Part shown: positions 1-64,000 of the stretch, one piece after another
Layout of the letters: the number at the start of each line of letters is the position of its first letter
Position numbering within the stretch: the stretch's first letter is position 1
Origin: Rhizophagus irregularis
Taxonomy: Eukaryota
Assembly (NCBI RefSeq): GCF_026210795.1
Contig: NC_089430.1
Location: 5,580,001 to 5,644,000 of the forward strand
Length of the DNA stretch: 64,000 nt
Reading direction: 5' to 3'
Program-made: the position numbers and the translations under genes
Notes under the pieces: generated by a model
The model's input: only the letters and a program-made list of their open reading frames with translations
Told to the model about the DNA's origin: nothing
Database searches by the model: none

Positions 1-3000
1 GAAGTAAGTAAATTTCTAATATCTGAATACCATTTTGTTTCTTTCCGTTGTGAAAAAATAGGAATATAAGCCTTAATAAGAATTTCTTTCCATAATAATA
101 AACGAGATTTATCACCTGAAATAATTTGATCTAAAAATAAAATATTCTTTTCACGAAGTCTCTTCCTATGTTTAGAATAATATGCATTATCTACCACGTC
201 TTCCAAAGGAATTTTACCTCCTTTAATTAATGGAAAAGTATTATCATCTAAAGTTTTTAACGAAATATTATTATCATAGCATAATAAAAGCATATTAAGA
301 ATATAATTATTTTTTCGTGTATGCGGAACACGATTATAAGGAAGTTTTTCTAGCAATGGACGCGATGTCCATAGTTGATCCTGTAAGGATTTTAAACGAA
401 TTTCAGTAACTTTTCCTAATAGACCATTGTTGTTAAGTTGAATACAAAAATCCGTAATTTTGGCTTGAAGTTGATTATCATAAAAATCTCTATATCCATA
501 TATGTAGGGATTATCAAGTATAGCGTTAGGCGCAGAGCGAGCAAATTTCAGTTTGTTTTTAAACATCCTTCGAAAAGGAATAATTAAAGCTTCTGTCTGA
601 GTTTTTGATAAAGCCATAACTTGAGACCAGTATTCAACTCTAGGAACGATAATTCTATTAAATATATATAAAATATGTTTATCAGTAATCTTCTTTTTAT
701 ACATAAGATTAACTAAATGGTCTATTTCATTCTTGATCTTGAACATTAAATAATTTCCATCATGTTCAATATTAAAATACACTCCCAGGATACGCATAGG
801 TTCGTGTGGATGTTTGGCTTTAATATTAATTACTTTACGACCAAACTTGATTGAAATTTTATCATTGTAATTATGAGAGTATTTACGCTTCTCAGTAGTA
901 GTCCTCATCATAAGCTCAGATTTTTCTTTGTTGATTTGAATATCGTTAAGACGATAAAATGTATCAGCGATGTATAACATCTTTTCCAATTTTGATTTTT
1001 CATCAGTAATCCATTGAGTATTATCCATATACGCCATAATGGAGACATTTTGTTGATTAATAACACCTTCTTCTTGAACAACTGATTTTGATATGCAAGA
1101 AATATTATATCCTAATTGTTGTTTATCAATTTCTGCTAAAAGAGGATCGTAATAAATACACCAAAGCAACGGTGAAATTACTTCTCCTTGATCAATTCCT
1201 GTAAGAACATCATAAGGTGCAGTTTTTCCATATGCAGTGATTACTTGATTTTTTCTATCTTTAAAAGTTCTAAAATGAGGGATGAAAAATCGTTAGGAAT
1301 TTTAATTCTATCCATTGCTTTTTTGAGTTGAAAGATGTTCACACGATCATAAGCCTTTTCCATATCCTGAGAGAGTATCCATAATTCATTATTATTATCG
1401 ATTGAATCTTGAATAACTTCGTTCATAATCCTTATCGGTTCAAATGTTGATTGTTTAGGCAGACCAGCGAATTGGTTTGCCTTTAATACATTATTATCTT
1501 TCAAAATAATTGCTAAACGACGATTTAGCAAGGAAATGAGTGCTTTTCGAGTGGTTTCTAAAAGAGTAATAGGGCGAGAGTTTGATAATTCACAATTAAA
1601 AGGTTTAGGTTTAGCAATAGGAAAGACCGTCGCTTCTTTCCATTGTTTTGGTAAATATCCCAATTCTATAATCTTACAAATCAAATAATATAAAATATGA
1701 TTACAATCATCACTTAAATGTTTCAACATTTCATTCGACACGCCAGAAGGTCCTGTTGCTTTTCCATTAGATAATTGTCGAATAATATCTAACCATTCAT
1801 CAAAAGATGGAGCGTCCATAATGCTAGAATATATATTTTCGTTAACATGAGGCTGTGGTTTATATTGATCTTTCCATCTGCCTTGTATTGGTTTCTTTCT
1901 ATTAACAGAGCCTGCTACAGTTTGAAAATGATGATTTGTTTCTTCCATCACCTGATACTCATCTGTAATTAAAACTTCATTACCATTATGATCTTTCTTA
2001 TAAATTTTTTCAATTGAAATAGAAACCATTTCTTTTTCTGTAATAGATTGAATCATTCTCCCTTGATCATCTTTATAATTATCACATCGCTTCTTGATGT
2101 TAGAGATAATTTGTTCTTGTTCCATAATGTTAAGTTCAAGTTTAAAAACAATTCTCAATTGTTTCCTGATTTCATTAAGTTCGTCAAGATATCTATGGAA
2201 CTGATCATTATCTAAGAAATTAAAAATATTATCAGACGTAACTAACTCATACTTGTCTTTTAATTTAATTATCGCGTTTTGATAATTAATCCATTTGTCG
2301 ATCATTTCCTGATTCAGATAGTTTCTTAATCCTGTGATACATGAGCGAATTTCTTGAATACGATTAATGATATATCTTAAATCAAAGTAAACTGACAACT
2401 TTTTCTCAGGAGCACATTTGAATTTCCGTTTAATAATCTTTTTGTTTCTAATATTTTTGTTAGCAGATTTCATTATAAGTTGTCTAAGAGAATCCCACAC
2501 ATGATCAATATGTTTTCTTTTCGTGATCACTCGATCTTTTAATTTTATTCTTTCAATTTCATGATCCAAACCAGCACGGAAATTATCCCATGTAAATTCA
2601 TCATCATCCTGATCCATTTCATCATATAAAAACACAGTACGAGTTAGTTTCTTTTTATTTTTGTTAATCTTAGGTAATGTTTTTCTGATAAACAATTGTG
2701 TATCAAGTGATAAAGTGACAGTATTATGATCCGTAGTAAAATGATCATTTTCTATTACAGTACTATTCAAACTTTGTCCAAGTATCGGTAATGAAGCCCA
2801 AATATAATCAATTCGTGATTTTTCATTTGAATTATTTGGCGGAATATAAGTATATATATTTTCGTCATCTTCATTAAATATTGGAATTGTATCTAGGAGG
2901 TGTCTGTTTTCTAGCATTTTGAACAATTTGAAATACCATCTATTATTAACAAATGCCATCAAATATTTTCTATAATTAATATTGAAATCACCCATAATGA

Positions 3001-3544
3001 TTATTTCCATATTCTTGTTTTTCGCGTCATCGATAATATATTCGATATATTGATATAATTCCTCAATTTATGTTCTTTCTTTTTTGTTAGCATTAATGTA
3101 CACCTGAATTAATCTAACGTTTTTCTTTTGACTAAAATTTAAGTCTAAATATATAACACGGCCTTTATGACCAACTGCTTTATGAACAAATATATCGTAT
3201 TTATCGCTAACGATAATTCCTACGCCTTGACCTTTACCCCCTTGTTGTGAATAATCAAAATAACCATGGAAACCAAATTGTTGTTGCCATATTTTCGATT
3301 GTCTAAAAAAAAGATTAGTCTCGGCTAATCCATATATGTCAATATCATTATTTTTCATCGCATCTAATGTAAAAATTAATTTATCTTTACTAAGGGTACG
3401 AATATTCGTAGTAGCTATTTTCGTTATTGAAGAATTTTTTAAAGAATTTTTTGTAATAATTGGGTTGTTATTTTCTATTTGGGGGAAATTTTTTTGTTGT
3501 TGTTGAGAAGAAGAAGGGAGAAAATTATTATAATTGTTCATCAT
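1..3544 (-). pseudogene. LINE ORF2 (APE endonuclease-reverse transcriptase), disrupted
   Basis: APE motifs (TTNIR, GLAETN, MGDFN, SRIDYIW, TDH) and RT motifs (RPITLL, QDMEKAYD, GIDQGEVISPLLW, YMDN). In-frame TAA at 3068-3070; 1-bp frameshift near 1263; coding continues in another frame toward position 1. Confidence 0.92.
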
Positions 3545-3553
3545 AAAAAATAA

Positions 3554-5707
3554 TTAAACAGCAGAATCATCAAAAACTTCATCATTATCCCCCAATAATG
3601 ATGAAGCTGAAGGGCCGCCAGCTAACATGTTGTAAAGTGATGAAAGTAAGGATTTAGTTTCCTTGTGGTTTTCTTGTATTTGTTTTTGTTGTGCAACAAT
3701 ACTTTGGATATTTTGATCAGATTTCTGAAATTGTTGTGATTGAAGAATGGATTTTTTTGCTAGTTCATCTTCATCTTCACTTGATTCAGAGTCACTTTTA
3801 CAGCGTTTTTTCGCTGCTTTTACTTCTGCACCAGAAACAGAATGTTGATTTTTCTTTTTCGTACTAGTTGGGACTGGATGCGCTTTATCACATTTAAGCG
3901 CTTGTTGTGCAGTAACAACTTCACTAATTTGCTTGCCAGTGTCACCAATGAGTGATTCCATTTTAAGCATTTTGTCTTCCACCTTTCTTATAGTGGCAAT
4001 AATTTGTTCCTTGAATTTTAAAAACATCGGATGATTATTGAAATCTTCACTATCGTCATCATCATTGTCATGATTGCTGCGAGCTTTTCCTTGATCACGT
4101 GATCCAGATGGAATATTATTATTAGATTTAGAACTATTTCTGGGCTTTTGTTTAGATTTAGCCGCATCTGCATACGACTTTTTCAAATTTTTCCAATTAT
4201 CAGCGCCACTAACAAAACGTTTAGATTGAGATTTGTTAATATCTTTGTTAGTACAGTCTTTGGCCATATGAGTGGGATTACCGCAAATATTACAAATGCG
4301 ATCTTCCTCTTTACTCCAGTATAATTGTCGAGTGCCTGCGTCACCCTTTTTGAATTCAATTTTCATTTGTCTGGCTGCCACCAAATCATCTTGTGAAGAA
4401 AAATGAATGTAAGCGTAGCGACATCTTTGATATTTACCTCGAATCATAACAGCTGGGATGAAACAAGTTTTCCCTTTACATTGTGTCATGACTTCCTTAA
4501 GATCATAACCACTAGTTTGATAATGTAACCCTGATAATCTTAACGAGAATTGCTTCCTTTTCTCACGTTCCTCCTTGCTCAATAACAGGGGTAAAACTCT
4601 AACTATGTCTTTATTAATATGATAGCTCCATTGTTCATGGAAATAATCAATAGAATTAGCATCCTTATACGTAATGAAAGCAACTTGGTAAAGACCAGCA
4701 CCTCGTGTATAAATTTTTTCAATTTCGCCAAGATCTTCAAAGGACTCACGAATTTTGCGTACCTGCCTATACGCAGAAATGTCGATTACTTGAATTGTAC
4801 GACTATTGGAATTTTGTGACGTATCACTATTCTTATCATTTGTAGCAGGCACCTTCTCAGGCTTCAATGGGGTAGGTTGAAGTTTCACATTAAACACTTC
4901 ACCTGAATCACCTTCTTTTTGCTCCTGAATAATAATTTCCATTTTAAGAAATTGGTCAAATTTTTCTTTATCCAAAAACGATACCTTTGCCCCTTGTTTA
5001 CTAAGTTGAACGATAGGTAATTGTGTGTTGTATTGGATATTATACGTCTTCAAAGCCTTTTTAATTTTAGTAAGTTTTGTAGTTTTTCCCCCAAGAAGTT
5101 CACCATAAGGGACGATTGCAATGTGCTCCTTAACCTTTTCAATAGTAATGATCGACGGGTCTTTGTTTGAATTACTAGGATCGACATCCATGGGCTGGGA
5201 CCCTTGATCGGCTTGCAGATTAATCTTATCCTGATTAGGCAAAACAACAGATTGTTGTTGATCCTTATGAGGAGTTGAAGGAATTTCTTTGTTAAGGGTC
5301 GGAATTTTATTGGTTCCATTTACGTTGTTTACAATATTCTGCGGAGGTAAGGGAGGGTCACGTGACAAATCTTTCGCGACCACCTTGGACTTTTCAGTAG
5401 CTTTCCCTTTGTCTATACCAGAAGGAGTTTTGGAGTTTGGGCCATAAGTATCTTGAACAATATTTTTTTCCATATCCATAGCACGTTCAGTTTCCATGGC
5501 CTCTGTTATTTTTTTATCAGAAGTTGGTTGCGGCTTCTTTTGATACGTTTTCCAAATACTCTCGTGATGAGAAGCATTTTCCTTCGGTGCACTGAAGGTG
5601 AACTGGTTTTCAGGACTAGTTGGCCTACTTCCACCGGCTTGGGAATTACGGCTTGAGCTACGTGTTTGTCTACCACCTCTACCACCTCGTTTAGCGTTTC
5701 CAGACAT
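3554..5707 (-). CDS. LINE ORF1 nucleic-acid-binding (gag-like) protein
   Basis: 717 aa open frame; RRM-like segments (VAFITY, YAYIHF) and zinc knuckle CNICGNPTHMAKDC. Confidence 0.88.
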   Translation of the reverse strand: MSGNAKRGGRGGRQTRSSSRNSQAGGSRPTSPENQFTFSAPKENASHHESIWKTYQKKPQPTSDKKITEAMETERAMDMEKNIVQDTYGPNSKTPSGIDKGKATEKSKVVAKDLSRDPPLPPQNIVNNVNGTNKIPTLNKEIPSTPHKDQQQSVVLPNQDKINLQADQGSQPMDVDPSNSNKDPSIITIEKVKEHIAIVPYGELLGGKTTKLTKIKKALKTYNIQYNTQLPIVQLSKQGAKVSFLDKEKFDQFLKMEIIIQEQKEGDSGEVFNVKLQPTPLKPEKVPATNDKNSDTSQNSNSRTIQVIDISAYRQVRKIRESFEDLGEIEKIYTRGAGLYQVAFITYKDANSIDYFHEQWSYHINKDIVRVLPLLLSKEEREKRKQFSLRLSGLHYQTSGYDLKEVMTQCKGKTCFIPAVMIRGKYQRCRYAYIHFSSQDDLVAARQMKIEFKKGDAGTRQLYWSKEEDRICNICGNPTHMAKDCTNKDINKSQSKRFVSGADNWKNLKKSYADAAKSKQKPRNSSKSNNNIPSGSRDQGKARSNHDNDDDDSEDFNNHPMFLKFKEQIIATIRKVEDKMLKMESLIGDTGKQISEVVTAQQALKCDKAHPVPTSTKKKNQHSVSGAEVKAAKKRCKSDSESSEDEDELAKKSILQSQQFQKSDQNIQSIVAQQKQIQENHKETKSLLSSLYNMLAGGPSASSLLGDNDEVFDDSAV

Positions 5708-6051
5708 TTTCTATAAATTGTTAGATATTTACTGCGGATTTTAAGCGTTTTTAACAATTTGTAAGAAAGAGAGTTTTTTTTTTAGTCCCGCAAATCCAAA
5801 TTTTTAAAACAATAAAAAGATATTATTGGGCGTTTTTTATAAAACTAGTAACGATTTTGTTGATCATTTGTTGATCATTTATTTTAAATTTATTATAAAT
5901 TTTGTCACGAGATTTTCTATGGAAATCATTTCTCAATTTGTTATTAAAACACCTGCTGAATTGCCTCGAAATTGAAAATCATTTCCCTTTTTATAAAAAA
6001 ATTTCCTTTTTGGTAAAAAACTCTCAGATTAATCTTATATAACTTTATGTA

Positions 6052-6163
6052 AATGTCAATGACAATGTCAATGTCAGTGACAATGTCAATGTCAATGTCA
6101 ATGTCAGTGACAATGTCAATGTCAATGTCAATGTCAATGTCAATGTCAATGTCAATGACAATG
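6052..6163. repeat. (AATGTC)n hexamer microsatellite with GTGAC/ATGAC variants
   Basis: About 18 tandem 6-mers; explains the spurious DIDID ORF at 5944-6183. Confidence 0.95.
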
Positions 6164-6481
6164 AAAAAAACTTCTAATGCCAACTTTTCGCAAAAACTCT
6201 TCCTGTGCCACTAAAAGTCCCTTTAAATTGTTGCATCATTCAATATTTGCATAATTTCATTTTTTTTTGTTGATCATTAAAATTTCATAAAATATTGCAA
6301 AAAAATAAAAAAATTGTAAAAAAAACGTTTCAGCGTTTTTTCATATAATATTATTAAAAAAAATGCCAAAAACTTTTTTTTTGCATTACTATTAAGAAAA
6401 AAACGTTTTAGCATTTTTCCATATAAAATTATAAAAAAAATAACACAAAAATGTTTTTTCTTCATTTTTTATTTTTTTAAC

Positions 6482-7440
6482 AAAAAATGTCAAGACTGAC
6501 GTCGTTTTTAATTAAAAAAAACCAATATTTTTTTGATTTTTAATCACAAAAACGTCAAGTCTGACGTTTTTAACTAAAAAAATCAATTTTTTTGATTTTT
6601 AATTACAAAATTGTCAAATCTAACGTAAAAAATAATTTTTTGAATCATAAAAATGTCAAATCTGACGTTTTTAATTAAAAAATCATTTTTTTTAATTTTT
6701 AATCACAAAAATGTCATGTCTGACGTTTTTAACTAAAAAAATCATTTTTTTTTTGATTTTTTAATTAAAAAACGTCAAGTCTGACGTTTTTTAACTAAAA
6801 AAGTCATTTTTTTGATTTTTTAATTACAAAAACGTCAAGTCTGACGTTTTTTAACTAAAAAAGTCATTTTTTTGATTTTTTAATTACAAAAACGTCAAGT
6901 CTGACGTTTTTTAACTAAAAAAGTCATTTTTTTGATTTTTTAATTACAAAAACGTCAAGTCTGACGTTTTATAACTAAAAAAGTCATTTTTTTGATTTTT
7001 TAATTACAAAAATGTCAAGTCTGACGTTTTTTAACTAAAAAAGTCATTTTTTTGATTTTTTAATTACAAAAATGTCAAATCTGACGTTTTTAATTAAAAA
7101 AATCATTTTTTTTATTTTTAATCACAAAAATGTCATGTCTGACGTTTTTTAACTAAAAAAGTCATTTTTTTTTTATTTTTTAATTACAAAAACGTCAAGT
7201 CTGACGTTTTTTAACTGAAAAAGTCATTTTTTTTTATTTTTTAATTACAAAAACGTCAAGTCTGACGTTTTTTAACTGAAAAAGTCATTTTTTTTTTATT
7301 TTTTAATTACAAAAACGTCAAGCCAGACGTTTTTTAACTAAAAAAGTCATTTTTTTGTTTATTTAATTACAAAAACGTCAAGTCTGACGTTTTTAATAAA
7401 AAAATCAATTTTTTTTATATTTAATTATAAAAACGTTTGA
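6482..7440. repeat. Tandem array of about 16 ~60-bp monomers, each made of two hairpins
   Basis: Consensus AAAAACGTCAAGTCTGACGTTTTTTAACTAAAAAAGTCATTTTTTTGATTTTTTAATTAC; near-identical copies at 6768-7067. Confidence 0.95.
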
Positions 7441-8845
7441 TGACCCGACCCAAAATTTTCGAGTCAATCTGACAGTATAATGATTATAACTCACTAATAA
7501 TTACCAAGTTACTCTAGTTTTTAATGAATGATTTTGTTGATCCAATTTCTAACAATATTTAAAATAATTTGTATCTAATAAAAAATAAATAAAAATAAAA
7601 AAATAAAAAAATACTATAAATAAAAACAAAACAAAAATTAAGTATTAATAAAATAATTTAAATATTAAATTCCATTAAATAGATATGTTTATTCAACTTC
7701 TATAGATATAATAATATACTAATAATTAAAAGAATCAAATCATTTAATTTTCTAATAATATTTAAAATAAATTATATTTAATTAAAAAAAAGAATAAAAC
7801 TAAAATAAAATCAATGGCCTATTAATAAAATAATTTTTCAATTGCTAAATTGCATATGTAATGTACTAATAATTAAAAAATCTAATTTTTTGACAATTTT
7901 TAAAATAATTTGTATCTAATAATAAAAAAAATATTTTAATTAATAAAATAATTTTAAATACCAAATTACATTAAATACCAATATGTTTATGTAACTTTCA
8001 CATATATTTAATTTACTACTAAATACTAGATAGGTATATTTATATATGTAATTTCCACATATATTTAATATACTAATAATTGAAAGATCCAATTTTTTGG
8101 CAATTTTAAAAATAAAAAAACCAAAAGTCAATATTTTTTCAATAAACCAATTTTTTAAATGCCAAATAACATTAAATAAAATAGTATATTTATTATCTAC
8201 AAAGATAGTATATAATGAATTGGATAATTAAATAATTTATTTATATATTCTTAATGTAATATATATATATTATATTAAAGTAAACTTCTATAAATAGCAT
8301 GTGATGTATTATTTTATAACAATTAGAATAATAAATTAAATTATTAATTAATTATATCAATTATAAATTTTTGTAAATTTTCTTTACAAAATTTTCGTAT
8401 AATATTTATAAAACACAATGTTCATATAACTTTTATATATTAAATAAATAATAAAACAATATCTAGTATTCTGATTTAAAAAAAAACAAATGTCTATTAT
8501 CTGATTAAATATTTACATTAAATTGCTGAAAGCTAAACTGCTTTAGCTTGAAATCAAGTAATTACAAATAGAAAGATAAAATATATATAGCTTGTTGGAT
8601 TGTTTTTTTGAGATATTTTAAATGGTAGCAGTTTTATACCTTTAGGATTAATAAATAAATAATAAAATATTAACATTTTCTTGAAATAATTTTTAATATT
8701 TTTAAATATTTATAAATGCTAATAACTTTTATTTGTTGATAATAGAAATTCCACTATTTAGCATATTTTGATGAGACAAAGACAACAAAATATAATTTAT
8801 TTATTTATGATTACTGAATAATTAGTTAAAATATTTACATTCATA

Positions 8846-9012
8846 ATGCTGGCCAAATTTACAAAAACGGACATAAATGTCCGTTTTTATAATTCCGGCC
8901 AAATTTATGTCCGTTTTTATAATTCTGGCCAAATTTGCAAACGGACATTTATGTCCGTTTTATAATTCCGGCCAAATTTTGCTGGGCGAAATTATCTTAA
9001 TTCTGGCCAAAT
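8846..9012. repeat. Cluster of AATTCYGGCCAAATT motifs and ACGGACAT..ATGTCCGT hairpins
   Basis: Five YGGCCAAATT copies interleaved with ATGTCCGTTTTTAT. Confidence 0.7.
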
Positions 9013-10426
9013 TAATGTGTAACCTTGAAAAAATTTTGCCTTTTTTATAGTTACAAGGTGGTACAAAATGTACATTAATGCAATCCTTGACCATGAGTTT
9101 ATAAGTAAATATCCGGTCAAAAGTTATAAATTTGCCTTATTTGTAATTAAATGTTGGTAAGTTGTTTGGACCAATCAGATCTCGTGGGCTAATCTGGCCC
9201 ATGGGCAGTTTATAAGCTAGGATGTAGTGCACGCCCACTTAGATTAGAAACTATGCCGATCATTTGGCTGGGGTGAAAAAATCTAACAATATTCAATATT
9301 AGAATAATGAGTCCATCATTACTTGCCTTATGGTTGAGAACCGTGAAGAAATAACTATTATTAATTCCACTTGAATTGTGTTATTAAATTATTAACCATT
9401 CAGTGTATTCAATACTATAATTAATGTAACTAGTTATATGACCTTTTTTTTAAAAAAAATAAATAGAAAGAAAGACTGGGAATGACTTGATATTTAACAT
9501 GGCAAAATATATTCAAAACTATTAATTTATCCACGTCTGAAATCCCAATTTTAAAAACAAGAATCGCAAACAAAAATTTCAATATTTACTATGATATATT
9601 ATTTACTTATTTAATGACTTTTTATATAATGAGACGTAAAATATTCTGGTAAATTCTGAGTATTATACCGAACACATGTAATATTTAATTTTAATCATAA
9701 CTAATATTTTTTTACTTGATGAGTAAGTATACGCTAGAAGTTGCTAGAAACTACGAACATCTTTGTAATATAACTAATTTATCAAATTAATATTTTAATA
9801 ATGGTCGATATTAAGTCATAGTAAAGTACGCTCTGTTATATATGACCTTTCTTTCTCTATTCTTGGTTGTCCATCTCCTTCTCTTTTTATCCTCTTCGTT
9901 ATTCTTTCATTTTTGTTAAATGTAAGGTACAACCGACATGTATTAAAATCATACTTTTAACAGAATAAATCTAAAGTTCCTGTGTTTAATCCTTAGTTCT
10001 TTATTATTATTGTTATTATATTATTATTACTGTTATTATTTGTTATATTCCTGATCTATAGGTAAAATAGGAAAGTTTATTTTCAAAAATAATTTTTTTC
10101 TTATTTTAGTGCCACGGTGCAAAGTATTTGACTTTAGCGGAGCATAACTAAAAAACACAGTCTTCAAAAAAAGTTTCTAATTAATTTTTCTTAAATAAAC
10201 CTCAATTATTATTTCCCAAATTCCCTATTTAATTATAAACTTGGTTGTAATCTTTTATGGTTTTCTTCTTTAATTCACAAGAAATCCATAACAACCTTTG
10301 TGATTATAGCGTGGTTATTTATTTTTTACGTTCCGGTTATTTATTAACTTGAACAAATATAAAAACTGCTTGATTTCTTTTAATCTTTATTTTTATTTAA
10401 ATATTTCAAGTTCAAAAATTTAATAA

Positions 10427-12520
10427 TTATACAATTTGTGGTATTACAGTGAATGTTTCTATAGTTTTAAAATGTTTTATCTTGTCGTTTTCAACTTCTA
10501 GTTCTACGTCTGTATTACTATCGCTATCTTCAGCGTTTATTTCTTCATTTAAATTGTTTACATTTGCCTCATTTATAATTTCTTCTCCTTTCTTATCCTC
10601 TTTATTTTCTTCTTTATTTTTGTCTTTAACACCCTCCTTAATTTCATTAACATCTTCTTTCTTAAATTCATCTTTAACATCCTCTTTCTTATCCTTATTT
10701 TCATCTTTAACTTCCTCATTCTCACCTTTAACATCTTCTTTCTCATCGTTATTTTCATCCTCAACTTCTTCCTTCTCACCTTTAACATCATCTTTCTTAT
10801 CCTTATTTTCATCCTTAACTTCCTCATTCTCACCTTTAACTTCTTCTTTCTCATCATTTTCGTTCTTAACTTCTTCCTTCTCACCTTTAACTTCTTCTTT
10901 CTCATCCTTATTTTCATTCTTAATTTCTTCCGACTTTGTTTCATTCATTTCCGTTAAATTAGCAGATGCTGCTTCTTCAGATTTTACGTCTTTGTATTTT
11001 GCGACTAATTCATAAATCTTTTCTGGGATAAGATCAATTTCACTGCGATATAAGATCATGGTCATCATAACTTCACAAGGAGGTAATAAATTTTCAGGAA
11101 TTTTTTCAAGAATATCATGAGGAAATTCAGCTTCAGGATTTTCAACGACACTCTTATACATTTTTTCAATTTGATAATGAGTGCAATAACCAAGATTAAG
11201 TTGTACGTCCATACGACCAGGACGAATACAAGCAGGATCAAGATGTTCAACATGATTTGTTGTCATAATAATTATATTTCCTTCGGCCAAAATATGACCA
11301 TCCAAGCATCCCAAAAAAGTCGATAAACTAAATTCAGCAAATGCATCAATTTTAACTTTATTATCATCATCTGAATTATCATCACTTTTATCGAAAGATT
11401 TCATTAAAGATGATAACGAGGAATTAAATGAACCAGAATTACTTGTACGTTTATGAAGAACTTTTGATTGTGTATCAACATCTTCAAGTACAATAATTTG
11501 ATTTCCTGGAACACCACTAAATGCAGCATTTAATTCATTATCATTTTTAATATCTTTAAGATTTAAATAATAAATATCACGAGATAATTGGGAAGAAATG
11601 GCATTTATTAAACTAGTTTTTCCAGTTCCTGGTTTACCATATAATAAAATACCACGTCTATAAGGTACTCCAATTCTTTCATAAAAACTTTTATCATTCG
11701 CAAATGTTTCCAATTCTTTTTTCAATAAATTTTCTTGTGATTCATTTAATGCAACACTATCTAACCCTCGAGAAGAAGATAATGTTTGAACGAAATTCCA
11801 ACGATTTTTACTTCGTTCATATCTTGAACGTACTTTTGATTTTTTCAGAGTTTTTAAATAAGATCTTACAATTTCATTTAAAAATTCAGTTGTAACAGTA
11901 ACATTTTCTTCCTCTGAAACTTCAACGGTTGTTAAAAAAATTGAAGGTTTCGATTGTTTACTTCTAGATATTGAACCACTACCTTCATCATCAACATTCT
12001 CTTGTCCGGGAATTTTATATGTAACAGAATATTTTTTTTCTTTATATTCAATTGTAATTCGATGATTTTTTTCTGGAAGAACGTTAATATTTGGAGGAGC
12101 GCAATCATCATCAACACCATCATTTTTGATAGTATCGACAGTCTGAATAACGAATGAACCATCATTTAATTCTTTTGTTTGTTGGGAAATTAACCAAGAC
12201 AATGCTTCATAAAATACATTTGTATAAGAGTAACCATATTTTCCTTGAGTATAATATTCAATTTGCATTGTAACATTTTTTTTATTTCCCCATTTTCCCC
12301 ATGGAGTTCCTGTATTTGAAAGAAATTGAACCAATGCAGGAATTGAAGTGGAAATTGTAGATGCTATAACAGTCGTTATAAACATATCAACCGCGATAAT
12401 TCCAGTCAAATAAAATTCTAATTTTGATGGGAGATACGCCAAAAGAATTGTATTCAATTGCGTTTGAGTAAATAAAATAGTCAAAGGTTGAAAAATTTGG
12501 GAGTAATTAACTTTAGGCAT
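10427..12520 (-). CDS. BCS1-like AAA+ ATPase with acidic repetitive C-terminal tail
   Basis: GVPYRRGILLYGKPGTGKT (Walker A), IIVLEDVD (Walker B), MTTNH, LDPACIRPGRMD; N-terminal hydrophobic segment; no introns. Confidence 0.92.
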   Translation of the reverse strand: MPKVNYSQIFQPLTILFTQTQLNTILLAYLPSKLEFYLTGIIAVDMFITTVIASTISTSIPALVQFLSNTGTPWGKWGNKKNVTMQIEYYTQGKYGYSYTNVFYEALSWLISQQTKELNDGSFVIQTVDTIKNDGVDDDCAPPNINVLPEKNHRITIEYKEKKYSVTYKIPGQENVDDEGSGSISRSKQSKPSIFLTTVEVSEEENVTVTTEFLNEIVRSYLKTLKKSKVRSRYERSKNRWNFVQTLSSSRGLDSVALNESQENLLKKELETFANDKSFYERIGVPYRRGILLYGKPGTGKTSLINAISSQLSRDIYYLNLKDIKNDNELNAAFSGVPGNQIIVLEDVDTQSKVLHKRTSNSGSFNSSLSSLMKSFDKSDDNSDDDNKVKIDAFAEFSLSTFLGCLDGHILAEGNIIIMTTNHVEHLDPACIRPGRMDVQLNLGYCTHYQIEKMYKSVVENPEAEFPHDILEKIPENLLPPCEVMMTMILYRSEIDLIPEKIYELVAKYKDVKSEEAASANLTEMNETKSEEIKNENKDEKEEVKGEKEEVKNENDEKEEVKGENEEVKDENKDKKDDVKGEKEEVEDENNDEKEDVKGENEEVKDENKDKKEDVKDEFKKEDVNEIKEGVKDKNKEENKEDKKGEEIINEANVNNLNEEINAEDSDSNTDVELEVENDKIKHFKTIETFTVIPQIV

Positions 12521-13335
12521 GATTGATTTAATTTACTTTTGAAAAAAGTATAAAAAATTGGTAATTGATTGTTATAAAAATTTGAAAAAAAAAAATTTTT
12601 TTTAGAAAATTTTAATCTTTTTTAATTTGTGTTTATATATTTTTTTTTTTATGTTTTCAAACAAAATTTATTTTATTATTTTTTTTAAAAAAGTGCGATG
12701 TAAGCGATGTATATATGTGTGTTTATAAATAAATAAATATATTTATTTTTTATAAAATTATTCAAATTGAATGATCAATTTTTGAATGATCTAAAAGCCA
12801 TGAAATTCTTCCTCCATTATTTATACGTTTCTTTAACTTTCCGCAGTCCATCTTTCGAAAAACAAAAATTAGATAAACTCCGGTAGTATTAATCGATGAT
12901 CATTTATGGGTCTTTATATCCCCGTATGTAAATGATCGACACCATTAAAGATTCATTTGTCACTGCGGCTTTTGAGAATTGTGCATATCCGTAATTGATA
13001 AATATGGTAGGTCTAGCTTTTTACCGTTCGACTTGGTTGTTAGAAATACATTTTAATAGCTATTGTTCTTTGGTTCTAATTAATATTTCCAAATAAATAC
13101 TTTTTAGATAACACTCAAAGTATTATATTCAAATTTGAAATAATTATATAAGGCAACATTCTCGTAATATTATATAAAACTAAGAAGTTTTCAATCGGAT
13201 ATTTGACAAAAAAGGCTGCATGGTTGTTTATTATGTGAATATCGGCTTGGCCATATTTGGGAAGCACATTTTGACAGTTTTAACAATTGCGGTAAATGAC
13301 ATGAAAAAATGACCAAATGATAGCGTCATTTTAGA

Positions 13336-13556
13336 TTAATTCTGAGTCATTCCCGGACTTTTGATTTTAAAATCATGTGATTAATTCTGGATCATTCCCG
13401 AACTTTTTCAATTAAAATCATGTGATTAATTCTGGATCATTCCCGAACTTTTCAATTAAATCATGTAATTAATTCTGGATCATTCCCGAACTTTTCAATT
13501 AAATCATGTGATTAATTCTGGATCATTCTCGAACTTTTTCAATTAAAATCATGTGA
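13336..13556. repeat. Five tandem copies of a 43-45 bp unit
   Basis: TTAATTCTGGATCATTCCCGAACTTTTTCAATTAAAATCATGTGA at 13336, 13381, 13426, 13469, 13512. Confidence 0.93.
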
Positions 13557-13633
13557 TAAGATGTCAACCAATCAAAATAAACAACTAAATGATTATGAGG
13601 CGAAGCACGAATATTAAACTCCGTGATAAATTA

Positions 13634-14110
13634 CAGAGAATTTTTTCAATAAGATTTTTTTTTTGACGGATTATTTGTCAGAAAAATTATTTTTAAGAGG
13701 AGAGATTTTTTTTTTTTTGATACAATGAATTTTTTGAAAATTTTTTAATAGAAAAGTTTTTTTTTTGATGGATAATTTCATTAGAAAATTTTTTTGACAA
13801 GGGAGATTTTTTTTAATAGAGAATTTCGTTAAGAATTTTTTTTTAATAGGAGGGAATTTTTCTTGATAAAGAATTTCTTTTGAGAATTTTTTTTTTAATA
13901 GGTGAATGTATTTTTTGGCGGAGGATTTATCAGAGAATTTTTTTTAATAGGGGGTTTTGCTTTCGAGAGAATTTCATTAAAGAATTTTTCTTTAATAGGG
14001 AGATAAATAATTTTGCTGAGAATTTTTTTTTTTTGATAGAAATTTTATTATAGAATTTATTTTCTTAATAGGTAAGAAATTTTTTTTTTTTAATAATTTT
14101 TTTTTCCAAT
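13634..14110. repeat. Degenerate purine-burst/T-run repeat (GAGAATTTTTTTTAATAGG-like)
   Basis: Recurrent GAGAAT(T)nAATAG units. Confidence 0.6.
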
Positions 14111-15960
14111 GGATATTATAAATAAATGATTTGTTAGTAGTATAAAAATGCGCATTCTGTCATGGTTTTCTCAATTTTATCTTAATCTTATTAATTAATT
14201 TTATTCTTAGTATTTGATTCAGTTTTTTTTTTCTAATAATTTCAGATTTTTAAAAATTTATTTTATGGTATTTTTTTTTTACTTTATTTAATAATTTTCT
14301 TTAATTTGGTATTTTTGATTTCATTTTTAACTTTAATTTTAGCATTTTTTTTTTAATGTTAATATTTTTTTAATTTTATTAAAAATTTTTTATAAATTTC
14401 ATATTATATAATTATATAATATACATATGTATTTTAAACATATAATATGCATTAAGAAAAGTTTTTAAAATAAAGCTAACTATAAAAAAAGTATATAGCA
14501 AATGTATTTTTATTTATTTTAAAATTTATTTCCCTTTTTTTTGATTAGTGAAACTTAAAGACAAGTTTCTGGCAGTATAAAAATAATATTAACAATACTT
14601 CGCTATTGTATTTTATTACCTGGTTAAAAGATTTATTATAAATCGTCTGTATATCTGCAAATTAATTAAATTAATTCTAAATTGTAGAATTTATTATGCC
14701 AGAAAATGTCTAAAAAAGGCAGTAATTTCTGGCTGACATCATCTATCATATTAAGGAAAGATGTTGTATTTTTTAAGTTCGAAGTTTACTCTTGTACAAA
14801 ATAAATTCTCTTATTTATTGTTGTAGTTTATTCTTAAAAGCTACCATTACAATACTTCAATTTGTGTGAATTTATGTGAATTTTTTGATACCAAAAATAA
14901 ATCACATTGAAAGTAAACCTCTTATAAGCTCCTGAAAACAAAGAAAAATTATAAAAATCTGTATCCTTTGAATGAAATTATCTGTCGTAACTACATTAGA
15001 GGCGGAAAGTTTCAAAGGGTTGAAATAAATCAAAAGAAATAACTTCTCAAATGTATTCTTTATCAAAAGTATTATGATTGGTAACGCTAAAAATTTTAAA
15101 TAATATTTTAACTGTTATAATTTCTATGATGATAATATTAATACGACTTTATTAAGTTTATTTAATAGCATCATTCCTTATTGATCTATAAATTATAATT
15201 ACCCTTCATTCTTCTTTTATTTGATCGGTTTGTCTTATTTAAAAAATTTAATTGATTAAATTGGGTAGAAAAATTAACTTTATGCGAAAGACTATATACA
15301 CGTATGTTTATTAACATATAAGATCACGCGTAATTTGAAATTTTGTGCTACATCAAAAGATAAAGGTTTATGGAAAGCAACACGTCGATCATTAAACCAA
15401 AAATTTAGCTAAAGGATTTCTCTGACAAAACTTTTTTTCTAACAATTTTACAACACTTAAAAACTAAATATTTGAACTCCTCGACATGTTTTACATGTAA
15501 AATGAGTAGAAACACCCGTTCTAAATCAAAGACTATGTCAAAAAACGCAGAAGCTGATATAATAGCAGGCTCATTTGCTACCAACGACTCTACTTCATAA
15601 GATACTACTGTTCAAAGACCTAATAAAATCAGAGCTACCCAAGCCACAAACCTATGGATAAAATAGATAATGGGTGCATTTACAAATTCATTTAGATCGG
15701 ATTGAGCCGACGCCTCAATCCAACCCATATTTACAAATTACAAAATCGATTTGGATCGAATTGAGTTGATCAACCTGACTCATTTAGATCGGATTTTACT
15801 ATTAAATTTCCAATCCAGGGTGTACCCCACGATTAAACATACCAGTACTACTATCCACCAACCTACCACCACATGTTACCCCCTATGACCCACCTATATA
15901 ATTTTTTTTGATGAAAAATTTTTTTTTCATATTAAATTTTCTTTCATATTTCGTTTAATA

Positions 15961-17048
15961 ATGGAAACAACCCTTCATGACCGTGAAAATTTTACTAAGG
16001 CGGACATTAAAAACAATAAAAAAAAATCATGCCAATGGAACGATGATAATATTAAGCTTTTACTTTCATTTTTAATAGAACGGAAAGAAGAAGTAAACCA
16101 ACTAAGTACCAAACGAGGTGGCAGCGGTAATACAAAAGCAAAGCTTTGGCAAGACGCGTCAAATATATTTCTTGACAGTCATTGCCAATATTCTGCTGAA
16201 CAGTGCGCGGTTAAGTGGAAAAACATTAAAAAAAAATATAAGGTACTACTTAAGAAACTACTTTTTAAAAATTCTTATTCACACCTTTAATTAAAAAATA
16301 TTCTATTTAGGATGACATGGATCATAATAAAAAATCAGGTAATGATTTAATTGAAGTAAAATATAAAGCAGAAGTTGAAGAAATCCTTGATGGAAATCGT
16401 CCAAGTTTAACTCCAAAACTACTAGAAAGTAGTTTGGACCAAAATGATGAAGTTATTATTGAAAAGGAAGCTCTATTTAATGAAATTACTGGTCGAAGTA
16501 AACGAAAGAACAGGTCTGATGAATCTATCCAAGAAGATGAACCGCGAAAAGCTAACAGGTCCGAAGTAAGAAAAGTTAAAAATATGTTGGAAGATCTAAT
16601 TTATCAAAGAAAGGAAGAACAAGAAAATAGAAAAATAGAACGAGAAAGAAGAGAAGTTGAACGAAAGGAAAGGGAAGAGCGAAGGCAACAGGAGTTTAGT
16701 TTACTAATTTCTGCTTTGAATTCTACAAATAGAAATATGATGTTTTCTCAAAATGATGGTATGTAATTTATTAATATAATTACAAATTATCTTTAATATC
16801 TTTAATATACTAATTATTTTATAATAGTTCCTTTTTATTATCAATCTAGTTCATTTAATACAATGCAATTCATGGATACTTCGTATACTGATACTCCACA
16901 AATTAATCGTACTCATACTCCACAAATTAATCGTACTCATACTTCGCAAATTGATCGTACACGTACTTCGCAAATTGATCGTACACGTACTCCACAAATT
17001 GATCGTACACGTACTCCACAAATTGATCCTACTTTGCAATTTGAATGA
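15961..17048 (+). CDS. Harbinger Myb/SANT-like DNA-binding protein; exons 15961-16242, 16311-16758, 16828-17048
   Basis: Trihelix Trp pattern (QWNDD..LWQDA..CAVKWKNIK), coiled coil; GT-AG introns keep the frame across three ORF-track fragments. Confidence 0.88.
16892..17028 (+). repeat. 24-bp coding tandem repeat x6 (T[P/S]QI[N/D]RT[H/R])
   Basis: ACTCCACAAATTGATCGTACACGT variants in the last Myb-gene exon. Confidence 0.9.
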
Positions 17049-17183
17049 ACTCTACATTACATATTTTCTCACCTCAAGATTTAGATGAAATTTAATCTGT
17101 TGTAATTGTAAAAAAATATAACCAAAATAAAGTCAATTATTCAAAAAAAAAATTGAAATTTTTTTTATTCTGGTGTTTATCAT

Positions 17184-18532
17184 TTATTCTGATACTTCAA
17201 TATCAATTTCATCTTCACTATCACTAATAATGTTATATCTGCTTCTTCTGTTATCTCGTAAAATTTTTTTATTCCACAAATAATTTGCTAAATTATCTCT
17301 AATGGTGTTGGTTACTTCAGAAGCATTATTATTATTTGATAAGGTGTGAAAATTATTTTGGTCATCAAAATATTCATCATCATCTAACATATCTTCCTCC
17401 CTTTCTTCACAGATATTATGTAAAATACAAGATGTTGTTACAATCAGAATAGCTGTTTCTAATGATGTTGCTATAGGATTAATGAGGCATCTAAATCTTG
17501 ATTTCAATTTTCCAAAAGCTTGTTCAACACTTATCCGAGTTTGAGAATGTTTGGTATTATAATAAGTTTGTATTTGTGTTAACCTTCCATTATCACGGTA
17601 TGGTGTAAGTAACCAATTTTGGCAAGGATAACCAGCATCACCAAGAATGTACGAATTTGAAGGAATAACAGAAGAAGAAGAACTAAGCATATAATATAAT
17701 GGAGAATTATGAAATATTCTACTATCATGAGTTGAGCCAGGATAACCAACAAAAATATCAATAAATCTTCCATATGAATCAACAACTGCTTGTAAAACAA
17801 TTGAATAAAAACCCTTTCTATTATAATAATCCATAGGATATTCTTTAGGAGCTTTAATTGGTATATGACTACCATCAATAGCTCCTATGGCATATGGGAT
17901 ACCAGCTTTTCTTTTAAATTTCTTTGCAATATTACTAAATTCAGTATAGTTATTGGGAAATCTATTAAAAATCATAATAATTAATATTTATTTATTAATT
18001 CATTAAAACTTTAATTACTACTAAACTCTTACCTAATTTTTGATGAGAGAAAATGACATTTAATTGCATATAAGACTGATCTGATAATAAAACATATAGT
18101 TGTTTCTCCTAATGCAAACAATTGTCCAAGTGTCCTATAGCTTTGACCAGTAGCTAAAAACCATAAAGTTACTGAAACTTTCTGTTTAATTGGAAGTCTT
18201 GGAGCGCCTCTTGAGTTGTTTCTTTGCAATAATATAGGTGCTATCTCAGTACACAACCACTCAAATGTAGTTTTTGTTATTCTAAAATGGCGCTTAAACT
18301 CCATATTTTCCCAACTGCTACATATATTATTAAACCAACAAAAGCTTCGGGCTCTTCTTGCTTGCCTGTGAACTGCTCTTAAAGAATTATTCCTTTCAAT
18401 AACGTCTATACACTCATAATAAAATAGTAAATCATTATTCTCATCAGATGTTTCTTCGGAGGATGAATCAGTTTGGTCCAAAAAAATTAAATATATAATT
18501 GAAACAAACAAAGAATGTCTTTGAATATTCAT
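17184..18532 (-). CDS. Harbinger DDE transposase (HARBI1-like); exons 18532-18033, 17961-17184
   Basis: FKRHFRITK, GAIDGSHIPI, THDSRIF, LGDAGY, VEQAFGKLKSRF; intron 17962-18032 joins the exons in frame (KIR/FPNN). Confidence 0.94.
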
Positions 18533-20009
18533 TATTATTCAACTTTTAGGTCTAAACTAAAATGTGTTAAGGTGGTATACGAAAATTCAAAATCCGACGC
18601 TCGTATTTGTAAACACAGATTGGATTTTATAAGAATCTGGTTTAATCCAAATGGATCGGCAATCCGATCTAAATCCGATCTAAATGAATTTGTAAATGCA
18701 CCCAATATATTTCCTTTTCACGCTATGGATATAGACGAAAACGCTTTGCCTCCTCACGCACTATCCTATATTTCATCACGTGATACACTAAATCGGGATA
18801 TCCAAATCTAACAAAGAAAAAACGACCCATGTCACAAAATAGAAGAACAAGAACTAGAAAAAGCTTCTCTAATTTTGTATATTCAAATCCGTTTACTGGC
18901 CAATTTCGCAATTATAACAATTGCATGGATCTGATGTTTATTATTTTTTCTTCATCCGATTTCCTTCACAGTGGAACTTTTTTTTACCATACAGATTTTA
19001 GTTTATCTTCTGATGTTCACAATTCTAATTTTAATAATCATCATGTAGCTTTTAATGTATAGTCACCTAGTAGTACAATTTCATCACCCACCGATCTCCT
19101 CATATATACCACTCCTATTTAGACTTGGTTGGAGTCCTAGATAGTTCTTTTTTTTACCAGTAAGGGTCTGTTCTAGTAGACTTAGGTTTGCTGTTGTGGG
19201 CGAAGTTTATAATGCTTTCCAGTTTATTCGTTAGAATAGTTTTGTGATTTTCATTGTATTACTCCTCGCTATCCATAAAATAAAATAAATAAAGGTTTAT
19301 TCTGATAATCTTTTTTTACGTTTCTTTTTTAGCGTTAGGTTTCTGCTTAGTGGAACGAACTGAAATGGTGAGTATTTTTTTTCTAATTGACTTTCAAAGA
19401 AATGTTTTTAACATTTCATTTCTTATTCTTTTTCAGTAACATCAAATTTCTTAGACACCGAATTTTTAGAGGTAAATTGGGAAGATGAAGTTTTTTATTT
19501 TTGACTTTAAAGAAATGTTTCTAACGTTTCATTCCATATTTTTTTTCTAGGGCGCTAGCTAGGTTACTACTTGTACACACTGGACTTTTAAAGGTAAATT
19601 GAGAAGGGATGTTGTAAAGTTTTATTTTATTTTGTTTATTTGACGTTTTATTCCTTATTCTTAACTCTAAAAAACATGTGATTTAGAATTTAACTGCATT
19701 TTAAATACAAAATTTTTTGCTCTGGACTTACAACGGTTTCTGTTTGCGTTTCCTATTTTTTTTTTAAAAAAAAGGAGATTGGTTTTAACCAAATTTATAA
19801 AAAAAAAAAAGTTTGCATGAGCGTTACTAAATTAAAATGAAATTAATGTTTCATAAATAAATTTATTTTGACATACCGTATCTAGTGATTTTTTATCAAT
19901 TTTCAATAAACAATTCGTTCATATTTTTTATTCATTAGAATAATAATAATATATTTTAACTTAAATGTGAAAACTTTAAAATGAAATTAAAATCCTTTTG
20001 TTTTTTGTA

Positions 20010-22604
20010 CAGTTCACCCTCGCTATAGTGAAACTCATGGGCTGAAAACTAAAATTCACTATAGTAAGGGAATTCACTAATCACGTATAGTAAATAAAGA
20101 TAAGATTTTCACTATATTAAAAATCCATTATTATCACGTGATGTATATTATATAGTAATAATTAAAAGTCACGACAACTAAGCTTATTTTTATAAAAAAC
20201 ACATGCAATAAAATAAATTTTCTTTGTTTTTTTGTAAACCTGCGCATAAATACTTTTTATATTTATGTCACTCAAAGATTATTACTTTATTAAGTATGAT
20301 AAACGCAATACTGCAAATCTGTAATACAATCATTTATAAAGACTATCCTGATCGATTTGGTATTCAATAAAACCTTCACACTCTTCATGATTATAAAAGT
20401 CCCCTTCGTTAAAATATAAAGTTTCAAAATTAATATTATCAACGTCCATAATATTATCTTTATCACCTATTCTATTCATATTATTATTATCAACACCATC
20501 AACGCTATCATTAGTTTTAACAAATAGGTCTAAACTCATTTGCTTCTTTGAAAAAAAATTATTTCTGTAAACTTCCCTTCTAGCTTTTTTCATAGCTTTA
20601 AAAGCACCTTTATCAATAATATCTTGACTTTTATTTTGTTCTAAATAAATAAAAATTTTATCAAACGCGGCCAAAACTTCAGAGCTAGATACTGAAGTAA
20701 TTTCCCTATCACTTTCATCATCAGAAATGGAGTTATTTTCTTTAAGAATGGCAACTATCTGTTCTTCAGTTAGTGTCTCACCAGTAATTTCATTCTCCTG
20801 ATCTAATTTAATATATTCTTCAGCGGTAAGGGGATGTATATATTCAAGTTTATCAATTAAATCTTGGATTTCTTTACGTTCATTCTCTTCACGTTCATTC
20901 TCTTCTATTTCATCTTGAGAATCTGTATCATTTAATGGCAAAATTCCTGCATCTCTCCAGCAGTTAAATATAGTTTGAGAAAGAACTTTATCCCAGGCTG
21001 ATACCACATACTTAATAGCTTTTTTGATATCAATTGGTGACTTACTATTGCCTGTTTCTTGTTGATAATCAAAGGCCTTGATATGATTTTTAAGGAGCAA
21101 TTTTCGATAGTGTGCCTACAAATATATAAATATGGTAAGTTTAATTTCGTAATAATTAAAAAATTGCATTAAAATTTTTCAGAATTAATTACCTTAAAAC
21201 TATTAATAATACCTTTATCACAAGGTTGCAGATGCGCGGTTGTGTTAGAAGGTAAAAACTTAATTTCTATATTAGTCAATTCTACACCTTCGTATAAAGC
21301 ATGAACAGGAGCGTTATCTACAAGAAGAAGAATTTTTCTTCCTTTTAATCTCATTGTTGCATCAAATTGACGAATCCAATCATTCCAAATGGAGACTTGC
21401 ATCCAAGCTTTTATATTCCAGTAATATTCTACCGGTAAAGATGACTTGGGTAAGTTTTTCAAGGGACGAGGGTTTTTGTATTTATGAATAAATACTGGTT
21501 TAAGCTTTTCTCTACCAGTTGTATTAGAACAAAGAAGAATTGTCACACGATCTTTTGATTGCTTTCGTCCAGATATAGGTTTATCAGAAATCGTTCTTTT
21601 AGATTCCATTTTCCAATACAAACCAGTTTCATCACAATTGAAAACATCATCAAGACTATATCCACGAATCAAATCTTGAAGCTCTTTCCTAAATTCATCA
21701 AGTTTCTCAAGTGGTGCACTTGCAGCCTCTCCTTGCTTTAAATAACAAGAAAGATTGTGCCTTTTTTTAAATCCATTAATCCAACCATTACTTCCTTTAA
21801 AATTTTCAATCTTATATAAAGATGCAAACATCATAGCTTTTTTATGTAAAACTTGATCACTAATATCAACACTATTTTCCAAAGCTTTTAATACCCATAA
21901 CGTAAGTGCTTCTTCAATTTCTGGAAAAATCACCCTAACTTGTCTTTTACCTTTAGCTTCAGGTACTTGGGGATCAATTTCAAGCCATTTTTGTGAATTT
22001 TTTAACGTACTACTAATACATCCTTCACTAACATCAAATAATTTCGCTAGTTCTTTATTTTTTAGAGAAGGTTCAGTAACTTTTTTAAGACATATTTCAT
22101 GTTTTTGGGCAAGAGTCAAGGAGGCTCTTTTTGGCAAAGTTTTTTCTTGGGATATTATACCTTTGCCTATAGTTATTTGAGTACACGAAGTTCTTTTATT
22201 TTGAGTTTTGGGCATAGTGTGTGAAGAAAATAATTAACTAGATCAGGATTACTTTTATTATAATCAAAATAAAATATGATACTTTTCCTTTTTAGTTTAA
22301 ATCACGAAAAAATTCTAGCTTCTAAAGGCAAATTCAAATTCAAATAAATTATACGTGATAAAAAATTCACTAATTAATTGTGTAACATTTGAAAAATTCG
22401 TTATAGCAAAAATCTTTACTATATCAAGGGTCATTTTATTAACACTGGTTCCAGTATTTAAATTCGAATTACGAGATACAGAAAATTTATTATAAAATTC
22501 ACTATATCAAGAATTATTATTTATAAAAAAATCCGTACCTAGACTTTTCTTCATTATAGTGAGTTATTCACTATATAAAAATTCACTATAGCGAGGGTGA
22601 ACTG
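20010..22604. mobile_element. pogo/Tigger-type Tc1/mariner DNA transposon
   Basis: Perfect 23-bp TIRs CAGTTCACCCTCGCTATAGTGAA flanked by TA; subterminal ATTCACTATA repeats. Confidence 0.96.
20330..22215 (-). CDS. pogo/Tigger transposase (CENP-B HTH + DDE_1), ~602 aa; exons 22215-21193, 21115-20330
   Basis: FKGSNGWINGFKKRH, NCDETGL, LVDNAPVH, LQPCD (DD32D spacing); intron joins NSFK/AHYRK in frame. Confidence 0.93.
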
Positions 22605-23989
22605 TACATCATTTTTTTCATCATCACTTTTTCTTCAATATATATTAACCTACCATCATGCATAAAGCTTAACATATTTTAAACTTAAAAGTAAGCGTAA
22701 GCTTTAAGCTTAATATGTAATGTTATAAAAATGCTTGCATTAAACTAGCCATATATTGAATTTGGTTAAAGTTAGACATACACAGACTTTTCAGTATTCA
22801 TTTCTCCATGCTAAAGAGTTCGCCAATTTTTAAAATATAAAAATAATGAGGAATAATTACTTTGAACATTATTCCTACAACGAATAACCAACCAACAAGA
22901 GTATTTATAACTCTGCTTAGCAGTACTTCAAATAATCAAATTTTGACAAGTTCCTTCAGACATAAGATTCAAACAATTCCTGTTTGATATTGCAAAGCCA
23001 ATAATTGGGTTAACCTACTTCTTTTACTCCAACTAGATAAACTAATTATTAGAAAAAACTATTTGTATACGATTTTGAAGAATATTGTATTTGTTTTTTA
23101 TGTATTTGTGTTAAATATTATTTATAAACATAAATTGAGATATATAGTAAACTTTATTTGACAAAATAAATATATTATTAACTTTAGACGAGTTGTTTTA
23201 TAATATATAGTAAATTAAAAAAGGAGACATTCTCAATAAAAGATGTTAATATTTTTTCATCAAAAAATAAAAATTATAAATTTTATTTGCAGAAGAAAAT
23301 GAATATGATTGTTGAACATGGTAGTAGAATATTTGTTTATTTGTATTGATATATATTTTTTCATCAAATAAAAATTTTCTATTTTATAAAATTTATTTTT
23401 TTTAGAGAAAATAATGGGTGGTATGACTAAATAGTGATGATCGATAACAGTGCCTAAGAGACAAGAGAGGTGGAGAAGAAAATTATGATAATTTAAAAAA
23501 TAATAAAGAGATTTTTTTGTTCTAAAATAGTATAGAATAGATAGTATAGAATAGATAAGAGTAGTGTATGCAATATACTGATAACAATGATAAATTAATT
23601 TAAGGTGAATGATGATAATTGATATGTCAGATAGGTCATATTGACAAAAGTTGAGTTGTTTGTTAAACATAAATAAGATATTGAAGTTATATTACTATGA
23701 CTTAAAAAATTAGACAAGTAGATCAATTTGAGTAACAATATTATAATAATCATTAATTATCATAATTTTAATCAAAATTATACAATATTACACCACATAA
23801 AATGGACAAATATGAAACATTACAATATTGTTCTATTTCATAATAATGAGTTAGACTGACAAGTTGTGAGCCATATCACATAGATTTTCTTGTATTTTTT
23901 TATCCCATATTTTATCATTCCATATATGGAAAAATGATTCAGTTTTTGTCAATGATTTTTCACTTTGATATCTCAATGTGTCAGTCCAA

Positions 23990-25027
23990 GGGCGTTCTCA
24001 AGCATCTCCCTCAATTAGACCTGATAGTGATGTCATTGTGCTCAAGTATCACAATCAATGGCGAGATCAATAGAATTATAAGCTCGATTTAGCTTGAGCA
24101 TGCCTCTTTTATAGTTTAACATAAATTTTTTAAGCAACAGTTTTTTTTTATGATAACCAATTTTATAGTTTTCGACATGCCTAATAAAAAATTCAATAAA
24201 AAACCTCAACCAGTTGCTGAAGTTTCAAACCCAATTTTTAATGCAACCACTTTAAATGATTTTACGAACTTGCAACTTTTTTGCAACAGCAAAGTCAAAT
24301 ATTGGCTCTAAATGAAGCTATACGACAAGAAAAAGTAAATACATATTCTTTTTAAATGTAATATAGGTCTTTATTGATTTCTTTTTTATAGGCATCTTCT
24401 TCCATTGATTGTAATAATCCTGTCGCTATTTCTCCTGATTATGCAACTTCAACTTCAATTCCACCTACACCAATTCGTGCTAGCAAGCCATCAAATCGAT
24501 GGACATCAACAGAAATTCGGATACTTATTAAAGAGGTTAAAGAACATCAACAAGCTTTGCAAAAAGTTAAAGATCCAAGGGAAAAAGGCCGAATTTGGGA
24601 TAATATTGTTTCTAATATACAATCTTCTAATGTTGCAAGTCTCGTTTTAAAAGAACGTTCTAAAGCTTCTATTCAACAAAAGTGGGACACAGTTTTTCAA
24701 AAATATAGAGAGTACTTTCTATAATTTGAGTAAAAGTTAAAAGATAATTCATATTTGTGTCAAAGCCTCTATTATTTCTTTTAAAATTTTCTTGCATTAA
24801 GAATAGAATAATAATTTTTTTATATTGTGAAAGAGCTTGCTGAGAACTCATTTTTGTCATAAAAAAATAAAGTAAATTATTGAGCATCATCTATCAATTG
24901 AAGATCATTGAGGAAAAAAGGTGGTTTTTAGCTCGCTTGTTGATCATCAAAATAAGAAACTCTTTGAAACTTTTTTGACCAATCAGATCATTCATCAGTC
25001 TATCAATTGAGGTGTTTGAGAACGCCC
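23990..25027. mobile_element. Non-autonomous Harbinger derivative (second family), 1038 bp
   Basis: TIR GGGCGTTCTCAA (12 bp perfect, ~20 bp imperfect); CAA target duplication at 23987-23989 and 25028-25030. Confidence 0.85.
24177..24724 (+). pseudogene. Myb/SANT-like gene remnant of the Harbinger derivative
   Basis: Exon 24392-24724 reads NRWTSTEIRILIKEV...GRIWDNIV...RSKASIQQKWDTVFQKY; first exon frameshifted; absent from the ORF track. Confidence 0.78.
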
Positions 25028-25150
25028 CAAGTTATACTATTTACAAGAGATATTTTTTTATTTAAGTCCCTCCTAAACCATTTTACCAATTTATTGTTAC
25101 TAATTTATTTTTACCATCATTAATTAACTATTTTTACCATCATAATTAAC

Positions 25151-26693
25151 ATGAATACATCTGAGAACTACCCTGGTCAAAATAGTAAGCCTTACTTTTT
25201 AAGTTCTTAAAATTTCTTTGGAATATTATATTATTTTCTTGCTTTTTGGAATTATTTTGACCAGTAATATTATATCTAACTACTATTGTAACTCAATGAT
25301 ATTTTTAGTCCTTATTTCTTATATGACAAAAAGTAAAAAGGTATCATATTGTGGGTTTTTGAAAAGTTACCGTGATATTATTGTTACTTTAACTTTCTCA
25401 GACAAATGGGAAGAGCTTGATAATACTTGGATTACTCGTTTTTTGCATGAAGGAATATATTCCCCTGGCTTTAAAGATAAGGTGCATTTTTTTTATTTTG
25501 CAATGGGTGGACAATCCCTATGTTAGATTTATTTGATTTTAGGGGAATTACTGTTTCTGACAACCTTGGTAACCACCCCAAGCTCTCAGTTCAGGTGTCC
25601 TAACATTGTTGTTGATTAAAGCCTGCTAATTCTGGAGGAGGAGTTGGCTATGTACCTTCTTTTGTCACTAAATAAAAAATCTTAATGCACTACTAACAAT
25701 CTCTTTCTTATAACAGATAACTACAGAACATTCACGTTATGCAAAAACATTGCAAATATTCTGGAAAGGAATTATTAAGGATTATGAAAAAGAAAAAGAA
25801 AATCTAATTTCATCTCATCCAGAAGCAATAATTGAGATTCCTGCCACCATTTCTGTTAAAGAAGAACATTGTAATAAGACTACTAAGAAAAACATTAAAC
25901 TAACTAACTACTGTTGTGATATTCTTAAAGAACTTGATAATAAATCTAATATCCATCCATTTTACAAATATTATGAAATGGAAGTTTCAGATAAGACTAT
26001 AAAAAATCCAATGGATCTATTTACTATAAATTCAAAATTAGAAAATAATCAATACAGAAGTACAGAAGAATTTGAAAAAGATATTCGTCTTATATTTCAC
26101 AATTGTTATACATATAATGATGTAGGAAGTGAAATATATTGTTTGGGAGAAGAATTAGAATCAGATTTTAATAAAATATGGAATGAAAAACAAAGGGAAA
26201 GATTAAAAAGAGTACGAGATACTGATACTAATTCATCTGGTAAATTAAAATATTTTCATGATTTTTTTGCATTTACAATATATTATTAATTCTTTATATA
26301 TAACAATTATTTATTAGAACTTGTAACAAAACAAATTCGAATTTTAGACCAAAATAAAGATAAATTAGTATATAGGCAAGTTGTAAATGATGCTTTTCTT
26401 ATTGCTTCAGCATATGAAAATCTTGTTGCAGGTAATCTTATACCTTTTATTGAAATTATAAAAACATTTCTATCAACAAGATCACAAATGTCATTATCAT
26501 CTGCAGATGAACCTGTTCTTCAGGCAATTGTTGAAAGCCTTTTACCACTGAAATATCATATTCCTGGACTTTCACTTGTAATGGATGGCACAAAACCAAA
26601 AGGATTTGGCCATTTTGGATATTCTGACATTTTTGTTTTTAAAGAAATAGGAGATAGTATGTTAGTTTGGAATTGAAGTACATATCATTATTA
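25151..26693 (+). pseudogene. Bromodomain protein with C-terminal PD-(D/E)xK-like region, frameshifted and truncated; exons 25151-25184, 25309-25481, 25717-26239, 26318-~26693
   Basis: IKNPMDLFTINSKLENNQY...DIRLIFHNCYTYN bromodomain; splices keep the frame; GYSDIFV then VSLELKYI after a frameshift near 26658. Confidence 0.75.
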
Positions 26694-27071
26694 TTTATTT
26701 ATTTTTTACTAAAAATAGAAATGATTAGTTAATAAAAATATTTTATAGACAAAAAAAAATAAATTGACAAGATATTTAATGTTCAAAAACAAATTTTGTT
26801 TTAAAAATAAATGATTGACAAATAATTGATTAAAATTTCAGCCCACATTATAATCATGATGATTGACCAGCAATACACATCTTATATATCATTGACACTT
26901 GACAGAACAGATATTTATTATAGTATTAGCTTTATAACTTTATAAGCATAAGTATCTATGTATATAACACTAGTCGAAAAAGGAATATTCGGCCTTAATA
27001 CAATTTGGCCTATATTCGACTAGAATTAATAAAATTCGACTTCAATTAGTAAAGATTTACGATTAGACATA

Positions 27072-27594
27072 CACAGTGAAATTCGATAAACCGGATATTT
27101 GATAAACCGGATTTAGGCCTAAACCGGACTTTTTTGCTGGAACCAAATCACGTATATTAAAATAGGCTCGATATACCGGAGTTTACTAGTAAAAGCTCGA
27201 TATTCGCTATAACGGATCAATTTTCTAACCAGCTATAGTAAAAATGATTCGATGAACCGGATCACGTGACTTGTAACCAATAAAATTTAAGTAACGTGAT
27301 TCGGTAAATCTTAAATTTGGCCGGAATTATAAAAATCTTAATTCCGGCTGAAGTTAAGTATTACTTATATATTCAATTAAAATATTTTATATTCATTTTC
27401 ATGACCTCTATAACTTAAAACTAGATGAAAAAATCAAATTATAGTGTATATTAGTTTTATTAGCATGAAAATTTTTTAAAAATTCAATACAATAGATTTT
27501 CAATATATCGAAATTTTTTCGCTAAACCGGATATCCCGATAAACCGGATATTTTTAGTGGAACCGATAGATCCGGTTTATCGAATTTTACTGTG
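27072..27594. mobile_element. Tc1/mariner-type MITE nested in the CACTA
   Basis: ~25-bp TIR CACAGT[G/A]AAATTCGATAAACCGGAT flanked by TA; internal TAAACCGGA repeats. Confidence 0.85.
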
Positions 27595-27862
27595 TATATT
27601 CAACCTAGTTGAATTATGTTAATCAAACGTTATGCGTTACACGATACGCGTATTAAAATAAAAGTTTAAAAAAGGATGATCCTTTTTTAAACTTTTTTAA
27701 TTTTCTTCCTTCCCTCCTCGCCCTTTCCCTTCCTTCGTTCCCCTTTTCCTTCGTCCCAGTTTCTCTTCTTCCCCTTTCCCTCCTTTCGTTCTCCTTTCCC
27801 TTCCTTCGCTTTTCCCTTCCTTACCCTTTCCCCTTTTCTTTCGTCACTTATCTCCTTCGAAG

Positions 27863-29806
27863 GTATACATATACCTTCGAATTTTTACTTTTTTTAACGA
27901 AATGTTTCACTAACGTTTTCGTTTTTTCTTTTTTAGATTCAAGACGCCCATTTAAAAGGGTCGGGTGGGCTTTCGAAGTATGGAAAAACCAAGTTTCGTA
28001 AGTACGAAACTTGGTTTATTTATTTATTTGTTTAATTTAGTATGAATGGTTACTAACCGTTCTTTTATTACTTTTTTTTAGATTCGGCCATTCGGGTGGG
28101 CTTCCGAAGTATGGAAAAACCAAGTTTCATAAGTACAAAACTTGGTTTATTTATTTATTTTTTTTTTTAATTTAGTATGAACGGTTACTAACCGTTCTTT
28201 TATTACTTTTTTTTAGATTCGGCTGTTCGGGTGGGCTTTCGAAGTATGGAAAAACCAAGTTTCGTAAGTACGAAACTTGGTTTATTATTTTTTTTTTAAT
28301 TTAATATGAACGGTTACTAACCGTTCTTTTTTTACTTTTTTTTTAGGTTCGGCCATTCGGGTGGGCTTCCGTGTTCCGAAGAACGGGAAAATTCCAAAGA
28401 TTCGTAAGAATCTTGGATTTTTTTTTTATTTTTTAAAAAAATATTATAAACGGTTACTAATAACCGTTCTTTTCTATTTTTTAGGATCGGGTGGCTTCCG
28501 AAGAACGAAAACCCAAAGATTCGTACAAATCTTCAATCTTTTTTATTTTTGATTATTACGAATGGTTTACTAACCATTCTTTCTTTTTTTTTATAGGTTC
28601 GGGTGGGCTTCCGAAGAACGAAAACCCAAAGATTCGTATGAATCTTCAATATTTTTTATTTTTGATTATTATGAATGGTTTACTAACCATTCTTTCTTTT
28701 TTTATAGGTTTGGGTGGGCTTCTGAAGAATGAAAACCCAAAGATTCGTAAGTACGAATCTTCAATCTTTTTTTATTTTTGATTATTACGAATGGTTTACT
28801 AACCATTCTTTCTTTTTTTTATAGGTTTGTGAGCTTCCAAGGATCGGGAAAAGGAGAACTGAGGTTCGTTACAAACCTTGGATTTTTTTTTAATATTATG
28901 AACGGTTTCTAACCGTTCTTTTTCTTTTATTTTTATAGGTTCGGTTGGCTTCTGAAACCAAGATTCATAAGTACGAGTACGAATCTTGATTTTTGTTTTT
29001 TTTTATTATTTTGGAACAGTTTACTAACCGTTCCTTTCTTTTTTTTATAGGTTCGTCCGTTTGGGTGAGTTTCCGAAGAACGAAGAATGGAAAAAACTAA
29101 GATTCGTAAGTATTCCGTATTACGAATCTTAGTTTTTTTTTCTTTTTTTATTCTTATTATTATGAACGGTTACTAACTGTTCTTATTCTTTTTTTATAGG
29201 TTTCGGTGGGCTTCTAAAGAACGAAAAAGAACTAAGATTTGTAAGTATTACGAATCTTAGTAGTTCTTTTTTTTAAAAAAAAGAAACGTTATACTGTATT
29301 AACGTTTCTATTTCTTTATTTTGTAGGAACTCCGGGGCTTTCTTTCTCTCTTCCCTCTCACCTTCCCTCTCCTCTTTCGTTATTCCCCACCATTCCTCTA
29401 TCTCTTACTTTTGTAGGATATTTTCTTGGAATTTTCTTCAGCTTCAGTAGATTTCTTTAGTAGAACGTGTAGATCAACGTCTTTGAATTGGTAAGTTTTT
29501 TTTTTTATTATTAATTTTGATTTTTTTTTATTGATTTTTTTTATCTTATAATTTGTAGAAATCAACAGTTTCGCACTTTCCGGATCGAATTGGTAAGTTT
29601 TCACTTAAAAACTTTTTTTAAAAATTTTTTTTTTATTATTAATTAATTTTTTTATTATCTTATTTTGTAGTTTCGGCTTCCTTATCCTGGATGATAGGAT
29701 CGATTAGTAAGTTTCAAAACGGTTTGTTTTGAAACTTTTTTTTTAAAGTTTTGTTTTTCCAAATTTTTATTTCAAATCGGACTTGGACTTTATTTTTTTT
29801 CTTTAG
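27863..29806 (+). repeat. Tandem array of micro-exon + intron units (~110-140 bp period), putative multi-spliced non-coding transcript
   Basis: Repeated GTAAGT / TACTAAC / (Y)nTAG signals separated by 28-61 nt GC-richer exon-like units (TTCGGGTGGGCTTCCGAAG). Confidence 0.8.
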
Positions 29807-30543
29807 TTATAGTAAGACGACTTTTAACATTCGTTCTTTTCAAGATGCGATCATGTGATTGTGAAATTGTGTATAATTATTTTATTTATACATTAGATAG
29901 ATGCTAATATACATGTACTGTATATTTAAGTGTTTTAATAAATTAATAAATTTGAAATTGAACTAAATTAATAAATAAATATTGAGACAAAATTTTGTGT
30001 CGAATAATCATCCGAACTGCACCTCAATTTGACGCCACTATTAGACCTAAATTCAACCTAAATTCAACCTAAATTCAACCTAGTCAAATTTAGGTCGAAT
30101 GGTAGTGTAGTGATGGCCGAATTTTCTTTCCAAATTTGAGACGATTGGCACCCTAAATGCGCCCAAAAATTCGACCTCAATTTGACACAGGTTAGATCAT
30201 CATTCGACCTATATTCAACCTGGTCAAATTTAGGCCAAATTGTCTTTTTTCGACTAGTGTAATAATGAACATATAATGTTATAGCTCAAAAAGTTTCACC
30301 AATTTTCTTAATATTCGTTGTTATTTAAAAAAATTCACACATGTTTAAATTGAATATGATCAGCAAATAATTTTTATAAAAAAATTCAGCCCACATTACA
30401 CAAATCACTAATTAGTCATGATCAACATAATTATGCATAAATATTGTTCTTCCATTTATAAAGCATCAGGCGAAATTTTTTTTCTTACCACTGCAAATTT
30501 TTTTTTAATTTCTTCCTATGAATTTTATTTGAAAAAACTCTCA

Positions 30544-33500
30544 ATGGATTCTTTTATCAAAAGTGCTAAAAAGCTGGTTAATTCATACGATTGTAATTGT
30601 GATAATGAATGTAATGCAAAATGGTTTAAACGAAATTTTAAAAATTGGACTAGTGGTAATAATAATATTGATAAAGTTATTCAAGATACTCAGCTATCAG
30701 AACATAATAATTATAGTGTAAAAAATGCATTAGAATGGATACCTTATGATAAACTTTATGATATTAAATATATCACAGAAGATAATAAGTTTGGTAAAGT
30801 GTATAGAGCAAATTGGATTGATGGATGTATATATAAATGGGATAATGATAATCAAAATTTGATAAGAAAAGATCAAAATATGTTTGTAATTCTGAAAATT
30901 TTAAATAATCCAGCAAGTATTACATTAGAACTTATAAATGAGGTATAATGAATTTATTAAAAGTTTCGTTTTTTGTTGAATTGTAATATAAATGATCACA
31001 TTATACTGTGCCCCATTTGATGAAAAAAAATTGCTAGTCGTTTTAAATAGTAAAAAGTTGAAAATTTTATTTCTACTAATATCCCTAACTAATATATTGT
31101 AGATTGCAGTATTTTATAAAGCCTATGAAGTTTATGGAATAACTCAAGATCCAGAAACCAAGAACTATATGGTAATTTTGGATGATATATGTGAAAAATG
31201 TAATGAAATGTGTAATTCAATACATTTTCAACGAAATTTTAAAAATTGGATTAATGGTAATAATGATATTGATAAATTTATTCAAAATACTCAGCTATCA
31301 GCTCATTATTATAATGTAAGAAATGCATTAGAATGGATACCTTATGGTAAACTTTATGATATTAAATATATCACAGAAGATAATAAGTTTGGTAAAGTGT
31401 ATAGAGCAAATTGGATTGATGGATGTATATATAAATGGGATAATGATAATCAAAATTGGATAAGAAAAGATCAAAATATGTTTGTAATTCTGAAAATTTT
31501 AAATAATCCAGCAAGTATAACTTCAGAATTTATAAATAAGGTATAATAAATTTATCAAAAGTTTCATTTTTTTTTTGTGAATTATAATATAAATTAATCA
31601 CATTTTACTATGCCATTTTATGAAAAAAAAGTTGTTTTAAGAAACAAATGGTTAGTAAATATTTTATTTTTACTAATATTTCTAACTTTAATATACTGTA
31701 GATTGTACCTTATAAAGTTTATGGAATAACTCAAGATCCAGAAACCAAGAACTATATGGTGGTTTCGGATATCAATAAATGTGGAATATGTTATAATACA
31801 TGTAATTCAATACATTTTCAACGAAATTTTAAAAATTGGATTAGCGGTAATAATGATATTGATAAATTTATTCAAAATACTCAGCTATCAGCTCATAATT
31901 ATTATGATGTAAGAAATGCATTATAATGGATACCTTATGGTAAACTTTATGATATTAAATATATCACAGAAGTTAATAAGTTTGGTAAAGTGTACAGAGC
32001 AAATTGGATTGATGGATGTATATATGAATGGAATGATGAAAATCAAAATTGGATAAGAGGAGATCAAAATATGTTTGTAATTCTGAAAATTTTAAACAAT
32101 TCAGCAAGTATTACATTAAATCCTATAAATAAGGTATATTTTTTGTGAATTATAATATAAATTAATCATTGTACTATACCATTTGTGGAAAAAAAACAAA
32201 TATTTATTTTTACTAAGATTTTTATCTTTAATTATTACATTATAGATTGCAGTATCTTCTAAAGTTTATGGAATAACTCAAGATCCAGAAACCAAGAACT
32301 ATATGGTAGTTTTAAAAGATGTATGTAAAAAATGTAATGAAGCATGTAATTCAATGCATTTTCAACGAAATTTTGAAAATTGGACTAGTGGTAATCATGA
32401 TATTGATAAATTTATTCAAGATACTCAGCTATCAGAACATAATAATTATAGGGTAGAAAATGCATTAGAATGGATACCTTATGATAGGCTTTATGATGTT
32501 AAATATATTACAGATGATTATATGTTTGGCAAAATATACATAGCAAATTGGATTGATGGATGTATATATAAATGGGATAATGATAATCAAAATTGGAAAA
32601 GAGAAGATCAAAATATGTTTATAATTCTGAAAATTTTAAAAAATCCAGCAAGTATTACATCAAAATATATAGATTTAAATAACCCAGCAAGTATTACATC
32701 AAAATATATGGATAAGGTATAATAAATTTATCAAATGTTTCATTTTTTTTTGTGAATTATAATATAAAATAATCACATTGTACTATGCCATTTTTGTGAA
32801 AAAAAAAAGTTGTTTTAAGAAACAAATGGTTGAATATTTTATTTTTACTAATACTTCTAACTTTAATATATTGTAGATTGCATTATCTCATAAAGTTTAT
32901 GGAATAACTCAAGATCTAGAAACCAAGAAATATATGGTAGTTTTAAAAGATATATGTAAAAAATGTAATGAAGCATGTAATTCAATGCGTTTTCAACGAA
33001 ATTTTGAAAATTGGACTAGTGGTAATAATGATATTGATAAATTTATTCAAGATACTCAGCTATCAGTTCATAAGGATAATGAAATATCACATGCATTAGA
33101 ATGGATACCTTATGATAGGCTTTATGATGTTAAATATATTACAGATGATTATAAGTTTGACAAAATATACAGAGCAAATTGGTTTGATGGATATATAAGT
33201 TGTTGGTACAGTAGTTATAATGGAAATCAAAATTGGAAAAGAGAAGATCAAAATATGTTTATAATTCTGAAAATTTTAGATAATCCATTAAAATTTATGA
33301 ATAAGGTATAATAAGTTTCATTTTTTGTGAATTACTATAATGTACCATTTGTGGAAAAAAAATTGCCAGATGTTTAAAAAAATAAATAGTTGAAATTTTT
33401 ATTCTTACTAATATTTTCTAACTTTAAATACATTATAGATTGCAGTACCTTCTAAAGTTTATGGAATAACTCAAGATCCAGAAACCAAGAACTATATGGT

Positions 33501-35369
33501 AGTTTTGGAAAATATATGTGAAAAATGTAATAAAGTGTGTAATGCAATTCATTTTCAAAATAGATTCATACATTGGACTAGTGGTAATGATGATATTGAT
33601 AAATTTATTCAAGATACTCAGTTAACAGCACATACTTATAATGAGGAACAAAATGCATTAGAATGGATACCTTATGATAGATTTTATGATATTAAATATA
33701 TTGCAAAAGGTGGGTTTGGAAAAGTATATAAAGCAAAATGGGATGATCATAATCAAAATTGGATAAGAAAGGATCAAAACATGGTTGTAGCTCTGAAAAG
33801 TTTAAATAATTCAAGAAATGTTGCATTGGAATTTATGAATGAGGTAAGCTATTTAACTATTCTTAATAAATATTTAATTTAAGTATTAATACTTATTTAT
33901 AATATTTATAGATTACATTACATCATAAAGTAAATTTGCATAAACGCTTTATTAAACTTTATGGAATAACTCAAGACCCAGAAACGGAAAATTACATTAT
34001 GGTTTTAGATTATGCAGAAAATGGAAGTTTGCGAAATTATTTAGACACAAATTATAGTAAATTGAGTTGGAGTGATAAGATTAATTATTTACATAGCATT
34101 GCACATGGACTTAAAGATATTCATGAAATAGAATTAATTCATCGGGATTTGCATATTGGTAATATATTAAGGCTCAAAAATCTCACTTGTATAACTGATA
34201 TGGGATTATGTAAACCTGCTGATTGTAATACATCGGAAAATGCAAAAAGCAAAATATATGGTATTTTACCTTATATTGCCCCTGAAATTTTACGTGGACA
34301 AAATTATACAAAAGCTGCAGATATTTATAGTTTTGGTATAGTAATGTATGAAGTAATTTCTGGATTACCTCCGTATTATGATGTAGGTCATGATATAAAT
34401 TTAACAATGAAAATTTGTAAAGGACTTCGACCAAGATTTAATATTAAAGTGCCTCATTTGATTGTGCATTTAATTAAAAGATGCTTGGATGCAAATCAAT
34501 CAAAACGACCAAATGCAGAAGAAATTAAAAAAACTTTAAGTAAATGGCTTAAAGAATCAAGTGATTTATTATATATTAGTAATCTTAGTAATTATACAAG
34601 TATTCAAAAACAAATTAAGGAAATAGATGAAAGTTCATCAAATAGCAGTATAACTTCGACAAATTTAGGAATATCTTATGTAACAAATTCAGAAGCTGTT
34701 TATGCCAGTAGATTGCTTGAATTTAGTAATCTTCCTGAGCCAAAAAATTCCGATGATTATTATGAAGTAAATGATAATATAATTAGCATGAAATTTTCAG
34801 GTATTCATTAATAAAAAAAATTTAATACTAATTGTAAAAAATACTGATAAGGTTTAATTTTTTGATAGAATCCTTACAAATTGATATTTCTCAGCTGAAA
34901 AATAGTAATTCTTTTGAGCTAAAAAATTCTGATGATAGTTATGAAAAGAATGATAATATTAATATGAAACCTTCAGGTATACTTTTTAAATAATTAATAA
35001 AATCAATTATAAATAATTAATAAATTTTTAATTCATTGAATAGAATCCTTACAAATTGATATTTTAGTACAGTCTCCTGAACCAGATAATTCTGATGATT
35101 CTTATGAAAAAAATGATAATATTATTAGTATGAATTCTTCAGCAGGTATTGATTAATAAAAAATATTTATACTGTTATTTAAAAAAAAAACACTAATTTC
35201 TTTCATTAAATAGAATCACTACAAATTGATATTTATCAATTGAACACTAGTAAAGATGGTAATTATTCTTTAGATATGTATAAAAAAAACTAGTCAATTG
35301 TATAATATACTTATTTTGTTTATTTTTTTAGACCAGGATAGAAAATCTAAAGGCAAAGAAAAAATTTAG
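30544..35369 (+). CDS. TKL-type protein kinase with six tandem N-terminal exon modules; internal stop in exon 3 (possible pseudogene). Exons 30544-30942, 31103-31540, 31702-32133, 32246-32716, 32877-33305, 33439-33843, 33912-34800 plus short 3' exons
   Basis: GGFGKVY, VALK, HRDLHIGN, DMG, LPYIAPE, DIYSFG; phase-0 GT-AG introns; TAA at 31924-31926. Confidence 0.88.
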
Positions 35370-35569
35370 ACCAATTATAACCTTTTGCTATTTTAGTAAT
35401 TAAATTTTTAAATTTTTATTTTTTTTTCGCTATTATAGTTTAAAATTTTAATTATTATTAATCTTCAGTGGAAAGGTAACAAATTTATACTTTATTATAG
35501 TTTAAAAACGGTCTTATTTTTGCTTTTCAATAATTAGTAAATTACAATTTTGATTAGTTTGATAAAGTT

Positions 35570-35730
35570 AAGAAGAAGAGGAATGATGGGAAGTTAAAAG
35601 TCGAAAAGGAGTAATGGGAAGATAAAGAGGAGTAATGGAAAGATGAAGAGGAGTGATGGGATATGAAAAGGAGTGATAAGAAGATGAAGAGGAGTGAGGA
35701 GTGATGGGAGATGAAAAGGAGTGATAATAA
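35570..35730. repeat. Purine-rich degenerate ~20-bp repeat (GAGGAGTGATGGGAGATGAA)
   Basis: About seven GAGT[G/A]AT units. Confidence 0.7.
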
Positions 35731-36052
35731 AATTTAAGATAAAAATGGAAGAATAGGAGTAGGAATAGAAATAATGATAGTTATAATTTTAAATTATACT
35801 AGCCTTATTGATTAACTTTTACGTATTTATTCATTTATTTTATATTTACTCTATTCATCAATTATATAAAAACTTTTTTAAAATCAAAATATAATTTAGT
35901 TTTGTTCTTAATGAAATTGTAATAAAATATCTATAATTATATTACTGGTAATATCTTATAATTTATCTATTTAGACCGAATTTACATAAAACTAGTAATC
36001 CATAAATTTAATAGTTCTTCAATAATACTAATTCTATATAAATACTGTATTA

Positions 36053-36282
36053 AACTCTTTCCGACGATCATCTTGTCCACAAATTTTTAGGAAAAAGATG
36101 AAACAAAAAACGGAAGAGGTTTTATATTAAAATGTTTTTCGGAGCCAGACAAACGTCACCAACTGAATATTCTCTCTTTTACGGACGTTTCGAGACGAGT
36201 TTCGAGCAAGGACAAGAAGTACGAAGTCCGACACTTACAGAAATAGTAAAAATGCGGTTAGCGATTAAAAATAAATAAATAA
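36053..36282 (+). mobile_element. Short retroposed insertion (SINE-like or 5'-truncated LINE)
   Basis: 15-bp direct repeat ATAAATACTGTATTA at 36038-36052 and 36283-36297; (AAAT)n tail; GC-richer than flanks. Confidence 0.78.
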
Positions 36283-37768
36283 ATAAATACTGTATTATCT
36301 CAATTTAATTCTGACAATTTTTTTTAAAAAATTTTATATTAGGAAAAGTTTACAAATTTTATTGAAATTGTTATTTAGTTAATTTTTTTTTTTTTTTGAT
36401 CTACTAGCGAAAATTCCATATTCAATAAAACTTACCGAAACATAAGTCATTGACATATCATCAACTTTTTATTGTAAACGTTTTTTTAGCAATATTGAAA
36501 AGGAAATTCAAAAATATTTTTCATCCCGAATTATTAAAAATAAATAATACCTTGATTGCAATATTCACGCTACATTATAAATAAGCAGGAATCGAATTTC
36601 TATAATAAATTATTTTTGGTGTACTTCAGTTAATTAAACTTTCTGAAGAAGTAAAAAGTAAAGAAATCATAATTTTAAAAAAAATAACTAGATTTATTTA
36701 TTTATTTTTTTTGATAAAACATTATTATTCAATATGGAATTAAAAAAATAATAATGATTCTCAAATAATTATTATGTAATGATCAATTTAAAGACTTACC
36801 TTAAAAATTCAAGAAATTTTTTCCCATTAATGTAATATTCGGTTACGATTAAAAATACTTAAAAATATAATTGATTAATAATAATTGTCACTTCACTTTA
36901 AACAAATAAAATTGAATTGAATATATTTTGTTACTTCTTAATGATATTCTAAATAAATAAATAAACTGAAAATATTAGTCAAATTTACAATCATATTCTT
37001 TTATTTCTTTGATAATTTAAATAGCTTGGCTTAATAGAAAAAGTGAAACGAAAGGAAGTTCAAAGATAATATTTTTTTTTAAGAAATACGAATTATATGA
37101 TTGACATATAATAATTTAAATGTATATTCACTATTTCATTGCCTCCATGCATCATAATAATCGACATCTAATTTCTAATAAAAGATAATACAAATTTCGA
37201 CAACAGGAAAATGTAATTACTGTTTTTGCATTTGTGTGAAAAAAACAATTCAACGTCACAACTTAGTATTTCTTAGGGCTATTAATAACTGTCGTTGTTC
37301 TGTTTGGCAAAAAATAAAAATATAATATCAGTTTGTTATCTAATCAAAATTTAGACACTCTTTCAATATTACAATTGTATCACCTTATAATTCTTTTTTT
37401 ACATCATCTAAAATCACATTGTTTCTTTCTATTTTTTCTAAACTTGATTCTCGCTGTTGATACCGTTGTTGCTACCATGGTCCATTAGACCATGTAGGTC
37501 CTGCAAAATTTCAAAATTACTAAATCCTCCTGGATATTAAACTGATTTATGGGAAGCTCTTTAAATACAAAGATTTAAAAATGAAAGTGGAAAAAACGAA
37601 TCTTGTCGCTAGATAAAGAAATTTATTTGATCGACATTTGCAACAATTCAATATTATCATGAACTGTATAATAACAAATGGTCCAGAAGAATCAAAGTCT
37701 AGTAAGTAATATTATATAAACATTATTTTAAACATAATCAAAAAAAAAAGAATTAAGTCAGATACATT

Positions 37769-38002
37769 AGGACCCCGAACAATATATAAATAGGTCATAG
37801 GAAATTGGCAAAATTTTACTATTAGCTCTACGCATTTTTTCAGGGCCGGAATTATGATAATGTCAGTCAGTTACTAAATAAAGTAATATATTTCTTACCA
37901 ACGTTATCAAAATTTATCTAAAAAAGGAAAGATTTTCATGATTATTTTAGCCTATTCTACGCGTTATTTCTTGTTACCTATTTCAGTATTGCTCGGGGTC
38001 CT
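37769..38002. mobile_element. 234-bp MITE with 8-bp TSD
   Basis: TIR AGGACCCCGA[A/G]CAATA (imperfect to ~37 bp); GATACATT duplicated at 37761-37768 and 38003-38010. Confidence 0.85.
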
Positions 38003-39403
38003 GATACATTACATCGATCTTGACGTTACTTTCAACAAACCTAAATTTCATCATACAGAAAAAAATTTATAATGATTACCAGAATTTTAATAAGATTTTA
38101 ACATTAACAAAATCAAATAATTTTATTTATTTTCTTTTTATTTTATATCTTAGAAGTGATGATAATTTAAAGCAATCACTCTAATAGAACTATTTTAGTC
38201 ATTTAAATAAAATCTTCTGTAATTAAAAAAAAAAGGTATTGATAAAGCATTAAACACAAGAAATTGAGCATGGATAAAAATCCATTGATTGGTTCAATTT
38301 CAAACATTGATCAGCCAATAAATTGTAAATTGTCGATCTCACGTGATATAAGAAATTACGTGGACGAAAAAAAAGAAAACTTTATTTTTCATAAATTTAC
38401 AACATTTACAATAAACAAAAAATTATTACAGTTTAACCACCAGTAAAAATAACTGTGTATATTCTCACAATATATAAATCATCCAAATTAAATCATAGAA
38501 TAATGAGAAATTATGAAAAATATAGATAATTAATTATCGTTTTCTTAAAAATTAATAGCTAATTTTTCTGTGATTCAATTTGAACAATCTTCGATTTTCT
38601 GAAAGAGAAAATGACGCTCTTTCCAATAACTAAAAATTATCATGATTCAATACGTCCATCTATAGTTATGGATATTTAAAGATACATAACCTTATTATTA
38701 CATAAATAACAAAAATATTCAGTTTGATTTATAAAACCTATTAATAATTAATTAACTAATTAATAATTAATGACTTATAAATTCTATGTAGTTATTTAAA
38801 CAATGAAAATTTATATTTTAAGGGGTTAACTTTCCTGTTTTAAGGTAATAAACTTACCATACAAAAATATTTCCACTATCTTGTTAAAAAGTCTCTTATA
38901 AAACCTCTTCATTTATTTTTCATAATTAGCTGTATCAACTGGATGAGACAACTGAATCTGTCGCTCGAGACATTAAAACTTCAGAAGGTTTAGCTACGTG
39001 AAATTAGTGAGGTATGCTGTCGTATATATGACATAACAAATTTAAATGGAGGATAAAATGATTAGCAAATTGTAACGTTTGAGATTAGTCTATGATAATG
39101 AGATGCTTAAAACTGATGCGTACGTAAGAAGCTAAAAGGTTTAGGAATTTATATGTTAAGGATTATAATTTAAAAATGATCTGCAAAATGGTAAGATTAA
39201 CGATTTGGCGATTTGACGATTTGTCCTAAATGTCCATAAAATCTTAAGGATCTTAAGGGGTATTTAATTACGTCATTATTGCTTCTATTATTTGCATCAA
39301 CTTCTAGAGAAACATATTCAGGTTTCACAACGTCATTTATCAGGATCTATAAAAGATAATCCGAAATCGAATCTCATTTGTCGTAAGAAATTGTAATTTT
39401 AAA

Positions 39404-39441
<38 letters not shown>

Positions 39442-40267
39442 TAATAATAGTAATCTATTTATATACGAATATTCTTTCGTATTCAAACAGAAACTTTTAC
39501 GAACCAATTTGTTAAAAGATATGTATAAAGCTCAAAAAAAAAAATTTCATTTAATATCAAAATTGTTAAATTTAAATTCAATATTTGCAGAACAACAACA
39601 ATATAGCAATGGAACGTAAATTTGTCATTTATTGTATGTAAATTGGTCATTTGCTTGTCATTTTTTTAAATAAAACTGGGATAATAATATAATGTAAATC
39701 AGATACTTATTTGAATATTAACTGATCGAAACTAGTACAAATTGTTTAATTTTCGTACAACTTTATACATACAAAAAATGTGCCAAATGAGCTAAATTTG
39801 AGAATGAATATTATATGGATTTTTTTGTTGATTATATATTGGATAAATTTCGGATGGAAATTTTTCATAGAGGCAATTTATATTTTTAAATATTTTAAAC
39901 AATATAAATGTAAATTTTTGTAATAATACTTTTGATAAATTAGCAGAATATTCTTATTTCATATAACACATTTTGAAAAGATTCCAATATGTTGTTGTAA
40001 TGATTATGGTAGGGATCATTTATTCATTTTATTTAAATAACGTCAACCTTTATAACGAATAAAAAATTTGATTTTTATCAAGAAGAGATTTATATATATA
40101 CTCTGTAAATAATTATGTGACTTATGTACTTTTAATATATTCTTTCTACGGTACGACATTTATTAATAATATTGTAATAATTTATAGTAATATTTTTTTT
40201 CAAAATTTATTGATGACGTCTTATATAAGTGAAAATTACACTAACCCAGTGGCATCGACAAAATTTA

Positions 40268-43200
40268 AACTACCCCAGTGGCACCGACAAAAATTTAGCG
40301 ATCACGTGATTTTTCTCTGTCACATGACATTTTATCATCACATCGTAAATTTGTAATACGTTAATTACTGATTGTCACTAATTACTAATAAATGATAACG
40401 CAACCGTAACACTTAGAAAAAAAGGGGGGGGGGGGTTTTTTATAACAACTTAGAAAAAAAAGGAAGTTTTTTTTATAACGACTTACAAAAAAAAATAAAC
40501 TTCCTTTTTTTTTCTCTGACAATTATAAAAGAACAAGGTAATATAATAAATGAATTTTTTAAATTTGTTTTTCGCATTTTTTTAAGAAAAACTTAACGTA
40601 TTTATTTTATAGGAACAGCATACATTAATTATGAGAAGAAAAAAAACATTCTAAACGAAAGTATGTACAATACATACATTACTCATAAAACATAGTATTA
40701 TTATTATGTTCTTTCCAAGTTTTTGGATTGGTAATTCTATTATTATATCTATTAATATCATTAACTATCTTTCTAACACCTTCTATATTTTTATTAATAG
40801 ACTTTGCCCATCGAATGTTTGATAATGCATGTTGTTCCCGAATGATTTGCAGTGCCCTTTCTAACGTATTTTCAATCTCAACAAAAATCTCTGTTGATTC
40901 TTCTTCTTGAAAATTATCTATAATTAAATTTAATTTAGTTAGTTAATTGTATCTATTTATCATTTTTTATTTAATAAATCTTATACCTAAAGAATTAGAT
41001 ACTCTTGTAGTTCCAGTCGTGATATAATCTATATTATTTTGATTTAAAGGGAAATCATGAGCCTTCATTCCAAGCAAAGGATAAACTCCTTGCCGTTGTA
41101 CTTCCTTAAAAAATTTGGGTGAAATATTTTCTTTTACAATATTAATCAAATGTTTACAAATAAAAAATCTATTTGTTAAAAAATATGGACAGCTACATAT
41201 CCATTTTTCTGAATCAGTTAAATAATTAGATGTTTGTGAAGGTTTTCTTTTGGATAATTCTTTCCAATTATGTTTGAAATCCTTTCTCCAAGAAGGTTCT
41301 TGTCTACCCATAAGATATTTATTTAACGTTGCTTCATTATGTGGAATAAGGCGGGTAATTGTGATATAAGTTACTAGATCAAGGCGAGGGCGGAAGAATT
41401 TTGGTAAATAATCTCTCTTGATAACCTTCCAGTGGGATTCTGTGAGCATTGTAGTTTTAAAAACGCAGATCTTTTCAGGTGAAGCAGAACGAGCCCAAAG
41501 AATCCACATATCATCTTGATACCAGTTAGTCCATAGATAAGCCCATAAATGAATTAAATTATGTTTATAACATAATAAATACATTTCCTTAACTGCACTT
41601 TCTTGAATGGTTTGAAATGATAAAAATTCATTTTGGGAAAAAGGGATGAGAGGATGTTGATGATAATGTTTAACAAACAAATCCAATACTTCAGAACGCA
41701 AATTTTTAGGACAAAAGGCAACATTATTTAAAGAATTAGTAGTTGTTGATGATACAAATGAAAGAATCCATTGTCTATCTATGAAATCATATTGTTGATT
41801 AGAATTAAGTAAAGAATGATGACTAAAATTTTTGAGTTCATTATCTGATAATTTTTTTTTAAGAGCTCTTTTAGCATGCCATAGACAAATTTGAATTTTT
41901 GCATCTGGCCAAGTAGATTGAGCTGCATTAATTTGTGAAAAGTCTTTATCAGTAAGAAAATATTCAATATTTTTTAATCCAATTTTTTTCAATTCTTGAA
42001 AAAAATTAGTTAAAATAGATGTTCTAATTCCATTGTTTTTTTTTGCATTATCTAGAAAAAGATATGCCGCTGAAAATCCAGCTCCATCTATTTGTCCAAT
42101 GATGGCATATAATTCATATTTGAGTGCATTTGTTTTATCTATAAAATTAGTAAACATATCAAATATATTAAATAAATATGAATGCCAAATACAGATGCTA
42201 GATATAAAATATTTCAAACTATACTTACAAGTAGCATCAACTAATATTTCATTATTATTGATTAATTTCTGAAATGGTGGTGTAATAAAACCTATGTATT
42301 TGACGTCCCCATTCAAATCCATGAATATTATGTTATAATCATTTTCATTTAATAATAAATGAGTTGAAATTAATTGGTTTTGATTTCTTTCATACTTTTT
42401 TTTCATTAATTTAGTCCACCAATAATGTATTTGCTTTTGAGTAATATTTGGATTTCTTAATTCTAGTTGTCCAAATATTTCTGCTGGTGAAAGATGTATT
42501 TGGGAATTAATAAATTTTGTTATCTATTCGTCAATTAGATACCTTTCTGGCCTCTTATGAAGTATACTATGCGTGGCGTTGATCGTTGCCTGTTGATCAT
42601 TAGTATTGATTATGATTTTGATTGCGCTATCACAATCAAACCTTTCTATTGGTATTTTATCTCTATTTTTCTCCTCATTTACATTTTTTCTAGGTCTTTT
42701 TGCTAAAGATCTGTCTTGAGAACATTTATACCAATAAGTATAAATTTTGTCATCTTTCTTTGAATGATACTCTTTGCTATAACTATATAGATATAAAAAA
42801 TAAGTTAATTACAAATAATAAATAATTAACTGTTAACATAAAAGCCATTTAAAAGAAACTAGTACTCACATATAATAATATCCATCCACCTCGCCAATAA
42901 AATTCTTTACGTTGTCTGCCATTTCTTTTGGTGTTTTATTTGATAGAAAAGAAATATCAATAATACAAGAAAATTCTATTCCAGATTCACAATTTTCTAA
43001 ATATTCCTCTTTCCCAATATCATTAATCATCTCAGATAAGCGTTGATCTAATTCTTTATAACTAAGAATCAAAAAATTTTCGTCTGGAATCAAAATATTT
43101 TTGTCTGTTTTTTTTCTTTTACTATTATATTCATTATTTTGTTTTCTACAAGTAATACATCGTTTATAGAAGTTACCTTTTTGATTATTAATAAAAAGGG

Positions 43201-43457
43201 ACTGATCAAAAGATTTATAACACTTTACACAAGTAATCAATGTCATTTTATTTTATTTTATTGGAAAAAAGTGAAGAAAGAGAAAAAAAAAGAAATTGTT
43301 ACGCGTATTACATATTTATTATTATGATCCAATAATTAGTGAAATCATTTGTCACAGTAGTCACGTATTACAAATTTACGATGTGATGATAAAATGTGAT
43401 GTGACAGAGAAAAAATCACGTGATCGCTAAATTTTTGTCGGTGCCACTGGGGTAGTT
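40268..43457. mobile_element. Mutator-like element (MULE)
   Basis: ~94-bp near-perfect TIRs starting AACTACCCCAGTGGCACCGAC; 9-bp TSD CAAAATTTA at 40259-40267 and 43458-43466. Confidence 0.95.
40679..43246 (-). pseudogene. MULE transposase with SWIM finger and one nonsense codon; exons 43246-42870, 42782-42229, 42138-40987, 40917-40679
   Basis: Spliced DATYKTN, LTDKD, CLWH, TESHW, CSCPYFLTNRFFICKH; in-frame TAG at 42524-42526. Confidence 0.88.
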
Positions 43458-43696
43458 CAAAATTTACTGCATACTGCGGTGCCAAAGTTGAGCATCGACT
43501 GATTGATTGGTAACAGGTAATACAGGTAATACTAAATGACGCTGTACGCTTGTACGACTATCATCGGAGAAAAAAAAGTATAAAATAGGTATACACAATA
43601 AAACTTTAATAATTTTTACTTTTTCACTTTTTCCTTAACTTTATTGTTATCATTATTCAATAATCAATACATTTGATAACGCTCAATAATATCAAA

Positions 43697-44725
43697 ATGC
43701 AAGATACCGAGTATACAAATGAACAAGAATTTAATGATATTTCTTTAAGTACTAATAATTCAGAATTACAAGGAGATTTATCTCAACTTATTCAAAATTT
43801 TGATAAAATGAATATTAAAGAAATTGATCCTATAGTGATATTAAATAAACAAGAAAATTTTGCAATTGAAGATTTTAACATTATAGTTGATCTAATACAT
43901 GATTTTATTTTTAAATTTATAAATAAAGGACTTGAAATATATTCAGTGAAACAACTAGTTATTGAATATTTTAATAATTATAATTTAAATTCACAAAAAT
44001 TTTATAATTGGTTATTAGATAATCAAAATAGTTTAAATTCTATTTTTATTCTTGGATATTTTGATTATTATGGAATTGAAATAAATAAAAATTATGAGAA
44101 CGCATTTAATTTGTTTATTAATGCGTCAGAAAAAAATCATATTTTAGCACAATATTTTGTTGGTGAATGTTATTTTTATGGAAAAGGAACTATTAAAAAT
44201 GGTAAGTTAGCTATTGAATATTATGAAAAAACAGTTGATAAAAATTTTACACCTGGACAAGTAAGCGTTGGTTATTGTTATGGAGAAGGAATAGGTGTTG
44301 AAAAGGATTTAAAAAAGGCTTTATATTGGTATGAAATAGCTGCAAATAATGGTAGCCTAATGGCAATATTTAATCTTGGTAATTGTTATATAAATGAAAG
44401 TTGTATTGAAAAAGATTATAATAAAGCTTTTAAATTGTTTAAGCAATCAGCTGAAGGAGGATATTCAGAAGGAATAATGATGCTAGGATATTGTTATTAT
44501 AATGGTATTGGAACTAAAATTAATGAGCAAAAAGCATTTGGATTATATCAAAATGCTGCAAATTTGGGAAATATTATAGCACAACATAATCTTGCTTTAA
44601 TGTATGAAACGGGAGATGGAATTACAAAAGATATAGGTAAAGCAATTTATTGGTATGAAAAATCTGCCAAACAAGGATATAAAAGTGCACAAAAAAGATT
44701 AAAGAAACTTCAAAAAAATCAATAA
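43697..44725 (+). CDS. Sel1-like repeat protein (about 6 repeats)
   Basis: Repeats such as AQHNLALMYETGDGITKDIGKAIYWYEKSA; first ATG at 43697. Confidence 0.9.
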   Translation: MQDTEYTNEQEFNDISLSTNNSELQGDLSQLIQNFDKMNIKEIDPIVILNKQENFAIEDFNIIVDLIHDFIFKFINKGLEIYSVKQLVIEYFNNYNLNSQKFYNWLLDNQNSLNSIFILGYFDYYGIEINKNYENAFNLFINASEKNHILAQYFVGECYFYGKGTIKNGKLAIEYYEKTVDKNFTPGQVSVGYCYGEGIGVEKDLKKALYWYEIAANNGSLMAIFNLGNCYINESCIEKDYNKAFKLFKQSAEGGYSEGIMMLGYCYYNGIGTKINEQKAFGLYQNAANLGNIIAQHNLALMYETGDGITKDIGKAIYWYEKSAKQGYKSAQKRLKKLQKNQ

Positions 44726-44949
44726 TTTATAATAATTTTCCCTTAATTATTAAATTGTAAAACTTTAAATCATTTATTTACAGAATTACAGTATTTTTTT
44801 TTACAAGGTTATAAATTTAAAAATATAAATAAATAGATTGTTATAATTTTAGCTATTTTATATATATAATCATTTTTATATATAGTAAATTTCTTTTATA
44901 TTTTTTTGTAATATCATAATATCTTTCTTTTTAAATTAAAATTTCTTTC

Positions 44950-45824
44950 AAATATTAAAAATTTTAAAATGCAAAAATTTAATGCTTACATTCTTTCTAT
45001 ATGTGGAAGTTGTAAATTAGCAAATCTTCAAAAATTCTATCATTACTAGATGATATTTCAAGTTCTTGTGAATTTACTAATTTAGTAAGAAATGAATCTG
45101 AATTTTGGTTCTGTCCAGCATAAATTTCTAATTTGACTAAAGTATCAGGAAGTTTTGACAATATTAAAGTTAACCTATGCAATATTGTACCAAAATATTT
45201 TAAATTTTTTTGAACAGGAATAAATTTTCTGAAATTAAATATGAGAAATGATCTATGTATAATAATACAATATTGTGACATATTTTTATAGTTGAATAAA
45301 AATTTCAGATGTAAATTTCGAATCACATTGTAATTCTGAGATTTTTAAATCAATCTTTAGCTTTAGGATGAAGAATAAAAATTGGCGCATTATGACCATA
45401 TTCAAATAAAAATAACTCCTTTAAAGCAGAGACCTGATTCTCATAAGCATTTTACAAATTTTTTGCATCACTATTTGTTTATGTGTACTACTGTAAAAAA
45501 TATGTAATAGAATAATTCTTTGTTTACTAATTAGGCTTGAAATCCTTTTTAAATATGTCTGATTGATAAAACTATACAAAATGATGCATAATTAAATATT
45601 GGAAATTTTGTAGTTGGGTTAAAATTTTGATTCCATTTTATATAAAATTTCTTTTGATTCACTTGGAAGACAAGAAGCTAAAGTACTAATATTTGAAATA
45701 TAATTACAACTGAAGCCTCACACCAAGTTGATTAACTAATAAATATGAATATAAAGTGAATCGACCATCAGTCATCTAAATATTCAAAAATATCATTCAA
45801 GCAATCTGTCAGAAGTTGAGACAT
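44950..45824 (-). pseudogene. Degenerate F-box/LRR (RNI-like) gene
   Basis: Starts MSQLLTDCLNDIFEYLDD; fragments LYSYLLVN, TLASCLPSESKE, PIFNYASFC; many stops and frameshifts. Confidence 0.7.
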
Positions 45825-48800
45825 TTGTTTTATATGATAAACGACTATAATTTTTAAAATAAGATGAAAAGTCGCTTTTTATGATTGAAATAAACTCCTG
45901 ATCAACAAAGGATCTAACCTTGTCTCAAGTCTCTTGATTAATACCTAGCCATGGCGCAGCGCATAAAATTCATGTGCACATTTTTTTTAGGGAGCATAAT
46001 TTTAGTTGTGTGAAGTTTTATTAATGTGCACAAATGAATTGTTCAGATTTTATACACTGCTATAGTAAAAAAAGTGGCTATCATGTGATTTTTGGCCTGC
46101 ATTGCGCCGTTATGATGAAATTTTATGTGATGAATAACTTGTGACGAATAAGTTTTCTCCTACTTGAAAAAAAAATAGTGAAACGCGGAGGGTGAGGCGC
46201 CGTGATGAATAAATGGCTGTCATGTAACAGCCATATTTTTCGCTATAGCTAGGTTTTCTAATTACTTGATCATTACCATACTCTAAGAAATTTAGAAACC
46301 CTTGATTTATCATAGGAAGTACATAGCCAGAGAATATCCAAAAAATTGTTCAGTTTGTTATTAAAACATACAATAAAAGTACAACGTAAAAAAACTAATA
46401 ATTCAAAAACGTTCTTTTTTTCTTTAATGAACATACATAAAAAAGAAATGCTATCAAAAACTATAATTGCTCCTTTTTATAAAATTTTTTTTTTGAAACC
46501 AACTTTATTATAGAAAGAATATATTATCTTTTTATTTTATTTATTTATTTATTTATTTTTGCATTATTATTAATTACTATAAATACTCGCATTGTAAATA
46601 CAGTACATTAAATAATTACTGTATTGAGAAAAAGAGATTTCCAAATAACAATCCAGCCATAATTACATTGACTAATTTGACTATGAAATCGTTTAAGATT
46701 TCTGGAGAAATTCATTTAATTATATGAAAAGGATATCAAATACTAACCTAATCCGCAATAACATTTCTATCTAAAAAATAATTAAAATTGAAAAAAAATT
46801 ATTTATTCAATTTTTATTACATTATATCGTTCTGTAATTATTTACAAAAATTTTGTGAGCAGTATATTATACTTGCATATTTTATCATTTCTTTTTCGAA
46901 TTATATGAAGAATTTATTAGCAGATGGTCTTTATAAAACTGCAATTTTAAGAAGATTAAAAGCCGAACTTTTTAAATTAAAAGTGAAAATGTTGATTAGA
47001 TAACATCTGATAATAAAAATTCAGGCAATGTTATTTAAACTTTTTAAGGAATCACCAAAACTCTATAATAGTATAAACTAGTTGCACTGCCATATTGTGC
47101 CCGTGTTAATACTCTAAGATTGAAAACTTAGTTGGAACTTGGAAGGGTATAGTATATTTGAGAATCCTAATTAAAAAATAGGTTAGTAGTTATGCATACT
47201 ATATTGCCTTCAACGAAATAGCACTTAAAACATATTACTAATTAAATTAAGTATAAATAAAGTGCAATGATATTACACGAAGATTTCATTTATCTGGCCT
47301 TTAATATTGTCAAACACAAATCTGAAATTTATCTGATAACGTGTTTTACCTAATTTGAAATACCGAAATAGTGTAGAAGTTGTAATTTAATTGTAAGTAA
47401 ATTAAAAAGAAAGGTAAAAATCAATATTTAATTTACGTGGAGAATAATGAAAGTAGGATTATTAACTAAAGGAAAGAGAGAAATTCAGATAATACTTTAT
47501 TAATTGCAAACTGTATGAGACATACCGACAGAAATACGAAAATTTAATAAAGAGATTGTTAATTAAGAAATTTAATATGAAAATTGATGTAATTGATTAT
47601 TTGATAAATAAGAATGGAGAAAAAATTACCGAAATTAATTATGGAAACTAATAGAGACGAAGGAATAGTCTTAGTATGCAATGATAAACAAGCGTGTAGC
47701 TACTACAATTAATATAGATGAAATTAATATTGATAGAGCAATATTGACCTGTAAAATATTAGATTTATATCATCCACTTTTTCTCGTCAGCATCTACAAT
47801 TTTGACAATTAATTGGAAGTCACGAACTATACTAAGTAAACGGAAACTACTGAAATCCGTCGTTTATTATGATTCTCTGTAAAAATAATAAATATAAATC
47901 ACATATTACAAATGAATAACAAGTAATACAAAAATTGTTTTGATGAGCAAGGCAATTTTATTTAGTACATAGCAATAGAATGTCCATCGCTATGCTTTAG
48001 AAAATAAAAAAAAATTATCTAAAAAATAAAATTTAAAATAGAATATAGTACTACCTTCATGTTTTAAATAAAATTAGAAATTCTGGATTATTAATTTTTA
48101 GGCCATATTTTTTCTGATGCATTGATCTCATCAAATTGTAATACTGTACAATGAATGACATACTCTATCATAGAAGAAAAGACACTTAAATAAAAAGAAT
48201 TTTTTGTTTAAACGTTTATTTAATTATATTTTTATTGCAAAAATAGTGACGTGGCAAAATGATGTAAAATAGAAACTAAAAAATGAAAATATTAAAGTAC
48301 TCAATCAAGAATCGAAGATATTATTCAATGTGTGGGACAAATAGTACATATATATATATATATATATAATACAGTAGACATAACTAATAAAGTTATTCTA
48401 TCTAGCTACTAACTCGTCTATGACGGAAGCAGGCAAACTACACCTACTTACTAAGTCTACTGCTAAAATATACTAAATACATAAGAAAAAATAAAGCTAA
48501 TTAATTTCCATCCGATAGAAATGTTTTGACGTTAGGCAATATTGCCATTTGACTACGTATTTTAACCCTCACTCGCGTCCAGAAAAAACAAACCTTACTT
48601 TTCCCATTTACCAATGGATCCCTTTCAATTCGAAAAATATATTTGTTATTCAATTGTCATTGTTACCCGCTTATAAAGTGCTCGATTTGTCCAATACGAA
48701 TGTCAATATTTCCTCACATGATTTGCTGCGATTCTGCCAATCGAGTGAAAAATTGTCCTCTGTTGATGTTTTGTGTAACCACAAATCACCTCATTTCCCG

Positions 48801-49353
48801 TAAATCTAATTGGTACCTCAAAAATTCTTCATTACCATTTTGATTTACGATCACGTGATAATCTGATGCTGACTGCCACAAGGGAGATTTGTTTAAGCCA
48901 CAACCGCATAATCCTTATTTTATTTGCTAATCTTATTGGAGCAAAATGCTGAAAAAAATGCTTCTCATAATCTTGATGTGAAAAATAAACAAGTTTATTT
49001 TTTTTTCTTATCATAGAAAAAATCTGTATGGTGGAATACGTGATAATAATAAAGCACTGATCTGCATTGGAAATTCCAACAATGGGATCGTTTAAATTTG
49101 GACAGTATTACAGCATTAAGAAATTATGCCAAATAAGGAAATAGTTTTCACTAACTGAATAAATTCTAATTCCCCAGAATACTTACTAAAAATGAGGACA
49201 TGTTGCAACCGAAATTTTTTTTTTTATTGTAATTTCTACTTTTGCTTAAAATATTCCTTTTTATAGTAAATAATAAAAAAATTTTTTGTCTAAAAAATTT
49301 GTCTATAAAAAATAAAATTTTTTTTTTCAGTAAAACAAATTTCTTAATAACCA

Positions 49354-52300
49354 ATGGAAACTGTATTTAACAAATTAAATATCTCGGATAAATATACTGA
49401 TACAATAGGTACCAAAAATTGCTCATATTGCAATATACCTTTTACTGATGAAGAATTGTGGTGTAAGGAATGTATTAATTCTTTAGAAAAATTAGCAGAA
49501 AATGGTGATAAAGAAGCAATGTTTAATTTAGCCAACTGTTATAAGAATGAAAAAGGTATGGAAAAGAATTTAGAAAAAGCCTTTAATTGTTATCAAAAGG
49601 CAGCAGAAAAAAATCATGTTGATGCAATGTTTGGTTTAGTTGCATGTTATAGAAAAGGAGTAGGAACAGAAAAAAATTTTGAAAAAGCATTTCATTGGTG
49701 TCAAAAAGCAGCAGAAAGAGATCATATTGATGCAATTTATCGTTTAGCTGCATTTTATAGAAATGGAATAGGAACAGAAAAGAATTTAGAAAAAGCATTT
49801 CATTGGTGTCAAAAAGCAGCAGAAAAAAATCATATTGATGCAATGTTTGGTTTAGCAATATGCTATGAAAATGGAGAAGGAATAGGAAAGAATTTAGAAA
49901 AAGCCTTTAATTGTTATCAAAAAGCAGCAATAAAGGATCATATTGATGCAATGTTTAGTTTAGCTAACCACTATTATATTGGAGTAGGAACAGAAAAGAA
50001 TTTTGAAAAAGCATTTAATTGGTGTCAAAAAGCAGAAAAAGATCATATTGATGCCATTTATTGTTTAGCTGCATTTTATAGAAATGGAATAGGAACAGAA
50101 AAGAATTTAGAAAAAGCCTTTCATTGGTTTCAAAAAGCAGCAGAAAAAAATCATATTAATGCAATATTTGGCTTAGCAATATGCTATGAAAATGGAGAAG
50201 GAATAGGAAAGAATTTAGAAAAAGCCTTTAATTGTTATCAAAAAGCAGCAATAAAGGATCATATTGATGCAATGTTTAGTTTAGCTAACCACTATTATAT
50301 TGGAGTAGGAACAGAAAAGAATTTTGAAAAAGCATTTAATTGGTGTCAAAAAGCAGCAGAAAAAGATCATATTGATGCCATTTATTGTTTAGCTGCATTT
50401 TATAGAAATGGAATAGGAACAGAAAAGAATTTAGAAAAAGCCTTTCATTGGTTTCAAAAAGCAGCAGAAAAAAATCATATTAATGCAATATTTGGCTTAG
50501 CAATATGCTATGAAAATGGAGAAGGAACAGGAAAGAATTTAGAAAAAGCCTTTGATTGTTATCAAAAAGCAGCAGAAAATGATCATATTGATGCAATGAT
50601 TGGTTTAGCTGTATGTTATGGGAATGGAGAAGGAACAGAAAAAAATTTAGAAAAAGCATATCATTGGTATCAAAAAGCAGCAGAAAAAGATTATATTGAT
50701 GCAATGTATGGTTTAGCTACATTTTATAGAAATGGAGTAGGAACAGAAAAGAATTTTGAAAAAGCCTTTCATTGGTTTCAAAAAGCAGCAGAAAAAGATC
50801 ATATTGATGCAATATTTAGTTTAGCTAATCACTATTATAATGGAGAAGGAACAGAAAAGAATTTAGAAAAAGCATTTCATTGGTATCAAAAAGCAGCAAA
50901 AAAAGACCATATTGTTGCAATGTATAGCTTAGCTGCATTTTATAGAAATGGAGTAGGAACAGAAAAGAATTTAGAAAAAGCCTTTTATTGGTTTCAGAAA
51001 GCAGCAGAAAAAAATCATATTAATGCAATGTTTGGCTTAGCAATGTGCTATGAAAATGGAGAAGGAACAGAAAAAAATTTAGAAAAAACCTTTCAGTGGT
51101 GTCAAAAAGCAGCAGAAAAAGATCATATTAATGCAATGTTTAGTTTAGCTAATCACTATTATAATGGAGTAGGAATAGAAAAGAATTTAGAAAAAGCCTT
51201 TTATTGGTTTCAAAAAGCAGCAGAAAATGATCATATTGATGCAATGATTGGTTTAGCTGCATGTTATGGGAATGGAGAAGAAACAGAAAAGAATTTTGAA
51301 AAAGCGTTTCATTGGTGTCAAAAAGCAGCAGAGAAAGACCATATTATCGCAATGTATTGTTTAGCTATATTTTATAGAAATGGAGTAGGAACAGAAAAGA
51401 ATTTAGAAAAAGCATTTCATTGGTTTCAAAAAGCAGCAGAAAAAGATCATATTGATGCAATATATAGTTTAGCTACATTTTATAGAAATGGAGTAGGAAC
51501 AGAAAAGAATTTAGAAAAAGCATTTCATTGGTTTCAAAAAGCAGCAGAAAAAGATCATATTGATGCAATATATAGTTTAGCTACATTTTATAGAAATGGA
51601 GTAGGAACAGAAAAGTATTTAGAAAAAGCCTTTCATTGGTGTCAAAAAGCAGCAGAAAAAGATCATATTGATGCAATGTTTAGTTTAGCTAATCACTATT
51701 ATAATGGAGAAGGAACAGAAAAGAATTTAGAAAAAGCCTTTCAGTGGTGTCAAAAAGCAGCAGAAAAAGATCATATTAATGCAATGTTTAGTTTAGCTAA
51801 TCACTATTATAATGGAGTAGGAATAGAAAAGAATTTAGAAAAAGCCTTTTATTGGTTTCAAAAAGCAGCAGAAAATGATCATATTGATGCAATGATTGGT
51901 TTAGCTGCATGTTATGGGAATGGAGAAGAAACAGAAAAGAATTTTGAAAAAGCGTTTCATTGGTGTCAAAAAGCAGCAGAGAAAGACCATATTATCGCAA
52001 TGTATTGTTTAGCTATATTTTATAGAAATGGAGTAGGAACAGAAAAGAATTTAGAAAAAGCATTTCATTGGTTTCAAAAAGCAGCAGAAAAAGATCATAT
52101 TGATGCAATATATAGTTTAGCTACATTTTATAGAAATGGAGTAGGAACAGAAAAGAATTTAGAAAAAGCATTTCATTGGTTTCAAAAAGCAGCAGAAAAA
52201 GATCATATTGATGCAATATATAGTTTAGCTACATTTTATAGAAATGGAGTAGGAACAGAAAAGTATTTAGAAAAAGCCTTTCATTGGTGTCAAAAAGCAG

Positions 52301-54982
52301 CAGAAAAAGATCATATTGATGCAATGTTTAGTTTAGCTAATCACTATTATAATGGAGAAGGAACAGAAAAGAATTTAGAAAAAGCCTTTCATTGGTGTCA
52401 AAAAGCAGCAAAAAAAGATCATATTGATGCAATGTTTAGTTTAGCTAATTTCTATTATAATGGAGAAGGAACAGAAAAGAATTTTGAAAAAGTTATTCAT
52501 TGGTATCACAAAGCAGCAGAAAAAGATCATATTTTTGCAATGATTGGTTTAGTCAATCACTATTATGATAAAGAAGGAACAGAAAAGAATTTAGAAAAAG
52601 CCTTTCATTGGTGTCAAAAAGCAGCAGAAAAAGACTATGATATTGCAATTTATTGTTTAGCTACATTTTATAGAAATGGAGTAGGAACAGAAAAGAATTT
52701 TGAAAAAGCATTTCATTGGTGTCAAAAAGCAGCAGAAAAAGATCATATTGATGCAATGTTTGCTTTAGCTAATCACTATTATAATGGAGTAGGAACAGAA
52801 AAAAATTTAGAAAAAGCATTTCATTGGTGTCAAAAAGCAGCAGAAAATGATAATATTGATGCAATGTTTAGTTTGGCCAATTACTATTATAATGGAGTAG
52901 GAACAGAAAAGAATTTAGAAAAAGCCTTTCATTGGTGTCAAAAAGCAGCGGAAAGAGATTATATTAATGCAATGTCTATTTTAGCTAATCACTATGGTAA
53001 TGGAGAAGGAACAGAAAAGAATTTAGCAAAGGCCTTTCATTGGTATCAAAAGGCAGCAGAAAAAGGTCATATTGATGCAATGATTGGTTTAGCTGCATGT
53101 TATGGGAATGGAGAAGGAACAGAAAAAAATTTAGAAAAAGCCTTTCATTGGTATCAAAAAGCAGCAGAAAAAGATCATATTATTGCAATGTTTGGTTTAG
53201 CCAATTACTATGAAAATGGAAAAGGAACAGAAAGGAATTTAGAAAAAGCCTTTCATTGGTATCAAAAAGCAGCAGAAAAAGGTCATATTGATGCAATGAT
53301 TGGTTTAGCTGCATGTTATGGGAATGGAGAAGGAACAGAAAAAAATTTAGAAAAAGCCTTTCATTGGTATCAAAAAGCAGCAGAAAAAGATTATATTGAT
53401 GCAATGTATGGTTTAGCTGCACTTTATAGAAATGGAATAGGAACAGAAAAGAATTTAAATAAAGCCTTTCATTGGTATCAAAAAGCAGCAGAAAAAGGTC
53501 ATATTAATGCAATATTTAATTTAGCTGCATGCTATAGAAATGGAGAAGGAACAGAAAGGAATCTAGAAAGGGCCTTTTATTGGCATCAAATTGTAGTAGA
53601 AAGTAACAAAACCAATCCTAAAAATAAAGTTGAATTTTGTAATGAATGCAAGCTACCGAACTCTGATTATCAATGGTGTCAACAATGTAATACTAAACGA
53701 TTTCAACAAGATTTTTCAAAGTGGACTAGTAACAATAAATTTATTGATGAATTTATCCAAGAAGCACAGTCAAATGCTAAAAATAGTTATGAAATTTTAG
53801 AGTGGATACCTTATAATAATTTATCAAGTATTGATTATTATGATAGAGGAGGATTTAGTGAAATTCATAAAGCTATCTGGTTAGATGGACCTATTTTTAG
53901 TTGGAATTCTGGCAAACAACAATGGAATAGACAAACATGTTATGTGGTTATCCTTAAAATACTTAATAATTCATCAAGTTTAAATAATGAATTTCTGGAT
54001 GAGGTATAGTATTTATACTATTTAATAGCAAATTTTATTTCTTGTGCAAAAATTTAATGATTTTTTTTTGTTGTTTATATAGTGGAAATATCATTATAAT
54101 TGTCAGAAAAAATCATTTTCGAAACTTATTCAGTTCTTTGGTATTACCCAAGATCCAAATAATTTAAATTATATAATAGTAATGAGTTATGCAAAAAATG
54201 GAAGTTTAAGAAAATGTTTATCTGATATAATTAAATTCAAATGGCAAGATAAGTTACAATTATTGAAAAAAATTATATTAGGGCTTAAAGTAATTCATGA
54301 ATCAAATTTAATTCATGGTGATTTTCATGATGGTAATATTTTAATGTCAGATAATTACAATGAATTATTTATTATTGATTTAGGATTATGCAAACCTACA
54401 AGTGTTTTACAAAATTCCGGTAATAAAGTTAATGAAATTTATGGAGTTTTACCTTATATGGCGCCTGAAATATTAAGAAAAAAACCTTATACTCCAGCAA
54501 GTGATATTTATAGCTTTTCAATGATAATGTGGGAATTAACATCCGGCATTCCTCCATTTAACCATGAAGCACATGATCATCACTTTATCTTGAGTGTTTA
54601 TGAAGGGAAACGTCCTAAAATTATGGAAAATACTCCAAAATGTTATATAGATTTAATGAAAAAATGTTGGGATTTAAATCCTTCCAATAGACCAACCATA
54701 ATAATGCTTGAAAATATTATATCTGAATGGGTTGGATGTATTAATAAATATTATGAAATAAACAAGAATGGAAATTATAAATTTTTAGTGCCTAATATTG
54801 ATAATCAATTAAAAAATGATTTGATAGAATTTATAGAAGCAAATGAATCTTTAATGCAAAATCAAGCAAATACTTCTATTATCCAATATCATCCACAAGC
54901 ATGTTATACAAGCCGCAAACTTACTGAAATTTTAGTTCAAGAAGAGTCTCAGGGTTTTGATTGTAAGATTGAAGATGATTAG
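49354..54982 (+). CDS. Sel1-repeat (~38 x 36 aa) protein kinase; exons 49354-54003, 54083-54982
   Basis: 108-bp tandem repeats, CxxC motifs, GGFSEIH, VILK, HGDFHDGN, DLG, LPYMAPE; phase-0 intron 54004-54082. Confidence 0.94.
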
Positions 54983-55349
54983 TTCTATTCATTTATTGGA
55001 TTATTTATCAATTATTACTGTAATATAGAAAGCATTATCATTAGTATGTACTTTTACAGTTTTTGAAATATTAAATACAAGTATGACAATTATTGAAACA
55101 ATTTTTATTTATATTTATTATATTTTTATTTTATTTACAATTTGCTTAGATCCTCAGAAAAAAAGGTTTCGTTGTTTGATATATAATAAATGTGCGAATC
55201 AATGATAAGTAAATACTGTATATTTATTGATTAAGTTATAATATTGAACTATTTAATATTATATATATAAAACTTATATAAGATATAAAAATTTGTATTT
55301 AAACTAATTTACTTATTTTCTGTTGGATATTATGACCTATAATAATATA

Positions 55350-56500
55350 TTATTGAGACTGCAAAAGGTGTTATTTATTTAGGAAATATAAAGTTTAACT
55401 CCTGGTATTTAACAGCAATAAATTGGGGACTACTTGATCCCTTGACCAAAATTTTTGCAAAAGAAAAAAATTTAACTAAAAAATAACAATTTTTTATAAC
55501 AAAAGCACAAAAATATGGAGTCATATCCTAGAACTGATTTTCTCAATATGGTTTTAATGAAAAGTTCCAAAGAAACAGGACGACTTTCAAAAAAAATTTT
55601 ACACACAAAATAGACCACTTTTATTTATAAAGACAAACCAAATTCTTCCAAGATATAAGTCTTCCTACTTCATTAAGTTCATTAAGTAGTGAATTTTTGA
55701 ACTAATAATAAGAACTTGCGAAGAGGTGGCTTTACATCATATGAGTACTATATGAGAAAACTTGAGAAGAATAATTACAATCTGGCTGTTGGAAGCGTAG
55801 CAAAAACTGCGGACGTATGACAACAATTCAAAAAAGGCAAATAAACCATAATTAGTTGACAGAGAATAATATAAAATTATATAAAGACGGAACTGTATAA
55901 ATGGGAAAGATGTATATCAATAAAAATAAAGAAATTCCATAATATAATTTTAGGGAAATAGATGAATAATTATTGTTTGTGTGTGTTGGAAGAAAAATAT
56001 TATATATGAGAATTATTAAAAATTGTGTCAAACCAAAGCCAATATAAAATATAAAACAGAAATGTTAATATGTAGCAAATTAGAAGATATTTTGCTAAAA
56101 ATATACTTCGAGGTTGGCCCAAAACAATACAATCATCAATAAAATTAAAAAAACGTAACAAATCAAGAAGGTAATTTGAAAGTGTATAAGATTAAAATTC
56201 TACTAGAGAAATTACCTACGTGCAGTATTTTATTTGAATGCAAAACAAATAAGATTGATTCAAATTTATGCTCATAGAAGATTGGGGAACATACGGATTT
56301 GCGAAGATAATGAATATACAGAATTGGATAATAATTAAACAATGATAGAGTTAGAAACTAGTATGTATATTGACGCAGGGAAAAAGAGATATTTAAATTC
56401 TAATGACTATTAATAGTAAGTTCGAAAAGATTGTTCAATACTAGTTGAAAACAATAATAAGAAATCATGTGAAATTACGTGGTTTGTTTAATGGAAAATT
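55350..56500 (+). pseudogene. Highly degenerate LINE ORF2 C-terminal fragment
   Basis: IKILLEKLPT at ~56191-56220 followed by an EDWxHxxICEDN-like zinc-finger remnant; boundaries uncertain. Confidence 0.45.
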
Positions 56501-57169
56501 TAAAAGCAACGCAACAGGTTACTGGTTACAGCTACTAGTATATTACTATAATTAATATAATCATAAATTATTAAATTAATTTATTCTCATCGAATTTTAT
56601 TCCAACTTACAAAGAAAACAAATTCTTCCTGACATAATTCAATTTGTACTAACTACGATTATTTTTATGTGGATATGACATTCCAATTCAGTTGTATTTC
56701 TGACCCACCTCTCTGAATAATGGTAATAGTTATAAAAATTCATGAAATGTGGAACCAATTGTCTTTTCAACAATTGTAATACTACTAAATCTGAAAATAG
56801 TTACATTGCAATTTGTAAATGATCACAAGAACATTATTCAAATATTGAAGAAATCAAGAAATCTTTAATAATAAGAATATGTGTACGTAACGTTCAAAAA
56901 CTAATAATCGAGTGAAGTTGAGCTTATATTGTTTTTTTGTGTCATAATAATCATGTCTAGTCTTTCAAAAGTATACTGCGGACTGATATAAATATTTCAT
57001 ACTTCTAATAAATATTGTGTATCAAAATAAAAATATTTAAAAACAATCTTGAGGAATTACGAACTTATGAAATTATCAAATAATAAACAATTTTTATTTT
57101 AATGTAACTAGTTTGCTAAAACATTGAATCTTTCTAACAGTAATGATGAAATTTTTATACAAAGATAAT

Positions 57170-57923
57170 ATATGACGATAAAAAAAACTACGTAATTTAC
57201 TATCTGGAGGAATATATTTATATCAGGATAACCATTTGACCATTATATCACTACTATTACCATCGTACCTTGCGCCAAACTGTAAATTATTTTAGAACAC
57301 CCATGCTGCATAATGTGGATTAATGATATCAATATTTTATGATTGTCGAATAAAAATATAAAACTTTCTGTAGCATGCATAGGTAGGGTTCCAATAATTG
57401 AATGCGCACGTGTTTCTTTAACGTTTTCATTTTGACCAATATAGATGATAACATGATATCCTTCTCCTGTTTAAGTAATTTCTCATTTTATAATGAAAAT
57501 TCATAATGGTTTTTAGTCAAGTGCTCTCTAATGTAAGAAGTTAATGATTCAAATTTTAAATATTTCAAAAGTGTTAATTCGAGACTTGTTAATAATTTTA
57601 AGATATATTTATTATGGGAATATTGACTTGGAGAAATTGCAAAGTAACGATGAGGAATATAAGGTATTCATTCTTAAAATAAATTTTCCGTCATTTTTTT
57701 TCAACAATTTCTTTAGATGATTCTTCATCATTTTTTTCTTTAGATAGTTCTGACACGAAAATATTTTCACCTAGTTCGTAAGGTAATTGAATGTATACGT
57801 ATTAATCATATTATGTCAACATTTTTATTTTGACCGGCATAGATAACAACATCATATTCCTTCGCCAGTTTCAAGTATTTTTTCAAAATCATTAACAATT
57901 TTTTGTTAACTTTCATAAGACAT
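57170..57923 (-). pseudogene. Degenerate BTB(-TLDc) gene with two BTB N-terminal remnants
   Basis: MSYES*QKIVNDFEKILETGEG, YDVVIYAGQN, and second copy GYHVIIYIGQNENVKETRAHSII, resembling exon 1 of the gene at 61121. Confidence 0.7.
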
Positions 57924-58081
57924 TTCTTCAAAGAACGATAAATTTGGTATTTGAATCATAATTCGGCCGTTAACGTCTACGAAGTGACATAAACTGCTAC
58001 TTTTTATTTGTCACGCATTATCTGTCACATGATTAATTCTTAATGTGACGCAGAATGAATAGACAAAATGCTCGTTGAAAC

Positions 58082-59377
58082 TAGAGGTTAGAACCGGAAT
58101 CGGTTATCGGATTTATAACCGGGTTTAACCGATTTGAAATTTAACCGGTTTACGATTCGGTTAACCGGTTATATTCAAACCGGTTTAAACCGATTAACCG
58201 GTTATTTCAAACCGATCAAAACCGATTTTTAATTTTTGTGAATGGTGACATGCCTCCACCTGATCTATTTATCCCCAATCAACTAATACAATTTCAGTTA
58301 ATGAAATTTTAGAATTTTTTTTTTGATTAATAATTTTAAATTTTTCGTTTTTTTTTTCAAACTGAAAAAAAAATTTTCTTCCTTTCTTCTTTCGGTTTAG
58401 TTTTTTTTCAAACCGAAAAATTTGTTTTTTCTCATTCTTTTCCCGTTTAGGTTTAATTTTTTTTCCCAAACTGAAAAATATTTTTTTTTTTGAATTATTG
58501 TCCTTTTTTTTCAGAATTTTTTTCGGTACTTATTTTTTTTTAGATTCCTTTTTTTTTGGAAATTTCCCTTTTTTTGAACCGATTCCTTTCTTTATCCTTT
58601 TTCTTTCCCCCAAATTATTTTTAATTTTTTTTTCTTTCAATTTTTTTTATAACATGTAGGAAAGATGATTAAGATTTTCAAGTTTGATTTTCAAATTCAT
58701 AAAAATCAAAAAAAATTGATATTTTTACAATATTTTACAATTAATTAATTAAAGAAATTATTGATTTAATAATAGACTATTGTAACCAAATCCATATTCG
58801 AAATTCTCTAAATAATCACCAGATTTTTGAATAAAAATTTTAATTCAAATGGTTTAGTTAAATTGATAATTTATTGAATAAAATGAGTATCAAAAGAATA
58901 ATAATAAATGAAATGAACAGATTTCTAATATATTTGATTGTTCAAATATTTTTCCTAAGTTGATTATAAGTTTAAAATTGACGTAATATAAAATAATAAG
59001 AAATAATTATAAAATTTATAATTAATTAATAAAATATTTGAAACTTTATAGTGCTGGCCCGAATTACGAAATTTAAATCACGTGACTACGGCTAAATAGT
59101 TTAGCCACCGGGTAAGTTATGTTACACAAAATTTTATTATAGATATTTGTGTCCCACAAAATTTCGAACTGTGTTACACAAGGGATGTAATTCCGGCCGG
59201 AATTATAACTTGGCAGGATTTATGCCGATCACATTTAATTCTGGCCAGAATTATCAAATATATACGAATCGGTTATTCGGTTTCAATCGGGTTTTGCGAA
59301 ATCGGTTTGAAACGGATTGAACCGGTTGCGCCCGTTTTAAATTCGGTTTTCGAAAATAGAACCGGTTCTAAACTCTA
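58082..59377. mobile_element. Non-autonomous hAT-like element
   Basis: TIR TAGAG[G/T]TTAGAACCGG; 8-bp TSD GTTGAAAC at 58074-58081 and 59378-59385; dense subterminal AACCG/CGGTT motifs. Confidence 0.92.
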
Positions 59378-59654
59378 GTTGAAACATTATTAATGTCAAT
59401 GTATGACGAAAAATTTCTTTGCCTCATCAGCCAATCAATAATGTCATTTCTTGTTATCATTTAAAAATACTAGCAATATGTTTCGTAAGTCTGATTAAAA
59501 AAAATTAATTAACCTCTGACACAAGAATATTATAATTTCAACAGTCTACCCTCACTCTCGTCTATGTTCCACAGAGAAAAAAAAAATATTTCGAGAAAAT
59601 TTAGAAAAAATTTTTATTTAAAACATGAAAAATTACATTTTAAACTTTCTAATA

Positions 59655-61121
59655 TTAGAATTTTCTCTTCAAAATTTGAAATACTTCATAATCATCAATT
59701 TTAAAATTCCTTGGTATGTTAATATCAGGATATGAATTTGGAGAAGAACTCCATTCACCATTTGGAGTCATCATAATATCATTACTATAATTATTAATTT
59801 TACCAAATAATGGACCCCATTTCTGAATACATCTTATAGCACATTGTTTTTCAATTACTCTTCCAATTTTACCAGTATTAATATCTTTATAATCATTAAA
59901 TAAAAATATAAAACTATTCAAAGTATTTTTAAAATCATTACCATCCCATCCTAATGGATTATACCCTCCAATCAATTTATTTGAATCTTTAATTTTAACT
60001 ATTGTAATGGTCTCTTTTTTATTATCACATTTATTATGAAATACTTCACCATCAAATCCATCCCTACTTCCACGTAAAATAAGTTTGAATTCATATTGAA
60101 GAAAATTTCTAGTCTTATAAATAATATTATCTTCATTATTTATCCAATTTAAAAAAAGTAAAGGATAAAGATCTTTTTGTACAGGTATAATAGAAGAATC
60201 AAGTTCGAATGATTTCATATTTGAAATTTGTAAAATATCAGACATTAAATTTTTTGGTAATAATTTTTTATAAGGACTTATTTTATTAATATAATCTTCA
60301 ATTGAAATGTTTTGAAATCTAATTAATTTAATTAATTTGTTTATTGTTTCCTTCATTATTTTAATATCCTCTTCGGTCCATTTTAGAGGATCATGTCCAA
60401 TAGTAGGATTTTGTGCGTGAGCCCATTTAATTAAGTAATTCCAAATATCAATTTCATCTAATGCAAGTTCATCTTGTTGTAATAAAAGCTCTAATGTATG
60501 TGCTGGTACGGTCAAAAAATTTTCACCTTCAAATAATATTTTTGTTTCTTGACAAATTAATTTTAAACAAAACTCTTTTAATAATATAAGTTGTTCAAAT
60601 AAAAAAACTATTTGAAGTATTCCAATTGGATCACTTTTTAAATAATCTTGTTGATGATTAATTAAGTATAATTGAAGATTTTCAATTATCTTATCAAATC
60701 CAAGTTCATCTGCCGCTTTTAATAATTCCAAATATTTTGTTTGTTCGATTTGACTAAAATTTATCGTTCCACTATAAATATAACTTTTTTTTTTAAAAAA
60801 AGGTAAACTAAATTAATAAAAGATGAATATTAAAAAAAAATTTTGTGTTAGTTTTATAATATAATTACTTTACCTAAGAATAATTTGGAATATGTTTCCC
60901 GTAATATTTGGTTTTTTTAAAATATACATTCCATCCTTTTTTTCTGCCCAATTAGAAGAGAAAGCCGTACGAAAATATTGTGATCGACATCGTAAAATTA
61001 TTGAATGAGCATGAAGTTCTTTAACATTAGGTTCTTCCCCAGCATAAATTATAACGTTATAATCTTCCTCAAAAAATTGTTGAAAATCGTTAGTAATATT
61101 TTCTTTATAAATTTCCATCAT
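59655..61121 (-). CDS. BTB/POZ-BACK-TLDc protein; exons 61121-60874, 60783-59655
   Basis: HAHSIILRCRSQYF, YIYSG, EIDIWNYLIKW, LILRGSRDGF, FHNKCD, IGGYNP, YEVFQ. Confidence 0.92.
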
Positions 61122-62989
61122 GAATTTTTAAATTAAAAATGATTTATATATTGATTTAAAAAGATTAAATCTAATTAAGGAAAAATAAAATAAAATAAAA
61201 TAAAAAAATAATTAATTGTGTTACACTTTTTTTTTTGTTGATGTTGCATCGCATATCAAATGAGTTCTCAGATAAGGAAATTCTATAGACTTAAATACGT
61301 GATATTAAAACTTTGTTCAATTTTTTTAAGAGTAAAATAATAATAATTATAAATAAATAAATAAGATAGTATTTAGAAGGCTTATCTCCGTACATTTTTC
61401 GCCAGTTTGCTGTGTAAAAAAAATACAACCGAATTTTTGTACAACATTGAACAATTGTACCGTAATACAAATTATTCTATTTAAACAATTATTAATAAAA
61501 TAAAAAATTATTATATTAATGTTTGATTATATTGCGAAAATCATTATTTGTGCTAACGAATTTTTTTTTTTTAATAAAATTTTGTTAAATATTTATTTAC
61601 GAATACATTTGTCACGTTCAAATTGGCTGAAGCTTTTTCCATAATAGGAAATGCATATGACGATGATTGCCACGTGAATTATAACGATTGACGTATTGCT
61701 TGTAAATTATGATATCAGATATGATAACTGAACCACTTATTTATCATCTGTGGCTTAGCACATCTGGTACTTTTTAAGAGCAAAAATTGTTTTACGAAAT
61801 AATCAAAGGTCTGGTACCAAACTGGATAGACTTCTAACAAAAAAAGTTAATTTATTCATAATGAATTAATTTTCACGATCAAAGATATGATTTAGAGATC
61901 AAATTGAAAAAAAAGTTGTGAATGTTGCAATTGCAGATTCTAAATAAATATAAAATAACTTAACATACCGATCATGAATTGTTCCAAGAACGTTAGTAGA
62001 CCTCAGATAGAATCGGCACATTAGCTCTCTTGAGAGTTCACCCGCTGCTATTATCCAATAAAAAATGGAAAAAAAGTTATGTAAATTAACGTTGCAAATC
62101 AAGGCACACTTTATCGAATATTTTTCAATGCTCTTTCTTTTTTCATAACATATTCAGAAACTAAAATTGAATAATTCCTTCTATATTATATATTAAATAT
62201 AGTTAAAAAAAATATTCATATACTAAAAGAAGTAGGAATATTAATAATATATCAAGATATTAATTATTGAAAATATATTTATAGTAATAAATAATTTTAA
62301 CAATATCGATGGTAAAAAAAAATAATTTTTTTCATGAATAATTTTAACAAATTATTTGTGAAAGAATTGCTTTGGATATTTTGAATTATTATTAATAATC
62401 CAATTTTGTGTTTAATTAAATCAGTGTAAGTTATATAGTACTATGGATTATTTAGCAATTAAATCCAAACGGTTGGTCTGAAACTTTTTTTTTTTACCTC
62501 CCACAAATCTTGATTTGCCAAAGTTAATATTCTAATTCCGAAAAAAAAAAATTTATTCTACTTAGGTAAATAAGTTTAAACCTGATCAACTGATCGAATT
62601 TTCTTTTTTTTTTATACTATATAATAAACATTTTAGGTTATTTTTCTTTTTAACAGTATATAAATTACTTCATTAAAATTCGGTAATTATTAAAGATCAT
62701 ATGTCAAAAGATAATAGGCGCATCAATAATAAATATTACTAATATTTACTTTATTGAATAAAACCGGTTCTTAATTAATCTACTACGTTAATTGATTGTA
62801 GGAATGGACATAATTAAATATATTAGACATATATTTTAAGATAATTAAGTTATCATTCCTAAAATTAAAGATCTTTATATCTAAATAAAAGATACCATAT
62901 CAAATTTTTTATTATTAAGACATCCGGTTTTGTATTTTGATTTAATACTTATTACAAATCTGTCAAACCTATTATAATACTAGTATTAC

Positions 62990-63110
62990 TTATCTCCTGG
63001 CTAATTAGGAATAAGTAAAATTTTACTAGGATTGGATAAATGATCGGCCGAAGGCTGATCATGTTCCGATTCTAAGTAAAATTTTACTATTCCAATTAGC
63101 CAGGAGATAA
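62990..63110. repeat. 121-bp foldback palindrome (tiny MITE or hairpin-RNA candidate)
   Basis: TTATCTCCTGGCTAATT...AATTAGCCAGGAGATAA with pairing continuing to a 3-nt GAA loop. Confidence 0.85.
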
Positions 63111-64000
63111 TTGATTTATCCCCTGCCATTTACACAATAGTAAGTGTTTTATAGTATATCGTGAGTATAATATAGTATATTTAATTGTTGAATCTTATTT
63201 TTCTTTTGCTTGGTTTTTTTTTTATTTTAAGAGATTTTAAAAAAATAATTGAATTTTAAAAGCTTCGGAACTATTACTATTACACTTGAAAAATAATATT
63301 GAGATTACAAATAAATTAAAAGAAAGATTTTCTCATTTGGAAAATGCAAATCTTTCTGAATTACTCAAATTTTCAAATCAGTCCATTATAGTATAATCAA
63401 TAGTTAATTTTTACCGCAAAATTTCCTAGAAACGGATAAATAAATACATATAAATTTTACTACCCAGTAGGTATAACTAAAATTGCATAATCGTGTAAAT
63501 GGTGCCGATCAGGGGATAAGAATTAATACACTCTGCTTGTATGAATCTCTGCTGAAAAATTCCAAATGAAATTATAACAATATCTCAATAGCATAATATA
63601 TAAACTCCAATGAAAACCGTTTTCATATTTGTTCTAGATTTTATAATCATTGGTTATGGTTCACTATAAACATATTCTTGTTTATAATAATCACTTTGCT
63701 TTGTTTGAATCCATCAACTAATTGATGTCAGAGATCTCAGTTATAGACATTAAAAATCTCCTTTGTACTTCGCAAGTTATTTCTCATATATTCATTATAA
63801 TTTGGCTTACAATAGGTTGGTTTTCTTTTTAAAAAATATTTGAACTAAACATGTCATTTTCATTATGTAATTTGAATATTGCTTATTGTTTATGCTATGC
63901 CACAGGGCTTTGGTAATAAATCAACAAAGAAAATGTGTAACAAAATTGAACTCAGCCCAAATCTTTTTTTTAAGCCATATCATTTTAGTGTGCCTTTTAT

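Follow-up and report, generated by a model that had tools for sequence, protein, structure and literature searches.

Within a 64-kb window of the Rhizophagus irregularis genome (i.e. the whole stretch of DNA that was analysed), a succession of very short exons and introns raises the question of what is being repeated, what carries it, and whether the hairpins that cover its splice signals act in the RNA. The first-pass annotation had read the array as a row of spliceosomal exon-intron cassettes with hairpin-masked splice signals. The reading that we favour, with moderate confidence, is that a non-autonomous CACTA-type transposon, present in multiple copies, has the array as its transcribed core, that this core gives rise to a spliced, likely non-coding RNA, and that the predicted hairpins likely brake the splicing of this RNA.

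The exon-intron units and the element that carries them

The introns of the twelve units are 71–94 nt long, with exons of 61, 47, 47, 57, 38, 39, 39, 43, 28, 55 and 41 nt between them; the coordinates and exon lengths of the first-pass annotation were all recovered in the sequence, as were the three further introns that it had placed before position 29806. The signals of U2-type spliceosomal introns are present (GT donor, branch motif, pyrimidine tract and AG): the acceptor is TAG in 12 of 12 introns, each with a branch-like motif 21–26 nt ahead of it. The uniformity of the units had been overstated: the GTAAGT-like donor, described for each of them, is indeed a GT in ten of the twelve introns, but it has decayed to AT in two (28129 and 28967) and is exactly GTAAGT in only five; the branch motif, described as TACTAAC throughout, reads TATTAAC in unit 12; and unit 1 has the architecture of units 2–11 but not their sequence.

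Exon and intron are repeated together as one unit, with periods of 113–135 nt (135, 129 and 113 nt in Tandem Repeats Finder), which rules out a reading of the array as introners, i.e. intron copies that multiply one at a time at unlinked sites. Tandem exon-intron units are also found in non-coding hosts such as the SNORD115/116 host and C19MC, whose long introns carry snoRNA or pre-miRNA; a host array of this type is ruled out as well, the Rfam search having returned 9 matches at E up to 1, none of them near the gathering score.

The ends around the array are those of a CACTA transposon: the termini, 5'-CACTA...TAGTG-3', are exact at 26968–26978 and 30249–30259, the terminal inverted repeat is 14 bp long and perfect, and a 3-bp TAA lies on either side (26965–26967 and 30260–30262), in agreement with the target duplication of 2–3 bp that is expected for CACTA (CMC-EnSpm) elements. 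Short subterminal repeats, among them an 11-bp repeat and inverted pairs that link both ends, complete the arrangement. A pattern scan of metagenomes returned five loci, two of which, L001 and L004, are true relatives; the other three (L002, L003 and L005) are chance prokaryotic matches and were dropped. L004 begins with the same left terminus in a different flank, followed, without the nested insertion of the window copy, by a CT-rich tract and the array; it is our one DNA-level example of dispersed copies that have a common terminus but different flanks. The 523-bp insertion, which has CACAGT ends and many short palindromes, is missing from L004 and is no part of the array unit. In L001, eight complete units and relatives of the last introns are found; among viral contigs, there are no matches. 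The carriage of the array by a non-autonomous CACTA, as first proposed, is thus borne out by the ends, the TAA duplication and the L004 copy, where an identical left CACTA end precedes the array.

Table 1. Coordinates of the element, of its parts and of the related run in the 64-kb window.
Feature	Position	Strand	Remarks
Non-autonomous CACTA-type element, 3292 bp	26968..30259	+	same left end ahead of same array in L004
523-bp inverted-repeat insertion, TA-flanked, nested in left arm	27072..27594	.	28-nt arms, 96% complementary
17-bp perfect palindrome directly upstream of transcribed part	27660..27696	.	similar palindrome in L004
CT-rich first exon, likely transcription start region	27700..27862	+	RNA depth rise
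Intron 1	27863..27936	+	11-bp stems over donor and over branch motif; differs in sequence from units 2–11
Array: 11 micro-exons and introns 2–12, with donor and branch hairpins	27937..29326	+	sequence; exon-exon joints in RNA
Introns 2–7	27998–28081, 28129–28216, 28264–28346, 28404–28484, 28523–28596, 28636–28707	+	
Introns 8–12	28747–28824, 28868–28938, 28967–29050, 29106–29199, 29241–29326	+	
164-nt exon, second CT-rich tract	29327..29490	+	sequence; read by gene models P0015, P0025, P0128
Three further predicted introns, with 34- and 36-nt exons between	29491..29806	+	used by gene models P0007, P0015, P0128
Positions of the further introns	29491–29558, 29593–29670, 29707–29806	+	without branch hairpin
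Likely terminal exon and AT-rich 3' end	29807..29990	+	RNA depth drop
Right subterminal region, short direct and inverted repeats	29996..30259	.	11-bp repeat 30045–30082; inverted pairs I2, I4, I14
Further run of micro-exon/intron units, diverged and external to the element	19330..19600	+	introns 19368–19436, 19472–19550; exons 35 and 43 nt

The CACTA-ended family is multi-copy in R. irregularis. A protein search with the open frame over two exons gave 10 matches, eight of them from R. irregularis and two metagenome proteins, while a profile of the array, with 7998 candidates scored, is matched by 245 database proteins, which are gene models built from array exons; the 120 matches listed all belong to R. 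irregularis and bear at least 11 different OCT59 locus tags of one assembly. The same species accounts for 18 of 18 longer gene models from the profile search, and for 10 of 10 divergent ones that were looked up among 126 representatives at 50% identity, one of these representatives being a false match from bacteria; no other species is named among the protein matches, in a search that covers gene models. As regards captured host genes of the Pack-CACTA kind, the array has, at the protein level, no match beyond these gene models and no Pfam family, P0007, P0014 and P0015 included. It is likely that annotators have misread the array as more than 200 protein entries. The peptide of the exon that follows intron 1 is carried by 10 of 200 models. 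A separate count, that of the "DFK exon", contains three false matches (P0013, P0023 and P0026) and is disregarded. The gene model P0007 tracks the exons of the window copy, and its last eight residues are those encoded by the right flank of the window copy, so in an annotated genome, too, this site carries an insertion. The right terminus of the element (30255–30287) provides an AG acceptor, through which P0007 splices into the flank; a kinase-like gene begins on the same strand about 285 bp downstream of this terminus (about 30545), and read-through is possible.

The window holds several other repeated or mobile structures. At 6465–7436, about 16 copies of a 60-bp unit, each palindromic, lie upstream of the 5' end of a minus-strand LINE-like element; this array does not qualify as another intron array of the kind, as there is no intron space between its donor-like and branch-like motifs. 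An apparently intact Harbinger-like element with two convergent genes (15667–18708) sits, by eye, inside a degenerate LINE-like fragment. The element at 40232–43465 has terminal inverted repeats of about 105 bp and a minus-strand transposase-like gene, and a near-duplicate of its first 29 bp is found just to its left. A 108-bp unit that looks Sel1-like by eye occurs 38 times at 49487–53590, where several copies that lie far apart are 99–100% identical over 300 bp, and at 58090–59386 an inverted-repeat element has both ends packed with AACCGGTT palindromes.

Splicing of the family RNA and its coding potential

RNA reads were taken from four runs (X21–X24), chosen by species label and representing at most three samples and two studies; the libraries are unstranded, X21–X23 being poly(A) runs of one study and X24 coming from the other. 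With placement on positions 26900–30400 at 85% likeness, 9382 reads were placed, of which only 204 are at least 99% alike to the window copy; most fall below 99%, and the splicing evidence therefore concerns the family and not the window copy. In RNA from related copies, introns are removed at the predicted borders. Our figures refer to the 15 joints listed, with 231 others beyond: eight of the 15 lead from an exon end to an exon start and account for 495 reads, while the other seven (342 reads) comprise six intron-to-intron matches between copies and one strand switch. The joint 28635 to 28597 is exact at both sides, with 107 reads in four of four runs; three further joints (67, 64 and 92 reads) are exact if the intervening letters are the start of a variant next exon; one that leaves from 28638 and has an additional letter (36 reads) agrees with a second donor located 4 nt downstream; and three of the eight are approximate, with unknown letters between. 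Among the 15 joints, in reads of which so few are close to the window copy, no GT..AG skip is seen, and there are no split reads for the last three introns (29491–29806). Split reads at the predicted junctions are thus found in related copies, and the unit behaves, at the level of the family, as the spliceosomal cassette that had been proposed; intronless DNA copies may be an alternative source of the joined form.

Many unspliced reads occur alongside the spliced ones. The mean exon/intron depth, over the 7 exon and 14 intron places that happened to be tabulated, is 201/181 in X21, 241/224 in X22, 155/114 in X23 and 57/13 in X24; the intron-to-exon ratio is about 0.7–0.9 in X21–X23 against 0.23 in X24, a difference that may reflect either condition-dependent retention or the library method. 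The libraries being unstranded, antisense or read-through RNA could also be the source of the intron depth in X21–X23. Elements with these ends are an unlikely source of carried-over DNA, since the depth in X21 is 0 over the right subterminal region against about 140 over the array. The depth climbs at about 27720 and declines at about 29940, both inside the element: per mate direction, it rises in X21 and X22 from below 3 in the bin 27602–27718 to 11–16 in the bin 27719–27835, and it falls to at most 3 beyond 29942 and, in X21, to 0 beyond 30059.

The spliced product, with 15 introns removed, is 1086 nt long and contains 12–16 stops per frame, its longest ATG frame having 87 codons; as had been noted for the exon lengths, no frame is held, only 4 of the 14 internal exons being divisible by three. 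The database gene models follow the sense strand nearly always (4308 against 16 matching 5-mers), and all three sense frames are used by 79 of 146 models in a 5-mer test and by 154 of 200 in a looser motif test (P0072, a bacterial S-layer protein and a false match, is left out of the 200-model set but is still within the 146). Three C-terminal peptides are frequent, in 27, 10 and 4 of the 200 models; by codon reasoning, they represent one terminal exon in three frames. That the exons encode real lysine/arginine-rich repeat proteins, as annotated, agrees with the number of database entries, with the preserved frame of the 39-nt exons and with the several isoforms of some models; we consider it very improbable, as the models switch frames, nearly every 90% cluster of them has only 1–3 members, and named matches stay within one species.

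Among the 18 long gene models, eight consist of the array only and ten are fused to seven different partners, which are N-terminal, in the middle or C-terminal: a reverse transcriptase with RNase H in P0011, a weakly CACTA-transposase-like ORF in P0013, P0023 and P0026, and five others. These fusions bear on a different explanation, in which a CACTA/CMC transposase gene would have the array, joined to the 3' end, for its intron-rich 5' leader, slow splicing would limit the transposase, and the window copy and most others would be internal deletions. A CT-rich start followed by short introns is the usual build of a fungal 5' leader, and the array has this build; moreover, the three models P0013, P0023 and P0026 hold the array within an ORF that resembles Mucoromycota clusters (0.93) and is weakly like Transposase_21 clusters (0.87; the family is present on 15% of the members, so that this is a lead only). 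We nevertheless regard the leader explanation as improbable: no consistent transposase ORF lies behind the array in the long models, the terminal exon described above closes many models, the RNA depth stops inside the element, and the junction peptide of P0023 matches the translated CACTA terminus, which suggests, at the protein level only, a nested insertion. The frame switching and the varied partners indicate that the RNA is likely non-coding, as first proposed, and that it probably does not serve any one gene as a fixed leader; in our estimation, it is very probable that the transposon RNA is spliced and non-coding.

Predicted hairpins over the donor and the branch point

The folding of the splice signals has been compared with dinucleotide shuffles in 24 units (12 from the window, eight from L001 and four from L004), which are related and do not amount to 24 independent trials; 16 introns from coding genes of the window, picked by eye, served as controls. 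The z value is below −2 for the donor region in 19 of the 24 units and for the branch region in 23, against 0 of 16 controls, with medians of −3.45 (donor) and −4.85 (branch) in the units and of +0.16 and +0.23 in the controls. In 19 of 24 units, against 4 of 16 controls, the branch A lies within a pair. For the donor GT, in contrast, the share with a pairing above 0.5 is not significantly different (14 of 24 units against 5 of 16 controls, p 0.11), and the term "masked donor" therefore fits the exon end more than the GT. The second of the two hairpins in the first-pass annotation, that of the branch point, is thereby confirmed, while the first stands as a stem near the donor but not as pairing of the GT itself significantly above control level. 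All units fold locally, unit 4 for example into two local stems; with two such stems per intron and no whole-intron hairpin that joins the 5' end to the 3' end, a mirtron reading is ruled out.

The covariation of the stems has been examined in an alignment of 23 units (19 pairs, 456 cells), the structure being drawn from those same related sequences. Of the cells, 87.5% are paired; 21 are altered on both sides against 6.4 in shuffles, and the covariation score is 0.160 against 0.074, a value that is reached in 0 of 500 shuffles, while slid controls attain at most 0.059. In contrast, the pairs with a double change, five in number, are in no excess (170 of 500 shuffles reach that count). Stronger evidence than these statistics is the retention of stems across unlike sequences: stems lie on the same signals, with different sequences, in unit 1, in the first intron of L004 and in two introns at 19.4–19.5 kb. 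The last two belong to the diverged run of Table 1, which has the branch-hairpin geometry of the array: a scan of both strands of the 64 kb for a branch motif in a stem, followed by a pyrimidine tract and AG, gave 12 matches, ten in the array and two at 19.4–19.5 kb, and the alignment of the 43-nt exon of this run with an L001 exon beats 2000 of 2000 shuffles. The run suggests that the design is older or wider than the CACTA element. At 19330–19830, it adjoins a degenerate LINE-like fragment, and no CACTA end is visible there.

In 20 of 26 branch stems, positions −4 to −2 are unpaired in the loop and positions −1 to +1 are paired, opening the 3' arm. According to the available text of PMC13167188, positions −4 to −2 of the branch are the U2 toehold; the loop position may simply follow from the weak self-complementarity of the branch consensus around these bases.

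A neutral DNA origin of the palindromes is the main rival to an action of the hairpins in the RNA, and we think it rather unlikely: the introns would be real and spliced, the hairpins would be DNA palindromes that arose by template switching around weakly self-complementary splice motifs, the palindromes would promote slippage and so spread the array, and the RNA would have no role. The donor consensus is indeed weakly self-complementary, like that of the branch, and template switching, which duplicates one arm onto the other, imitates compensatory change. Palindromes are also common in other non-coding repeats of the window: of its 47 strong hairpins, 17 lie in 27–30 kb, ten in 6–8 kb (nearly all of these in the 60-bp array) and four at 58 kb, and perfect palindromes that lack splice signals are present in its non-coding DNA. 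Single changes in the stems have no wobble bias, with 10 G-U against 26 A-C/C-A cells over 19 pairs, and there is no excess without the three ragged outer pairs either (9 against 13). Finally, the donor G, part of a CpG, is lost in 4 of 23 units, and other CpG guanines are lost equally often (5 of 21 in the intron arm and 5 of 21 in the exon); to this extent, the splice motifs are no better conserved than their flanks, an outcome that the first-pass annotation had counted against its own reading. R. irregularis DNA is methylated at CpG and its young transposons yield small RNAs, as stated in the available text of PMC8647823, and the single-change and CpG results are in line with inserted copies that decay neutrally while methylated at CpG. 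The inserted copies of any transposon decay neutrally, however, so symmetric single changes are compatible with selection in founder lineages; furthermore, 0 of the 16 coding-gene introns, which have the same kind of motifs, carry such stems, whereas stems cover both signals in introns of unrelated sequence. On balance, we lean towards an action of the predicted hairpins at the RNA level.

Possible role of the element and comparison with known systems

If the hairpins act in the RNA, the history and the effect of the array may be pictured as follows. One unit of exon and intron would have been amplified head to tail, through slippage or unequal exchange, and selection would have maintained its stems in the founder lineages, those that transpose, whereas copies that have inserted would decay neutrally. 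The binding of U1 and U2 would need each stem to be opened, no more than positions −4 to −2 being accessible in the branch stem; splicing would accordingly be slow and variable, with retention, skipping and use of the second donor 4 nt downstream. Unspliced RNA would retain the palindromes, which could pair between units over about 32 bp (inverted pairs between units span 32 nt and are 88–94% complementary), whereas splicing would take out one arm of each donor palindrome. The unspliced RNA would stay on spliceosomes and feed the host small-RNA pathway, restraining the family. In the SCANR pathway, stalled spliceosomes yield siRNA (PMC7175516, available text); a link of the array to small-RNA silencing, drawn by analogy with such a pathway, is tentative and rather doubtful. 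Silencing evasion, a stalled-spliceosome trigger of siRNA and a supply of structured intron RNAs, all put forward in the first-pass annotation, are putative roles. The unit motifs have 0 occurrences in the supplements of PMC6399891 (9 files), PMC8647823 (8 files) and PMC11075540 (1 file), tables that need not list all reads. In its fullest form, the proposal is that the transposon encodes a switch for splicing: the stems would control the binding of U1 and U2, with the U2 toehold trinucleotide as the only part exposed in the branch loop; retained palindromes would form Dicer-length duplexes between units and hold spliceosomes; splicing would defuse them; and the family would set or soak up spliceosome-coupled silencing according to condition, the intron depth relative to the exons being about five-fold different between the two studies. 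Taken as a whole, this switch is unlikely.

An opposite role for the same introns would be gene mimicry, in which the element would pass for a host gene through the spliceosomes that its many introns attract, and would so stay unmethylated and open to mobilisation. Plant and worm transgenes are guarded against silencing by splicing, the HUSH and Aquarius/EMB-4 studies reportedly point to the same protection of transcripts, and the family is both transcribed and multi-copy. We judge such mimicry improbable, as stems on splice signals and heavy intron coverage speak against efficient splicing, and the CpG decay, at about a quarter of the sites, suggests that the array has been methylated.

The array, read as a transposon core with braked splicing, amounts to a natural library in which dozens of short introns combine signals close to the consensus with graded stems, and whose copies can be compared; two questions thereby become testable, namely how fungal splicing is tuned by RNA structure at the donor and the branch, and whether RNAi is set off by stalled spliceosomes outside Cryptococcus. 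Even if the hairpins are neutral, two further points hold: the array is a concrete source of false orphan genes in a model mycorrhizal fungus, where they make up at least 245 database proteins and occupy at least 11 loci of one assembly, and the element accounts for part of the unclassified repeats of R. irregularis, which make up 24% of the genome in the available text of PMC8647823.

The full-text literature gave no description of this element, nor of a transposon made of tandem structured exon-intron units, and the words intron, splic and hairpin are absent from the available text of PMC8647823 and PMC11075540; repeat libraries (GitHub, Repbase) may hold the consensus as an unclassified repeat. 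Known systems share single features with the array. With the SNORD115/116 host and C19MC of mammals, it has in common head-to-tail exon-intron units that give a heavily spliced non-coding RNA, but its introns, instead of being long carriers of snoRNA or pre-miRNA, are 71–94 nt long and have no Rfam family at the gathering score, and it is mobile. In MAPT exon 10 and yeast RPL30, a local stem-loop over a splice signal likewise tunes splicing; these are single regulatory sites in host genes, while in the array a pair of donor and branch stems is repeated through a transposon. Introner-like elements and the sister stwintrons of ascomycetes also form families of near-identical, structured spliceosomal introns that multiply, as described in the available text of PMC8469720 and PMC9024468, but they are single introns that spread to unlinked sites in coding genes; the array duplicates exon and intron together in tandem, is moved inside a DNA transposon, and has local stems, one of them across the exon-intron border.

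The SCANR substrates of Cryptococcus, as far as the available text of PMC7175516 describes them, resemble the array in that they are transcribed from DNA transposons, in a fungus that has RNAi, and contain introns whose splicing is inefficient; their introns are weak by sequence or length and lie inside transposase mRNAs, whereas the array has near-consensus but folded signals, 12 repeats and a likely non-coding RNA. As a non-autonomous CACTA with internal exons, the element, whose architecture we have not found described, is nearest to Tgm-Express1, the soybean Pack-CACTA (PMC1947982, available text), in which non-autonomous CACTA ends likewise surround exons and introns, from which alternative splicing makes many products. 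Tgm-Express1, in the same text, holds five unrelated host gene fragments that are spliced within a host transcript; the element of R. irregularis, in contrast, is built from one short tandem unit without a known host source, carries stems on both splice signals, and seemingly has its own start and end.
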